This document shows positions 1-39,699 of a stretch of 39,699 bases of DNA, piece after piece. Origin of the DNA: Dongiaceae bacterium (GTDB taxonomy: Bacteria > Pseudomonadota > Alphaproteobacteria > Dongiales > Dongiaceae); contig JBGPEQ010000001.1 of the NCBI GenBank assembly GCA_041482855.1, forward strand, positions 1 to 39,699, in the 5' to 3' direction. The translations under genes were made by a program, and so were the position numbers. Every line of letters starts with the position of its first letter. The stretch's first letter is position 1. The notes under the pieces were generated by a model. It was not told where the DNA came from and made no database searches. It saw only the letters and a program-made list of their open reading frames with translations.

Positions 1-143
1 ACGCCGAGGCTGCGGTCGCTCTTGGGCCTCGCACCGAACCACATCGCCGGGCCGAAGCGCCGCGCGGCCCAGGTGGCGCCGCCGATCAGGCCGAGCACGA
101 GCACCAGGGCCAGCACGGCGCGAAAGAGTTCCATCGCTTCCAT
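1..143 (-). CDS. Partial small single-pass membrane protein, FliO-like (first 47 codons; continues past window start)
   Basis: ATG at 143-141 has GAGGG about 8 nt upstream and lies 10 nt after the fliP stop. It translates MEAMELFRAVLALVLVLGLIGGATWAARRFGPAMWFGARPKSDRSLG: one hydrophobic helix followed by a basic WAARRFG patch, the FliO layout. It is truncated, so it is absent from the ORF track. The family call rests on resemblance only. Confidence 0.4.
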   Translation of the reverse strand, partial: MEAMELFRAVLALVLVLGLIGGATWAARRFGPAMWFGARPKSDRSLG

Positions 144-153
144 GGCTCAACCC

Positions 154-936
154 TCAACCGCCATAGCTGCGCACGAGGCTGCCGCACACCAGCCACCAGC
201 CGTCGACCAGCACGAAGAAGATCAGCTTGAACGGCAGGGATACCACCAGCGGCGGCAGCATCATCATGCCCATGGAGGTCAGGATCGCCGCGATCACCAT
301 GTCGATGATGAGGAACGGCAGGAACAGCAGGAATCCGATCTCGAAGGCGCGCCGCAGCTCCGACAGCATGAAGGCAGGGACGAGGGCGCGCAGCGGCGCC
401 GCTTCGGGCTTCGCGTCGGCGCCGGCCTCGGGGGCGGCGATGGCGGCACCGCTCTGCGCGCTGTCGGCCGGCTTGCTGCCGAGATCGATGAAGAGCTGCA
501 GGTCCTTTTCGCGCACATGGCTTTCCATGAAGGCGCGGATCGGCTCGCTGGCGCGCTCGAAGCCCTGCTCCTCGGTGATCTGGTTGTTCATGAGGGGCTG
601 GACGCCGTCGCGCCAGCTGGCTTCCAGGGTCGGTCCCATGATGTAGGCGGTGAGGAACAGCGAGAGGCCGATCAGCACGGCGTTGGGCGGCGACTGCTGC
701 AGGCCGAGGGCCGAGCGCAGCAGCGACAGCACCACGACGATGCGGGTGAACGACGTCACCATCATCAGGATCGACGGCGCCACGCTCAGCACGGTCAGCA
801 GCAGCACGATCTGGACGATCCGTCCGGTCACGGAGGGATCGCCGACATCGAGGTTGATGCTCTCGGCCCACGCGCTGGCGGGCAGGAGGAGCACCCCAAC
901 CGCCAGCGCTAAGGCCCAAAAGACACCGCGCCTCAT
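154..936 (-). CDS. fliP: Flagellar type III export gate protein FliP
   Basis: Track ORF 154..1017 trimmed to ATG 936-934 (MRRGVFWALALAVGVLLL, signal-like). The 27 upstream codons read through the palindromic repeat at 966-1056. Hallmark FliP blocks: IVQIVLLLTVLSVAPSILMMVTSFTRIVVVLSLLRSALG and AFMLSELRRAFEIGFLLFLPFLIIDMVIAAILTSMGMMMLPP. Confidence 0.93.
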   Translation of the reverse strand: MRRGVFWALALAVGVLLLPASAWAESINLDVGDPSVTGRIVQIVLLLTVLSVAPSILMMVTSFTRIVVVLSLLRSALGLQQSPPNAVLIGLSLFLTAYIMGPTLEASWRDGVQPLMNNQITEEQGFERASEPIRAFMESHVREKDLQLFIDLGSKPADSAQSGAAIAAPEAGADAKPEAAPLRALVPAFMLSELRRAFEIGFLLFLPFLIIDMVIAAILTSMGMMMLPPLVVSLPFKLIFFVLVDGWWLVCGSLVRSYGG

Positions 937-965
937 CGACCGAGTACCTTCGGCATGGGACCGAC

Positions 966-1056
966 ATCCTGCGTCCTTCGACAAGCTCAGGATGAGGTTC
1001 TTTCTTAGTGCCATCAAAAATCTACCTCATCCTGAGCTTGTCGAAGGACGCAGGAT
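966..1056. repeat. REP-like palindromic element: perfect 32-bp inverted repeat with 27-nt AT-rich loop
   Basis: Left arm 966-997 is ATCCTGCGTCCTTCGACAAGCTCAGGATGAGG. Right arm 1025-1056 is CCTCATCCTGAGCTTGTCGAAGGACGCAGGAT, its exact reverse complement. The loop is TTCTTTCTTAGTGCCATCAAAAATCTA. It lies in the fliN-fliP intergenic gap. A related copy at 15528-15658 shares the CTCAGGATGAGG/CCTCATCCTGAG core and the TGCG(T/C)CCTTCG outer arm. Confidence 0.85.
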
Positions 1057-1074
1057 CGCCATGCCATCGCGCCG

Positions 1075-1449
1075 CTAGGACGCGAATTCCGACTTGCAGA
1101 TCTCGGTCATGGTGACACCGAGCTTGTCGCCGAGGCTGACGATCTCGCCGCGGGCGACCAGGCGGTCGTTGACGTAGATGTCGACGTCCTCGCCGACCTT
1201 GCGGTTAAGTTCGAGCACGGCGCCGCGGCCGAGCCGCAGCAGCTGGCGCACGGGCATGTCGGTGGTGCCCAGCACGACCGAGACCTTCACGGCGATGTCG
1301 TGCACGGCCGAGAGGTCGGTGCCGCCGGCCTCGCCGCCGAGCGTCGTCGGCAGATTGCTGCCGCGCATCGCGCGGTCGTCCAGCTTCGGCAGGTCGACGC
1401 GCGCCGCGCGCTCCGCCGTCATCGTCTCCGTCTGCGTCATGTCTTTCAC
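1075..1449 (-). CDS. fliN: Flagellar motor switch protein FliN
   Basis: 124 aa. C-terminal SpoA/FliN block LLRLGRGAVLELNRKVGEDVDIYVNDRLVARGEIVSLGDKLGVTMTEI. 4-nt start/stop overlap with the upstream gene at 1446-1449. Confidence 0.9.
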   Translation of the reverse strand: MKDMTQTETMTAERAARVDLPKLDDRAMRGSNLPTTLGGEAGGTDLSAVHDIAVKVSVVLGTTDMPVRQLLRLGRGAVLELNRKVGEDVDIYVNDRLVARGEIVSLGDKLGVTMTEICKSEFAS

Positions 1450-2201
1450 TTCTCCGTCCGTTCGTTCTCAGCCGTCGCCGCAGTCTCTGCCGCCGGCGCA
1501 TCGTTGCTCGACCCATCGCGCTCGAGGACGCGCGCGACGATGGCGGTGACTTCCGTCAGCATCTGGTCGGGGTCGCGTTGCGCGCCGCCATGAAGCCAGC
1601 GCACGCGCACCATGCCGTCGGTCAAAAAGCTGTCACCATGCAGATCGACGCGGCCGCGGAAGGCGAGGTCGCGGGTCAGCCGCGCGATGCGCGGACGGAT
1701 GCCTTCGACGACGTCGTGCGGCACCCGTACTTCCACCACCGGATCGTTGCAGGCGATCGTCAGCGCGGTACGGACCACGCCCAGAATCTCTTCGCCGCCG
1801 CCGCGGCGCACCAGTTCCGGCAGCAGGCGGTCGAGGATGACATGGACCAGCCGCTCGCAGTCCTGGGCGAGGGCGGTGAACATTTCGTCGTGCCGCTGTG
1901 CCACGGCCGTGAATTGCTCGGCGAGGGCGCTGAAGGCCGCGTTGGTCCTCGCTTCGGCCCCGGTCAGCGCATCCTGCGCGCCCTCGACGCGGCCGTTCTC
2001 GCGGCCCTGGCGGAGGCCGTCTTCGTAGCCGAGCTGGCGCACCGCTTCGATGTCGGCGGCGGTGAACTTGGGCGTGTTGTCTTCCGGCGCCGCCGGCGCG
2101 TTCCCATTCGCCAGCATCATGTCGGCGTTGAACGGCTTTTCGGTGAAGACGCGGTCGAAGACGAAGCGGCTCGTGCGTGAAGAGTGCCCGACGTCGCTCA
2201 T
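1446..2201 (-). CDS. fliH: FliH/FlbE-like flagellar assembly protein
   Basis: 251 aa, wedged between fliF and fliN with 4-nt overlaps at both junctions. It has a charged Ala/Glu/Arg-rich central segment (AADIEAVRQLGYEDGLRQGRENGRVEGAQDAL) followed by a globular C-terminal part, as in FliH. The assignment rests on context plus loose resemblance. Confidence 0.6.
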   Translation of the reverse strand: MSDVGHSSRTSRFVFDRVFTEKPFNADMMLANGNAPAAPEDNTPKFTAADIEAVRQLGYEDGLRQGRENGRVEGAQDALTGAEARTNAAFSALAEQFTAVAQRHDEMFTALAQDCERLVHVILDRLLPELVRRGGGEEILGVVRTALTIACNDPVVEVRVPHDVVEGIRPRIARLTRDLAFRGRVDLHGDSFLTDGMVRVRWLHGGAQRDPDQMLTEVTAIVARVLERDGSSNDAPAAETAATAENERTEK

Positions 2202-3817
2202 GCGGCGCCCTCAGTCATCCAGTTCCGGATGATGCCGGCGGCTTCCTCGGGGTTCGAATCGACGATCTCGCCGATCCGCTGGCCTGGCCCCGTGATCGAC
2301 AATCCCGGTCCCTGGCGCGCGGCGACCATCTCGGCCGTCGAGGCGCGCGAAAGTTGTCCCGCGCCTGACGGGCCGCCCAGAGCGGTGCCCGCCATGGCGG
2401 CGGCGGCGCCCTCGGCCACGGGCATCGGCTTGAACAGATTGGCGATCAGCGGCCGCAGCACGAACAGCGCCAGCACGATGCCGACGATGCCGAGCGAGAA
2501 CCACTGCACCAGCGTCATGGCGTTGCGGGCGAGGAAATCCATGATGCCCGGATCGGGCAGCGTGGCGTCGGCGACGGCGGCGGCGGCAAACGGCAGGTTG
2601 ATGACCTCGACCTTGTCGCCGCGCTTCTCGTCGAAGCCGATGGCGGCCTTCACGGCGCGGTCGATCTCGGCCAGCTCTTCCGGCTTGCGCGCCTCGTAGA
2701 CGGACTGCCCGTTGGCATCGGTCTTGGTCGTGCCGTCGACGACGACGGCGACAGACAGCTTCTTGACGGCCCCGCTCTCGCGCACGGTCTCCAGGGTCTT
2801 CGAGGAGATCTCGTAGTTGACGGTCTCGTCCTTGTGGGAGGAGTTGTCGCTCGAGCCGCCGCCGGCGCTGCTGCTCGGCGTGGACTGCTGCGGCAGGTTC
2901 TGGGCGACGCCGACCGTGTTGGCGCCGTCCTTGTTGGAGGAGCTGTCGGTCTGCGAACTGTTCTGGGTAGAACGCACGACCTGGCCGTTGGGATCGAAGA
3001 TCTGCTGTTTCTCGACCACGCGGTCGTAGTCGACGTCGGCGCTGACGGTGACGCGCACCTTGTCGGGCCCGAGATGCGGTATGAGCATCTCCTCGATCGA
3101 ATGGGACAGCCGGCTTTCGAGCGCGGCGCGGGCATCGGCGGCTTGGGCGGCCGATTGACCCTGGCCGTCATCCGTGCCGCCGGCCAGGAGCGTGCCCTGC
3201 TGATCGATGATGGAGACGGACTGCGGCTTCAGGCTCGGCACCGCCTGAGCGACCAGGTACTGGATCGCCATCACCTGCTCGCGGCCGAGAGTGGCGGCGC
3301 CGCGCATGACGACGAGGACAGAGGCGGTCGCCTGCGGGGCCTGGCGCTGGAACGGCTCGCGCTTGGGCAGCACCAGGTGGACACGGGCGTTGGCGATGCT
3401 GTTGAGGGTGCGGATCGAACGCGCCAGCTCGCCCTCGAGGGCGCGCAGATAGCGAATGTCTTCCTGGAAGCGGGTGACGCCGAGGCCCTGGTCGCTGTCG
3501 AGCAGCTCATAGCCGACCGGCCCGCCGCTCGGCAGGCCGTCGGCGGCCAGGGTCATGCGCAGCCGCGCCGCCTGGTCGGCCGGCACCAGAATGGTCGATT
3601 CGCCCTGCACCTGGTAGGCGACGCCCATCTGGTCGAGGCGCTGCAGCACCGTGCCGGCGGCCTCGGACTCGATGCCCGTATAGAGCGGCACCAGCGGCGG
3701 CGCCGCCATCTTCATGGTGAGATAAACGAGCGCAAGCAGGATTGCCGCCCCGGCGCCCATCAGCGTGATCAGGCGGCCGTTCGACAGCGTCCGCAGATTA
3801 GCGACTAAATTGCCCAC
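2198..3817 (-). CDS. fliF: Flagellar MS-ring protein FliF
   Basis: 539 aa with a GTG start. N-terminal TM (LITLMGAGAAILLALVYL). Ring-building blocks GVAYQVQGESTILVPADQAARLRMTLAADGLP and RFQEDIRYLRALEGELARSIRTLNSIANARVHLVLP. A second TM (LVQWFSLGIVGIVLALFVL) precedes a cytoplasmic tail. Confidence 0.95.
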   Translation of the reverse strand: MGNLVANLRTLSNGRLITLMGAGAAILLALVYLTMKMAAPPLVPLYTGIESEAAGTVLQRLDQMGVAYQVQGESTILVPADQAARLRMTLAADGLPSGGPVGYELLDSDQGLGVTRFQEDIRYLRALEGELARSIRTLNSIANARVHLVLPKREPFQRQAPQATASVLVVMRGAATLGREQVMAIQYLVAQAVPSLKPQSVSIIDQQGTLLAGGTDDGQGQSAAQAADARAALESRLSHSIEEMLIPHLGPDKVRVTVSADVDYDRVVEKQQIFDPNGQVVRSTQNSSQTDSSSNKDGANTVGVAQNLPQQSTPSSSAGGGSSDNSSHKDETVNYEISSKTLETVRESGAVKKLSVAVVVDGTTKTDANGQSVYEARKPEELAEIDRAVKAAIGFDEKRGDKVEVINLPFAAAAVADATLPDPGIMDFLARNAMTLVQWFSLGIVGIVLALFVLRPLIANLFKPMPVAEGAAAAMAGTALGGPSGAGQLSRASTAEMVAARQGPGLSITGPGQRIGEIVDSNPEEAAGIIRNWMTEGAA

Positions 3818-3974
3818 ACCGGAGCCCGTCTTTGCCAGTTGAAACCCGCAAGTAAGGTCGCCCGTGTATCCGTGTCCGGGACAACAGATGGCACTCTAGG
3901 TTTCGCTGGTAACGCTGTGGTTACGAAATGCGAAGGCGCCAGTAGGGGGCGCGGGTGCGCGGGGAGAGTACGGA

Positions 3975-4472
3975 ATGAGTGCAGTTGACGACGCCGCTGT
4001 GGCCGGCCTGGACGGCGATGCGAGCGTCCCGCCCAAGCGCAGCAAGAAGAAACTCTTAATCATCGTTGCCGCCGCGTTACTGGTGCTGGGCGCTGGCGGC
4101 GGCTTTGGAGCCTATATGTTCCTGGGCGGCGCGGCGCCCGCCGACGGCGAGACGGCCGCGGTCGTCGATACTACGCCGCCGGTGTTCTACAACATGCCGG
4201 AAATCGTCATCCGATTGGATGGCGGCCAGGGCCCCTACCTGAAGCTGGCCACGGTGCTCGACCTCGCGCCCGAGCACACGCCCGACCAGATGAAGGCCAT
4301 CGAGCCGCGCCTGCTCGACATGATGCAGACCTATCTGATCGAGCTGAAACCCGACGACATCAAGGGCACCGCCGGCATGTACCGGGTGCGCCAGGAGCTG
4401 CTGCGCCGCGTCAACGACGTCGTGCCCGGCAGCACGAAAGACATCCTGTTCAAGACCATCATCCTGCAATGA
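3975..4472 (+). CDS. fliL: Flagellar basal-body-associated protein FliL
   Basis: 165 aa. GGGGAGAG Shine-Dalgarno before the ATG. Single TM (LLIIVAAALLVLGAGGGFGAYMF). FliL C-terminal block YLKLATVLDL..LLDMMQTYLIELKPDDIKG..MYRVRQELLRRVN. Confidence 0.9.
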   Translation: MSAVDDAAVAGLDGDASVPPKRSKKKLLIIVAAALLVLGAGGGFGAYMFLGGAAPADGETAAVVDTTPPVFYNMPEIVIRLDGGQGPYLKLATVLDLAPEHTPDQMKAIEPRLLDMMQTYLIELKPDDIKGTAGMYRVRQELLRRVNDVVPGSTKDILFKTIILQ

Positions 4473-5425
4473 CCGACAGTCAGGCCGACACGCCACAGTC
4501 CGGCGATCCCGCCACTACGGAAGCGGTTGCGAGCCGGGCGCCGGTGCGCCTGCCGCCGCCGCCGCCGGCCGGGCGCAGTTCGCGCGCCGGCGGCGAACGG
4601 CTGCCGATGCTCGACGTCGTGCTCGAGCGGCTCGGCAAGACCCTGCAGGCCAGCCTGCGCCGGCTCGCCGGCGACGGCATCTCCGTCATCGTCGATCCGC
4701 CCGCCAGCCTGCGCATGGGTGAATATTTGCTGCAATTGCCGTCGCCGGCGCTGCTGTGCATCGCGCGGTTCGAAGGAACCAACGCGCCGGGACTGGTGGT
4801 CGCCGGCGCCGACCTCGTATTTTCGGCTGTCGAGTTGTTCCTCGGCGGCCGGCCGCTGCCCCCGGAATCACGCCCCGATCGTCCGTTCTCGGCCGTCGAG
4901 CGCACGCTTGCGGAGCGCATGGTGAAGGTCGTCCTCAACGATCTGACGGTCGCCTTCCAGCCGATCGCCGAGGTCAAGCTGCGACTCGATCGCGTGGAGA
5001 CCTCGCCGAAGTTCGCAGCCGTAGTGCGCGAATCCAGCGGCATCGTCGTGATTTCCGTGCGGCTGCAGATGGACGGCCGTGGCGGCAATCTGTCCCTGGT
5101 GCTGCCGCATGTCTCGCTCGAGCCGCTACGCGACGCGCTGCGCCAATCCTATCCGGGCGAGAAGCTCGGCCGCGACCTGCTGTGGGAGCAGCATCTCACC
5201 CATGAGCTGCTGACGTCCAGCCTGCGCCTGTCGGCGATCCTCGACGAACCCGCGATCGGCCTAGGCCAGCTCATGGGTTTGAAGGTCGGTTCGACCCTGC
5301 CGCTCGACGCGACGCCCAGCTCGCCGGTCAAGATCTATTGCGGCAAGTCGCCCGTGTTCATGGGCAGCATGGGGCGTCACGACGATCGCGTGGTCGTGCG
5401 TATCGATGGCCGCGTGGACGGATAA
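4469..5425 (+). CDS. fliM: Flagellar motor switch protein FliM
   Basis: 318 aa with an ATGA overlap with fliL. Middle domain (LERLGKTLQASLRRL, GLVVAGADLVFSAVELFLGG) and C-terminal SpoA-like block LKVGSTLPLD..VKIYCGKSPVFMGSMGRHDDRVVVRI. The N-terminal 45 residues are Pro/Arg/Ala-rich and lack an obvious EIDAL-type motif. Confidence 0.88.
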   Translation: MTDSQADTPQSGDPATTEAVASRAPVRLPPPPPAGRSSRAGGERLPMLDVVLERLGKTLQASLRRLAGDGISVIVDPPASLRMGEYLLQLPSPALLCIARFEGTNAPGLVVAGADLVFSAVELFLGGRPLPPESRPDRPFSAVERTLAERMVKVVLNDLTVAFQPIAEVKLRLDRVETSPKFAAVVRESSGIVVISVRLQMDGRGGNLSLVLPHVSLEPLRDALRQSYPGEKLGRDLLWEQHLTHELLTSSLRLSAILDEPAIGLGQLMGLKVGSTLPLDATPSSPVKIYCGKSPVFMGSMGRHDDRVVVRIDGRVDG

Positions 5426-5440
5426 AAAAGGAGAACGATC

Positions 5441-5911
5441 ATGGTTAGCCTCGTGTCCGTGATTCTCAATGGCGTGGTCATCGTGCTGCTGTGCGCGGCC
5501 ATCGTCTTCGGCATCCGGCTGCATCGGCGCCTGGTGGCGCTGCAATCGGCGCAGTCGGAGTTCGCCGCCCTGCTGGGCCGCCTCGACGGCGCCCTCGTGC
5601 AGGCCAGCTCGACCGTGAGCGCCCTCAAATATAATGCCGCCCGCCAGATCGAGACTTCGCTGCCCCGTCCGACTGCCGCGTCGACGCCGACGTCGCGCCC
5701 AGCCGCCGCGCCGACGCCCCAGCCGATCGCGCCGGAGGCGCGTCACCCGGCTGCCGTCGAGATGATCAAGACCGCCCCGAACAAGGTCGAGGTGGCGAAG
5801 CCGGCGCCCGCCCGCCGCCGCCGCTCGCCTGCCAGCCTGATCGCCGGCGAACGGGATACCGCCGCCGATGAACTGATGGCGCTGATGAAGAAGATGCGGA
5901 GCGCCGGTTGA
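5441..5911 (+). CDS. Single-pass membrane protein of unknown function, flagellar-locus associated (DUF6468-like by memory)
   Basis: 156 aa with AGGAGA 7 nt before the ATG. N-terminal TM (VILNGVVIVLLCAAIVFGI) followed by RLHRRLVALQSAQSEFAALL, then a Pro/Ala-rich linker and a basic tail. It sits between fliM and the motE-like gene. Confidence 0.55.
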   Translation: MVSLVSVILNGVVIVLLCAAIVFGIRLHRRLVALQSAQSEFAALLGRLDGALVQASSTVSALKYNAARQIETSLPRPTAASTPTSRPAAAPTPQPIAPEARHPAAVEMIKTAPNKVEVAKPAPARRRRSPASLIAGERDTAADELMALMKKMRSAG

Positions 5912-5913
5912 TC

Positions 5914-6681
5914 ATGCGCGGCTCGAAGGTCACCATGCGGTTTCTGCCGGCTCTCTTGCTGGTGCTGCTTGCCGTCCTCCCGGCCTATGTCGGCTCGCTC
6001 TGGACGGGCGTCGCGAGTCTGGCGCTGGCCTCGGATGCACCGGCTGTCAAGCCCGACAGCACTGCTGCGGCGCCGGCGAGCGGTCAGAACACGGCCGCCG
6101 GGACGACGACCTCCACACCTGCCGCACAGGCGCCGGCGGCGCCCGCTGCACCGGCCGCGGCTGCACTGCCTGTTCAAACGACCGCCGATGGAACCACCGC
6201 GAAGAAAGCCTCAACCGGCAATGCACCTGCCGATTCGACGTTCGATCCGCTGACCCTGACCAAGGCGGAGATCGACGTGCTGCGCCAGCTCGCCAAGCGC
6301 CGCGATGAACTGGATGCGCGCGCCAAAGCGCTCGACGATCGCGAGGTGCTGCTGAAGGCGACCGAGCAGAGGATTGCCGAAGAGGCAAAGCAGATGCAGC
6401 AGATGAAGGCCGGATACGAGCAGGCGAAGACCGCCCGCGACGATGCGGCCGAGGGCAATCTGCGCCGCCTGGTCACCGTCTACGAATCGATGAAGCCGGA
6501 AGAGGCCGCGCGCATCTTCGAGACCATGGAAGGCGCGGTGCTTCTCGACGTTGTCACCCGCATGGGCGAGCGCCGCCTGGCGCCGGTCCTGGCCCAGATG
6601 TCGCCGGCCAAGGCCCAGGCCCTCACCATCGCGATGGCCAATCGCCACACGCTGATTCCTCCGCCGCCGCCGCAAGGTTAG
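5914..6681 (+). CDS. motE: MotE-family / MgtE_N(FlbB)-like periplasmic flagellar protein
   Basis: I prefer ATG 5914; the track starts at TTG 5908, and the previous stop is at 5909-5911. Signal peptide (MRFLPALLLVLLAVLPAYVG), Ala/Pro-rich spacer and a coiled coil. C-terminal block LVTVYESMKPEEAARIFETMEGAVLLDVVTRMGERRLAPVLAQMSPAKAQALT is typical of MotE/FlbB. Confidence 0.7.
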   Translation: MRGSKVTMRFLPALLLVLLAVLPAYVGSLWTGVASLALASDAPAVKPDSTAAAPASGQNTAAGTTTSTPAAQAPAAPAAPAAAALPVQTTADGTTAKKASTGNAPADSTFDPLTLTKAEIDVLRQLAKRRDELDARAKALDDREVLLKATEQRIAEEAKQMQQMKAGYEQAKTARDDAAEGNLRRLVTVYESMKPEEAARIFETMEGAVLLDVVTRMGERRLAPVLAQMSPAKAQALTIAMANRHTLIPPPPPQG

Positions 6682-6712
6682 ACCGAGTCACAGGCCCTGT
6701 GCGTGGCTAGAT

Positions 6713-7537
6713 CTAGCGCCGCAGGGACGCCAATCCCAGGATCGTCGACGCATCCAGCGATATTCCGCTGCCAGCAGATGATGACAGGGGCTGGATCAGG
6801 CTCGCCACCGACAGCGTGGCCGGCGCATTCGTCTGGTCGTAGTTGGCGAGGAAGCGGCCGATGAAGTTTTCGAGGAACTTCGGGTCCTTCAGATTGGCGA
6901 GGCCGACGCGCTTTTCCAGCAGCTTGGCCTGGCTGTCGACGCCCGACTGCGTGCCGGCAGGCGGCAGCTGCAGCGCCGTCCGCACGACTTCGTAGAGCGG
7001 CTTGTCGCCCATGATCTGGAACCAACTCGTGGCGGTCGGCGCCGCCCGCTTGAAGTAGAGCGCCAGGCGGATGCCGGGGTTGGTCTGGTCCGTGGTCTTC
7101 TCGAACTCGGCGGTGACGTACTTGTCGACGATGCCGTCGATGAAACTGGATTTCTTCAGATTGGCGTTGCCGCCGGCGTAGAAGTTGAACGCCTTGGCGA
7201 TCTGGAGATAGCGCGGGTCCACGAGCTTGTTGGCGAGCGATTTGGAGTCGGTCGGGTCCTGCTCCAGCACCTTCCTCATGAACGCCTTCGCGTCGATCTG
7301 CGAATCGAGGCCATAGGCCGACAGCACGACGCGGAACAGGCGGTAGTTCTTCACCAGGTCGTCGGCGCTCGTGACCTTGGCGATGGCGGTCTTGAAATAG
7401 TCGATCTCGCGCTTGACGGGTCCGCTCTTGCGGGACGCCGCCGTCTGCTTGTCGATCGACGCCTCGACCATGCGATAGCCGAGCGTCGCCGCCATGCTCG
7501 GCTGGGCATCGCTGGAACCCGTCAGGGCGTCGATCAT
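6713..7537 (-). CDS. DUF1217 domain protein (flagellar-locus associated)
   Basis: 274 aa. Block IDYFKTAIAKVTSADDLVKNYRLFRVVLSAYGLDSQIDAKAFMRKVLEQDPTDSKSLANKL matches the DUF1217 pattern, and a second half-repeat is present (LYEVVRTALQLP..). The longer track ORF 6678..7589 is an Arg-rich alternate frame. Confidence 0.75.
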   Translation of the reverse strand: MIDALTGSSDAQPSMAATLGYRMVEASIDKQTAASRKSGPVKREIDYFKTAIAKVTSADDLVKNYRLFRVVLSAYGLDSQIDAKAFMRKVLEQDPTDSKSLANKLVDPRYLQIAKAFNFYAGGNANLKKSSFIDGIVDKYVTAEFEKTTDQTNPGIRLALYFKRAAPTATSWFQIMGDKPLYEVVRTALQLPPAGTQSGVDSQAKLLEKRVGLANLKDPKFLENFIGRFLANYDQTNAPATLSVASLIQPLSSSAGSGISLDASTILGLASLRR

Positions 7538-7872
7538 TTGTCGGCCCCGGCGGCTTCCTTGTCGGCGCCGTTCTCCAGCGGCTTCGCATTCGGCCTATAC
7601 CCCGGCGGAAAATACATCACGACGTCGCCGGTGGCCATGTCGACAACCTCCGTGATGATCCGCATCGTTTCGGCATGGATGTGGACCTGATAGCGGCCCG
7701 CCATCTCCGCATTCTGACGCGCAGCAGCACGCGTCTCCGGCAAGGAGGGCGTGCTGAGGTGCGGCTCCGGCGTCGCCGGGCGCGGCTGGCTCTCGCCCGG
7801 GAGCGGCGGGCGGTGAATCTCACCGAAGGGGTTGGCGGCGGCCGATCCGACAGTATCGATGGCTTGGGTCAT
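7534..7872 (-). CDS. flaG: FlaG-family flagellar protein
   Basis: 112 aa. C-terminal YQVHIHAETMRIITEVVDMATGDVVMYFPPGY matches the FlaG signature (x-V-D-x-x-T-G-E/D-V-I-x-Q-I-P). 4-nt overlaps with both neighbours. Confidence 0.65.
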   Translation of the reverse strand: MTQAIDTVGSAAANPFGEIHRPPLPGESQPRPATPEPHLSTPSLPETRAAARQNAEMAGRYQVHIHAETMRIITEVVDMATGDVVMYFPPGYRPNAKPLENGADKEAAGADK

Positions 7873-8306
7873 GCGGTCCCCTGTAATACCTCTTTGTCAG
7901 GAAACGCCATCGCTGTCTCGGTGCGGCTCAGCAGCTTGGCCTCGTAGTCGAGTACGGGCCGCAATGCGGCCAGAGCCTTGTAGTAGTCGTGCATGCCGAC
8001 CCAATAGGCGCAGTCCGTGAGCGCCTTGAGGATCGGCGGAGACTTGAAGGTGCGCAGGAGCGCGGTCATCAGTTGCTCGAACGTGATCTGGTACGTTCCG
8101 GCTTCGTCGGGATTGAGCAGCATCAGCTGGACGATGAAGTAGACGCGGCTGGTCGGCGTGACCGCCTGCTCTTCCTGCATCACGTCGCGCTCGCGCAGGA
8201 TCGATGCGCGGTTGGCGAAGTAGATGACGTTGCGGGTGTTGCCGTTGTGAAGGACGGCGCCGTTGACGACCAGGCGCTCGCCCGGCTTAAGCTTGACCGC
8301 TAGCAT
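7869..8306 (-). CDS. flbT: Flagellin synthesis repressor FlbT
   Basis: 145 aa. N-terminus MLAVKLKPGERLVVNGAVLHNGNTRNVIYFANRASILRERDVM is the canonical FlbT start. Adjacent to flaF and flagellin. Confidence 0.88.
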   Translation of the reverse strand: MLAVKLKPGERLVVNGAVLHNGNTRNVIYFANRASILRERDVMQEEQAVTPTSRVYFIVQLMLLNPDEAGTYQITFEQLMTALLRTFKSPPILKALTDCAYWVGMHDYYKALAALRPVLDYEAKLLSRTETAMAFPDKEVLQGTA

Positions 8307-8733
8307 AGCGAACCTCCTGCCCGGCAGAAGCGGACTTGGCTGCGTTCGCGCGGGCCTGCATCAGGCCGGCGGCGATGGCGCGGTTGATATCGATGAGGAG
8401 ACTGAGCGTGGCGTGGCCGGCGACGACCCGTTGGCCGTGCCGCACGGAGGTCGCGGCGAGCGAGCCCAGGCGGCCCTTCAGATCGGCCGCCAAACCGTTG
8501 TCGGGATTGCAGAGGTCCTCGAGCAGAGTGAGCCACAACCGCGAATTCTGGTGGACGGCATCGCACAGGCGCACATGGCGCTGGGTGGCGAGAAGGGGCT
8601 GGGCGGAAAGGTCTTGCGTCGCATCGCTCTGCGCGCGCTCGAGCGCGCCGGTGACCTTCTGGAAAGCCATGATCTCCACCGTCAGCGGCGAGGCCGTGTG
8701 GAGTTGGGTGGTCTGGTAGGCAACGACACTCAT
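8287..8733 (-). CDS. flaF: Flagellin synthesis regulator FlaF
   Basis: 148 aa. FlaF-like core (AFQKVTGALERA..HVRLCDAVHQNSRLWLTLLEDLCNPDNGL). Its 3' end overlaps the flbT start by 20 nt (8287-8306). Confidence 0.85.
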   Translation of the reverse strand: MSVVAYQTTQLHTASPLTVEIMAFQKVTGALERAQSDATQDLSAQPLLATQRHVRLCDAVHQNSRLWLTLLEDLCNPDNGLAADLKGRLGSLAATSVRHGQRVVAGHATLSLLIDINRAIAAGLMQARANAAKSASAGQEVRYASGQA

Positions 8734-8855
8734 GATTTTAATCCCCGAGACTTCTTCTCAGTGGGCCAGGATGATGCGTATCGGGCACGCGAAAGGTCTG
8801 CCGTTGGTCAGCTCGCCTCTTTGCCCGCTTCGATCGTCCTCCTATTCGTGAAATC

Positions 8856-8880
8856 CCCGGGCGGCTACCGGCCACCCGGG
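8856..8880 (-). terminator. Candidate intrinsic terminator after the flagellin gene
   Basis: The minus strand reads CCCGGGTGGC-CGGTA-GCCGCCCGGG (10-bp stem with one G-U pair) followed by GATTTCAC. It lies 37 nt after the flagellin stop. A second small hairpin, CGCGTT-CGG-AACGCG, lies between them. The U-tract is weak. Confidence 0.4.
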
Positions 8881-8916
8881 AAATCTCATAGACCGCGTTC
8901 CGAACGCGACTTGCGT

Positions 8917-9735
8917 TTAGCGGAACAGGGTCAGGATGCTCTGCGGCGCCTGGTTGGCGATCGAGAGCGACTGCACGCCCAACTGCTGCTGGACCTGGAG
9001 AGCGCTCAGGCGAGCGGCCTCTTCCTGCATGTTGGCATCGACGAGGCTTCCCACGCCGACGGTCAAGGCGTCGGCGAGGGCCGTAACGAAATCGCTCTGG
9101 ATCTCCAGGCGGTTCTGCACGGAGCCGAACTGGGCCGCCGCGGCAGACGACGTGCTGATCGCCGTCTCGATGTCGGCGAGCGCAGTCGCGCCCGTGACGT
9201 CGAGGCCGGTGATGTTCAGGCCGGTGGCCGCCGTGGTGAGGTCAGAGCCGGTGACCGCGATGGTCTGCACGGTCAGGGTGCCGGAGCTGCGATCCATGGA
9301 CGCCAGCAGGTTGGCGCTGTCCGGAGTCGCTTTGATGAAGTTCGTGCCGTTGAACTCGGCGGCATTGGCAACGCTGTCGATCTGCGAGAGCAGTTGGTCG
9401 ACGTCGTCCTGGATCTTGGCGGTGTCGACGCCGGTGCCGTTCGCCTGAACGACCTTCTCCTTGATCTTGTTGAGCAGGTCGGTCACCGTCTCTGCGCCCG
9501 TGCGGGCCACGGAGATCGACGAGGTCGACAGGGCGAGGTTCTCGGAGATGGCCTTGAAGCCCGACACGTCGCCGCGCATCGCCGTGGCGATGGCCCACGA
9601 GGACGAATTGTCCTTCGCGTTCGCGACGCGCAGGCCGGTGCTGATCCGGTTCTGGGTGGTCGCGAGATTGCGGTTGGTGCTGTTGATGCTCTGCAGGGCC
9701 TGCATGGCCCCGACGTTCGTCAGAATTGAAGACAT
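8917..9735 (-). CDS. fliC: Flagellin (272 aa, short alphaproteobacterial type)
   Basis: N-terminal MSSILTNVGAMQALQSINSTNRNLATTQNRISTGLRV and C-terminal EEAARLSALQVQQQLGVQSLSIANQAPQSILTLFR flagellin D0/D1 blocks. GAGGGAGA Shine-Dalgarno. Confidence 0.95.
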   Translation of the reverse strand: MSSILTNVGAMQALQSINSTNRNLATTQNRISTGLRVANAKDNSSSWAIATAMRGDVSGFKAISENLALSTSSISVARTGAETVTDLLNKIKEKVVQANGTGVDTAKIQDDVDQLLSQIDSVANAAEFNGTNFIKATPDSANLLASMDRSSGTLTVQTIAVTGSDLTTAATGLNITGLDVTGATALADIETAISTSSAAAAQFGSVQNRLEIQSDFVTALADALTVGVGSLVDANMQEEAARLSALQVQQQLGVQSLSIANQAPQSILTLFR

Positions 9736-9846
9736 TTGAGTTTCTCCCTCAAGAGATAGAGCTGAACAGATGCGCCGTTGTGGCCCATCGCAAGTCGAAG
9801 CCGAGCTTTTCTCGGCGTCCGATAGGGGGATGATGGCAGCCGGGTC

Positions 9847-9861
9847 TTAACCGGCAGTTAA
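9847..9861. promoter_or_regulatory. CtrA-box-like site TTAACCGGCAGTTAA (TTAA-N7-TTAA)
   Basis: Exact TTAA-N7-TTAA. It lies 112 nt upstream of the flagellin start (minus strand) and 143 nt upstream of the plus-strand ORF at 10004. It shares the 9-mer TTAACCGGC with the sites at 33470-33484 and 26488-26503 (reverse strand). The identity of the binding protein is inferred. Confidence 0.4.
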
Positions 9862-10003
9862 AGCGGTGGGAAAGATTCAGCGAAGTCCGGTGCTTGCGAC
9901 GGCCGATGGTTAATTCGCTTTAGCCATTGTGCGGCCACGGCAGTGGTAAGGCTGACGGAAGGCGAGGGCGGTACAGTGGAGCCTGGCGAAGCGGGATGCC
10001 CCG

Positions 10004-10519
10004 GTGATCGACACGAGCCCTCAGATAACGCGGCAGATCGCCCATCAGGCGGTCGAGAACACGCACCATCTGGATACTTCGCGTGAGAAGGGCAGAACCC
10101 ACCTCGACGACCCGCCGCAGGATTTCACCCTCGACGACTTCCTCGACATCATCAATCCGCTCCAGCACCTGCCGATCGTCAGCGTGATCTACCGCGCGCT
10201 CACCGGCGACGAGATCAAACCGGGCATGCGCATCCTCGGCGACATTGCCTATGGCGGGCCCACCGGGTTCATGTCCTCTTGTGCGCAGGTCCTGTTCGAG
10301 GCGATCTTCGGTAACGACATCGGCGGCACCGCCATTTCCCTGCTCACAGGCGGCGACGATGACAAGAAGAGCGCGAAGATCGCGTCGGCGACCATCGACC
10401 CCTCCGCTCAGCTGGCGTCGACCGATCCGTCGGTGCCGGTGCCGGTGCTGGATCCGGCCCGGGCGGACGCTACGGCTGCATACGCCACCTTCACGAAGAA
10501 GGTCGGCACTAGCCGCTGA
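10004..10519 (+). CDS. Conserved-looking hypothetical protein (no family assigned)
   Basis: 171 aa with a GTG start as given by the track. High third-position GC. Distinctive block DFLDIINPLQHLPIVSVIYRALTGDEIKPGMRILGDIAYGGPTGF. Convergent with flgL, with an 18-nt gap. Confidence 0.55.
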   Translation: MIDTSPQITRQIAHQAVENTHHLDTSREKGRTHLDDPPQDFTLDDFLDIINPLQHLPIVSVIYRALTGDEIKPGMRILGDIAYGGPTGFMSSCAQVLFEAIFGNDIGGTAISLLTGGDDDKKSAKIASATIDPSAQLASTDPSVPVPVLDPARADATAAYATFTKKVGTSR

Positions 10520-10537
10520 CGATCGGCGCGGGCCGCG

Positions 10538-11584
10538 TTACAGAAACTTCGTGAGGCTCAGCTCGTTCATGCGGGCAGTGATGGAGAAGGTCGCCTCGAG
10601 CTGGGTCTGCAGCTGACTCAGGCGCAGCGACGTCTCGTATGGATCGGCCGCCTCGAGGTTGGCGACCTGATTGTTGAGCTGCGCGATCGTGGCATCGTGC
10701 CGTGTCGACGCGTCGGCCACCACCGACTGCTTGAAGCCAAGCTCGGCGGACACGTCGATCGCTCCTTGAAAGCCCGCGCTGATGTGCTTCACGGCTTCGT
10801 CCTGCCAGGCGGCGAAGGCGTCGTCGGGGACGGAGCCGTAGGGCACGCTGGCCAGCATGGACAGTCCCTGCTGCAGCTCGCGGAAGGCCGGATTGTCGGC
10901 GCGCACGCCATAGTCGATCTGGTAGCCGTTGTCGAGACGGGCGGTCACCGAGCCGGTGCTGGCGCCGTTGTAGAACGTCGCGGAGTAGTTCAGGTTCGGG
11001 TTGCTGTTGGTATCGTTGAACATCGAGCTGATGCCGTCCGGGCCGTTGGCCACGGCGAGCGCCGACGCCGCGTCGGTGATCGGGCCGAGATTGGCGATGA
11101 CCTGGCTGACCGCCTGCTGCGGTGACAATCCGCTCGTGGCATTGACGGCCGTGGTCGCCTGCATCGGCGCCAGGTTGGTCTGAATGCCGGAGAACAAGGT
11201 GCGGCCGGCGACCTCGGCGTTCAGGAACGAATTGATGCGATCGAGGGCAGTCGACGCCGCCTCCTGCAGATAGCGGCGCGAGACCGAATCCCGCGCGGTG
11301 AGCGCCGTGCTGCGCATCTGGTCGGCGATGTCGCGTACGCCGCCGAGCGCCGCCTGCATGGTATCCATGCGCGAGGCGACGATGTCGGTGGTGCCCTTGA
11401 ACTCGGTGACGTCGTTGAGGGCGTTGCGCAGATCGACGTCTTCGGCCGCGCGGTCGCGCAGCGCCGCCACCAGATCGGCCTTGCGGCCGGTGGATATCTC
11501 CTTCTGGGCGTCCATCAGCTGGCTCTGCAGCGAGCGGATGCTGCTGTTGAGCTGCAGGTGCGAGGCGAGGGTCGAGATATACAT
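10538..11584 (-). CDS. flgL: Hook-filament junction protein FlgL (HAP3)
   Basis: 348 aa. Flagellin-like termini (LQLNSSIRSLQSQLMDAQKEISTGRK ... LRLSQLQTQLEATFSITARMNELSLTKFL). AGGAGA Shine-Dalgarno. Follows flgK. Confidence 0.88.
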   Translation of the reverse strand: MYISTLASHLQLNSSIRSLQSQLMDAQKEISTGRKADLVAALRDRAAEDVDLRNALNDVTEFKGTTDIVASRMDTMQAALGGVRDIADQMRSTALTARDSVSRRYLQEAASTALDRINSFLNAEVAGRTLFSGIQTNLAPMQATTAVNATSGLSPQQAVSQVIANLGPITDAASALAVANGPDGISSMFNDTNSNPNLNYSATFYNGASTGSVTARLDNGYQIDYGVRADNPAFRELQQGLSMLASVPYGSVPDDAFAAWQDEAVKHISAGFQGAIDVSAELGFKQSVVADASTRHDATIAQLNNQVANLEAADPYETSLRLSQLQTQLEATFSITARMNELSLTKFL

Positions 11585-11597
11585 CGGTCGTCTCTCC

Positions 11598-13073
11598 TCA
11601 GAGTTCCAAGAGCTTGTCCATCATGTCGCGCACGGCCTGGATGACCTTGGCCGAGGCGTTGTAGGTCTGCTCGAACAGCAGCATCTTCTGCATCTCGTCG
11701 TCGATGTTGACGCCCTCGAGGTTGATGCGCTGGGTGCTCAGCGTGTTCGTGATCGAGCCCTGATAGGTGGCGCGGTCCTGGAACGCGGCCCGCTGGTTGT
11801 CCTGGTAGCCGACGAATTCCGTGGCGTAGCTGCCGACGCGCGCGCTCGTGGATAGACCGGCGCCGGCGTTGTAGTTGACGGCCTCGTCGAAGACGCCGAG
11901 GAACGCGCGCACCTGGATGGCATCGCCGGGCGCGCCGGGTGCCGCGGCCTGAATGCCGTCGCGGATGCGCCACAGGCTGCCGCCTTGATCGGGGTCGACG
12001 AGGGCGTTCACGGCGATGCGCTCGGAGAGGCCGGTGACCTGCGCCGGATCGGTGCGGTCATGGAAGGTGCCGTTATCGGTGAACAATCCGCTCTGGCCGG
12101 CGCCGACCGTGGCGTCCGCGCGCTGGAAGCCGTCGGCCAGCGTGCTGGCGATCTCGTCGAGTTGGGTCTGGGCCTGCGGCAGAATGGTGTCGCGTAGCGC
12201 GAAGTTGCCGGCCAGGCGGCCGCTGCGGATGGCGCTGGGGTAGCCGCTGCCGGGCGAGATATCGAGGCCGTTCACGGTGACGCCGCTCAAGGGCCCGGCC
12301 CCGGCATTGTAGGCGGACGCCGCCCCGATCGTGGTCGTGGTCGAGAACGACAGATGGTTGACCTTGGCGCCGTCGAGCAGGGTCGTCCCGCCCTGGGTCA
12401 GCACCATGATCTGGCCGTCGCCGCGCGTCAGCGAAGTGATGCCGAGCTCGTTCGACAGCGAATCCAGCAGCTTGTCGCGCTGGTCCAGGAGGTCGGTTAC
12501 GTCGCGGCCGCTGCCGCCGACCACACTCAGCTGCTTGTTGATGTTGGCGAGGTCGTCGAGCGACTGGTTGATGCTGTCGACGCTGTCGGAGATTCCCTGG
12601 TCGGCCGCCTTGCGCTGTTCGCCGACCGCGCTGGCGAGCTGGTTCAGCGAGCGCGCCACGCCCTGGGCGGCGCCGACCACCGAGTGCTGGATGACGGCGT
12701 TCTCCGGGCTCTCGCCCAGGCTCTGGAACGCCTGGCTCAGCTTGGCGATCTGGCTGGAGAGGCTGCGCTCCTCGTCGGGCTGCCCGATCGCCGTGGTGAA
12801 GGAAGCCAGCCCGTCGGCCTTGGTCTGCAGCTCGGCCGAGAGTCCGCTCTCGCGGCGCACGTCCTGTTGCAGCATCGTGTCGACCTTGCGGACGATGCTC
12901 GCCACCATGACGCCGCGGCCCTCGCCCTGGAGCGTCTGGGCGGCGAGCTCGGCATCCTTGCGGGTGTAGCCGGGGGTCGCGGCGTTGGCGATATTGCGCG
13001 AGGTTAGCGCCGTCTGCCGCTGAGCGGTGATCAGGCCCGAGAGGGCGGCGTCGAGAGCGAGGCTGAGCGACAT
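11598..13073 (-). CDS. flgK: Hook-associated protein FlgK (HAP1)
   Basis: 491 aa. N-terminus MSLSLALDAALSGLITAQRQTALTSRNIANAATPGYTRK. C-terminus EMQKMLLFEQTYNASAKVIQAVRDMMDKLLEL. Confidence 0.92.
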   Translation of the reverse strand: MSLSLALDAALSGLITAQRQTALTSRNIANAATPGYTRKDAELAAQTLQGEGRGVMVASIVRKVDTMLQQDVRRESGLSAELQTKADGLASFTTAIGQPDEERSLSSQIAKLSQAFQSLGESPENAVIQHSVVGAAQGVARSLNQLASAVGEQRKAADQGISDSVDSINQSLDDLANINKQLSVVGGSGRDVTDLLDQRDKLLDSLSNELGITSLTRGDGQIMVLTQGGTTLLDGAKVNHLSFSTTTTIGAASAYNAGAGPLSGVTVNGLDISPGSGYPSAIRSGRLAGNFALRDTILPQAQTQLDEIASTLADGFQRADATVGAGQSGLFTDNGTFHDRTDPAQVTGLSERIAVNALVDPDQGGSLWRIRDGIQAAAPGAPGDAIQVRAFLGVFDEAVNYNAGAGLSTSARVGSYATEFVGYQDNQRAAFQDRATYQGSITNTLSTQRINLEGVNIDDEMQKMLLFEQTYNASAKVIQAVRDMMDKLLEL

Positions 13074-13096
13074 GACGGGCTACCTCACGGAATCGC

Positions 13097-14383
13097 CTAG
13101 CGTTTGAGCTGCGTGAGCTCGGACAGCATTTCGTCCGCCGTCTGGATCACTTTGGCGTTGGTGCTGTAGGTGCGCTGCGTCTCGATCATGCTCGTGAGCT
13201 CCTGCGCGATGTCGACGTTGGAGCGCTCCAGCGAGGTGCCGGCCGTCTTGCCGGCCGGGCCCACGCCGGCGTCCCACAGATAGAGGCTGCCGCTATCCCG
13301 GCTCTGGTCGAAGGCCGTACCGTCACGCGCCGACAGGCCGTTGGGGTTCTGCACGATCGCAATCGGGATCTGGTAGATCGGCCGCCGCACGCCGTTGTTG
13401 AAGATGGCGGTAATGATGCCATCGTCACTCACCTCGACGCGGTTGACGACGCCGAACAACGCGCCGTTCTTGTTGATCTTGGTCGGCACGTATTCGCCGG
13501 CGAACTGGGTGACGCCGCTGGGATCGTTGACGTCGCCGATGTCGAGATTCATCGCCTGCAGGCCGCCGTTTACCGACAGCGGCAGCTGGCCGCCGGCGAT
13601 GCCGGGGATCGCGGACGGCGAGCCGGCATCGGGGCCGGTGTCGTTGAAGGAAACGATCTGGTCGTAGATCGCCGTCGTGCCGCCGCCGGTCCCGCTGTCG
13701 AAGATCTTGAGGTTCCAATCGTTGGCGATGCCATCGGACGACGGCGTCCACTGCAGCGTCAGCGTGTTGGAGTTGCCGAGCTCGGTGAAATACTCGATAT
13801 CCGTGCTGATCGGCGCGCCCGGCGTGCCATTGGCGAGCTGGGCCGGCAGGTTGCCGGCAAATGTCACTGCGGTCGTCGGCGCGCCCGTGAAGTTGATGCC
13901 GGCGATGTTGACCGGCTCGACGCTGGAGAGCGCGTCGCGCGCCGGGCTGGGATTGACCGTGGTGCCGTCCGGGTTGAGCGCAAAGCCCATCAGGTAGTAG
14001 CCGGCGGCGTTGCGCAGAAAGCCCTGATCGTCGGGCGTGAAGCTGCCGGCGCGCGTGAGCGCGGTGAGGTCCTGCTGCGGGTTGGCGTTCTGGGTATCCG
14101 AGACGACGAAGAAGCCGTCGCCGTTGATGGCGATGTCCGTGCTCGAGCTGGTCGCCTGCAAGAGACCCTGGACGTCGACCTGCCGGCGGACGTTGCCGGC
14201 CACGCCGCCGGCCGCATAGGACCGCCGGGAGACCTGCTCGGTCACCAGGCTGGAGAACTCCACGTCCACCCGCTTGTAGCCGGTGGTGCTGGAGTTCGCG
14301 ATGTTGTCGGAAATGGCGCCCAGCTTCGTGCTCTGGGCTCCGAGGCCGGAAACGGCCGAATACATTGCGCCGAGAATGCTCAT
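13097..14383 (-). CDS. flgE: Flagellar hook protein FlgE
   Basis: 428 aa. N-terminus MSILGAMYSAVSGLGAQSTKLGAISDNIANSSTTGYKR. C-terminus NVDIAQELTSMIETQRTYSTNAKVIQTADEMLSELTQL. GAAGGAGAG Shine-Dalgarno. Confidence 0.93.
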   Translation of the reverse strand: MSILGAMYSAVSGLGAQSTKLGAISDNIANSSTTGYKRVDVEFSSLVTEQVSRRSYAAGGVAGNVRRQVDVQGLLQATSSSTDIAINGDGFFVVSDTQNANPQQDLTALTRAGSFTPDDQGFLRNAAGYYLMGFALNPDGTTVNPSPARDALSSVEPVNIAGINFTGAPTTAVTFAGNLPAQLANGTPGAPISTDIEYFTELGNSNTLTLQWTPSSDGIANDWNLKIFDSGTGGGTTAIYDQIVSFNDTGPDAGSPSAIPGIAGGQLPLSVNGGLQAMNLDIGDVNDPSGVTQFAGEYVPTKINKNGALFGVVNRVEVSDDGIITAIFNNGVRRPIYQIPIAIVQNPNGLSARDGTAFDQSRDSGSLYLWDAGVGPAGKTAGTSLERSNVDIAQELTSMIETQRTYSTNAKVIQTADEMLSELTQLKR

Positions 14384-14426
14384 TGCTTCTCTCCTTCTAT
14401 CGCTGCGTCGCTATGCCGCACGGGGA

Positions 14427-15191
14427 TCAGGCGGCGGACTTGACGGAAACGGCCTCGTCGACGGTCTGCGCTTCATAGGCAACCACGACGAAACGGCCCT
14501 CCTGACGCACGCGTTCGGGATCGGTGAAGCGATAGCCCTGGCCGGGGAAGGTCTGAATATAGTCCTCGCCGCCGGAGAAGGCGCGGAGCTTCTTGCGCAC
14601 CTTGCACATCATGACGTCGACGGTCTTCTCGTCGACCTGGCTGCTGTTGTAGCCGTAGATGTAGTTGTAGATGAAGCGGCGGTTGACGATGCGGCCCTGC
14701 CGCAGCACCAGGCACTCCAGCAGCTCGCGCTCGCGGCGGCTGACCTTCACGGTCTTGCCGCTGATCGAGGGCATGCGGCCGTCGAAGAAGTAGGTGAAAT
14801 TTCCCACCGCGTGCGACAGGCTGACATGGCCGTTGATGCGGCGGGCGATGCCGCGCAGGCGCGCTGCCATCTCCGCCATGTTCACCGGCTTGGCCAGCAC
14901 GTCGTCGGCGCCGGCATTGATCAGCTCGACCGCCTGCGTGGAATTGCGGAACGACTGCAGCACCAGCACGGGCACGCCGATGCGGCGGTGGCGCAGCGCC
15001 TCGATGAAGCGGACCACGTCGATCTTGCTGTGGGGAACGGTGATGACGACCGCTTCGCAACCCTGGGCCGTCGCTTCGATGAGGTCGTCCATCTCGTAGT
15101 CGACCGCATCGCAGGCAACGCCATTCCGAATGAGTCCGGCCTTCAGTGCTTCGGCCGCCACAATCTCTTCGTCTATCAATACGACTCGCAT
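14427..15191 (-). CDS. ftcR: OmpR-type winged-helix regulator with degenerate receiver domain (FtcR/Rem/LafR-like flagellar master regulator)
   Basis: 254 aa. Receiver-like N-terminus (MRVVLIDEE..VPVLVLQS..VLAKPV) plus Trans_reg_C (LSRRERELLECLVLRQGRIVNRRFIYNYIYG..DEKTVDVMMCKVRKKL..IQTFPGQGYRF). Sits directly upstream of flgE. Aligned to CheY by hand, the phospho-acceptor position (FVISDWNMP) reads AVVITVPHS, i.e. Thr rather than Asp. Confidence 0.7.
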   Translation of the reverse strand: MRVVLIDEEIVAAEALKAGLIRNGVACDAVDYEMDDLIEATAQGCEAVVITVPHSKIDVVRFIEALRHRRIGVPVLVLQSFRNSTQAVELINAGADDVLAKPVNMAEMAARLRGIARRINGHVSLSHAVGNFTYFFDGRMPSISGKTVKVSRRERELLECLVLRQGRIVNRRFIYNYIYGYNSSQVDEKTVDVMMCKVRKKLRAFSGGEDYIQTFPGQGYRFTDPERVRQEGRFVVVAYEAQTVDEAVSVKSAA

Positions 15192-15527
15192 GAAATGATT
15201 CCCTCTTGTTTTTTTGCTCCCGCGTCGCCCCAGGCGATCTTTGTCGCCGCCGGCCGGCGCGTGAGCGTTGTCAAGTTCGAATCGATAGACGCCCTTTTGG
15301 CATCGCGCTCATGTGAACCTAGGCGGCCCGAATTAATGAGTCCTAAAGCGCAAAACAAGGAAAAATCCCCAGACAAATCAAAGACTAAAGCTGGAAGAAA
15401 CCGCCGCGAAACGGATTCGAATGCGGCGTTTGTTTGCCATAACTGCGCGCCGTAAGCGTCGAAAACACGGCGCGCATATCTCTAAAATTCACCATGAATC
15501 GGCGGCGGTTTTGGGTGGATCGACAGC

Positions 15528-15658
15528 GTGCGTCCTTCGCGACGCGCGCTGCGCGCGCTCCTCAGGATGAGGACGACCTATTCATGCCATAAAGACTCCT
15601 CCTCATCCTGAGGAGGCCGCGAAGCGGCCGTCTCGAAGGGCGCAGGACGGTCATGCAG
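15528..15658. repeat. REP-like palindromic element, imperfect second copy
   Basis: A perfect 15-bp core inverted repeat, TCCTCAGGATGAGGA (15569-15583) and TCCTCATCCTGAGGA (15610-15624), surrounds a 26-nt AT-rich loop. The outer arms are imperfect: GTGCGTCCTTCG.. on the left and ..CGAAGGGCGCAGGAC on the right. Same family as 966-1056. Confidence 0.75.
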
Positions 15659-15735
15659 CGCAGCACCTAGGCGTTACGTCCATTTAATGCCGCACCCTTA
15701 CAGTCCGGCCCGACGATGAGGCACCGTCCCAAGAG

Positions 15736-16884
15736 ATGCGGATGACGAACGATCGGTCGCGCCTGTTGAAAGCGGTCCGGCTTGCCGGCGCCGTGCTGGC
15801 GCTGTTGCTGGTCGGCGCGCTCGCGCCGGCGCCGGCGGCGGCGCAGGTGCGCATCAAGGATATCGCCAGCTTCGAAGGCGTGCGCGACAACCTGCTGGTC
15901 GGTTACGGCCTGGTGGTCGGCCTCAACGGCACCGGCGACAACCTCTCGAATTCGCCGTTCACCCAGCAGTCGATCATCGGCATGCTCGAGCGGCTCGGCG
16001 TCAACATCCGCGGCGAGAACTTCAAGCCGAAGAACGTCGCCGCCGTCATGGTCACCGCCACCCTGCCGCCGTTCTCGCGCGAGGGCTCGCGCATCGACAT
16101 CACCGCCTCCGCCATCGGCGACGCCAAGAGCCTGCAGGGCGGCACCCTCCTGGTGACGCCGCTCATGGGCGCCGACGGCCAGGTCTACGCGGTCAGCCAG
16201 GGCCCGGTCGCCATCGCCGGCTTCAGCGCCGAGGGCGACGCCGCCAGCGTAACCAAGGGCACCCCCACCAACGGCCGCATCGCCAGCGGCGCCGTGATCG
16301 AGCGCGAGATCCCCTTCGCGCTCTCCGACCTGCAGCAGGTGCGGATCGCCCTCCACAATCCGGATTTCACGACGGCCTCCCGCATGGCCGCGGTCATCAA
16401 CGCCAAGCTCGGCGGCCCGGTCGCGCAAGCCACCGATCCGACTACCGTCACCATGACGGTCCCGCAGAGCTATGGCGCCGACGTGGCGCGCCTCATCACC
16501 GACGTCGAGCAGCTGCGCCTCATCCCCGACCAGGTCTCGCGTGTCGTCATCGACGAGCGCACGGGCACCATCGTCATGGGCGACAATGTGAGCATCAGCA
16601 CGGTCGCGATCTCGCAAGGCAACCTCACGGTCCGCATCACCGAAACGCCCCAGGTCTCCCAGCCCGAGCCGTTCAGCCAGCAGGGCGACACCGCGGTGGT
16701 GCCGCGCACCAACGTGGACGTAACCGAGGGCGGCACCGGCAACATCGCCATCGTCGGCGGCGCCTCGCTCAACGACCTCGTCCAGGGCCTCAACGCGCTC
16801 GGCGTCACGCCGCGCGACATGATCGCGATCCTGCAGGCGATCAAGGCCGCGGGCGCGCTCCAGGCCGAAATCGAAGTGATGTAG
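15736..16884 (+). CDS. flgI: Flagellar P-ring protein FlgI
   Basis: 382 aa. Signal peptide ending APAAAA|QV, then VRIKDIASFEGVRDNLLVGYGLVVGLNGTGD, SAIGDAKSLQGGTLLVTPL, and C-terminal LNALGVTPRDMIAILQAIKAAGALQAEIEVM. An alternative ATG is at 15742. Confidence 0.95.
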   Translation: MRMTNDRSRLLKAVRLAGAVLALLLVGALAPAPAAAQVRIKDIASFEGVRDNLLVGYGLVVGLNGTGDNLSNSPFTQQSIIGMLERLGVNIRGENFKPKNVAAVMVTATLPPFSREGSRIDITASAIGDAKSLQGGTLLVTPLMGADGQVYAVSQGPVAIAGFSAEGDAASVTKGTPTNGRIASGAVIEREIPFALSDLQQVRIALHNPDFTTASRMAAVINAKLGGPVAQATDPTTVTMTVPQSYGADVARLITDVEQLRLIPDQVSRVVIDERTGTIVMGDNVSISTVAISQGNLTVRITETPQVSQPEPFSQQGDTAVVPRTNVDVTEGGTGNIAIVGGASLNDLVQGLNALGVTPRDMIAILQAIKAAGALQAEIEVM

Positions 16885-16895
16885 GCGAAAGCGCC

Positions 16896-17207
16896 ATGGA
16901 TCCCATCGCCGCTAAACCCGCTGCTGCGCAGCCCGCCACGGCCCAGCCGGCCGCGCCCGCCATCGACCGCAACAGCCCCACCTACAAGGCGGCGCAGGAT
17001 TTCGAGTCCGTGTTCCTGGGACAGATGGTCGAGCAGATGTACACCGGCCTCGATGCGAAAGGCCCGTTCGGCGGCGGCTTCGCGGAAAAAACTTACCGCT
17101 CCCTGCTCGATCAGGAAATCGGCCGCCAGATGTCGGCCAGCGGCGGCGTCGGCATCGCCGATGCGGTCTATGCGGAAATGGTCAAGCTTCAAGGAGGCGT
17201 GAAATGA
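16896..17207 (+). CDS. flgJ: Rod-binding protein FlgJ (N-terminal domain only; CheL-like)
   Basis: 103 aa. Rod_binding motif AAQDFESVFLGQMVEQMY..FAEKTYRSLLDQEIGRQMSASGGVGIAD. No muramidase domain. Confidence 0.8.
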   Translation: MDPIAAKPAAAQPATAQPAAPAIDRNSPTYKAAQDFESVFLGQMVEQMYTGLDAKGPFGGGFAEKTYRSLLDQEIGRQMSASGGVGIADAVYAEMVKLQGGVK

Positions 17208-17620
17208 CGCGCGCAGCGGCCGACCTGATGGCCAGCATGAAGGCGCTCACCGACGAGGTCGAGGCCGAGACCGGCCTCTTGCGGCGCGGCGAGTTCGCGG
17301 AGATCGGCGACGCCGTGGTCCGCAAGCAGCAGGCGGCGACCCGCTACGAAGAGGCGCTCAAGGCGTTCGCGGCCCAGGCGAAGGTTGCCATCAGCCTGCC
17401 GGAGCGCCTGCGCCGCGACCTGCGCGCCGCCGCCCGGCGCCTGGAAATCGTGCTGAGCGACAACAGCCGCCTCGTCGCCGCCAACCGCGAGGCCAGCACG
17501 CGCCTCATCGGCCGCATCATCGAGGCCGCCAGCCAAAACCCCGCCGCCGGCGGCTACACCGCGGCCGGCAAGCTCGCCGTCGAACCCACCGCCGCCACCG
17601 CCTTCGGCGAACGGGTGTAG
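17204..17620 (+). CDS. FlgN/FlbY-like flagellar protein (function uncertain)
   Basis: 138 aa with an ATGA overlap with flgJ. All-helical, Ala/Arg/Glu-rich (LMASMKALTDEVEAETGLLRRGEFAEIGDAVVRKQQAATRYEEAL). It occupies the position of flbY in the Caulobacter flgI-cheL-flbY operon (established gene order). Family not verified. Confidence 0.45.
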   Translation: MTRAAADLMASMKALTDEVEAETGLLRRGEFAEIGDAVVRKQQAATRYEEALKAFAAQAKVAISLPERLRRDLRAAARRLEIVLSDNSRLVAANREASTRLIGRIIEAASQNPAAGGYTAAGKLAVEPTAATAFGERV

Positions 17621-17651
17621 CAGGGGCGACCTGGCGCGGCCGCGCCGCTTC

Positions 17652-18251
17652 CTACACGAACATCAGCGCCAGCGACGCCACCAGCAGCAGCGCCATCGCG
17701 ATGTTGAAGGCCCGCAGCGCCCAGCGCGTCTGCAGCAGGCGGCCGATCGCAACGCCGAGCGCGGCCCACAGCGCCACCGCCGGCAGGCCGATCGCGCCGA
17801 AGATCAGGGCGATCGTGACCGACTCCAGCATGAGGTCGCCGCCGGCCGTCGTGTAGGTGCTGATGGCGCCTACCGCCATCATCCAGCTCTTCGGATTGAG
17901 CCATTGAAAGAGCGCAGCCTGCAGGAAGGTGAGCGGACGCCCGACCGGCCGTGCGGCATCGGACGTGGTCGGTGCCGCCGTGGCGATGCGATAGGCGAGA
18001 TAGAGCAGGTAGGCCGCGCCGCCGTAGCGCAGCAACTCGTGGATGACAGGAAATCGCTCGAAGATCTCGCTCAGGCCCAGTCCGATCGTCGCCACCATGA
18101 TCGTGAAGCCGATCGCGATCCCCAGCATGTGTGGGACGGTGCGCCGGAAGCCGAAATTGGCGCCGGAAGCCGTGAGCATGATGTTGTTCGGCCCCGGCGT
18201 GATCGACGTCGCGACCGCGAAGGTGACCAGCGGCCCCAGAATTTCCGTCAC
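17652..18251 (-). CDS. LysE/RhtB-family amino-acid exporter
   Basis: 199 aa with a GTG start. Signature ATSITPGPNNIMLTASGANFGFRRTVPHMLGIAIGF and about six hydrophobic segments. Confidence 0.85.
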   Translation of the reverse strand: MTEILGPLVTFAVATSITPGPNNIMLTASGANFGFRRTVPHMLGIAIGFTIMVATIGLGLSEIFERFPVIHELLRYGGAAYLLYLAYRIATAAPTTSDAARPVGRPLTFLQAALFQWLNPKSWMMAVGAISTYTTAGGDLMLESVTIALIFGAIGLPAVALWAALGVAIGRLLQTRWALRAFNIAMALLLVASLALMFV

Positions 18252-18330
18252 GTCTTTCTTCCGCGCAGCAAGGACGATCCGGCTTCTTTCTGCCGGATCG
18301 GCCGCTTGACGTCACCTTTTTACGTCGGGA

Positions 18331-18852
18331 TCAGGCGGCGGGGAGGGCGCGCGCAGGAGTCCGCAGCGATTGGGGCGCCGCCAGGCGGCGGGCGAACGGG
18401 CCCGATTTGAAGAGGAAGAGCACCAGCACCATGTCGACCAGCCGGCCGTCGCTCGAGAGCGGCAGCATGATGCGGTCGACGTCGTATTTCCGGCCGGTGA
18501 TGAAGTTGGTGAAGGGTTCGAGCGAGAACAGCGGTTCGGCCGTGGTGACCACCTGCTCGAACTGCTGCATGACGGCCGTGTTGGTCTTGAAGAACGATAC
18601 ATCGTCGAAGGAGCGGCCCGTGCGGTCCTCGCCACTGGCGGTGACCACATGGGTGCCGACCAGCCGATAGCGATAGCGCCGCGGCTCGTGGGAAACCTCG
18701 ATCAGCATGATGTCCGGCAGATAGCCGGCGGGAATCTGCAATGGATCGATGTCGCAGCGCGACGGCATCGGCCGTTCGCCGCGCAGGGTCGCCCAGTAGT
18801 CGTAGAACCGGACCAGGTCCGGCTCGCTCAGTTGTTCGCGAAAGCCCGCCAT
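18331..18852 (-). CDS. PAS-fold protein (PAS_5/DUF1457-like, stand-alone)
   Basis: 173 aa. Pattern LVRFYDYWATLRGERPMPSRCDIDPLQIPAGYLPDIMLIEV..RYRYRLVGTHVV is typical of the alphaproteobacterial stand-alone PAS_5 family (recalled from memory). Confidence 0.65.
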   Translation of the reverse strand: MAGFREQLSEPDLVRFYDYWATLRGERPMPSRCDIDPLQIPAGYLPDIMLIEVSHEPRRYRYRLVGTHVVTASGEDRTGRSFDDVSFFKTNTAVMQQFEQVVTTAEPLFSLEPFTNFITGRKYDVDRIMLPLSSDGRLVDMVLVLFLFKSGPFARRLAAPQSLRTPARALPAA

Positions 18853-18970
18853 TGGTCGTCACTGCATCGGGGCCGGTGCGGCGGCGCCGCATTCGCCGGC
18901 ATTTGCGCAGATTACGCAGCGAATATTAAGGATGTGTCACCAAGGTGTGTCGCCGCCGGCGGCCTGCCGT

Positions 18971-19417
18971 TCACGCCGACCGCCCGAGCCGCGCCGGCTC
19001 GGCCACCTCCTCGGCTTCGCCGGCCTCCCGGTACACCTCGGCGCGGATCACCTCATCGGTGATCTCCGCCAGATGGTCCGTGAGGGCGGCGTTGATCTCC
19101 GCGAACTCCGGCCACAGCACCTGGTCGAGGAAGGATTGCGGCACTTTCACCACCACGCTTTGCCGGTGCATGCGCGGATAGCGGAAGGGGCGCAGCCCAT
19201 AGCGCCGGCAAAGCGCGACGAAGAGACGTCGCGACCACAGGTCGGGCAGGCTGAAGCGGACCTCCACCGCCCGCTCCCGCCCCTCGCTCTCGCGCAGGCG
19301 CCCGCGGATGCGGTCGGCCGCCGCCCCGGCTGCCGCCCGCTCGCCCGCCGTCGCCGCGCCCGCAAACAGCGCCTCGATCTTGCGCAGCTTCTCCTTGAGT
19401 GTCGATTCACCCGCCAT
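18971..19417 (-). CDS. Hypothetical protein, likely co-transcribed with lrp
   Basis: Track ORF 18971..19621 trimmed to ATG 19417-19415 (MAGESTLKEKLRKIEALFAGAATAGERAAAG..). The upstream part of the track ORF overlaps the lrp coding region in another frame. There is an 11-nt gap after the lrp stop. No family recognised. Confidence 0.5.
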   Translation of the reverse strand: MAGESTLKEKLRKIEALFAGAATAGERAAAGAAADRIRGRLRESEGRERAVEVRFSLPDLWSRRLFVALCRRYGLRPFRYPRMHRQSVVVKVPQSFLDQVLWPEFAEINAALTDHLAEITDEVIRAEVYREAGEAEEVAEPARLGRSA

Positions 19418-19428
19418 GCGCGGGCAGT

Positions 19429-19923
19429 CTACGGCGATTCGCCGGCGGCGCGATGCTCGTCGTTCAGCGGTGGCAGCCGCCGCTTCACCGGCGAGGACTG
19501 GACGATCGAGGTGTTGGTCTGCGCGAACGGGACGATGCGGTCGATGAGCCGCTCCAGCGCCTCGACCGAGCGAACGTGAGCGCGGGCGATGAAGCAGTCG
19601 TCGCCGGTGATGCGGTCGCACTCGACGATCTCCGGCAGCTCCGCCAGCAGCTTCGCGACCGTGCCGGTCTGGCCGGCAGTCGGTCGGATGCGGATATAGG
19701 CCGCGAGCGCATAGCCGAGCGCCGATGGATCGATCTCGACCGTAAAGCGCCTGATGACGCCGGCCTCCTCGAGGCGTTTGAGCCGCTCGGCCACGCTTGG
19801 GGCCGCCATGCCGAGCGCGCGGGCAAGGTCGGCGATGGAGGTCCGGCCGTCGGCTTCCAGGCGGTGCAGAAGCCGGGCGTCGACGGCATCGATATCCTGG
19901 TCTATGTATCGAAGGTGTTTCAT
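19429..19923 (-). CDS. Lrp/AsnC-family transcriptional regulator
   Basis: 164 aa. HTH DAVDARLLHRLEADGRTSIADLARALGMAAPSVAERLKRLEEAGVI plus a C-terminal ligand/oligomerisation domain (IRIRP..VAKLLAELPEIVECDRITGDDCFIARAHV). Confidence 0.9.
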   Translation of the reverse strand: MKHLRYIDQDIDAVDARLLHRLEADGRTSIADLARALGMAAPSVAERLKRLEEAGVIRRFTVEIDPSALGYALAAYIRIRPTAGQTGTVAKLLAELPEIVECDRITGDDCFIARAHVRSVEALERLIDRIVPFAQTNTSIVQSSPVKRRLPPLNDEHRAAGESP

Positions 19924-19982
19924 ACGATTTGTCAGTTTTTCAAATGCATTCAGGAAGGTTCGTCTTCCATCCTGTATACAGT

Positions 19983-20430
19983 ATGCGAGAATCGCCTGTC
20001 ATTGTACAGGCATGTTGCCGTCGACTCGCCCTGTCCCGTGCCGCCCAGGCCGTGCCGCCGCAGCTGTGGTTCCTGGTCAGCGCCGTGTTCCACTATCTCG
20101 GCCCATCCTTCGCGGTCCCTCTGTTCGCGCGAGTGGATGTGCTGGGCGTGGCCTGGTTTCGCATTGCCGGCGCGGCCGTCGTCTTCGCGCTGTGAACCCG
20201 GCCCTGGCGGGTCTTCGCCGCCGCCTCGCGCCGCACCCTCGCCCTGCTGCTGTCGCTGGGTGCCTGCCTGGCCGCGATGAACAGCGTCTTCTACCTGGCG
20301 ATCGCCCGCCTGCCGCTCAGTCTGGTCGCCACCATCGAGTTCGTCGCCATCATCGCCGTCGCCCTGTTCGGCCTGCGCTCGGCCCGCAACTACGCGGCGC
20401 TGGCGCTGGCTGCCGCCGCGGTCCGAGCTT
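19983..20430 (+). pseudogene. Decayed EamA/DMT (RhtA-like) exporter gene: in-frame TGA plus 3' truncation
   Basis: One reading frame gives ..PPQLWFLVSAVFHYLGPSFAVPLFARVDVLGVAWFRIAGAAVVFAL, then TGA (20193-20195), then TRPWRVFAAASRRTLALLLSLGACLAAMNSVFYLAIARLPLSLVATIEFVAIIAVALFGLRSARNYAALALAAAAV. That covers about 5 TM of an expected 10, and EamA-like sequence ends near 20430. The true start is uncertain: ATG 19983 or in-frame GTG 20052. Divergent from lrp. Confidence 0.7.
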
Positions 20431-20454
20431 CTGCTGGCGGAGATCCGCGACCTG

Positions 20455-20886
20455 CTAAAGAAGTGGGGCGCGCGGCGAACGAGGTCCAAGACATCGCTGG
20501 ACCAATGCAAGCAGCTTGGCGGCTTTGAATGGCTTGGTGAGTGTCTGCGTGGCGCCAAGCCCGCGGGTCATCCGCAAGAAGTCTGGATCGAGGTGAGCGC
20601 CGCCTGAAGGGCGCGAGCAGCTGCCGGTCATCGAGATGATCGGCGTATTGGGAGAGATCTCGCGGATCTCCCTGATTGTTTGCAAGCCGTCTTTCTGCGG
20701 CATGAAGACGTCGCAGACAACGAGGTCGAAAGGTTGCTCCTGAAACAGCCGAATCCCGTCGTCACCGTGAACCGCCAGGATCACCTCATGCCCACCGCCC
20801 TCTAGCATTGCCCTGACGGTCTCGCGCAGCAGGTCGTCGTCGTCGATTACAAGTATGCGAGCCACGGCTGGGTTCCCCCACTCCAT
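20455..20886 (-). CDS. Single-domain CheY-like response regulator
   Basis: Track ORF trimmed to ATG 20886-20884 (MEWGNPAVARILVIDDDD). Canonical receiver residues: DDDD, phospho-acceptor in FDLVVCDVFMP, IISMTGS, LTKPF. 143 aa with no output domain. Lies 78 nt downstream of the hybrid kinase. Confidence 0.88.
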   Translation of the reverse strand: MEWGNPAVARILVIDDDDLLRETVRAMLEGGGHEVILAVHGDDGIRLFQEQPFDLVVCDVFMPQKDGLQTIREIREISPNTPIISMTGSCSRPSGGAHLDPDFLRMTRGLGATQTLTKPFKAAKLLALVQRCLGPRSPRAPLL

Positions 20887-20964
20887 GATTCGCCTCAACC
20901 TTCCCCGGTGAGAAAATACGCCTTTGGCGATGCCGATCAAAGCGGCTCGTACGCCAGTGTCGCG

Positions 20965-23313
20965 CTATGCATCCAGGGCTTCACGGACTTTCAACGCCAG
21001 GTCCTGGCGGCGGAACGGCTTGGGCAGGAAGTTCACGCCGGGATCGAGCTTGCCCTGGTGGATGATGGAATTCTCGGTGTAGCCGGAGCTGAACAGCGTC
21101 TTCAGGTTCGGCCCGCGACGCATGGCGTCCTCAGCCAGCTGGCGGCCGGTCATTCCGCCGGGCATGACGACGTCGGTGAACAGCAGATCGATCGATTGGT
21201 CGCTGTCGAGGATCTTCTTTGCCGAAGGTCCGTCCATGGCTTCGATCACTTGATAGCCGAGGTCGCGCAACTGCCCGGCCACAAAGGCGCGGACGTCCGC
21301 GTCATCCTCGACCACCAGGATGGTCTCGCCGCCACCCGGCTGATCGGCAGCGGCCGGGCTTGCCGTTGCTGCCGCCGCTGCACCTTGCGACTGGCGGGGC
21401 AGGTAGAGCCGTACCGTCGTCCCGTGGCCGACCTCGCTGTAGATCTTCAGGTGCCCGCCGGATTGCTTGGCGAAGCCGTAGATCATGCTCAGGCCCAGGC
21501 CCGTGCCCTTGCCGACGCCCTTGGTCGTGAAGAACGGCTCGAAGGCCCGCTCCACCACCTCCGGCGGCATTCCCGTGCCGGTGTCCGTCACCGCCAGCAT
21601 GGCGTAGTCGCCTGGCTTCACTTCGGCATTGTGCGCGGCATAGTCTTCGTCGAGGTGGACGTTGCCGGTCTCGATCGTCAGCTTGCCGCCTGTCGGCATG
21701 GCGTCGCGCGCGTTGATGGTGAGGTTCAGCAGGGCGCTTTCCACCTGCCCCTTGTCGGCCAGGGCCGGCCACGGCTCGCGCGCCAGCTTCAGCTCGATCT
21801 CGATGTCTTCGCCCAGCGTCCGCCGCAGCAGGTCTTCCATCCCGCTGGCGAGCCGGTTGCAGTCGAGGCTCTCGGGAATCAAGGTCTGCCGACGCGAGAA
21901 GGCCAGCAACTGGGCGACCAGCCCGGCGCCGCGCTCGGCGGCCTTCAGCGATCTCTCGATCACTGGCCGCATCTCCGGCGACACGCGCTCGACGGCGAGA
22001 TCGAGGCTGCCGATGATGACGGTCAGCATGTTGTTGAAGTCGTGCGCCACCCCACCGGTGAGCTGGCCGACGCTCTCCATCTTCTGGGCTTGGCGCAGCT
22101 GGCCCTCGGCCTCGCGCAGCCCGGTCACGTCGCGGCCGGCCGCCAGGATGTGGAACTGGCCGTCCTGCGTGAACGGCACCGCATGGATCTCCGCCGTCCG
22201 CGTCCGGCCGTCCAGCCCGACCAACCGCATTTCCGCGACCGGCACGGGGCGGCGCTCGGTCGCGACCGTGCGCGTCCGCTCGATGGCGCGCTCCCGGTCG
22301 TCGGGATGCAGCAGCGAGAAGATCGATCGACCGTGCAATGCGGCTGGCCCATCGGCACCGAACAGCTTGGCCGCCGCCGGATTCGCGAACAGGATGGTTC
22401 CGTCGCTGTGGATCCAGATCGCCTCCTGGATCAGTTCCACGACGTTGCGGTAACGATGCTCGCTCAGCTCGAGCTGTTGCGTCCGCTCGCGGACGCGACG
22501 CTCCAGATCCTCGTTCGCGCGCGCGAGTTCCCGCTCGGCCCGGATACGATCGAGCATGTCCAGGGAAGCCATCTGCATCAGGGACAGAAGCAGGACCAGG
22601 TACCCGACGATCTTGCCGAGATGTGCCACCATGGCCTGCGTATCGTGCGGCGCCCGCGAATACAGCATGGATACGTGAGCAAGAAAGAGCACGGCCGCCA
22701 TGCCCGCCAGCGGCCGCAGCAGGCGGTCCGCGGCGCGCCAGCGCCAGGCCGCCAGTCCGACGATTGCCCACAACACCGGCGCCGGGATCAGCGCCGGACG
22801 GGTAATGCCCAACGGCCCCGGCGGGGTATAGGTCGGCAGCCATTGAAAAGCTGCGAACAGCGCTGCACCCACGACCACCACGGCCATGGCAAGCTTCAGC
22901 ACGCTCTCCTCGCCGCGGCGCAGCAGCCAGATCGAGCCGCCGACGCCGATCGGCAGCACAAGCGCCGCCGGCGGCCAGGTCGACGGCCGCAGGAAGCCCT
23001 CGGCTTCCGCGATAGGGGCTAGGAACCCGAACCACTCCACGGTGACCACCACGTGCACGAACTCCAGCAGGAACGTCATCGCGAAGCTGAGGGCGAGCCA
23101 GCGGGGAAACGCCTGGCCGATCCGCCCGCCCATGTCCCAGAGCAGGAGTGCCAGCACGCCCGACAGCAGGCACATGCCGGTGTCCAGGATGGTATGCAGG
23201 TCGGGATAATCCCGGCGCCCGACCGCGAGCAGCAGCCCGCCCGCAAGGCCGAAGGCGAGCAGCGCTCCCACGGCGCTGCGCGGCAGGTTCGGTCTATCGG
23301 CTGGCTCGTTCAT
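20965..23313 (-). CDS. Membrane-bound hybrid sensor histidine kinase (multi-TM sensor, PAS, HisKA, HATPase_c, receiver)
   Basis: 782 aa. About 7-8 hydrophobic segments in the first ~250 aa, then a coiled coil. PAS ([32 protein letters not shown]). H-box [26 protein letters not shown] boxes ([38 protein letters not shown]). C-terminal receiver ([26 protein letters not shown]). Confidence 0.92.
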
Positions 23314-23530
23314 AGCGCTGGCCTGGAAGCGGCCCCGAAAATGGACTCAGCAATTTCCGCTGCACGAGGTTCGATCGCGGCCGCGGGCCGAGACGGAGGC
23401 GCAGAATGGCGTAGCTACAATTCGCTGCGCCGAATTATGGGCGCGGAGGGCGGCACAGCGCAAGCGACATACGCTCCGCCGCCACTCGACTGCGGCAAGA
23501 GCGTCAGAGGGTCGGAGTATCGGGGGTCGG

Positions 23531-23998
23531 TCAATCCCGCAGGCCCGCGAGCGGCGGGCCGGGGATTACGTCGCGGTCGATGTTCCGGGCCAGCGTGATG
23601 CGCGGCCGGCGGCCGCGATAGGGATTGATGCAGTGCACGAACGGGCTCGGGAACAGGATCATGGTGCCCGGCGCCATCAGCGGCAGCTGCGGCGTCGTCA
23701 CCGAACCCGGCCGGATGCCGCAGCAGGCATCGACCCGCGGATCGACGAACATCAGTTGTCCGGCATAGGCGTCCCCGGCATCGCCGTCGCCGGGGTCGAC
23801 GCTGTAAACGATGCTGGCTGCCGTCCGCTCATGGCTGTGCGGCATCGCATAGTCGCTGGCGCGATAGACATTGGCCCAGCTGAAATGGATGCCGGCGCTG
23901 TCGCTCTTCAGCAGGTGCTGGCTGATCGACTGATCGGCTGTTCGGTGGCAAGCGGACGCGGATTCTGCTGTCGATAGCGAATTCTGCTTGACCGCCAT
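23531..23998 (-). CDS. 2OG-Fe(II) oxygenase-like protein (PF13759/TIGR02466-like, short form)
   Basis: 155 aa. Pattern SWANVYRASDYAMPHSH..ASIVYSV..GQLMFVDPR..APGTMILFPSPFVHCINPY..PRITLARN follows the W-x-N..H-x-H..F-x-DPR..FPS-x-x-H..R-I-S-x-x-F-N layout. The N-terminal region is shorter than I remember for this family. Confidence 0.5.
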   Translation of the reverse strand: MAVKQNSLSTAESASACHRTADQSISQHLLKSDSAGIHFSWANVYRASDYAMPHSHERTAASIVYSVDPGDGDAGDAYAGQLMFVDPRVDACCGIRPGSVTTPQLPLMAPGTMILFPSPFVHCINPYRGRRPRITLARNIDRDVIPGPPLAGLRD

Positions 23999-24027
23999 CG
24001 CATATGTTCGTATAATGTTCCCACAAT

Positions 24028-24056
24028 ATTTGACGTCGTGGATAGGTCTTGGTCAA
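24028..24056 (-). promoter_or_regulatory. Candidate sigma70-type promoter for the 2OG-oxygenase-like gene
   Basis: The minus strand reads TTGACC-N17-TCAAAT, ending about 30 nt before ATG 23998, inside a locally AT-rich patch. This is pattern only. Confidence 0.3.
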
Positions 24057-24344
24057 CGTCGTTCCGCAGACGGCCGGTGGTAGTTGCCGGCGAAGCTCGA
24101 CCGCCCGCCACCGGGCGGGGGAGGCGTGCATCCGCGCATGGCCGACGCGCCCCTGCTGCCGGCGTTAACTTCCTTTACATGGGGTCGTTATTCAGATTTC
24201 CGGAATAATGGCAGCAATGCTGACCCGAGTGAGGCCGCCCGGCGGCTTGTGCCCGCATCAAGCGGATCGTCTTACGCGTTTCCCATAGGGTTGAATTGGG
24301 AATCTCGCGATTGGATACCTCTCGCCTGTGACGAGAGGGGCAGA

Positions 24345-25016
24345 TCAGGCCGACAGGATCGCCCGCACCGCGCTCGAGGCCGTGTGCACGCCGTTGCTGA
24401 GGACCAGCTCGGAGCCGTCGGTGGAGGTCTCGACCCGCTTCACCGTCGCCGTCACATAGGACGCGCTCGTCACCGGCTTGCCGTCGGCGTCGGCGGCGCC
24501 GAAGGTAAAGCTGTAGACGCCGTCCGGCAGGTCGTTGCCGCTGTTGTCGGTGCCGTTCCAGGTCAGGCTGTGCTCGCCGGCGCTGTTGTCGACGGCCATG
24601 GAGCGGACGATGTTGCCCGATGCGTCGCGGATGATGACACCGGCCTGGGTGGCGTCCTTGGCGAGCGAGTAGGTGAGGCTGGCGCTGCCGTTGCTCAGCT
24701 CGGTCGAGTCGCCGGCCACTTCGACCTTATGGCCGATGAGGCCGACGTCGGCCATCATTGAGTTGGCGCCCAGCGACTTGATGATCTGGTCGAGCTTCTG
24801 GTTGCCGACGATGGCCTGCTCGACCGAGGAGAACTGGCTGAGCTGGCTGACGAACTGGGTGGCGTCGAGCGGCGCCAGCGGGTCCTGGAACTTGAGCTGG
24901 GCGGTCAGCAGCGTCAGGAACGAGTTGTAGTCGACGGTCGCCTTGCTTGCGGCCGTGTTGGCGGTGCTGGCCGTGGCGCCGGGAAGTACGCTGCTGAGGG
25001 TCGAGGCGATGTCCAT
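24345..25016 (-). CDS. flgD: Hook capping/scaffold protein FlgD
   Basis: 223 aa. N-terminal block DYNSFLTLLTAQLKFQDPLAPLDATQFVSQLSQFSSVEQ, then a FlgD Ig-like C-terminal half (GEHSLTWNGTDNSGNDLPDGVYSFTF). Confidence 0.92.
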   Translation of the reverse strand: MDIASTLSSVLPGATASTANTAASKATVDYNSFLTLLTAQLKFQDPLAPLDATQFVSQLSQFSSVEQAIVGNQKLDQIIKSLGANSMMADVGLIGHKVEVAGDSTELSNGSASLTYSLAKDATQAGVIIRDASGNIVRSMAVDNSAGEHSLTWNGTDNSGNDLPDGVYSFTFGAADADGKPVTSASYVTATVKRVETSTDGSELVLSNGVHTASSAVRAILSA

Positions 25017-25031
25017 GGGGTCCGTCCTGTC

Positions 25032-26417
25032 CTACACTCGAATGCTGAGAATGCCGTCGCGGATAACCTGGCCGAGCGGCTCATCGCCCATCCCCAGTTC
25101 GCCGCCGTCGCCGAAGGCCGCATTGGCAGCGGCCCGATCGAAGCCCTCGCCATTGCTCTTGCCGTTGCCCTGCTGCTGACGCAGCGAGAACGAGAGGCTG
25201 CCGCTGTCGACGTTGACGCCGGCCTGGCCGAGGCTGCGCTCGAGCGCGGGGACCTCGCGCTGCAGGATCTGCAGCGTCTCCGGCCGGTCGACTGTGAACT
25301 GCGCCGTCAACTTGTCGCCCTGCCACTGCATCTTGACGTCGATCGAGCCCAGCTCGGCTGGATGGAGATGCATCTGGATGGCGCGCTTGCCGTCGGCCAC
25401 GGCGTGAAGCAGGCGGATCGAGACCTGATCGGCCGGCGTCGGCGCATCGGAACCCGGCCGCACCGCTTCGGCGACCTTGTGATAGATCTCCGCTGTGCGG
25501 CGCGGCGAATCGATGCTTGTCAAACTCGCGACCGCCTGATCGGCGCCGCTCTGGGCGTTCGCGCGGCCCTCGTGCGCATCGGCCGTCGCCGCTGCGTCCA
25601 GCGCGGCCGCGCTCGTATCGGCCTTGACGATGCGGAATTGCGGCTGGCCCTGATTGCCGTTGGCCGCCGCCGGCGTGTCGCCCTTGGTGCCGGTGGCCGG
25701 GAGACGGCCCGGCTGCGGCGCGGCAAGATCGGCCGCCGCCGCTTTGTCGGCCTGCGCGGCCTTGGCGGCCTTGGCCGTGGATGCGCTGGTTCCGGTCGCC
25801 ATGGCCGTCCGGCGCGTGCGCGTTTTGTCCACTGCCACGTCACCGAAGTCGATCGTGTCCGCTGCGGCTTCCGGGGCCGCGGGATCGGCAACTGGTTCGG
25901 TCGGCACGGCCGCGGGCTTCACGGTCGCCACCGGCGTTCCCGCCGCGACCGGGATGGCGGCCATGGTCGATATCGTGGGTGCTGCGTCCGTGGTCGCCGA
26001 CGCGGCCCCGTTCGAGACTGCTGGCAGGGTCGGTACGGTGGTCGGGACCGCGACGGCGGTCGGCGACGGTGTTGGAATGCTCGGGGCTTGCGCGGAGTCC
26101 GGCATCGGCGTTGCCGGCTCGGCGGGCGCGGCGGTCGGGTCTGCAGTCTGGGAGTCGGAGTCCGTCGCCTCATCCTGCGGGCGGAGCGAGTCGTCGGTCG
26201 TGCTGCAGCGCTCGCGCGGGCGCTGGTCCTGGGGCGCGGTGACCGGATCCTTGGCGGGATCCTGGCTGTGATCGCTTTGTGCGAAGCGGTCGAGCAACCG
26301 GCCGAAGGCGTGGCGCTGGGCGCTGCGCTCGCCGCCGTCCGCCGGGCGGTCGCGCGGCACGGGCGGGCGACCGTCGAACGACGGGAACGGGGGGCTGAGC
26401 GGCAGGGACTGCGACAA
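25032..26417 (-). CDS. fliK: Hook-length control protein FliK
   Basis: 461 aa. TTG start with GGGAGA 8 nt upstream. Long Pro/Ala/Thr-rich centre. C-terminal Flg_hook block IQMHLHPAELGSIDVKMQWQGDKLTAQFTVDRPETLQILQREVPALERSLGQAGV. Confidence 0.85.
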   Translation of the reverse strand: MSQSLPLSPPFPSFDGRPPVPRDRPADGGERSAQRHAFGRLLDRFAQSDHSQDPAKDPVTAPQDQRPRERCSTTDDSLRPQDEATDSDSQTADPTAAPAEPATPMPDSAQAPSIPTPSPTAVAVPTTVPTLPAVSNGAASATTDAAPTISTMAAIPVAAGTPVATVKPAAVPTEPVADPAAPEAAADTIDFGDVAVDKTRTRRTAMATGTSASTAKAAKAAQADKAAAADLAAPQPGRLPATGTKGDTPAAANGNQGQPQFRIVKADTSAAALDAAATADAHEGRANAQSGADQAVASLTSIDSPRRTAEIYHKVAEAVRPGSDAPTPADQVSIRLLHAVADGKRAIQMHLHPAELGSIDVKMQWQGDKLTAQFTVDRPETLQILQREVPALERSLGQAGVNVDSGSLSFSLRQQQGNGKSNGEGFDRAAANAAFGDGGELGMGDEPLGQVIRDGILSIRV

Positions 26418-26487
26418 GACCGGGTCTCCCGAAATGTCAGGCCAGCCTAGGGGAGGCCGGTTTCAGGGAGGTTGCGTTCTCGGATAG

Positions 26488-26503
26488 TTACCAGCCGGTT
26501 AAC
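26488..26503. promoter_or_regulatory. CtrA-box-like site upstream of fliK (TTAC-N7-TTAAC; reverse strand GTTAACCGGCTGGTAA)
   Basis: Located in the motB-fliK gap, 71 nt upstream of the fliK start. It has one mismatch to TTAA-N7-TTAAC. The reverse strand carries the same TTAACCGGC 9-mer as the sites at 9847 and 33470. Confidence 0.35.
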
Positions 26504-26516
26504 CAAACCTCAGGCT

Positions 26517-27521
26517 TCAGGGGGTTTCGGCAGGAGCGGGTGGAGCGTCCAGGCCGACCGGCGCGGCCGTCTGGTCTTCGACGGCGGCGGCCGCCGTGCC
26601 TGCGGTGGCGCTTCCGCCCGCCGCGTCCTCATGCAGCAGGATGACGCTGATCCGACGGTTGCGCGGATCGTCGGGATGGTCGGGAAACAGCGGGTCGCGG
26701 TCGGCGCGGCCGACCACGCCTTCGATACGAGCCTCGGTCAGGCCGGCCTCCAGCATGGTGCGGCGCGAAGCCAGCGCGCGCTCCGACGACAGGTTCCAGT
26801 TGTCGTAGCTCTTGCCGGGGGCATAGGCCAGGGAGTCGGTGTGTCCGCGGATCGACACCTTGTTGGGCAGGCCGGCGATGGCCTGGGCCACCAGCCCCAG
26901 CAGCTGGCGCGTGTAGTCGTACGGGTCGGCGCTGCCGAGCGCGAACATCGGCCGCTCGTCGCGGTCGACCAACTGGATGCGCAGGCCCTCCGGCGTCTCG
27001 TCGATGATCAGGTTATCGAGCAGGCCCTTGAGCTCGGGAATATCCGCCACCGATTTGCGCAGCTTCTCCGCCACCGCCTCGAACTGCTTCTGCTCGCGCT
27101 CCTTGATGGCCTTCGCGACGTCCTGATCGGTTATCTTGCCTCCGCCCGCCTTGCCGTCGCTATCGCTCGCCTTGCTCTTCGACGTATTGTCGTTGGGGGG
27201 CGCAAAAGTCAGCCGCGGATCGATCGCCGTGATCTGAGAACTAGGCGAGGTGAGCGGTCCGGGCGCGCTCACGGAGGTGCCGTCGAGCACGCCGCCGGAG
27301 CCGGCCGTGCGCTGCGACACCGTGATCGGATTGAAGTACTCGGCGATGCCGGTCTTCTGTTCCGGCGAGGTGACGTTGATGAGCCACATCAGCAGGAAGA
27401 ACGCCATCATCGCCGTCACGAAGTCGGCATAGGCGATCTTCCAGGCGCCGCCGTGGTGAGCGTCGTCGCCGCCGCGCCTCTTCTTCTTGCGGATGATCGG
27501 TTGGACGACATTGCGCGCCAT
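26517..27521 (-). CDS. motB: Flagellar stator protein MotB
   Basis: 334 aa. N-terminal WKIAYADFVTAMMAFFLLMWL with the conserved Asp. C-terminal OmpA-like PG-binding block SIRGHTDSLAY..NWNLSSERALASRRTM. Confidence 0.92.
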   Translation of the reverse strand: MARNVVQPIIRKKKRRGGDDAHHGGAWKIAYADFVTAMMAFFLLMWLINVTSPEQKTGIAEYFNPITVSQRTAGSGGVLDGTSVSAPGPLTSPSSQITAIDPRLTFAPPNDNTSKSKASDSDGKAGGGKITDQDVAKAIKEREQKQFEAVAEKLRKSVADIPELKGLLDNLIIDETPEGLRIQLVDRDERPMFALGSADPYDYTRQLLGLVAQAIAGLPNKVSIRGHTDSLAYAPGKSYDNWNLSSERALASRRTMLEAGLTEARIEGVVGRADRDPLFPDHPDDPRNRRISVILLHEDAAGGSATAGTAAAAVEDQTAAPVGLDAPPAPAETP

Positions 27522-27534
27522 GGACGGATCCGCG

Positions 27535-28425
27535 TCAGGCGGCCTTGGCGAGCGCCGGCACGGACTCCGCGGCTTCGGCTGTCGCCTTTTCGACGTCCTC
27601 GAACGACGGACGAACGTCGTGGGTCAGCACCTTGCGCGCGAACTCGACCGCCACCTGCGGCGCACAGCCGTTGAGGTAGGCGAGGAGGCCCTGGCGCATG
27701 CATTCGAAGTATTTGACCTCGGCCTCCGATGCGGCCTTCACGGCGGAAGCGATCGGCGCGATGAAACCATAGGACAGCAGCACGCCGAGGAAGGTGCCGA
27801 CGAGCGCGCCGCCGATCAGGTGTCCCAGCACCTCCGGCGGCTCCTTGATCGAGCCCATGGTGTGGATGACGCCGAGCACGGCGGCGACGATGCCGAGCGC
27901 CGGCGTCGCGTCGGCGACGTTCTGGATCGCGTGCGGCACATGCGCCTTCTCCTTGCGCAGGGTGTCGATCTCCTCGTCCATGAGAGCGTCGATCTCGAAC
28001 GGGTTCTTGGAGCCTAGGGTCACCAGCCGCATGTAATCGCAGACGAAATGGACCGCCTCGTGGTTCTTGAGGAAGCGCGGGAAATGCATGAAAAGGGCGC
28101 TCTCCTCCGGGTGCTCGATATGAGCCTCGATCGCCAGTTCGCCCTTGGTCTTGATCAGGCGGAACAGCGAATAGAGCGCCGACAGCAGCTCCAGGTAGTC
28201 CTGCTCCTTGTACTTCTTGCCGGCCATCAGGATCTTGAGACAGCCGAAGCTCTCCTTCAGCACGTGTGTCTGGGTCGAGTTGGAGGCGATGAAGGCGCCG
28301 AGCGCGGCGCCGATGATGATGATGAACTCAAACGGCTGGAACAGGACGATGAGTTCGCCACCGCCTGCGACGTAGCCACCGATGACAGCGGCGAGAATGA
28401 TGCCGAACCCGACGAGGACCAACAT
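27535..28425 (-). CDS. motA: Flagellar stator protein MotA
   Basis: 296 aa. Two N-terminal TM, a cytoplasmic loop (KTKGELAIEAHIEHPEESALF), and C-terminal TM3/4 (ALGIVAAVLGVIHTM..LIGGALVGTFLGVLLSYGF). Confidence 0.92.
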   Translation of the reverse strand: MLVLVGFGIILAAVIGGYVAGGGELIVLFQPFEFIIIIGAALGAFIASNSTQTHVLKESFGCLKILMAGKKYKEQDYLELLSALYSLFRLIKTKGELAIEAHIEHPEESALFMHFPRFLKNHEAVHFVCDYMRLVTLGSKNPFEIDALMDEEIDTLRKEKAHVPHAIQNVADATPALGIVAAVLGVIHTMGSIKEPPEVLGHLIGGALVGTFLGVLLSYGFIAPIASAVKAASEAEVKYFECMRQGLLAYLNGCAPQVAVEFARKVLTHDVRPSFEDVEKATAEAAESVPALAKAA

Positions 28426-28515
28426 TGCTAAAATCCCGGATAACAGTCTGTCCGCGATCGTAGAGCCGGGATGTAAAGCCCGCCTTACCGATGATCTTCA
28501 CCGTGACGATTCGGC

Positions 28516-29589
28516 TCAGGCGCGCGCCCGCCTGAGCGTGAACACGTAGCTGATGATCTCGGCCACCGCGCGGTAATGCTCGGGCGGAACGCCCTGGTCG
28601 ATTTCCACGCTCTTGAAGAGCGCGCGCGCCAGCGCCTTGTTCTCCACCACCGGCACCCCGTTCTCGGCCGCTACCTCGCGGATACGCTGGGCGATCCGGT
28701 CCTGGCCTTTGGCGACGCATTGCGGCGCCTTCATGGTGGCGCGGTCGTAGCGCAGGGCGACCGCGAAGTGGGTCGGGTTGGTGATGACCACGGTGGCCGC
28801 CGGCACGGCCGCCATCATGCGGCGGCGGGCGCGCTGGCGGCGCAGCATCTTGATGCGGCCCTTGATCTCCGGATTGCCCTCGAGCTGCTTGTGCTCGTCG
28901 CGCAGGTCTTGCCGGCTCATATAGAGGCGGCGCCACCAGGAGAAGCGCTGCCAGCCGGCATCGAGCACCGCGATCACGAACATGGCGCCTGCGACGTAGA
29001 TCAGCAGGTTGAGCAGCACGCCGCCGATCACCTTCGCCGAGGCCGTCGGTTCGGTCAGCGGCATCATGTCGAGGCCATTGAGGCTGGGACGCACGGCGTA
29101 CCAGCCGGCGATCACGATGATCGCGATCTTAAGCGTCCCCTTTACGAGTTCCACCAGCGTCTGCAGCGAGAACATCCGCTTCAGCCCGGCCGCCGGCGAC
29201 ACACGTTCCAGCTTCGGCAGCAGCCGCTCAGCCGAGATGACGAGGCCGTTCTGGCCGACCGTGCCGATCACGGCCGCCAGCACCAGCACCGCCAGGATCG
29301 GGGCCGTCACCCAGCCGACGCGCGCGAGCACGTCGCCGAGCAAACGCGCGAGATCGCGGCTGTTGTCGAAGCTGACGGCGTCGGCGTTGCCGAGCAGCGG
29401 ATGCAGCGTCTTCGCGAAATCGCTCGTCAGCGTGCCGCCGACGGCGACCAGCAGGATCGTCAGCAGGCCCAGCACCATCGTCGCTGTGACGTCGCGCGAT
29501 ATCGGCAGGTTGCCCTTGCGCCGCGCTTCCTCCAGGCGGCGCTGGGTCGGTTTCTCGGTCTGCTGGTCCTTGTCCTGATGTTCGGCCAT
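28516..29589 (-). CDS. flhB: Flagellar export switch protein FlhB
   Basis: 357 aa. N-terminus EKPTQRRLEEARRKGNLPISRDV. NPTH autocleavage site (VVITNPTHFAVALRY). Confidence 0.95.
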   Translation of the reverse strand: MAEHQDKDQQTEKPTQRRLEEARRKGNLPISRDVTATMVLGLLTILLVAVGGTLTSDFAKTLHPLLGNADAVSFDNSRDLARLLGDVLARVGWVTAPILAVLVLAAVIGTVGQNGLVISAERLLPKLERVSPAAGLKRMFSLQTLVELVKGTLKIAIIVIAGWYAVRPSLNGLDMMPLTEPTASAKVIGGVLLNLLIYVAGAMFVIAVLDAGWQRFSWWRRLYMSRQDLRDEHKQLEGNPEIKGRIKMLRRQRARRRMMAAVPAATVVITNPTHFAVALRYDRATMKAPQCVAKGQDRIAQRIREVAAENGVPVVENKALARALFKSVEIDQGVPPEHYRAVAEIISYVFTLRRARA

Positions 29590-29594
29590 GGGCG

Positions 29595-30362
29595 TCAGGG
29601 CAGGGCGGCGGTGAACAACGCTTCGAAGGCCTCGGCGAAGCCGATGAGGATGGCGGGGATCGCGATCATCAGTACGATCAGCCCGCCCGTCAGCGACGCC
29701 GGCAGGCCGACGAAGAAGACGGGCAACTGCGGCAGGGCGCGGTTGGCGAGCGCCAGCCCGATGTTGAAGGCCAGGCCGAGGACGAGAAAGGGCGTCGACA
29801 GCTGGATGGCCGTCGAAAACGCGGCCGACAATGTTGTCGTCAAGGTATCCGCCATGTCCTGCAACGCCGGCAGTTGCGCCGCCGGCAGGCCGTCATAGCT
29901 ATGGGCGAGGGCCGACAGCATGAGATGGTCGAGGCCGGTGGTGAATATGATGACCAGGCCCGCCGCCATCAGGCCGGCACCGATAGTGACGCCCGACTCC
30001 GTGGAGAACAGCTCGCCTGTCAGGGCGTTGCCGAGGCCGACCTGCGCGGCGATCACGGCGCCCGCCATGTGCAGGATCGACATCAACAGGGCGGCGGTGG
30101 TGCCGATGAAGAGGCCGATGCCGGCCTCGGTGATCACCTGCAATGCCATCTGGCCGAACTGCGGCGGTGTCGCCGGCAACGCATGGGCCACCGTCCCCAG
30201 CGTGAGAGCCGACAAGGCCAATCCAAACAGCAGCCGCACGCGCATGGGCACGCGCATGTCGCCGATGCCCGGCAGCAGCATGATGGCGCTGCCGATGCGC
30301 GCGAAGACCAGCAGGAAATGATAGGTCAGGCTGTCGAACAGCGGGGCGAGATCGAGCGTCAT
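29595..30362 (-). CDS. fliR: Flagellar export gate protein FliR
   Basis: 255 aa polytopic membrane protein (FLLVFARIGSAIMLLPGIG..ALPQLPVFFVGLP). Sits between flhA and flhB. Confidence 0.9.
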   Translation of the reverse strand: MTLDLAPLFDSLTYHFLLVFARIGSAIMLLPGIGDMRVPMRVRLLFGLALSALTLGTVAHALPATPPQFGQMALQVITEAGIGLFIGTTAALLMSILHMAGAVIAAQVGLGNALTGELFSTESGVTIGAGLMAAGLVIIFTTGLDHLMLSALAHSYDGLPAAQLPALQDMADTLTTTLSAAFSTAIQLSTPFLVLGLAFNIGLALANRALPQLPVFFVGLPASLTGGLIVLMIAIPAILIGFAEAFEALFTAALP

Positions 30363-30410
30363 ACCCGTGACCGTTCTCTGCGCGCTGCGAGCCGTCGCCG
30401 CGGCTGCATG

Positions 30411-32540
30411 CTAGGCGGCCTGCTGCAGATCGTACGTGACTTCCGCCAGCGTGCGGATGCGCGCCTTCGGGTGAATCTCGTCGTGGCTGATGATGGGCGT
30501 CTTGGTGCTGAACCGGGCGACGATCGAGCGCACCAGCGGCCGCACCTCGGCGCCGACCAGCAGGGCCGGCGAGCGGCCGACCTGGGCCTGTGTCTGCAGC
30601 GTGGTGCGGATGGCGCCGATGAAGCGCTGGATCTCGCCGGGCGCCATCGCCAGCTGGCGGCTGTCGCCCTCGACGACGATCGATTCGGTGAGCACCCGCT
30701 GCCACTGCGGCGACAGCGTGACGATGTCGAGATAGCCATCGTCGGCGGCGAGCGACTGGCAGATCTGACGGGCGAGGCGGATGCGCACGCGGGCGGCCAG
30801 CGCCAGCGGATCGCGCGTGAACGCCGCCGCTTCGGCGAGCGCATCGAGGATGACCGGCAGATCGCGGATCGAGACCTGCTCGGCCAGCAGCGACTGCAGC
30901 ACGCGCTGCACGATGCTCATGGACAGCAGGTTGGGCACGAGGTCGCCGACCAGCTTCTGGTGCTCGCCGCCGATCTCGCCGAGCAGCTTCTGCGTCGCCG
31001 CGTAGTCGAGCAGCTCCGCCATGTTCTCCTTGACCACCTCGGTAAGATGGACGGTGATGACGGTGGCGTTGTCGACGACGGCATAGCCGCGGATCTCCGC
31101 CTGCTCGCGCAGGCTGGCATCGATCCAGCGCGCGGGCAGGCCGAAGGCGGGTTCGCGCGTGTCTTCGCCGGGAATGTCGAGCGGCGCGCCGCTCGGGTTC
31201 ATGACGAGGAAGCGGGCCGGCATGAGGTCGCCGCGGGCGACCTCGATGTTGCGCAGGAACAGGACGTAGGTGTTGGGCGACAGCGCGGGGTTGGGGCGGA
31301 TCTCGACCGTCGGCAGCACGAAGCCGTAGCGGCGGGCGAGCTGGCGGCGCAGCTCCATGACGCGATGGCTGAGGCTGTCGGTGCCGGCCATGACTGCTGA
31401 CGACACGCCGATACCGAGCTCGAGGCGCACCGGATCGAAGCGTAGGTCGGCGGCCAGCTGTTGTGCCGGCGTTCCGACCTTGTCCTTATCCTGGCGCTCG
31501 CTCGCCTCGCGGGTACGCGTTTCCTCGGCGGCGCGCATCTTTGGCAGCTTCCAGGCCGCCCAGCCCATGAGCGCGGCCAGGCCGAAGAATGGCAGCAACG
31601 GCATCCCCGGAGTCAGGCCGAGGCCGAACAGCAGGGCCGCCACCGTCGCCAGCGCCTTGGGCGAGGCGCTCAACTGGGCGGCGAGCGCTTCGCCCGCGGG
31701 CGCGCCGACCCCGGCCTTCGAGACCAGCATGCCCGCGCCGAGGGAGACGAGGATCGAGGGGATCGCCGCCACCAGGCCGTCGCCGACGGTGAGGATCGTG
31801 TAGGTCTGCGCCGCATCGGTGAAGGACATGCCGTGCTGCAGGACGCCGATGATGAGACCGCCGACGATGTTGATGATCACGATCAACATGCCGGCGATGG
31901 CGTCGCCCTTCACGAACTTGGAGGCGCCGTCCATGGCGCCGTAGAAGGAGCTTTCGTCCTCGAGGTCCTTGCGGCGCCGGCGTGCCTCGGACTCGTCGAT
32001 GAGACCGGCCGAAAGGTCGGCGTCGATGGCCATCTGCTTGCCGGGCATGGCATCGAGGCTAAAGCGGGCGCCGACTTCGGCGATGCGGCCGGAGCCCTTG
32101 TTGACGACCACCAGGCTCACGATGGCCAGGATGATGAAGACGACAATGCCGATGACGAAGTTGCCGCCCATGACGAGCGTGCCGAACGCCTCGATGATGT
32201 CGCCGGCGGCATGGGTGCCGGCGTGGCCGTTGGTCAGGATGAGGCGCGTCGACGACATGTTCAGGGTCAGCCGAATCATGGTCGAGACCAGCAGCACCGT
32301 CGGGAACGAGCTGAAGTCGAGCGCCCGCCGGGTCATGATCGCGACCAGCAGGATCAGGGTGGACAGGGTGATGGAGATCGCCAGACCGACGTCGAGCAGG
32401 AAGCTCGGGATCGGAATCACCAGCACGCTGATGACGACCATGATGAAGATGGCGAACAGCAGGTCGCGCTGCCGGAGCAAGTCCGACAGCCAACGCAACG
32501 CCGGGCCCGAGGGCCTTACTCCAGATGCAGCCGTCGCCAT
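30411..32540 (-). CDS. flhA: Flagellar export gate protein FlhA
   Basis: 709 aa. N-terminal membrane domain (FPTVLLVSTMIRLTLNMSSTRLIL, GNFVIGIVVFIILAIVSLVVVNKGSGRIAEVGARFSLDAMPGKQMAIDADL) and a large cytoplasmic C-terminal domain. Confidence 0.96.
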   Translation of the reverse strand: MATAASGVRPSGPALRWLSDLLRQRDLLFAIFIMVVISVLVIPIPSFLLDVGLAISITLSTLILLVAIMTRRALDFSSFPTVLLVSTMIRLTLNMSSTRLILTNGHAGTHAAGDIIEAFGTLVMGGNFVIGIVVFIILAIVSLVVVNKGSGRIAEVGARFSLDAMPGKQMAIDADLSAGLIDESEARRRRKDLEDESSFYGAMDGASKFVKGDAIAGMLIVIINIVGGLIIGVLQHGMSFTDAAQTYTILTVGDGLVAAIPSILVSLGAGMLVSKAGVGAPAGEALAAQLSASPKALATVAALLFGLGLTPGMPLLPFFGLAALMGWAAWKLPKMRAAEETRTREASERQDKDKVGTPAQQLAADLRFDPVRLELGIGVSSAVMAGTDSLSHRVMELRRQLARRYGFVLPTVEIRPNPALSPNTYVLFLRNIEVARGDLMPARFLVMNPSGAPLDIPGEDTREPAFGLPARWIDASLREQAEIRGYAVVDNATVITVHLTEVVKENMAELLDYAATQKLLGEIGGEHQKLVGDLVPNLLSMSIVQRVLQSLLAEQVSIRDLPVILDALAEAAAFTRDPLALAARVRIRLARQICQSLAADDGYLDIVTLSPQWQRVLTESIVVEGDSRQLAMAPGEIQRFIGAIRTTLQTQAQVGRSPALLVGAEVRPLVRSIVARFSTKTPIISHDEIHPKARIRTLAEVTYDLQQAA

Positions 32541-32626
32541 GGCCGATTCGCCACCGGACGCAATTGAGCCGAATTCTGCATGAGGTTCTAAGGGCCGGAC
32601 GTTGCGTCAGCGTTACCGCTGGCCGG

Positions 32627-33262
32627 TCAGAGGCTCCAGCCCCGTTCCATCGCCATGCGCACAGCCTGGGTGCGGCTGGTCACGCCGAGCTTGCGGTAGA
32701 TCGAGCGCAGGTGCAGGGCCACGGTCACGACCTCGATACCGAGGCGGTGGCCGATCTCCTTGTTGGATAGCCCCTGTACGAGCAGGCCGATGACCTCGCG
32801 CTCGCGCTGGGTGAGGGACCCCGGGCCGGGCCCACCGCCCGCGCTCTCCTCCGCAGAAGTGGGCTGCCCCGCCACCATGATGTCCGGGATGTAGCGCTCG
32901 CCCGCCAGAATGAGGCGGAGGGCGCTCACCATGGCCGTGCCGCGCATGGTTTTCGGCAGGAAGCCGGCGGCGCCGGCCTGCAGGGCATTGCGGATGGTGT
33001 CGGGATTGGTCTCGCCCGAAAGAATGACGATGGGAACGTTGGCCCGGGCCGCCTGCACGGACTTGAGGCCGGCGAGACCATTCATCCCGGGCATGTGCAG
33101 ATCGAGCAGGACGAGATCGAGGGCGTCGGCCTTGCGGACGAGATCGAGGGCCTGCGACAGGTTGGCCGCATGGAGGACGTGCAGGTCCTTGTCCAGCCGT
33201 TTCAGGAATTCCTCGATGGTGTCGCGGATCAAGTCGTGATCATCGGCGAGGAGAATGCGCAT
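32627..33262 (-). CDS. NarL/FixJ(LuxR)-family response regulator
   Basis: I prefer ATG 33262 (MRILLADDHD); the track uses GTG 33271. Canonical receiver (DLVLLDLHMPG, IVILSG, FLPK) plus a GerE HTH (LTQREREVIGLLVQGLSNKEIGHRLGIEVVTVALHLRSIYRKLGV). Confidence 0.9.
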   Translation of the reverse strand: MRILLADDHDLIRDTIEEFLKRLDKDLHVLHAANLSQALDLVRKADALDLVLLDLHMPGMNGLAGLKSVQAARANVPIVILSGETNPDTIRNALQAGAAGFLPKTMRGTAMVSALRLILAGERYIPDIMVAGQPTSAEESAGGGPGPGSLTQREREVIGLLVQGLSNKEIGHRLGIEVVTVALHLRSIYRKLGVTSRTQAVRMAMERGWSL

Positions 33263-33469
33263 AGCGGTCACCCAACGCGGCAGCTGATTTGAAGGGACAT
33301 TCGGCGATCTTGCAACGGCGTCGCTCTCAAAAAGACTTCGTCATGTACTGCTCTGGCAGCCTGCAAATGAAACTCTTAGAAAACTGACATGCAATCGGCT
33401 ACTATATATAAATTTATGTAGTACCTATACGAATCTATTACTTGAATACACCAAGTAACATTGGCCGCA

Positions 33470-33484
33470 TTAACCGGCATTTAA
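33470..33484. promoter_or_regulatory. CtrA-box-like site TTAACCGGCATTTAA (TTAA-N7-TTAA)
   Basis: Exact TTAA-N7-TTAA inside the 35% GC tract. It lies 117 nt upstream of ORF 33601 and about 208 nt upstream of the divergent response-regulator start (33262). It differs from the flagellin-upstream site (9847-9861) at one position over the 15-nt core. Confidence 0.4.
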
Positions 33485-33600
33485 GCGATTTCGCTGATAA
33501 CGTTCATATTCATTACTGGCCGATCTCACGACCATGGCCTGCAAGAACCGCAGGCGGAGCGTCGGCCGGTAGGACACCTCGGAAAATCCAGAGGTAACGC

Positions 33601-33816
33601 ATGGATGGATACGATCATAGCAATTCCGGACCGCCGGCGGCGGATCCGGGACAATCCGTGGACGGCGAGCGGCGATCGCCGCAGGCGGCAACGGCCAGCG
33701 TGCCGTCCGCCCTGTGCATCGACGACACGGCATTTCACGAACCGAACAACGGGCAGGGCGACGGGAAATCCCGGCGCGCCGCCCCCTGGCCGTTCCTGAT
33801 TCGACGGCTGGGCTGA
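33601..33816 (+). CDS. Possible small ORF (71 aa), no similarity recognised
   Basis: ATG with GAGGT 5 nt upstream. Third-position G/C is high in this frame, whereas the overlapping frames give Arg-rich junk. MDGYDHSNSGPPAADPGQSVDGERRSPQAATASVPSALCIDDTAFHEPNNGQGDGKSRRAAPWPFLIRRLG. It could equally be a 5' leader. Confidence 0.3.
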   Translation: MDGYDHSNSGPPAADPGQSVDGERRSPQAATASVPSALCIDDTAFHEPNNGQGDGKSRRAAPWPFLIRRLG

Positions 33817-33848
33817 ACACACGAAGTTTGAAAACCACGGAGAACCCG

Positions 33849-34235
33849 ATGCAGCAAGTAGAAAATACGCGAAAAATCGATATTCTCGTCCAGCGTGCGC
33901 TGGAGGGCGGCGGCATTGCCGCCAAGCTAGGCCGCGACGGCAGTACGCACAGCCGGACCGCGCGGCCCGCAGGCACGCGCCGCGTTCACAACAATCCGTG
34001 CGAGATTCTGCAGCGGCTCGCGCAGGTCATTCAGCTGATGCGCCTCGACCACGCCGATGCGCATATCTATCGCGATGGCTGCGATATCCTGGTGCAGGAC
34101 GCAGTCGACGCGTCCAAATGGTCGGGATTGCGGCCGGCGCTGGCGCAAATATTGGGTCTGGTCGGGCAGGGCGACTACCATTGCGCCCTCATGGAGCTGC
34201 GGGCGATCTCCCAGCCGGAGTGGCACATATGCTGA
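33849..34235 (+). CDS. Hypothetical protein (128 aa), first clearly coding ORF of the FlgI-like cassette
   Basis: Track ORF 33714..34235 trimmed to ATG 33849 with GGAGA 6 nt upstream. G/C-rich third positions. Its stop overlaps the start of the next ORF (ATATGCTGA). Cys/His-containing C-terminal half (HADAHIYRDGCDILVQD..GDYHCALMELRAISQPEWHIC). No family recognised. Confidence 0.5.
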   Translation: MQQVENTRKIDILVQRALEGGGIAAKLGRDGSTHSRTARPAGTRRVHNNPCEILQRLAQVIQLMRLDHADAHIYRDGCDILVQDAVDASKWSGLRPALAQILGLVGQGDYHCALMELRAISQPEWHIC

Positions 34236-34831
34236 GCGCGCCGACGAAGATTCGCCGTCACCGGGCGGCGGTTGCTGCGCTGGCTGCCGCCCTGACGCTG
34301 TCGGCGCTTGCGCCGCTTGCGCGCGCCGATGACAGTGGAACGTCGAAACTGGCCTCCGCCGCCAGCGAACAGGGTATGCTCGTCGGCGTCGGCGTCGTGA
34401 TCGGCCTGCCCGGGACCGGAGACAGCGCGATCGACGCCAACGCCATCGAGTCCTCGATCATCGGCATCCTCAAGCGGGCCGGGCTGGAGCCCTGGCGCGA
34501 CCAGATCAAGCCGGGCCGCGTCGCCGTGGTGATACTGAGCGCCCAGCTTCCGGATGGCGCCGGCGACGGCACCAAGATCGCCGTCAGCGTCAGCGCGATC
34601 GGCGATGCCCGCAGCATCGCCGGCGGTACCTTGCTCGTCGCCCCGCTGCGCGACGCCGACGGAACCGTTCATGCCATCGGCCAGGGGCTGATCGCCGCGG
34701 GCGGTACGCCGACCGCATCCGTCGTGACCGTCGCTGTGGACGCCGGCATGCGGACGGGCGAGCTCACCCAGGGTACGGTCATCAAGCATCAGACGGTCGC
34801 CCCTCGCAACTATGCGTCGTTGACGCCGTAG
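34229..34831 (+). CDS. Secreted FlgI N-terminal-domain paralog (200 aa; lacks the C-terminal half of FlgI)
   Basis: Track ORF 33998..34831 trimmed to ATG 34229. Signal peptide MLSAPTKIRRHRAAVAALAAALTLSALAPLARA|DD. An ungapped hand alignment to FlgI (15736-16884) gives 52/110 identities (LVGxGxVxGLxGTGD, SIIGxLxRxG, SAIGDAxS, GGTLLVxPL, ADGxVxA). Similarity ends near FlgI residue ~205 and the stop follows 13 codons later. Confidence 0.7.
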   Translation: MLSAPTKIRRHRAAVAALAAALTLSALAPLARADDSGTSKLASAASEQGMLVGVGVVIGLPGTGDSAIDANAIESSIIGILKRAGLEPWRDQIKPGRVAVVILSAQLPDGAGDGTKIAVSVSAIGDARSIAGGTLLVAPLRDADGTVHAIGQGLIAAGGTPTASVVTVAVDAGMRTGELTQGTVIKHQTVAPRNYASLTP

Positions 34832-35187
34832 TCTGCAGGAAGGCGATCGCGGACCTGGCGGACGGCGGCATCTTCCGCCGAAGGAAAAGATGGAATTTTG
34901 CATGGTGCTATATTGTCTATATTTCAGTATGTCATACCGGCTTGTTCGAGGTGTATTGTAAGTTTGACTTACTATTAAGGCGTTCTGCTGCATTATTGCT
35001 CTGATAATACTGTCGTCGTCATCGCTCCGACGATCGACTGATCGCAGAACGCGAGGTACGCAAGTGGAAGTATGGAATGCCGCGCGGGCAGCGAGGCCCG
35101 CCAACGACACGCCAGTTCTCCGCATCGCCGGACCGATGCGTAAGAGTGTGCCAGGCGCCGAATTCTGAGGGTGTCCCGGCGTCACGA

Positions 35188-35251
35188 CCGTCCGGCCTCC
35201 GCACGCGGTTTTTCCTGCCTCCCCGCGTGAACTGCTGCGGAGGCCGGACGG
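35188..35251. repeat. Long perfect hairpin (16-bp stem) in the spacer upstream of the second hybrid kinase
   Basis: CCGTCCGGCCTCCGCA (35188-35203) pairs with TGCGGAGGCCGGACGG (35236-35251), its exact reverse complement. The 32-nt loop contains an inner CGCGG/CCGCG stem and a T5 run. No U-tract follows on either strand. Confidence 0.7.
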
Positions 35252-35417
35252 CGACCAGCTTCCGAGAACAGCTATCCTCTGCGCGGCAGCGGCGCCGGAT
35301 GAAACCGGCGTTACCGCCCGCCCGCCCGCGCCTTCCCGCTTTAGAGTTTGTTAGGCGATTCCGGCTTCCACTCGGCCATGCCTGCGTCTCGGCGACGCGG
35401 CAGGACGATGCGAGAGG

Positions 35418-37037
35418 ATGGCCATCGCCATGTTGGCAGGACGACGTGATGCCCCGGCGCGCCGCGCAAGCAAGGCGATAGGCGAATTGTCGCAGCTTCG
35501 CCTCTTCGAAAGCATTCCCGAGGCCATTCTCGTCCATCACGCCGACGGCGTGCTGTTTGCCAATGCCGCCTGCCTGCGCATGCTGGGCGCGGGGAGCTTC
35601 GAGCAAATCGTCGGCCGCCCGATGCTGGATCGCCTGCATCCGGCCGACCGTCAGCGCATCGAGCGTAAATTCGCGGAGATCAGCGGGTCGCGAAAGCCGT
35701 GCCCGCGGGTCGAGGCGCGGCTGCTGCGATTCGACGGCTCGACCGCCGATGTCGAGGCTTCGGTCACGCCGATCGAGGGGCGCGCACCCGATGAGTTGCT
35801 GGTCGTGCTGCGCGACGTGACCGAGCGCAAGCTGCTCGAGCAGGAGCTGCGCCAGGCGCAGAAGATGGAGGCCCTGGGACAGCTGACCGGCGGCGTCGCC
35901 CATGATTTCAACAACCTGCTGGCGGTGATCACGGGCAACCTCGAGATCGCCGGCGAGCATGCCGAGGGCGTTCCCGTCCTCGATCGCGCCATCAACCGGG
36001 CCATGACGGCGGCCGAGATCGCGGCCGATCTGACCCAGCGCCTGCTGGCGTTCGCGCGCCGCCAGCCGCTGATGCCGCATCTGATCGATGTCAACAGGCT
36101 CGTCCAGGACATGCGCGACCTGCTGCGGCGTTCCCTCGGCGCCGACATCGAGATCGAAATCGTGGCTTGTCCGGATCTCTGGCAGACCAACGCCGATCGC
36201 AGCCAGCTCGAGAACTCCATCATCAATCTCGCCGTCAACGCCCGCGATGCCATGCCCGCAGGCGGCAAGCTCACGATCGAGACCGCCAACATCTATCTCG
36301 ACAGCGACTATGCGCGGCGCAATCCCGGCGTAACGCCCGGCCAGTACGTGCTGCTGGAAGTCAGCGACACCGGCACCGGCATGGAGGCCGACGTAGCCGA
36401 CCGCGCCTTCGAACCGTTCTTCACCACCAAGGAGGTCGATGAGGGCAGCGGTCTCGGCCTCAGCATGATCTACGGCTTCGCCCGCCAGTCGGGCGGCCAC
36501 GTAAAGATCTTCAGCGCGGAGAATCACGGCACCAGCGTGTGGCTGTGCCTGCCGAGGGCGGAGACGGAGGAAACGGTGGCGGCGCCTGTCGGGGCTCCGT
36601 CGCAGCTGCCGCGCGGCCACGAGACGATCCTGGTGGTCGAGGACAATGCAGCCGTGCGCGAGGTCGTCGTCACACAGCTGGAGAGCCTGGGCTATCGGGT
36701 GATTTCCGCCGAGGACGGTCCGGCCGCCTTGCGCTTGCTGGCCGAGACCGCCGGCATCGGCCTCCTGTTCACCGATCTCGTCATGCCGAACGGCCTGAGC
36801 GGCCGCCACCTTGCCGAGGAGGTCGTGCGCATACGGCCGGGCACCCGCGTTCTCTTCACGTCGGGGTATCCGAGCTGGGCTGGCAAACTGGTGATGGAGT
36901 TCGGGCCGGGTGGGCCGCTGTTGCAAAAGCCCTACAAGAAAAAGCAGCTGGCCGAGAAGGTACGGGAAGTGCTGGACGCTCCGGCCGGCGACCCGCCGGC
37001 CGTAATTGCGGAGCCGATCGGCGCCGAACGCCCCTGA
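35418..37037 (+). CDS. Soluble hybrid sensor histidine kinase (PAS, HisKA, HATPase_c, receiver)
   Basis: 539 aa with no hydrophobic segments. PAS (LFESIPEAILVHHADGVLFANAACLRMLG). H-box [26 protein letters not shown] boxes ([38 protein letters not shown]). Receiver (ILVVEDNAAV..GLLFTDLVMPN..LQKPY). An alternative ATG at 35430 has better SD spacing. Paralog of 20965-23313. Confidence 0.9.
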   Translation: MAIAMLAGRRDAPARRASKAIGELSQLRLFESIPEAILVHHADGVLFANAACLRMLGAGSFEQIVGRPMLDRLHPADRQRIERKFAEISGSRKPCPRVEARLLRFDGSTADVEASVTPIEGRAPDELLVVLRDVTERKLLEQELRQAQKMEALGQLTGGVAHDFNNLLAVITGNLEIAGEHAEGVPVLDRAINRAMTAAEIAADLTQRLLAFARRQPLMPHLIDVNRLVQDMRDLLRRSLGADIEIEIVACPDLWQTNADRSQLENSIINLAVNARDAMPAGGKLTIETANIYLDSDYARRNPGVTPGQYVLLEVSDTGTGMEADVADRAFEPFFTTKEVDEGSGLGLSMIYGFARQSGGHVKIFSAENHGTSVWLCLPRAETEETVAAPVGAPSQLPRGHETILVVEDNAAVREVVVTQLESLGYRVISAEDGPAALRLLAETAGIGLLFTDLVMPNGLSGRHLAEEVVRIRPGTRVLFTSGYPSWAGKLVMEFGPGGPLLQKPYKKKQLAEKVREVLDAPAGDPPAVIAEPIGAERP

Positions 37038-37083
37038 GTGGTGCCAGCCCGGGATCGCTCTCCGAGACTCGCGACTGTAAACA

Positions 37084-37635
37084 TCAAGAGCCGATGTTCG
37101 TGATCACCACACGGCGGTTGACGCCATTGTTCGGATCGCCCGGATCGGCAAGGTCGGACTCCCCGACGCCGCTCGCTTCCAGGCGCGCCGCGTCGACGTG
37201 GAACTGGTCGATCAGATAGTCCTTCACGGACGCCGCGCGCGCCTCCGAGAGCTTGAGATTGGCGGCATCGGACCCGACCGCGTCGGTGTGGCCGACGAGA
37301 CTGAATTGATAGGCCGCCAGCTGGTCCGATTGCAACGCGGCGCCCAGCTCATTGAGAACGGCCTTCGCGCTGCCCGTCAGCTTGGCCGAGCCGAATTCGA
37401 ACTGGATGCGCATGTCCTTCTGGGGCGCTGCGCTCGTCTCTTCGGTCCCTTGCGTTCCCTGCGTCCCCTGGTTCGACAGGGTGAGACCGCGGGTCTTTGG
37501 CGCCAGGGCGTCGATGAAGTCCTGTTTCGTCTGGCCCTGCATGTCGTCCGCGTAGGCCGGGAGCGCGATCGGCGCGGCCATCGATGCGCCCAGGAACAGC
37601 GCCACCGCCGCAATCAACAGGCTCTTGCGTGTCAT
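37084..37635 (-). CDS. OmpA-family peptidoglycan-binding protein (secreted, 183 aa)
   Basis: Signal peptide MTRKSLLIAAVALFLGASMAAPIALPAYA. OmpA_C block FEFGSAKLTGSAKAVLNELGAAL..FSLVGHTDAVGSDAANLKLSEARAASVKDYL..NRRVVI. Short QGTQGTQGT repeat in the linker. Confidence 0.85.
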   Translation of the reverse strand: MTRKSLLIAAVALFLGASMAAPIALPAYADDMQGQTKQDFIDALAPKTRGLTLSNQGTQGTQGTEETSAAPQKDMRIQFEFGSAKLTGSAKAVLNELGAALQSDQLAAYQFSLVGHTDAVGSDAANLKLSEARAASVKDYLIDQFHVDAARLEASGVGESDLADPGDPNNGVNRRVVITNIGS

Positions 37636-37782
37636 GACTAATTATCCCTCGAACAGGCCGGAGTCGCTCCGCGACGGTTGCTCGGAATCTACATCCACGG
37701 CGGGCTCGATAGCAAGTTAACGGGTGGCCGGAATCTGTGCGAGCGGTCACAGATCGGTCGGATTCGGCCGCGGCGGCTCCGA

Positions 37783-38949
37783 TCAAGCGGGCGTGCGCGG
37801 CTGACGCGAGCGAAAGGCGTCGCTGACTCGGCGAATGGCATCGCTCAGCCGCGGCGCCACAACATTGATGTCAAAGTTGCTACTTACCCATCGCGGCGCC
37901 TTCTGAGCGAAGGTGCGGCGGAAGTTTGGTTGCTGGAGCAGGAAGGTGACGGCATTGGTAAATGAAGCGTCATTGTTCGGTTTGGTGAGCACGCCGGTCT
38001 GGCCGTTAGCCACGACATCCAGCATGGCGGAACTGCGCGGGCCGACGACGGCGAGCCCGGCCGCTTGGGCCTCGAGCACGGTCGGCGAGAATTCCTCGTC
38101 GGCGAACGGCCATAGGAAAAGGTCGCCGCAGACCAGGATTGCGGTCAAGTCCTCCGGCGTCGCCACCGCGATATGACGATCCAATCCGCGAGGCGATCCG
38201 CGAAACAGGCCATCGACCTCGGCCCGGCGGGATCCGGCGCCGGCTACGATCATCTGCCAATCGAGAGCCGAGGCCAGTACTGCCGCGCGTGCTACGACAC
38301 GGAACGAATCCAGATGCGCGTCGCTCGACATCGGCCCGGCGGCGATCAGCCAGGGGACGTCCAACCTGATCCGATGCTGCCGCGACAGCGCGGCGCGGAG
38401 TGCCGCGCGGCGGCGAATCACCGAGGCGAGCCGGCTGAGGTCGATGAATGGCGGCAGCAGGACTAGACGGTCGTCTTGCTCTGGGAGCATCTGGCGAAAC
38501 GATTCCGCCTGAGCGGTTGAGAACACGATCGTTGCATCCGCCCCCGCAATCGTTCGGCGGAGCCGGTCGGCGCCATCATTGGCGGAGGCCGTGCCGGCCG
38601 TCGGTATGGATGGCTGCACCAGGACGTAAGGAATTCCTAACGCTGCGCTCGCCGCCGGTCCGATCGGGTCGGCGGCATGACAGGACACGAGCGACGAAAT
38701 CCAGATATCCGGGGGCGGGCGCTGTGCCGTGCGGAAGTAGTCGGTGAGCCAGGCCACTTCGGCGCTGTCGACTGGGTTCGGCTCGCCCGCCGCCGAAATC
38801 GGTCCTTCTCCGCTGGTCCGAACGGGAATGCGCGAAACATCGTGGCCGCAAGCGATGAGGGCACGCTCGATGAGATGGACGGGGCTATTGCCATCGAAAA
38901 GGGATGGATCGGTCCTCGCTCCGGGGGGCTCGTAGAACGCAACGCGCAT
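37783..38949 (-). CDS. GT-B fold glycosyltransferase (family 1/4-like)
   Basis: 388 aa. C-terminal E-x7-E motif (EEFSPTVLEAQAAGLAVVG) and GQTGVL. Divergent from tssA. Confidence 0.75.
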   Translation of the reverse strand: MRVAFYEPPGARTDPSLFDGNSPVHLIERALIACGHDVSRIPVRTSGEGPISAAGEPNPVDSAEVAWLTDYFRTAQRPPPDIWISSLVSCHAADPIGPAASAALGIPYVLVQPSIPTAGTASANDGADRLRRTIAGADATIVFSTAQAESFRQMLPEQDDRLVLLPPFIDLSRLASVIRRRAALRAALSRQHRIRLDVPWLIAAGPMSSDAHLDSFRVVARAAVLASALDWQMIVAGAGSRRAEVDGLFRGSPRGLDRHIAVATPEDLTAILVCGDLFLWPFADEEFSPTVLEAQAAGLAVVGPRSSAMLDVVANGQTGVLTKPNNDASFTNAVTFLLQQPNFRRTFAQKAPRWVSSNFDINVVAPRLSDAIRRVSDAFRSRQPRTPA

Positions 38950-39229
38950 CGTGTGCTCCTGCCGACGCTGTTCCCGGCGACCCGCAACCGTAGGCTGCGG
39001 TCATGGCCGGCGGTCAGCCAAGTTGGGCGGTGCCGTCAGCAGTTTCAAGGGATTGGCGTCACACAAATAGAGGTTGGGCGTCGACGGCGCGATAGGTTTT
39101 CGCAGCGCCAATCGCTCGGACCGGTGGTTGCCAAATTTCTGCAATGCAATTGTGTTATCGGTAAATGCATGTAGTATATGGCGAATCTTTCCCACCCGAA
39201 CGGACCACCCTCATTCGTGCGGAGATCGA

Positions 39230-39699
39230 ATGGCTACTGCTGACGTGATTCAGTTGGAGGCCCTGCTCGCACCGATCCCCGGTGACAAGCCCGTGGGCGT
39301 CGACCTTCGCGCGGACGCCAACCCGGCGTCGGACTATTTCAAGCTGAAGGACTCCCGGTTCGCAGCCCGCGCCAAAGAGCGCGAGATCGACGCCGACCCC
39401 AGCCTCGCGGCCGGCGAATTGCAGGAATGGCGCACAATCCTGGATCTGGCTCCAAAGCTGTTGGCAACGCAGTCCAAGGATCTTGAGATTGCGGCCTGGC
39501 TGGTCGAAGCCCTCCTGCGTCGCCATGGCTTCCCCGGCCTGCGCGACGGCTTCCGATTGTTGCGTGGACTGGTGGAAAAATATTGGGACGGGCTCTATCC
39601 GGTTCCCGATGAAGATGGTCTGGTGGCCAAGGTGGCGCCGGTGGCGGCGCTCAATGGCGAGGGCGCGGACGGCACGGTCATCCAGCCGATCCGCAAGAT
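39230..39699 (+). CDS. tssA: Type VI secretion protein TssA/ImpA (N-terminal part; continues past window end)
   Basis: ATG 39230 with GGAGA 5 nt upstream, open to the end of the window (156 codons). ImpA_N pattern LLAPIPGDKPVGVDLRAD..YFKLKDSR..W..LLATQSKDLEIAAWLVEALLRRHGFPGLRDGFRLLRGLVEKYWDGLYP. Absent from the ORF track because no stop lies in the window. Confidence 0.8.
   Translation, partial: MATADVIQLEALLAPIPGDKPVGVDLRADANPASDYFKLKDSRFAARAKEREIDADPSLAAGELQEWRTILDLAPKLLATQSKDLEIAAWLVEALLRRHGFPGLRDGFRLLRGLVEKYWDGLYPVPDEDGLVAKVAPVAALNGEGADGTVIQPIRK

Follow-up and report, generated by a model that had tools for sequence, protein, structure and literature searches.

A conserved short FlgI paralog with an apparently IRU-only architecture, encoded in a three-gene operon of Dongiaceae-like soil alphaproteobacteria

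FlgI is usually regarded as a single-purpose, three-domain ring subunit, which builds the 26-mer P ring encircling the distal rod. The rod and LP-ring region to which it belongs is extended in some lineages by motor accessories, often co-regulated with flagellar genes: MotX/MotY form the T ring, FlgT the H ring, and FlgP the basal disk, and YecR is located on the Salmonella LP ring. To our knowledge, none of these accessories is derived from FlgI. Within Salmonella FlgI, the upper-inner-ring β-barrel domain (IRU) comprises residues 12–159 (PMC8298488). It faces the rod and, together with its neighbor, builds the pockets in which FlgH docks; IRU domains also touch their neighbors laterally within the P ring. 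The hydrophobic FlgH-docking pocket is formed by I18, L22, M46, L50, L103, and M104, and the polar P-ring loop approaches a negatively charged rod, with K63 and K95 as the rod-facing basic residues. Second copies of flgI and flgH, all full-length, occur in the dual-flagellar Shewanella putrefaciens and Plesiomonas shigelloides (PMC7183148).

We analyzed a 39,699-nucleotide stretch of a Dongiaceae genome (hereafter, the window) that encodes a second, short FlgI-family protein in addition to a canonical FlgI. The short gene closes a conserved three-gene operon, which runs from a small ORF through a helical protein resembling the C-terminal part of FlbT to the short FlgI. The operon is flanked by flhA and a response regulator on one side and by a PAS hybrid kinase on the other. 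The relevant features are as follows.

15736–16884, forward strand: canonical full-length FlgI with all three domains, in the same flagellar cluster; the reference paralog
32627–33271, reverse strand: LuxR/NarL-type response regulator, transcribed away from the operon, with conserved synteny in related loci
33470–33484, forward strand: CtrA-type box TTAACCGGCATTTAA (TTAA-N7-TTAA) upstream of the operon; a motif match
33500–33600, forward strand: highly conserved leader with invariant columns in 10 loci
33576–33595, forward strand: leader hairpin (ACCUCGG-AAAAU-CCAGAGGU) in which the Shine-Dalgarno sequence of the small ORF is base-paired
33601–33816, forward strand: small first ORF, 71 aa (69–102 aa in related loci)
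33849–34235, forward strand: partner gene, 128 aa; the basic N-terminus varies, and the C-terminal four-helix bundle is conserved
34229–34831, forward strand: short FlgI gene, 200 aa plus stop; last gene of the three-gene operon
34229–34327, forward strand: short FlgI residues 1–33, Sec-type signal peptide, judged by reading
Short FlgI residues 34–48, forward strand: Ala-rich linker with low model confidence
34373–34792, forward strand: short FlgI residues 49–188, FlgI-IRU β-barrel domain
Short FlgI residues 189–200, forward strand: short tail
35418–37037, forward strand: CckA-like PAS hybrid histidine kinase, soluble, on the downstream side of the operon

A sequence-only reading had described the ORF at 34229–34831 as an orphan gene for a secreted N-terminal half of FlgI. 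The 200-codon frame was coding-like, with a GC3 of 0.86 in a window of approximately 67% GC, and the gapless alignment with the FlgI encoded at 15736–16884, counted by hand in that reading, was recovered by BLASTP (52 of 111 identities [47%], 69% positives, no gaps, E = 1e-29). The short FlgI matched the Pfam FlgI profile (PF02119) with 108.4 bits against a cut-off of 25.3. As the reading had expected, coverage was partial: residues 48–188 corresponded to profile positions 13–154 of 343 only, and the canonical FlgI of the window spanned positions 1–343 of 343 with 475 bits. Scores with the NCBIfam FlgI models were 108 bits (cut-off 300), 83 bits (cut-off 557), and 32 bits (cut-off 444), and the match fell short of the full OR, IRU, and IRL architecture of approximately 343 model positions. 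In the HMMER alignment, the short FlgI corresponded to residues 13–155 of mature Salmonella FlgI; the similarity ended at GTVIKHQ (residue 155), the point noted in the reading, and the stop codon followed 12 codons later. The first approximately 11 mature residues of FlgI, containing the RIKDI strand, were also absent. The description as a partial FlgI thus stood, whereas the term N-terminal half did not, since the retained part corresponds to the IRU domain alone and also lacks the first strand.

Structural prediction agreed with this assignment. The AF2 model had a core pLDDT of about 88, and a Foldseek search with it returned only FlgI chains of LP-ring structures (7cbl, 7bgl, 7nvg, and 8z5n; E = 4e-10 to 4e-9 over approximately 140 columns), which identified the IRU β-barrel fold. 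The signal region showed an n-h-c pattern with AxA before the cleavage site (between ARA and DD), kept by reading across the family alignment; the n-region of some members contains RR, so that Tat export is also possible for those. Compared with FlgI (PF02119; Salmonella structures 7CLR, 7CBL, and 7BGL), the short protein shares clear homology, the IRU fold, a putative N-terminal signal peptide, and invariant GTGD and GGTLL motifs, but contains one of three domains in approximately 200 rather than 370 aa, is encoded beside a normal flgI, and forms a clade of its own.

Missing are the OR domain on the peptidoglycan side, to which the first strand of FlgI belongs, and the IRL domain, which closes the ring. 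Downstream of the gene, the GC content falls to 0.49, consistent with the AT-rich, non-coding DNA reported previously, and with FlgI residues 206–382 as the tblastn query, no match in the window or in 21 related loci had an E-value below 1. A split FlgI with the missing domains in a neighboring ORF was rejected, because tblastn found no OR or IRL coding sequence in the 21 loci; flanking ORFs in locus L086 and an extra ORF in L004 likewise showed no similarity to FlgI. We also considered whether the neighboring OmpA-domain protein stands in for the OR domain, which is speculative: its gene borders the type VI secretion (T6SS) cluster just as much, and P0092 and the divergent clade 2 have no copy nearby. 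The short FlgI is very probably a single-domain, IRU-only protein cut at both domain boundaries.

The gene is no orphan. We found about 115 protein clusters at 90% identity, nearly all of 176–228 aa, and the lengths were bimodal: loci at least 45% identical all stopped short, and those at most 43% identical all contained ORFs of 363–452 aa. Reading frames were checked in 21 related loci, and all 19 that reached the end of the gene stopped at the same short position (175–211 aa). Phylogenetically, the short proteins formed a single, deeply diverged clade against 29 canonical FlgI sequences. The median dN/dS of the IRU core was 0.18, similar to the 0.13–0.17 of the flanking regulator, kinase, and OmpA genes; in L004, the short FlgI was 52% identical and FlhA 84%, and the short FlgI therefore evolves faster than its neighbors. 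The more than 100 related sequences come from uncultured soil alphaproteobacteria, and the family is conserved and monophyletic in Dongiaceae-like members of this group. A scan of GTDB genomes yielded one locus, in a MAG labeled Candidatus Acidoferrum that is probably mis-binned. No flagellar cluster surrounds the most divergent members (clade 2, comprising P0108, P0113, and relatives) or P0092, and none of these has an overlapping partner; therefore, the domain can persist without flagellar linkage.

These data bear on whether the ORF is a functionless pseudogene fragment or a scar of a recent flgI duplication, as might be suspected from the remaining part of FlgI and the scores far under the NCBIfam cut-offs. 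A short length common to about 115 clusters, the identical stop position in 19 of 19 loci, purifying selection on the core, the deep monophyletic divergence, and the retained signal peptide (by reading) and partner overlap all contradict this explanation, which is effectively refuted. The outcome by which the sequence-only reading would have abandoned its own proposal, namely uniformly full-length relatives with frame-broken C-terminal relics downstream, was looked for and not found; instead, the short length (21 loci) and the upstream partner were both conserved. Its view that the gene is maintained and is not a scar of duplication accordingly holds, and we regard the maintenance of this ORF as close to certain. 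Literature searches for a FlgI that is short, truncated, or paralogous gave no relevant report.

Next, we focused on the other two genes of the operon. The start of the short FlgI gene overlaps the stop of the partner gene by 7 nt (ATGCTGA), as noticed in the initial reading, and all 15 loci whose sequence extends far enough upstream have the same overlap. The partner family comprised 51 clusters, and the dN/dS of its C-terminal domain was 0.16. FlbT, together with FlaF, is an alphaproteobacterial post-transcriptional regulator of flagellin, and a bona fide flaF-flbT pair is also encoded in the window. The partner scored 19.4 bits against Pfam FlbT (PF07378), below the cut-off of 27 and over profile positions 52–121 only; 12 of 12 partner orthologs also matched this profile, all below the cut-off (best E = 2.4e-5), and hhalign aligned the partner with the FlbT of the window at 84.6% probability (E = 6.9e-6). 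The conserved C-terminal 66–70 residues of the partner thus align with FlbT positions of about 52–121, whereas a variable basic segment takes the place of the N-terminal half of FlbT. Foldseek with the partner structure found generic four-helix bundles only and no specific relative in the PDB, and a sequence search of the PDB gave no match. The likeness, known from sequence and from Pfam scores that are all under the cut-off, suggests that the partner is remotely homologous to the C-terminal half of FlbT only. In the small first ORF, the start codon, the Shine-Dalgarno sequence, and the C-terminus (...IRRLG-stop) were conserved, and the body was variable and likely disordered; its dN/dS was 0.60, and it had no match in Pfam or NCBIfam.

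Upstream of the operon, the TTAA-N7-TTAA box corresponds to the consensus box of the CtrA regulon. This pattern had two matches in the window, where 0.01 were expected, and was invariant and the sole such box in each of 13 related loci. The half-site TTAACCGGC occurred only three times in the window, always upstream of flagellar operons; it recurs at 9847 and, on the reverse strand, at 26494, upstream of flagellin and fliK. A CtrA-like paralog is encoded at 14427–15191 (130 bits against a cut-off of 350). From these motif matches, the operon appears to belong to the flagellar regulon and is probably read by a CtrA-family regulator such as this paralog. Scans for sigma-70 promoters and terminators found nothing. 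The leader was predicted to fold with a minimum free energy of −44.4 kcal/mol (z = −4.1), and the hairpin pairs were kept in 9 of 10 loci with little covariation. For the AT-rich flanks, Rfam gave sub-threshold noise only, and we rejected the idea that they contain a known RNA family.

The genomic contexts were then compared. The genes flhA-fliR-flhB-motAB adjoin the locus in the window and in L001, L003, L004, L005, and L018, and adjacency to flhA is kept in every long locus of the main clade. The PAS hybrid kinase keeps its position in most related loci, L011 being without it; a pair of response regulator and hybrid kinase similar to that of the window adjoins the gene in L088. At this locus the flagellar cluster meets the T6SS cluster, beside a gene for a secreted OmpA-domain protein, and the flagellar adjacency could be partly coincidental given this T6SS border. 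The second FlgI-family gene in one genome recalls the dual-flagellar species; however, their flgI copies are full-length, paired with a second flgH, and part of a second flagellar system, whereas no flgH paired with the short FlgI was found in the window or in the flanks of related loci (4–10 kb per side where the contig allowed).

To compare the functional surfaces, we mapped the family onto Salmonella FlgI. In the FlgH-docking pocket, M46, invariant in the 29 canonical FlgI sequences, is V, I, or L in the short family, and L50 is replaced by Ala in 30 of 31 members; the other pocket residues remain hydrophobic, and the pocket as such is not conserved. The short family has a new invariant Trp (W89) and, in the rod-facing P-ring loop, an invariant Asp (D69). 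The equivalent of K95 is Arg (R128) in the main clade, whereas clade 2 has lost the basic residue there. At the K63 position the family has Gly, as do 8 of the 29 canonical sequences, and the adjacent N64 is replaced by a family-specific R or K; R97, another basic residue near the rod-facing positions, is kept in the main clade. The sequence-only reading had suggested that the protein could nucleate, cap, or poison P-ring assembly or build a different periplasmic ring. Judged from the alignment, the altered FlgH pocket and rod-facing loop argue against a simple FlgI mimic, and since these surfaces are remodeled, the short FlgI is more likely a neofunctionalized binder than a plain mimic.

Taken together, the sequence evidence suggests that the short FlgI is a so far undescribed protein that assists or regulates flagellar assembly, and we consider a flagellum-related role fairly probable. 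The mechanism that we propose within this role is tentative. The protein would be exported by Sec to the periplasm, where its most likely role is that of an accessory or modulator of rod/LP-ring assembly; it would dock via surfaces inherited from the IRU domain, most plausibly through lateral IRU–IRU contacts with FlgI; it would be unable to anchor to peptidoglycan or to close a ring. As a compromise between the well-supported identity and the weaker mechanism, we rate the explanation as a whole as evenly balanced. In being lineage-specific and predicted to be secreted, the short FlgI resembles MotX/MotY, FlgT, FlgP, and YecR (partly after PMC7183148), but it derives from FlgI and is known here from sequence and a model. 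The P- and L-ring relics carry an unidentified plug (PMC7183148); the short FlgI is unlikely to be this plug, as plugs are widespread and the family is narrow, and in the ring the IRU usually forms a lining and not a filling.

Three other roles were weighed against a periplasmic modulator. The short FlgI might form a regulated brake, capping a growing P-ring edge, FlgA, or FlgH in a dominant-negative manner and thereby halting new LP-ring assembly, while the co-translated FlbT-like half acts on flagellin translation control in the cytoplasm and the adjacent two-component system switches the module on. Both products are partial paralogs of flagellar proteins that act by binding partners, and their genes are tightly translationally coupled by the overlap; the regulator and kinase flank the operon in most loci, with a similar pair in L088, the Shine-Dalgarno sequence is predicted to be sequestered in the folded leader, and the protein lacks the two domains, OR and IRL, through which FlgI contacts peptidoglycan and makes some of its lateral contacts, all of which would suit such a brake. 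Nevertheless, the systematic changes in the FlgH pocket and rod-facing loop weaken a decoy for FlgH or the rod, the promoter motif common to flagellin and fliK suggests expression with flagellar building rather than at shut-off, and the kinase is missing in L011; we therefore consider the brake unlikely.

The same promoter motif, being common to structural flagellar operons, would fit an extra structural part, in which an IRU–IRU oligomer makes up one more thin ring in the periplasm, encircling the rod or sitting on the P ring, as an elaboration of this lineage with a role like that of the T and H rings or basal disks in other bacteria. By analogy with the lateral IRU contacts in the P ring, and given the retained fold, the confident model, and the basic R97 and R128 (the K95 equivalent) kept in the main clade, such an oligomer is conceivable. 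The invariant Asp in the loop approaching a negatively charged rod, the faster evolution relative to neighboring genes, the position among regulatory-type rather than structural genes, and the divergent clade outside flagellar clusters render it improbable. That clade and P0092, with their non-flagellar neighborhoods, instead favor a neofunctionalized IRU barrel serving as a periplasmic binding module, for example in envelope signaling or the T6SS, with a flagellar linkage that is historical; the remodeled surfaces and the flagellar/T6SS junction beside the secreted OmpA-domain protein point in the same direction. This is also a minor prospect, because the invariant box has a half-site in common with the flagellin and fliK promoters, the partner is FlbT-like, and flhA adjacency is maintained in every long main-clade locus.

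A further, similarly improbable proposal considers the operon as a whole. It may be a two-compartment module of partial flagellar paralogs, with the FlbT-like half directed to flagellin translation control in the cytoplasm and the co-translated, exported IRU-only FlgI to rod/LP-ring assembly in the periplasm, or the IRU-only protein may build a new periplasmic ring. The operon is compact and testable, with its promoter box, leader hairpin, small ORF with a conserved C-terminus, and FlbT-like partner.

The family also flags a systematic mis-annotation, as public sources call these proteins P-ring protein FlgI. Although its importance is limited by a narrow, largely uncultured host range, the short FlgI represents a natural domain dissection of FlgI that is useful for structural and assembly studies. 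It presents the rod- and FlgH-facing domain of FlgI as a conserved, predicted secreted, and separately regulated protein beside a normal flgI, and suggests an extra lineage-specific layer, so far undescribed, in LP-ring assembly or a periplasmic motor part. If either the two-compartment or the new-ring reading is true, the short FlgI would be the first example of a P-ring domain that works on its own as an assembly factor or regulator.

Translation of the ORF at 34229-34831 (+) gave 200 residues followed by a stop, with a GC3 of 0.86, which is coding-like for the ~67% GC window; GC was ~0.49 immediately 3' of the gene. BLASTP against the canonical FlgI of the window (15736-16884, +) reproduced an earlier hand count of identities (52/111, no gaps, E = 1e-29). 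The Pfam FlgI model matched this protein, hereafter short FlgI, with 108 bits (cut-off 25.3), and the match was confined to residues 48-188 and profile positions 13-154 of 343, in agreement with the partial domain coverage previously noted. The canonical gene covered the entire model. Scores of short FlgI against the NCBIfam FlgI models were far under the naming cut-offs, and public sources name such proteins P-ring protein FlgI.

In mature Salmonella FlgI, the upper inner-ring domain (IRU) comprises residues 12-159, the peptidoglycan-side domain (OR) residues 1-11 and 160-230, and the ring-closing domain (IRL) residues 231-346; the IRU is a beta-barrel that adjoins the rod via K63, K95, and loop 33-36, and with the neighbouring IRU it forms hydrophobic pockets holding the N-terminal chain of FlgH (PMC8298488). 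HMMER aligned residues 47-188 of short FlgI to mature Salmonella residues 13-155, and by this alignment short FlgI is therefore the IRU domain, with the homology ending at both domain borders. Neither the first FlgI strand (RIKDI...) nor the OR or IRL domain was present. With 34 family members as input, AlphaFold gave a confident model for residues 50-155 (pLDDT ~88), and a Foldseek search of the PDB with this model matched only FlgI chains of LP-ring structures. Loop 160-175 was modelled with low confidence, and the equivalent stretch is likewise unresolved in the Salmonella cryo-EM model (PMC8298488). By inspection, the N-terminus was signal-peptide-like with an AxA site conserved across the family, consistent with the retained signal peptide proposed earlier.

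The sequence-only reading had described an orphan paralogue of the N-terminal half of FlgI. The homology to FlgI held, but "half" gave way to a single domain and "orphan" to ~115 related clusters at 90% identity in a large protein collection. These clusters were 50-87% identical to the query, almost all of them 176-228 aa long. An HMM scan of all 1.84 billion representatives delimited ~13 clusters at 50% identity as the short family, followed by a score drop to ordinary FlgI. The length distribution among metagenome loci was bimodal: every locus at ≥45% identity (L001-L021) was short, with a stop at 175-211 aa in all 19 that reached the gene end, and every locus at ≤43% identity carried a FlgI ORF of 363-452 aa. 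Neighbour-joining analysis of the region common to both types recovered all 31 short sequences as a single clade separate from 29 canonical FlgI sequences, with a mean identity of 64% within the clade and a depth about equal to that of the sampled canonical proteins. Selection was estimated by the Nei-Gojobori method from pairs with dS of 0.1-0.7.

dN/dS of short FlgI and flanking genes
Short FlgI: 0.18 (barrel core), 0.31 (whole gene)
Flanking genes: 0.13 (response regulator), 0.17 (kinase), 0.17 (OmpA gene)

A tblastn search with FlgI residues 206-382, covering the window and 21 related loci, found no C-terminal relic 3' of the short gene. The conserved short length, the lack of relics, the core dN/dS of 0.18, and the single clade exclude the refuting scenario set out earlier (only full-length flgI in relatives and frame-broken relics here); a pseudogene is extremely improbable and the earlier view of a maintained gene rather than a duplication scar is upheld.

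Next, the 31 short and 29 canonical sequences were compared at the surface residues named in PMC8298488. M46 of the FlgH inner pocket, invariant in canonical FlgI, was V/I/L in the short family, and L50 was replaced by Ala in 30 of the 31 members. A new Trp (W89; Salmonella position 56) was invariant, the P-ring loop carried an invariant Asp in place of the Asn, Ser, or Gly of canonical proteins, N64 was replaced by Arg or Lys, and the K95 position was Arg in the main clade and lost in a divergent one. The fold was thus kept while the rod-facing and FlgH-facing surface was altered in a family-specific manner, which fits the acquisition of another binding role better than simple FlgI mimicry. 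FlgI is the closest known entity; however, short FlgI showed neither its three-domain architecture nor its conserved FlgH-pocket residues, and is therefore treated here as a derived single-domain family, not a P-ring protein. Full-text literature searches on truncated, paralogous, or FlgI-like proteins and on FlgI-IRU found no description of such a family.

The window carries an alphaproteobacterial flagellar cluster whose closest named relatives are Dongiaceae MAGs, and the short-FlgI gene lies just past flhA.

Gene order of the flagellar cluster and the short-FlgI locus
Cluster, part 1: fliP, fliN, fliH, fliF, fliL, fliM; then flbT, flaF, flagellin
Cluster, part 2: flgL, flgK, flgE; CtrA-like regulator; flgI, flgJ-like rod-binding gene
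Cluster, part 3: flgD, fliK, motB, motA; then flhB, fliR, flhA
Locus, left: LuxR-type response regulator (-), small ORF, partner gene, short FlgI
Locus, right: PAS hybrid kinase, OmpA-domain gene (-), glycosyltransferase (-), then type VI secretion (T6SS) cluster

This local order was conserved in loci with FlhA 84-95% identical to that of the window; the kinase was absent in L011. The OmpA-domain gene (37084-37635, -; a secreted protein) and the GT4 glycosyltransferase gene separate the locus from the T6SS cluster (tssA, tssB, tssC...), seen in related contigs L001/L003/L004 past the right end of the window; thus, the operon lies at a flagellar/T6SS junction. In L003 (contig_94804), flhA, fliR/flhB, and T6SS sheath genes appeared split into several gene calls, probably by assembly frameshifts; short FlgI and its partner were intact. 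Within the flagellar cluster, ORFs 10004-10519 (+), 5441-5911 (+), 7534-7872 (-), and 17204-17620 (+) had coding-like GC3 and no Pfam/NCBIfam match.

Short FlgI is translationally coupled to an FlbT-like protein. The overlap of its start with the stop of the 128-codon partner ORF (33849-34235, +), already recognized from the sequence, was 7 nt (ATGCTGA) in 15/15 loci. The partner family was similarly narrow (51 clusters), and its highly conserved last ~80 residues (dN/dS 0.16) were predicted to form a four-helix bundle. Pfam FlbT matched weakly in 12/12 tested members (profile positions 52-121), and hhalign against the window's own FlbT gave 84.6% probability; the partner is therefore likely a remote homologue of the FlbT C-terminal half. 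In Caulobacter, FlbT and the flagellin FljJ repress flagellin translation until secretion starts (PMC7591256). The small ORF (33601-33816, +) had a conserved start codon, Shine-Dalgarno sequence, and C-terminal ...IRRLG-stop, extended to ...(W/Y)(P/A)(F/V/A)(L/I)IRRLG-stop across the window and the orthologues of L003-L018, with a variable body (69-102 aa; dN/dS 0.60), a pattern resembling that of regulatory leader/arrest peptides or a disordered secreted regulator. Locus L004 encoded an additional 120-aa ORF directly 3' of short FlgI (10738-11100), whose C-terminus (...DAGNLAGALTTLRAIAA) is like the C-terminal motif of the partner; BLAST detected no similarity between the two, and this ORF is possibly another paralogue of the partner.

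Among the non-coding DNA of the locus, conservation was highest in a ~130 bp block upstream of the small ORF, starting with TTAACCGGCATTTAA, a CtrA-type TTAA-N7-TTAA box. Such boxes occurred twice in the window (0.01 expected), and this one was the sole box in each of 13 related loci. The exact half-site TTAACCGGC occurred three times in the window, always upstream of flagellar operons, making it part of a putative promoter element common to these and the short-FlgI operon.

Occurrences of TTAACCGGC
33470-33484: upstream of the short-FlgI operon
9847-9861: intergenic, divergent flagellin/ORF 10004 region
26488-26502 (-): 71-85 nt upstream of fliK (fliK-flgD)

The sites at 33470-33484 and 9847-9861 are full boxes differing at a single base; ORF 10004 lies downstream of the latter. 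The CtrA-like paralogue encoded at 14427-15191 scored 130 bits (cut-off 350). The leader (33500-33600) was conserved in all 10 aligned loci with a stable fold (z -4.1). Within its conserved hairpin (33576-33595; GGA in the loop), the small ORF's Shine-Dalgarno sequence is base-paired, so that translation may be controlled here; covariation was small because the sequence is nearly invariant. At the motif level, box and leader point to a putative place of the operon in the flagellar regulon and suggest that it is also controlled post-transcriptionally.

Two further elements lie between short FlgI and the kinase. An AT-rich block (34880-35020) conserved among close relatives (alignment A4), with no Rfam match, probably either serves the kinase gene as regulatory DNA or encodes a small RNA that has not been annotated. 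A long conserved hairpin (~35186-35254; MFE -55.8 kcal/mol, z -5.2) has a perfect 16-bp stem (CCGUCCGGCCUCCGCA/UGCGGAGGCCGGACGG) and compensatory changes in L001 and L014, and was rejected as a classical terminator because it has no T-tail.

Neither the divergent clade (P0108, P0113, and relatives) nor P0092 had the overlapping partner, and both lay in different surroundings; P0092 likewise adjoined a PAS hybrid kinase and a LuxR regulator. Members of the divergent clade (P0117, P0119-P0123, P0131; L086 4719-5252, L087, P0113 contig) carried GLDLW instead of GLEPW and had lost the K95 equivalent. Its readable neighbourhoods (P0108 in L086/L087; P0113 contig) were non-flagellar, with a 90-99 aa ORF directly 3' replacing the upstream FlbT-like partner.

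Short FlgI is thus a maintained, signal-peptide-bearing, IRU-only FlgI paralogue. We propose that it would be exported to the periplasm and there assist or modulate the rod/LP-ring, docking via inherited IRU surfaces. As it has no OR or IRL domain, peptidoglycan anchoring and ring closure would be beyond it. An additional structural ring, with which the kept barrel fold is compatible, is unlikely. A regulated dominant-negative brake on assembly, with which the putative operon control is compatible, is about equally unlikely; the remodelled FlgH pocket and the acidic loop make a simple decoy of FlgH or the rod less likely. Recruitment of the barrel for a non-flagellar use is unlikely to the same degree; the altered surfaces leave room for it, and the box upstream of the operon is of the kind found at flagellar operons. 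An accessory or modulator at the rod/LP-ring would be our preferred reading. Short FlgI represents a clean, well-supported family that had not been remarked upon before; its operon is intriguing, and its distribution is limited to one narrow lineage, mostly uncultured.
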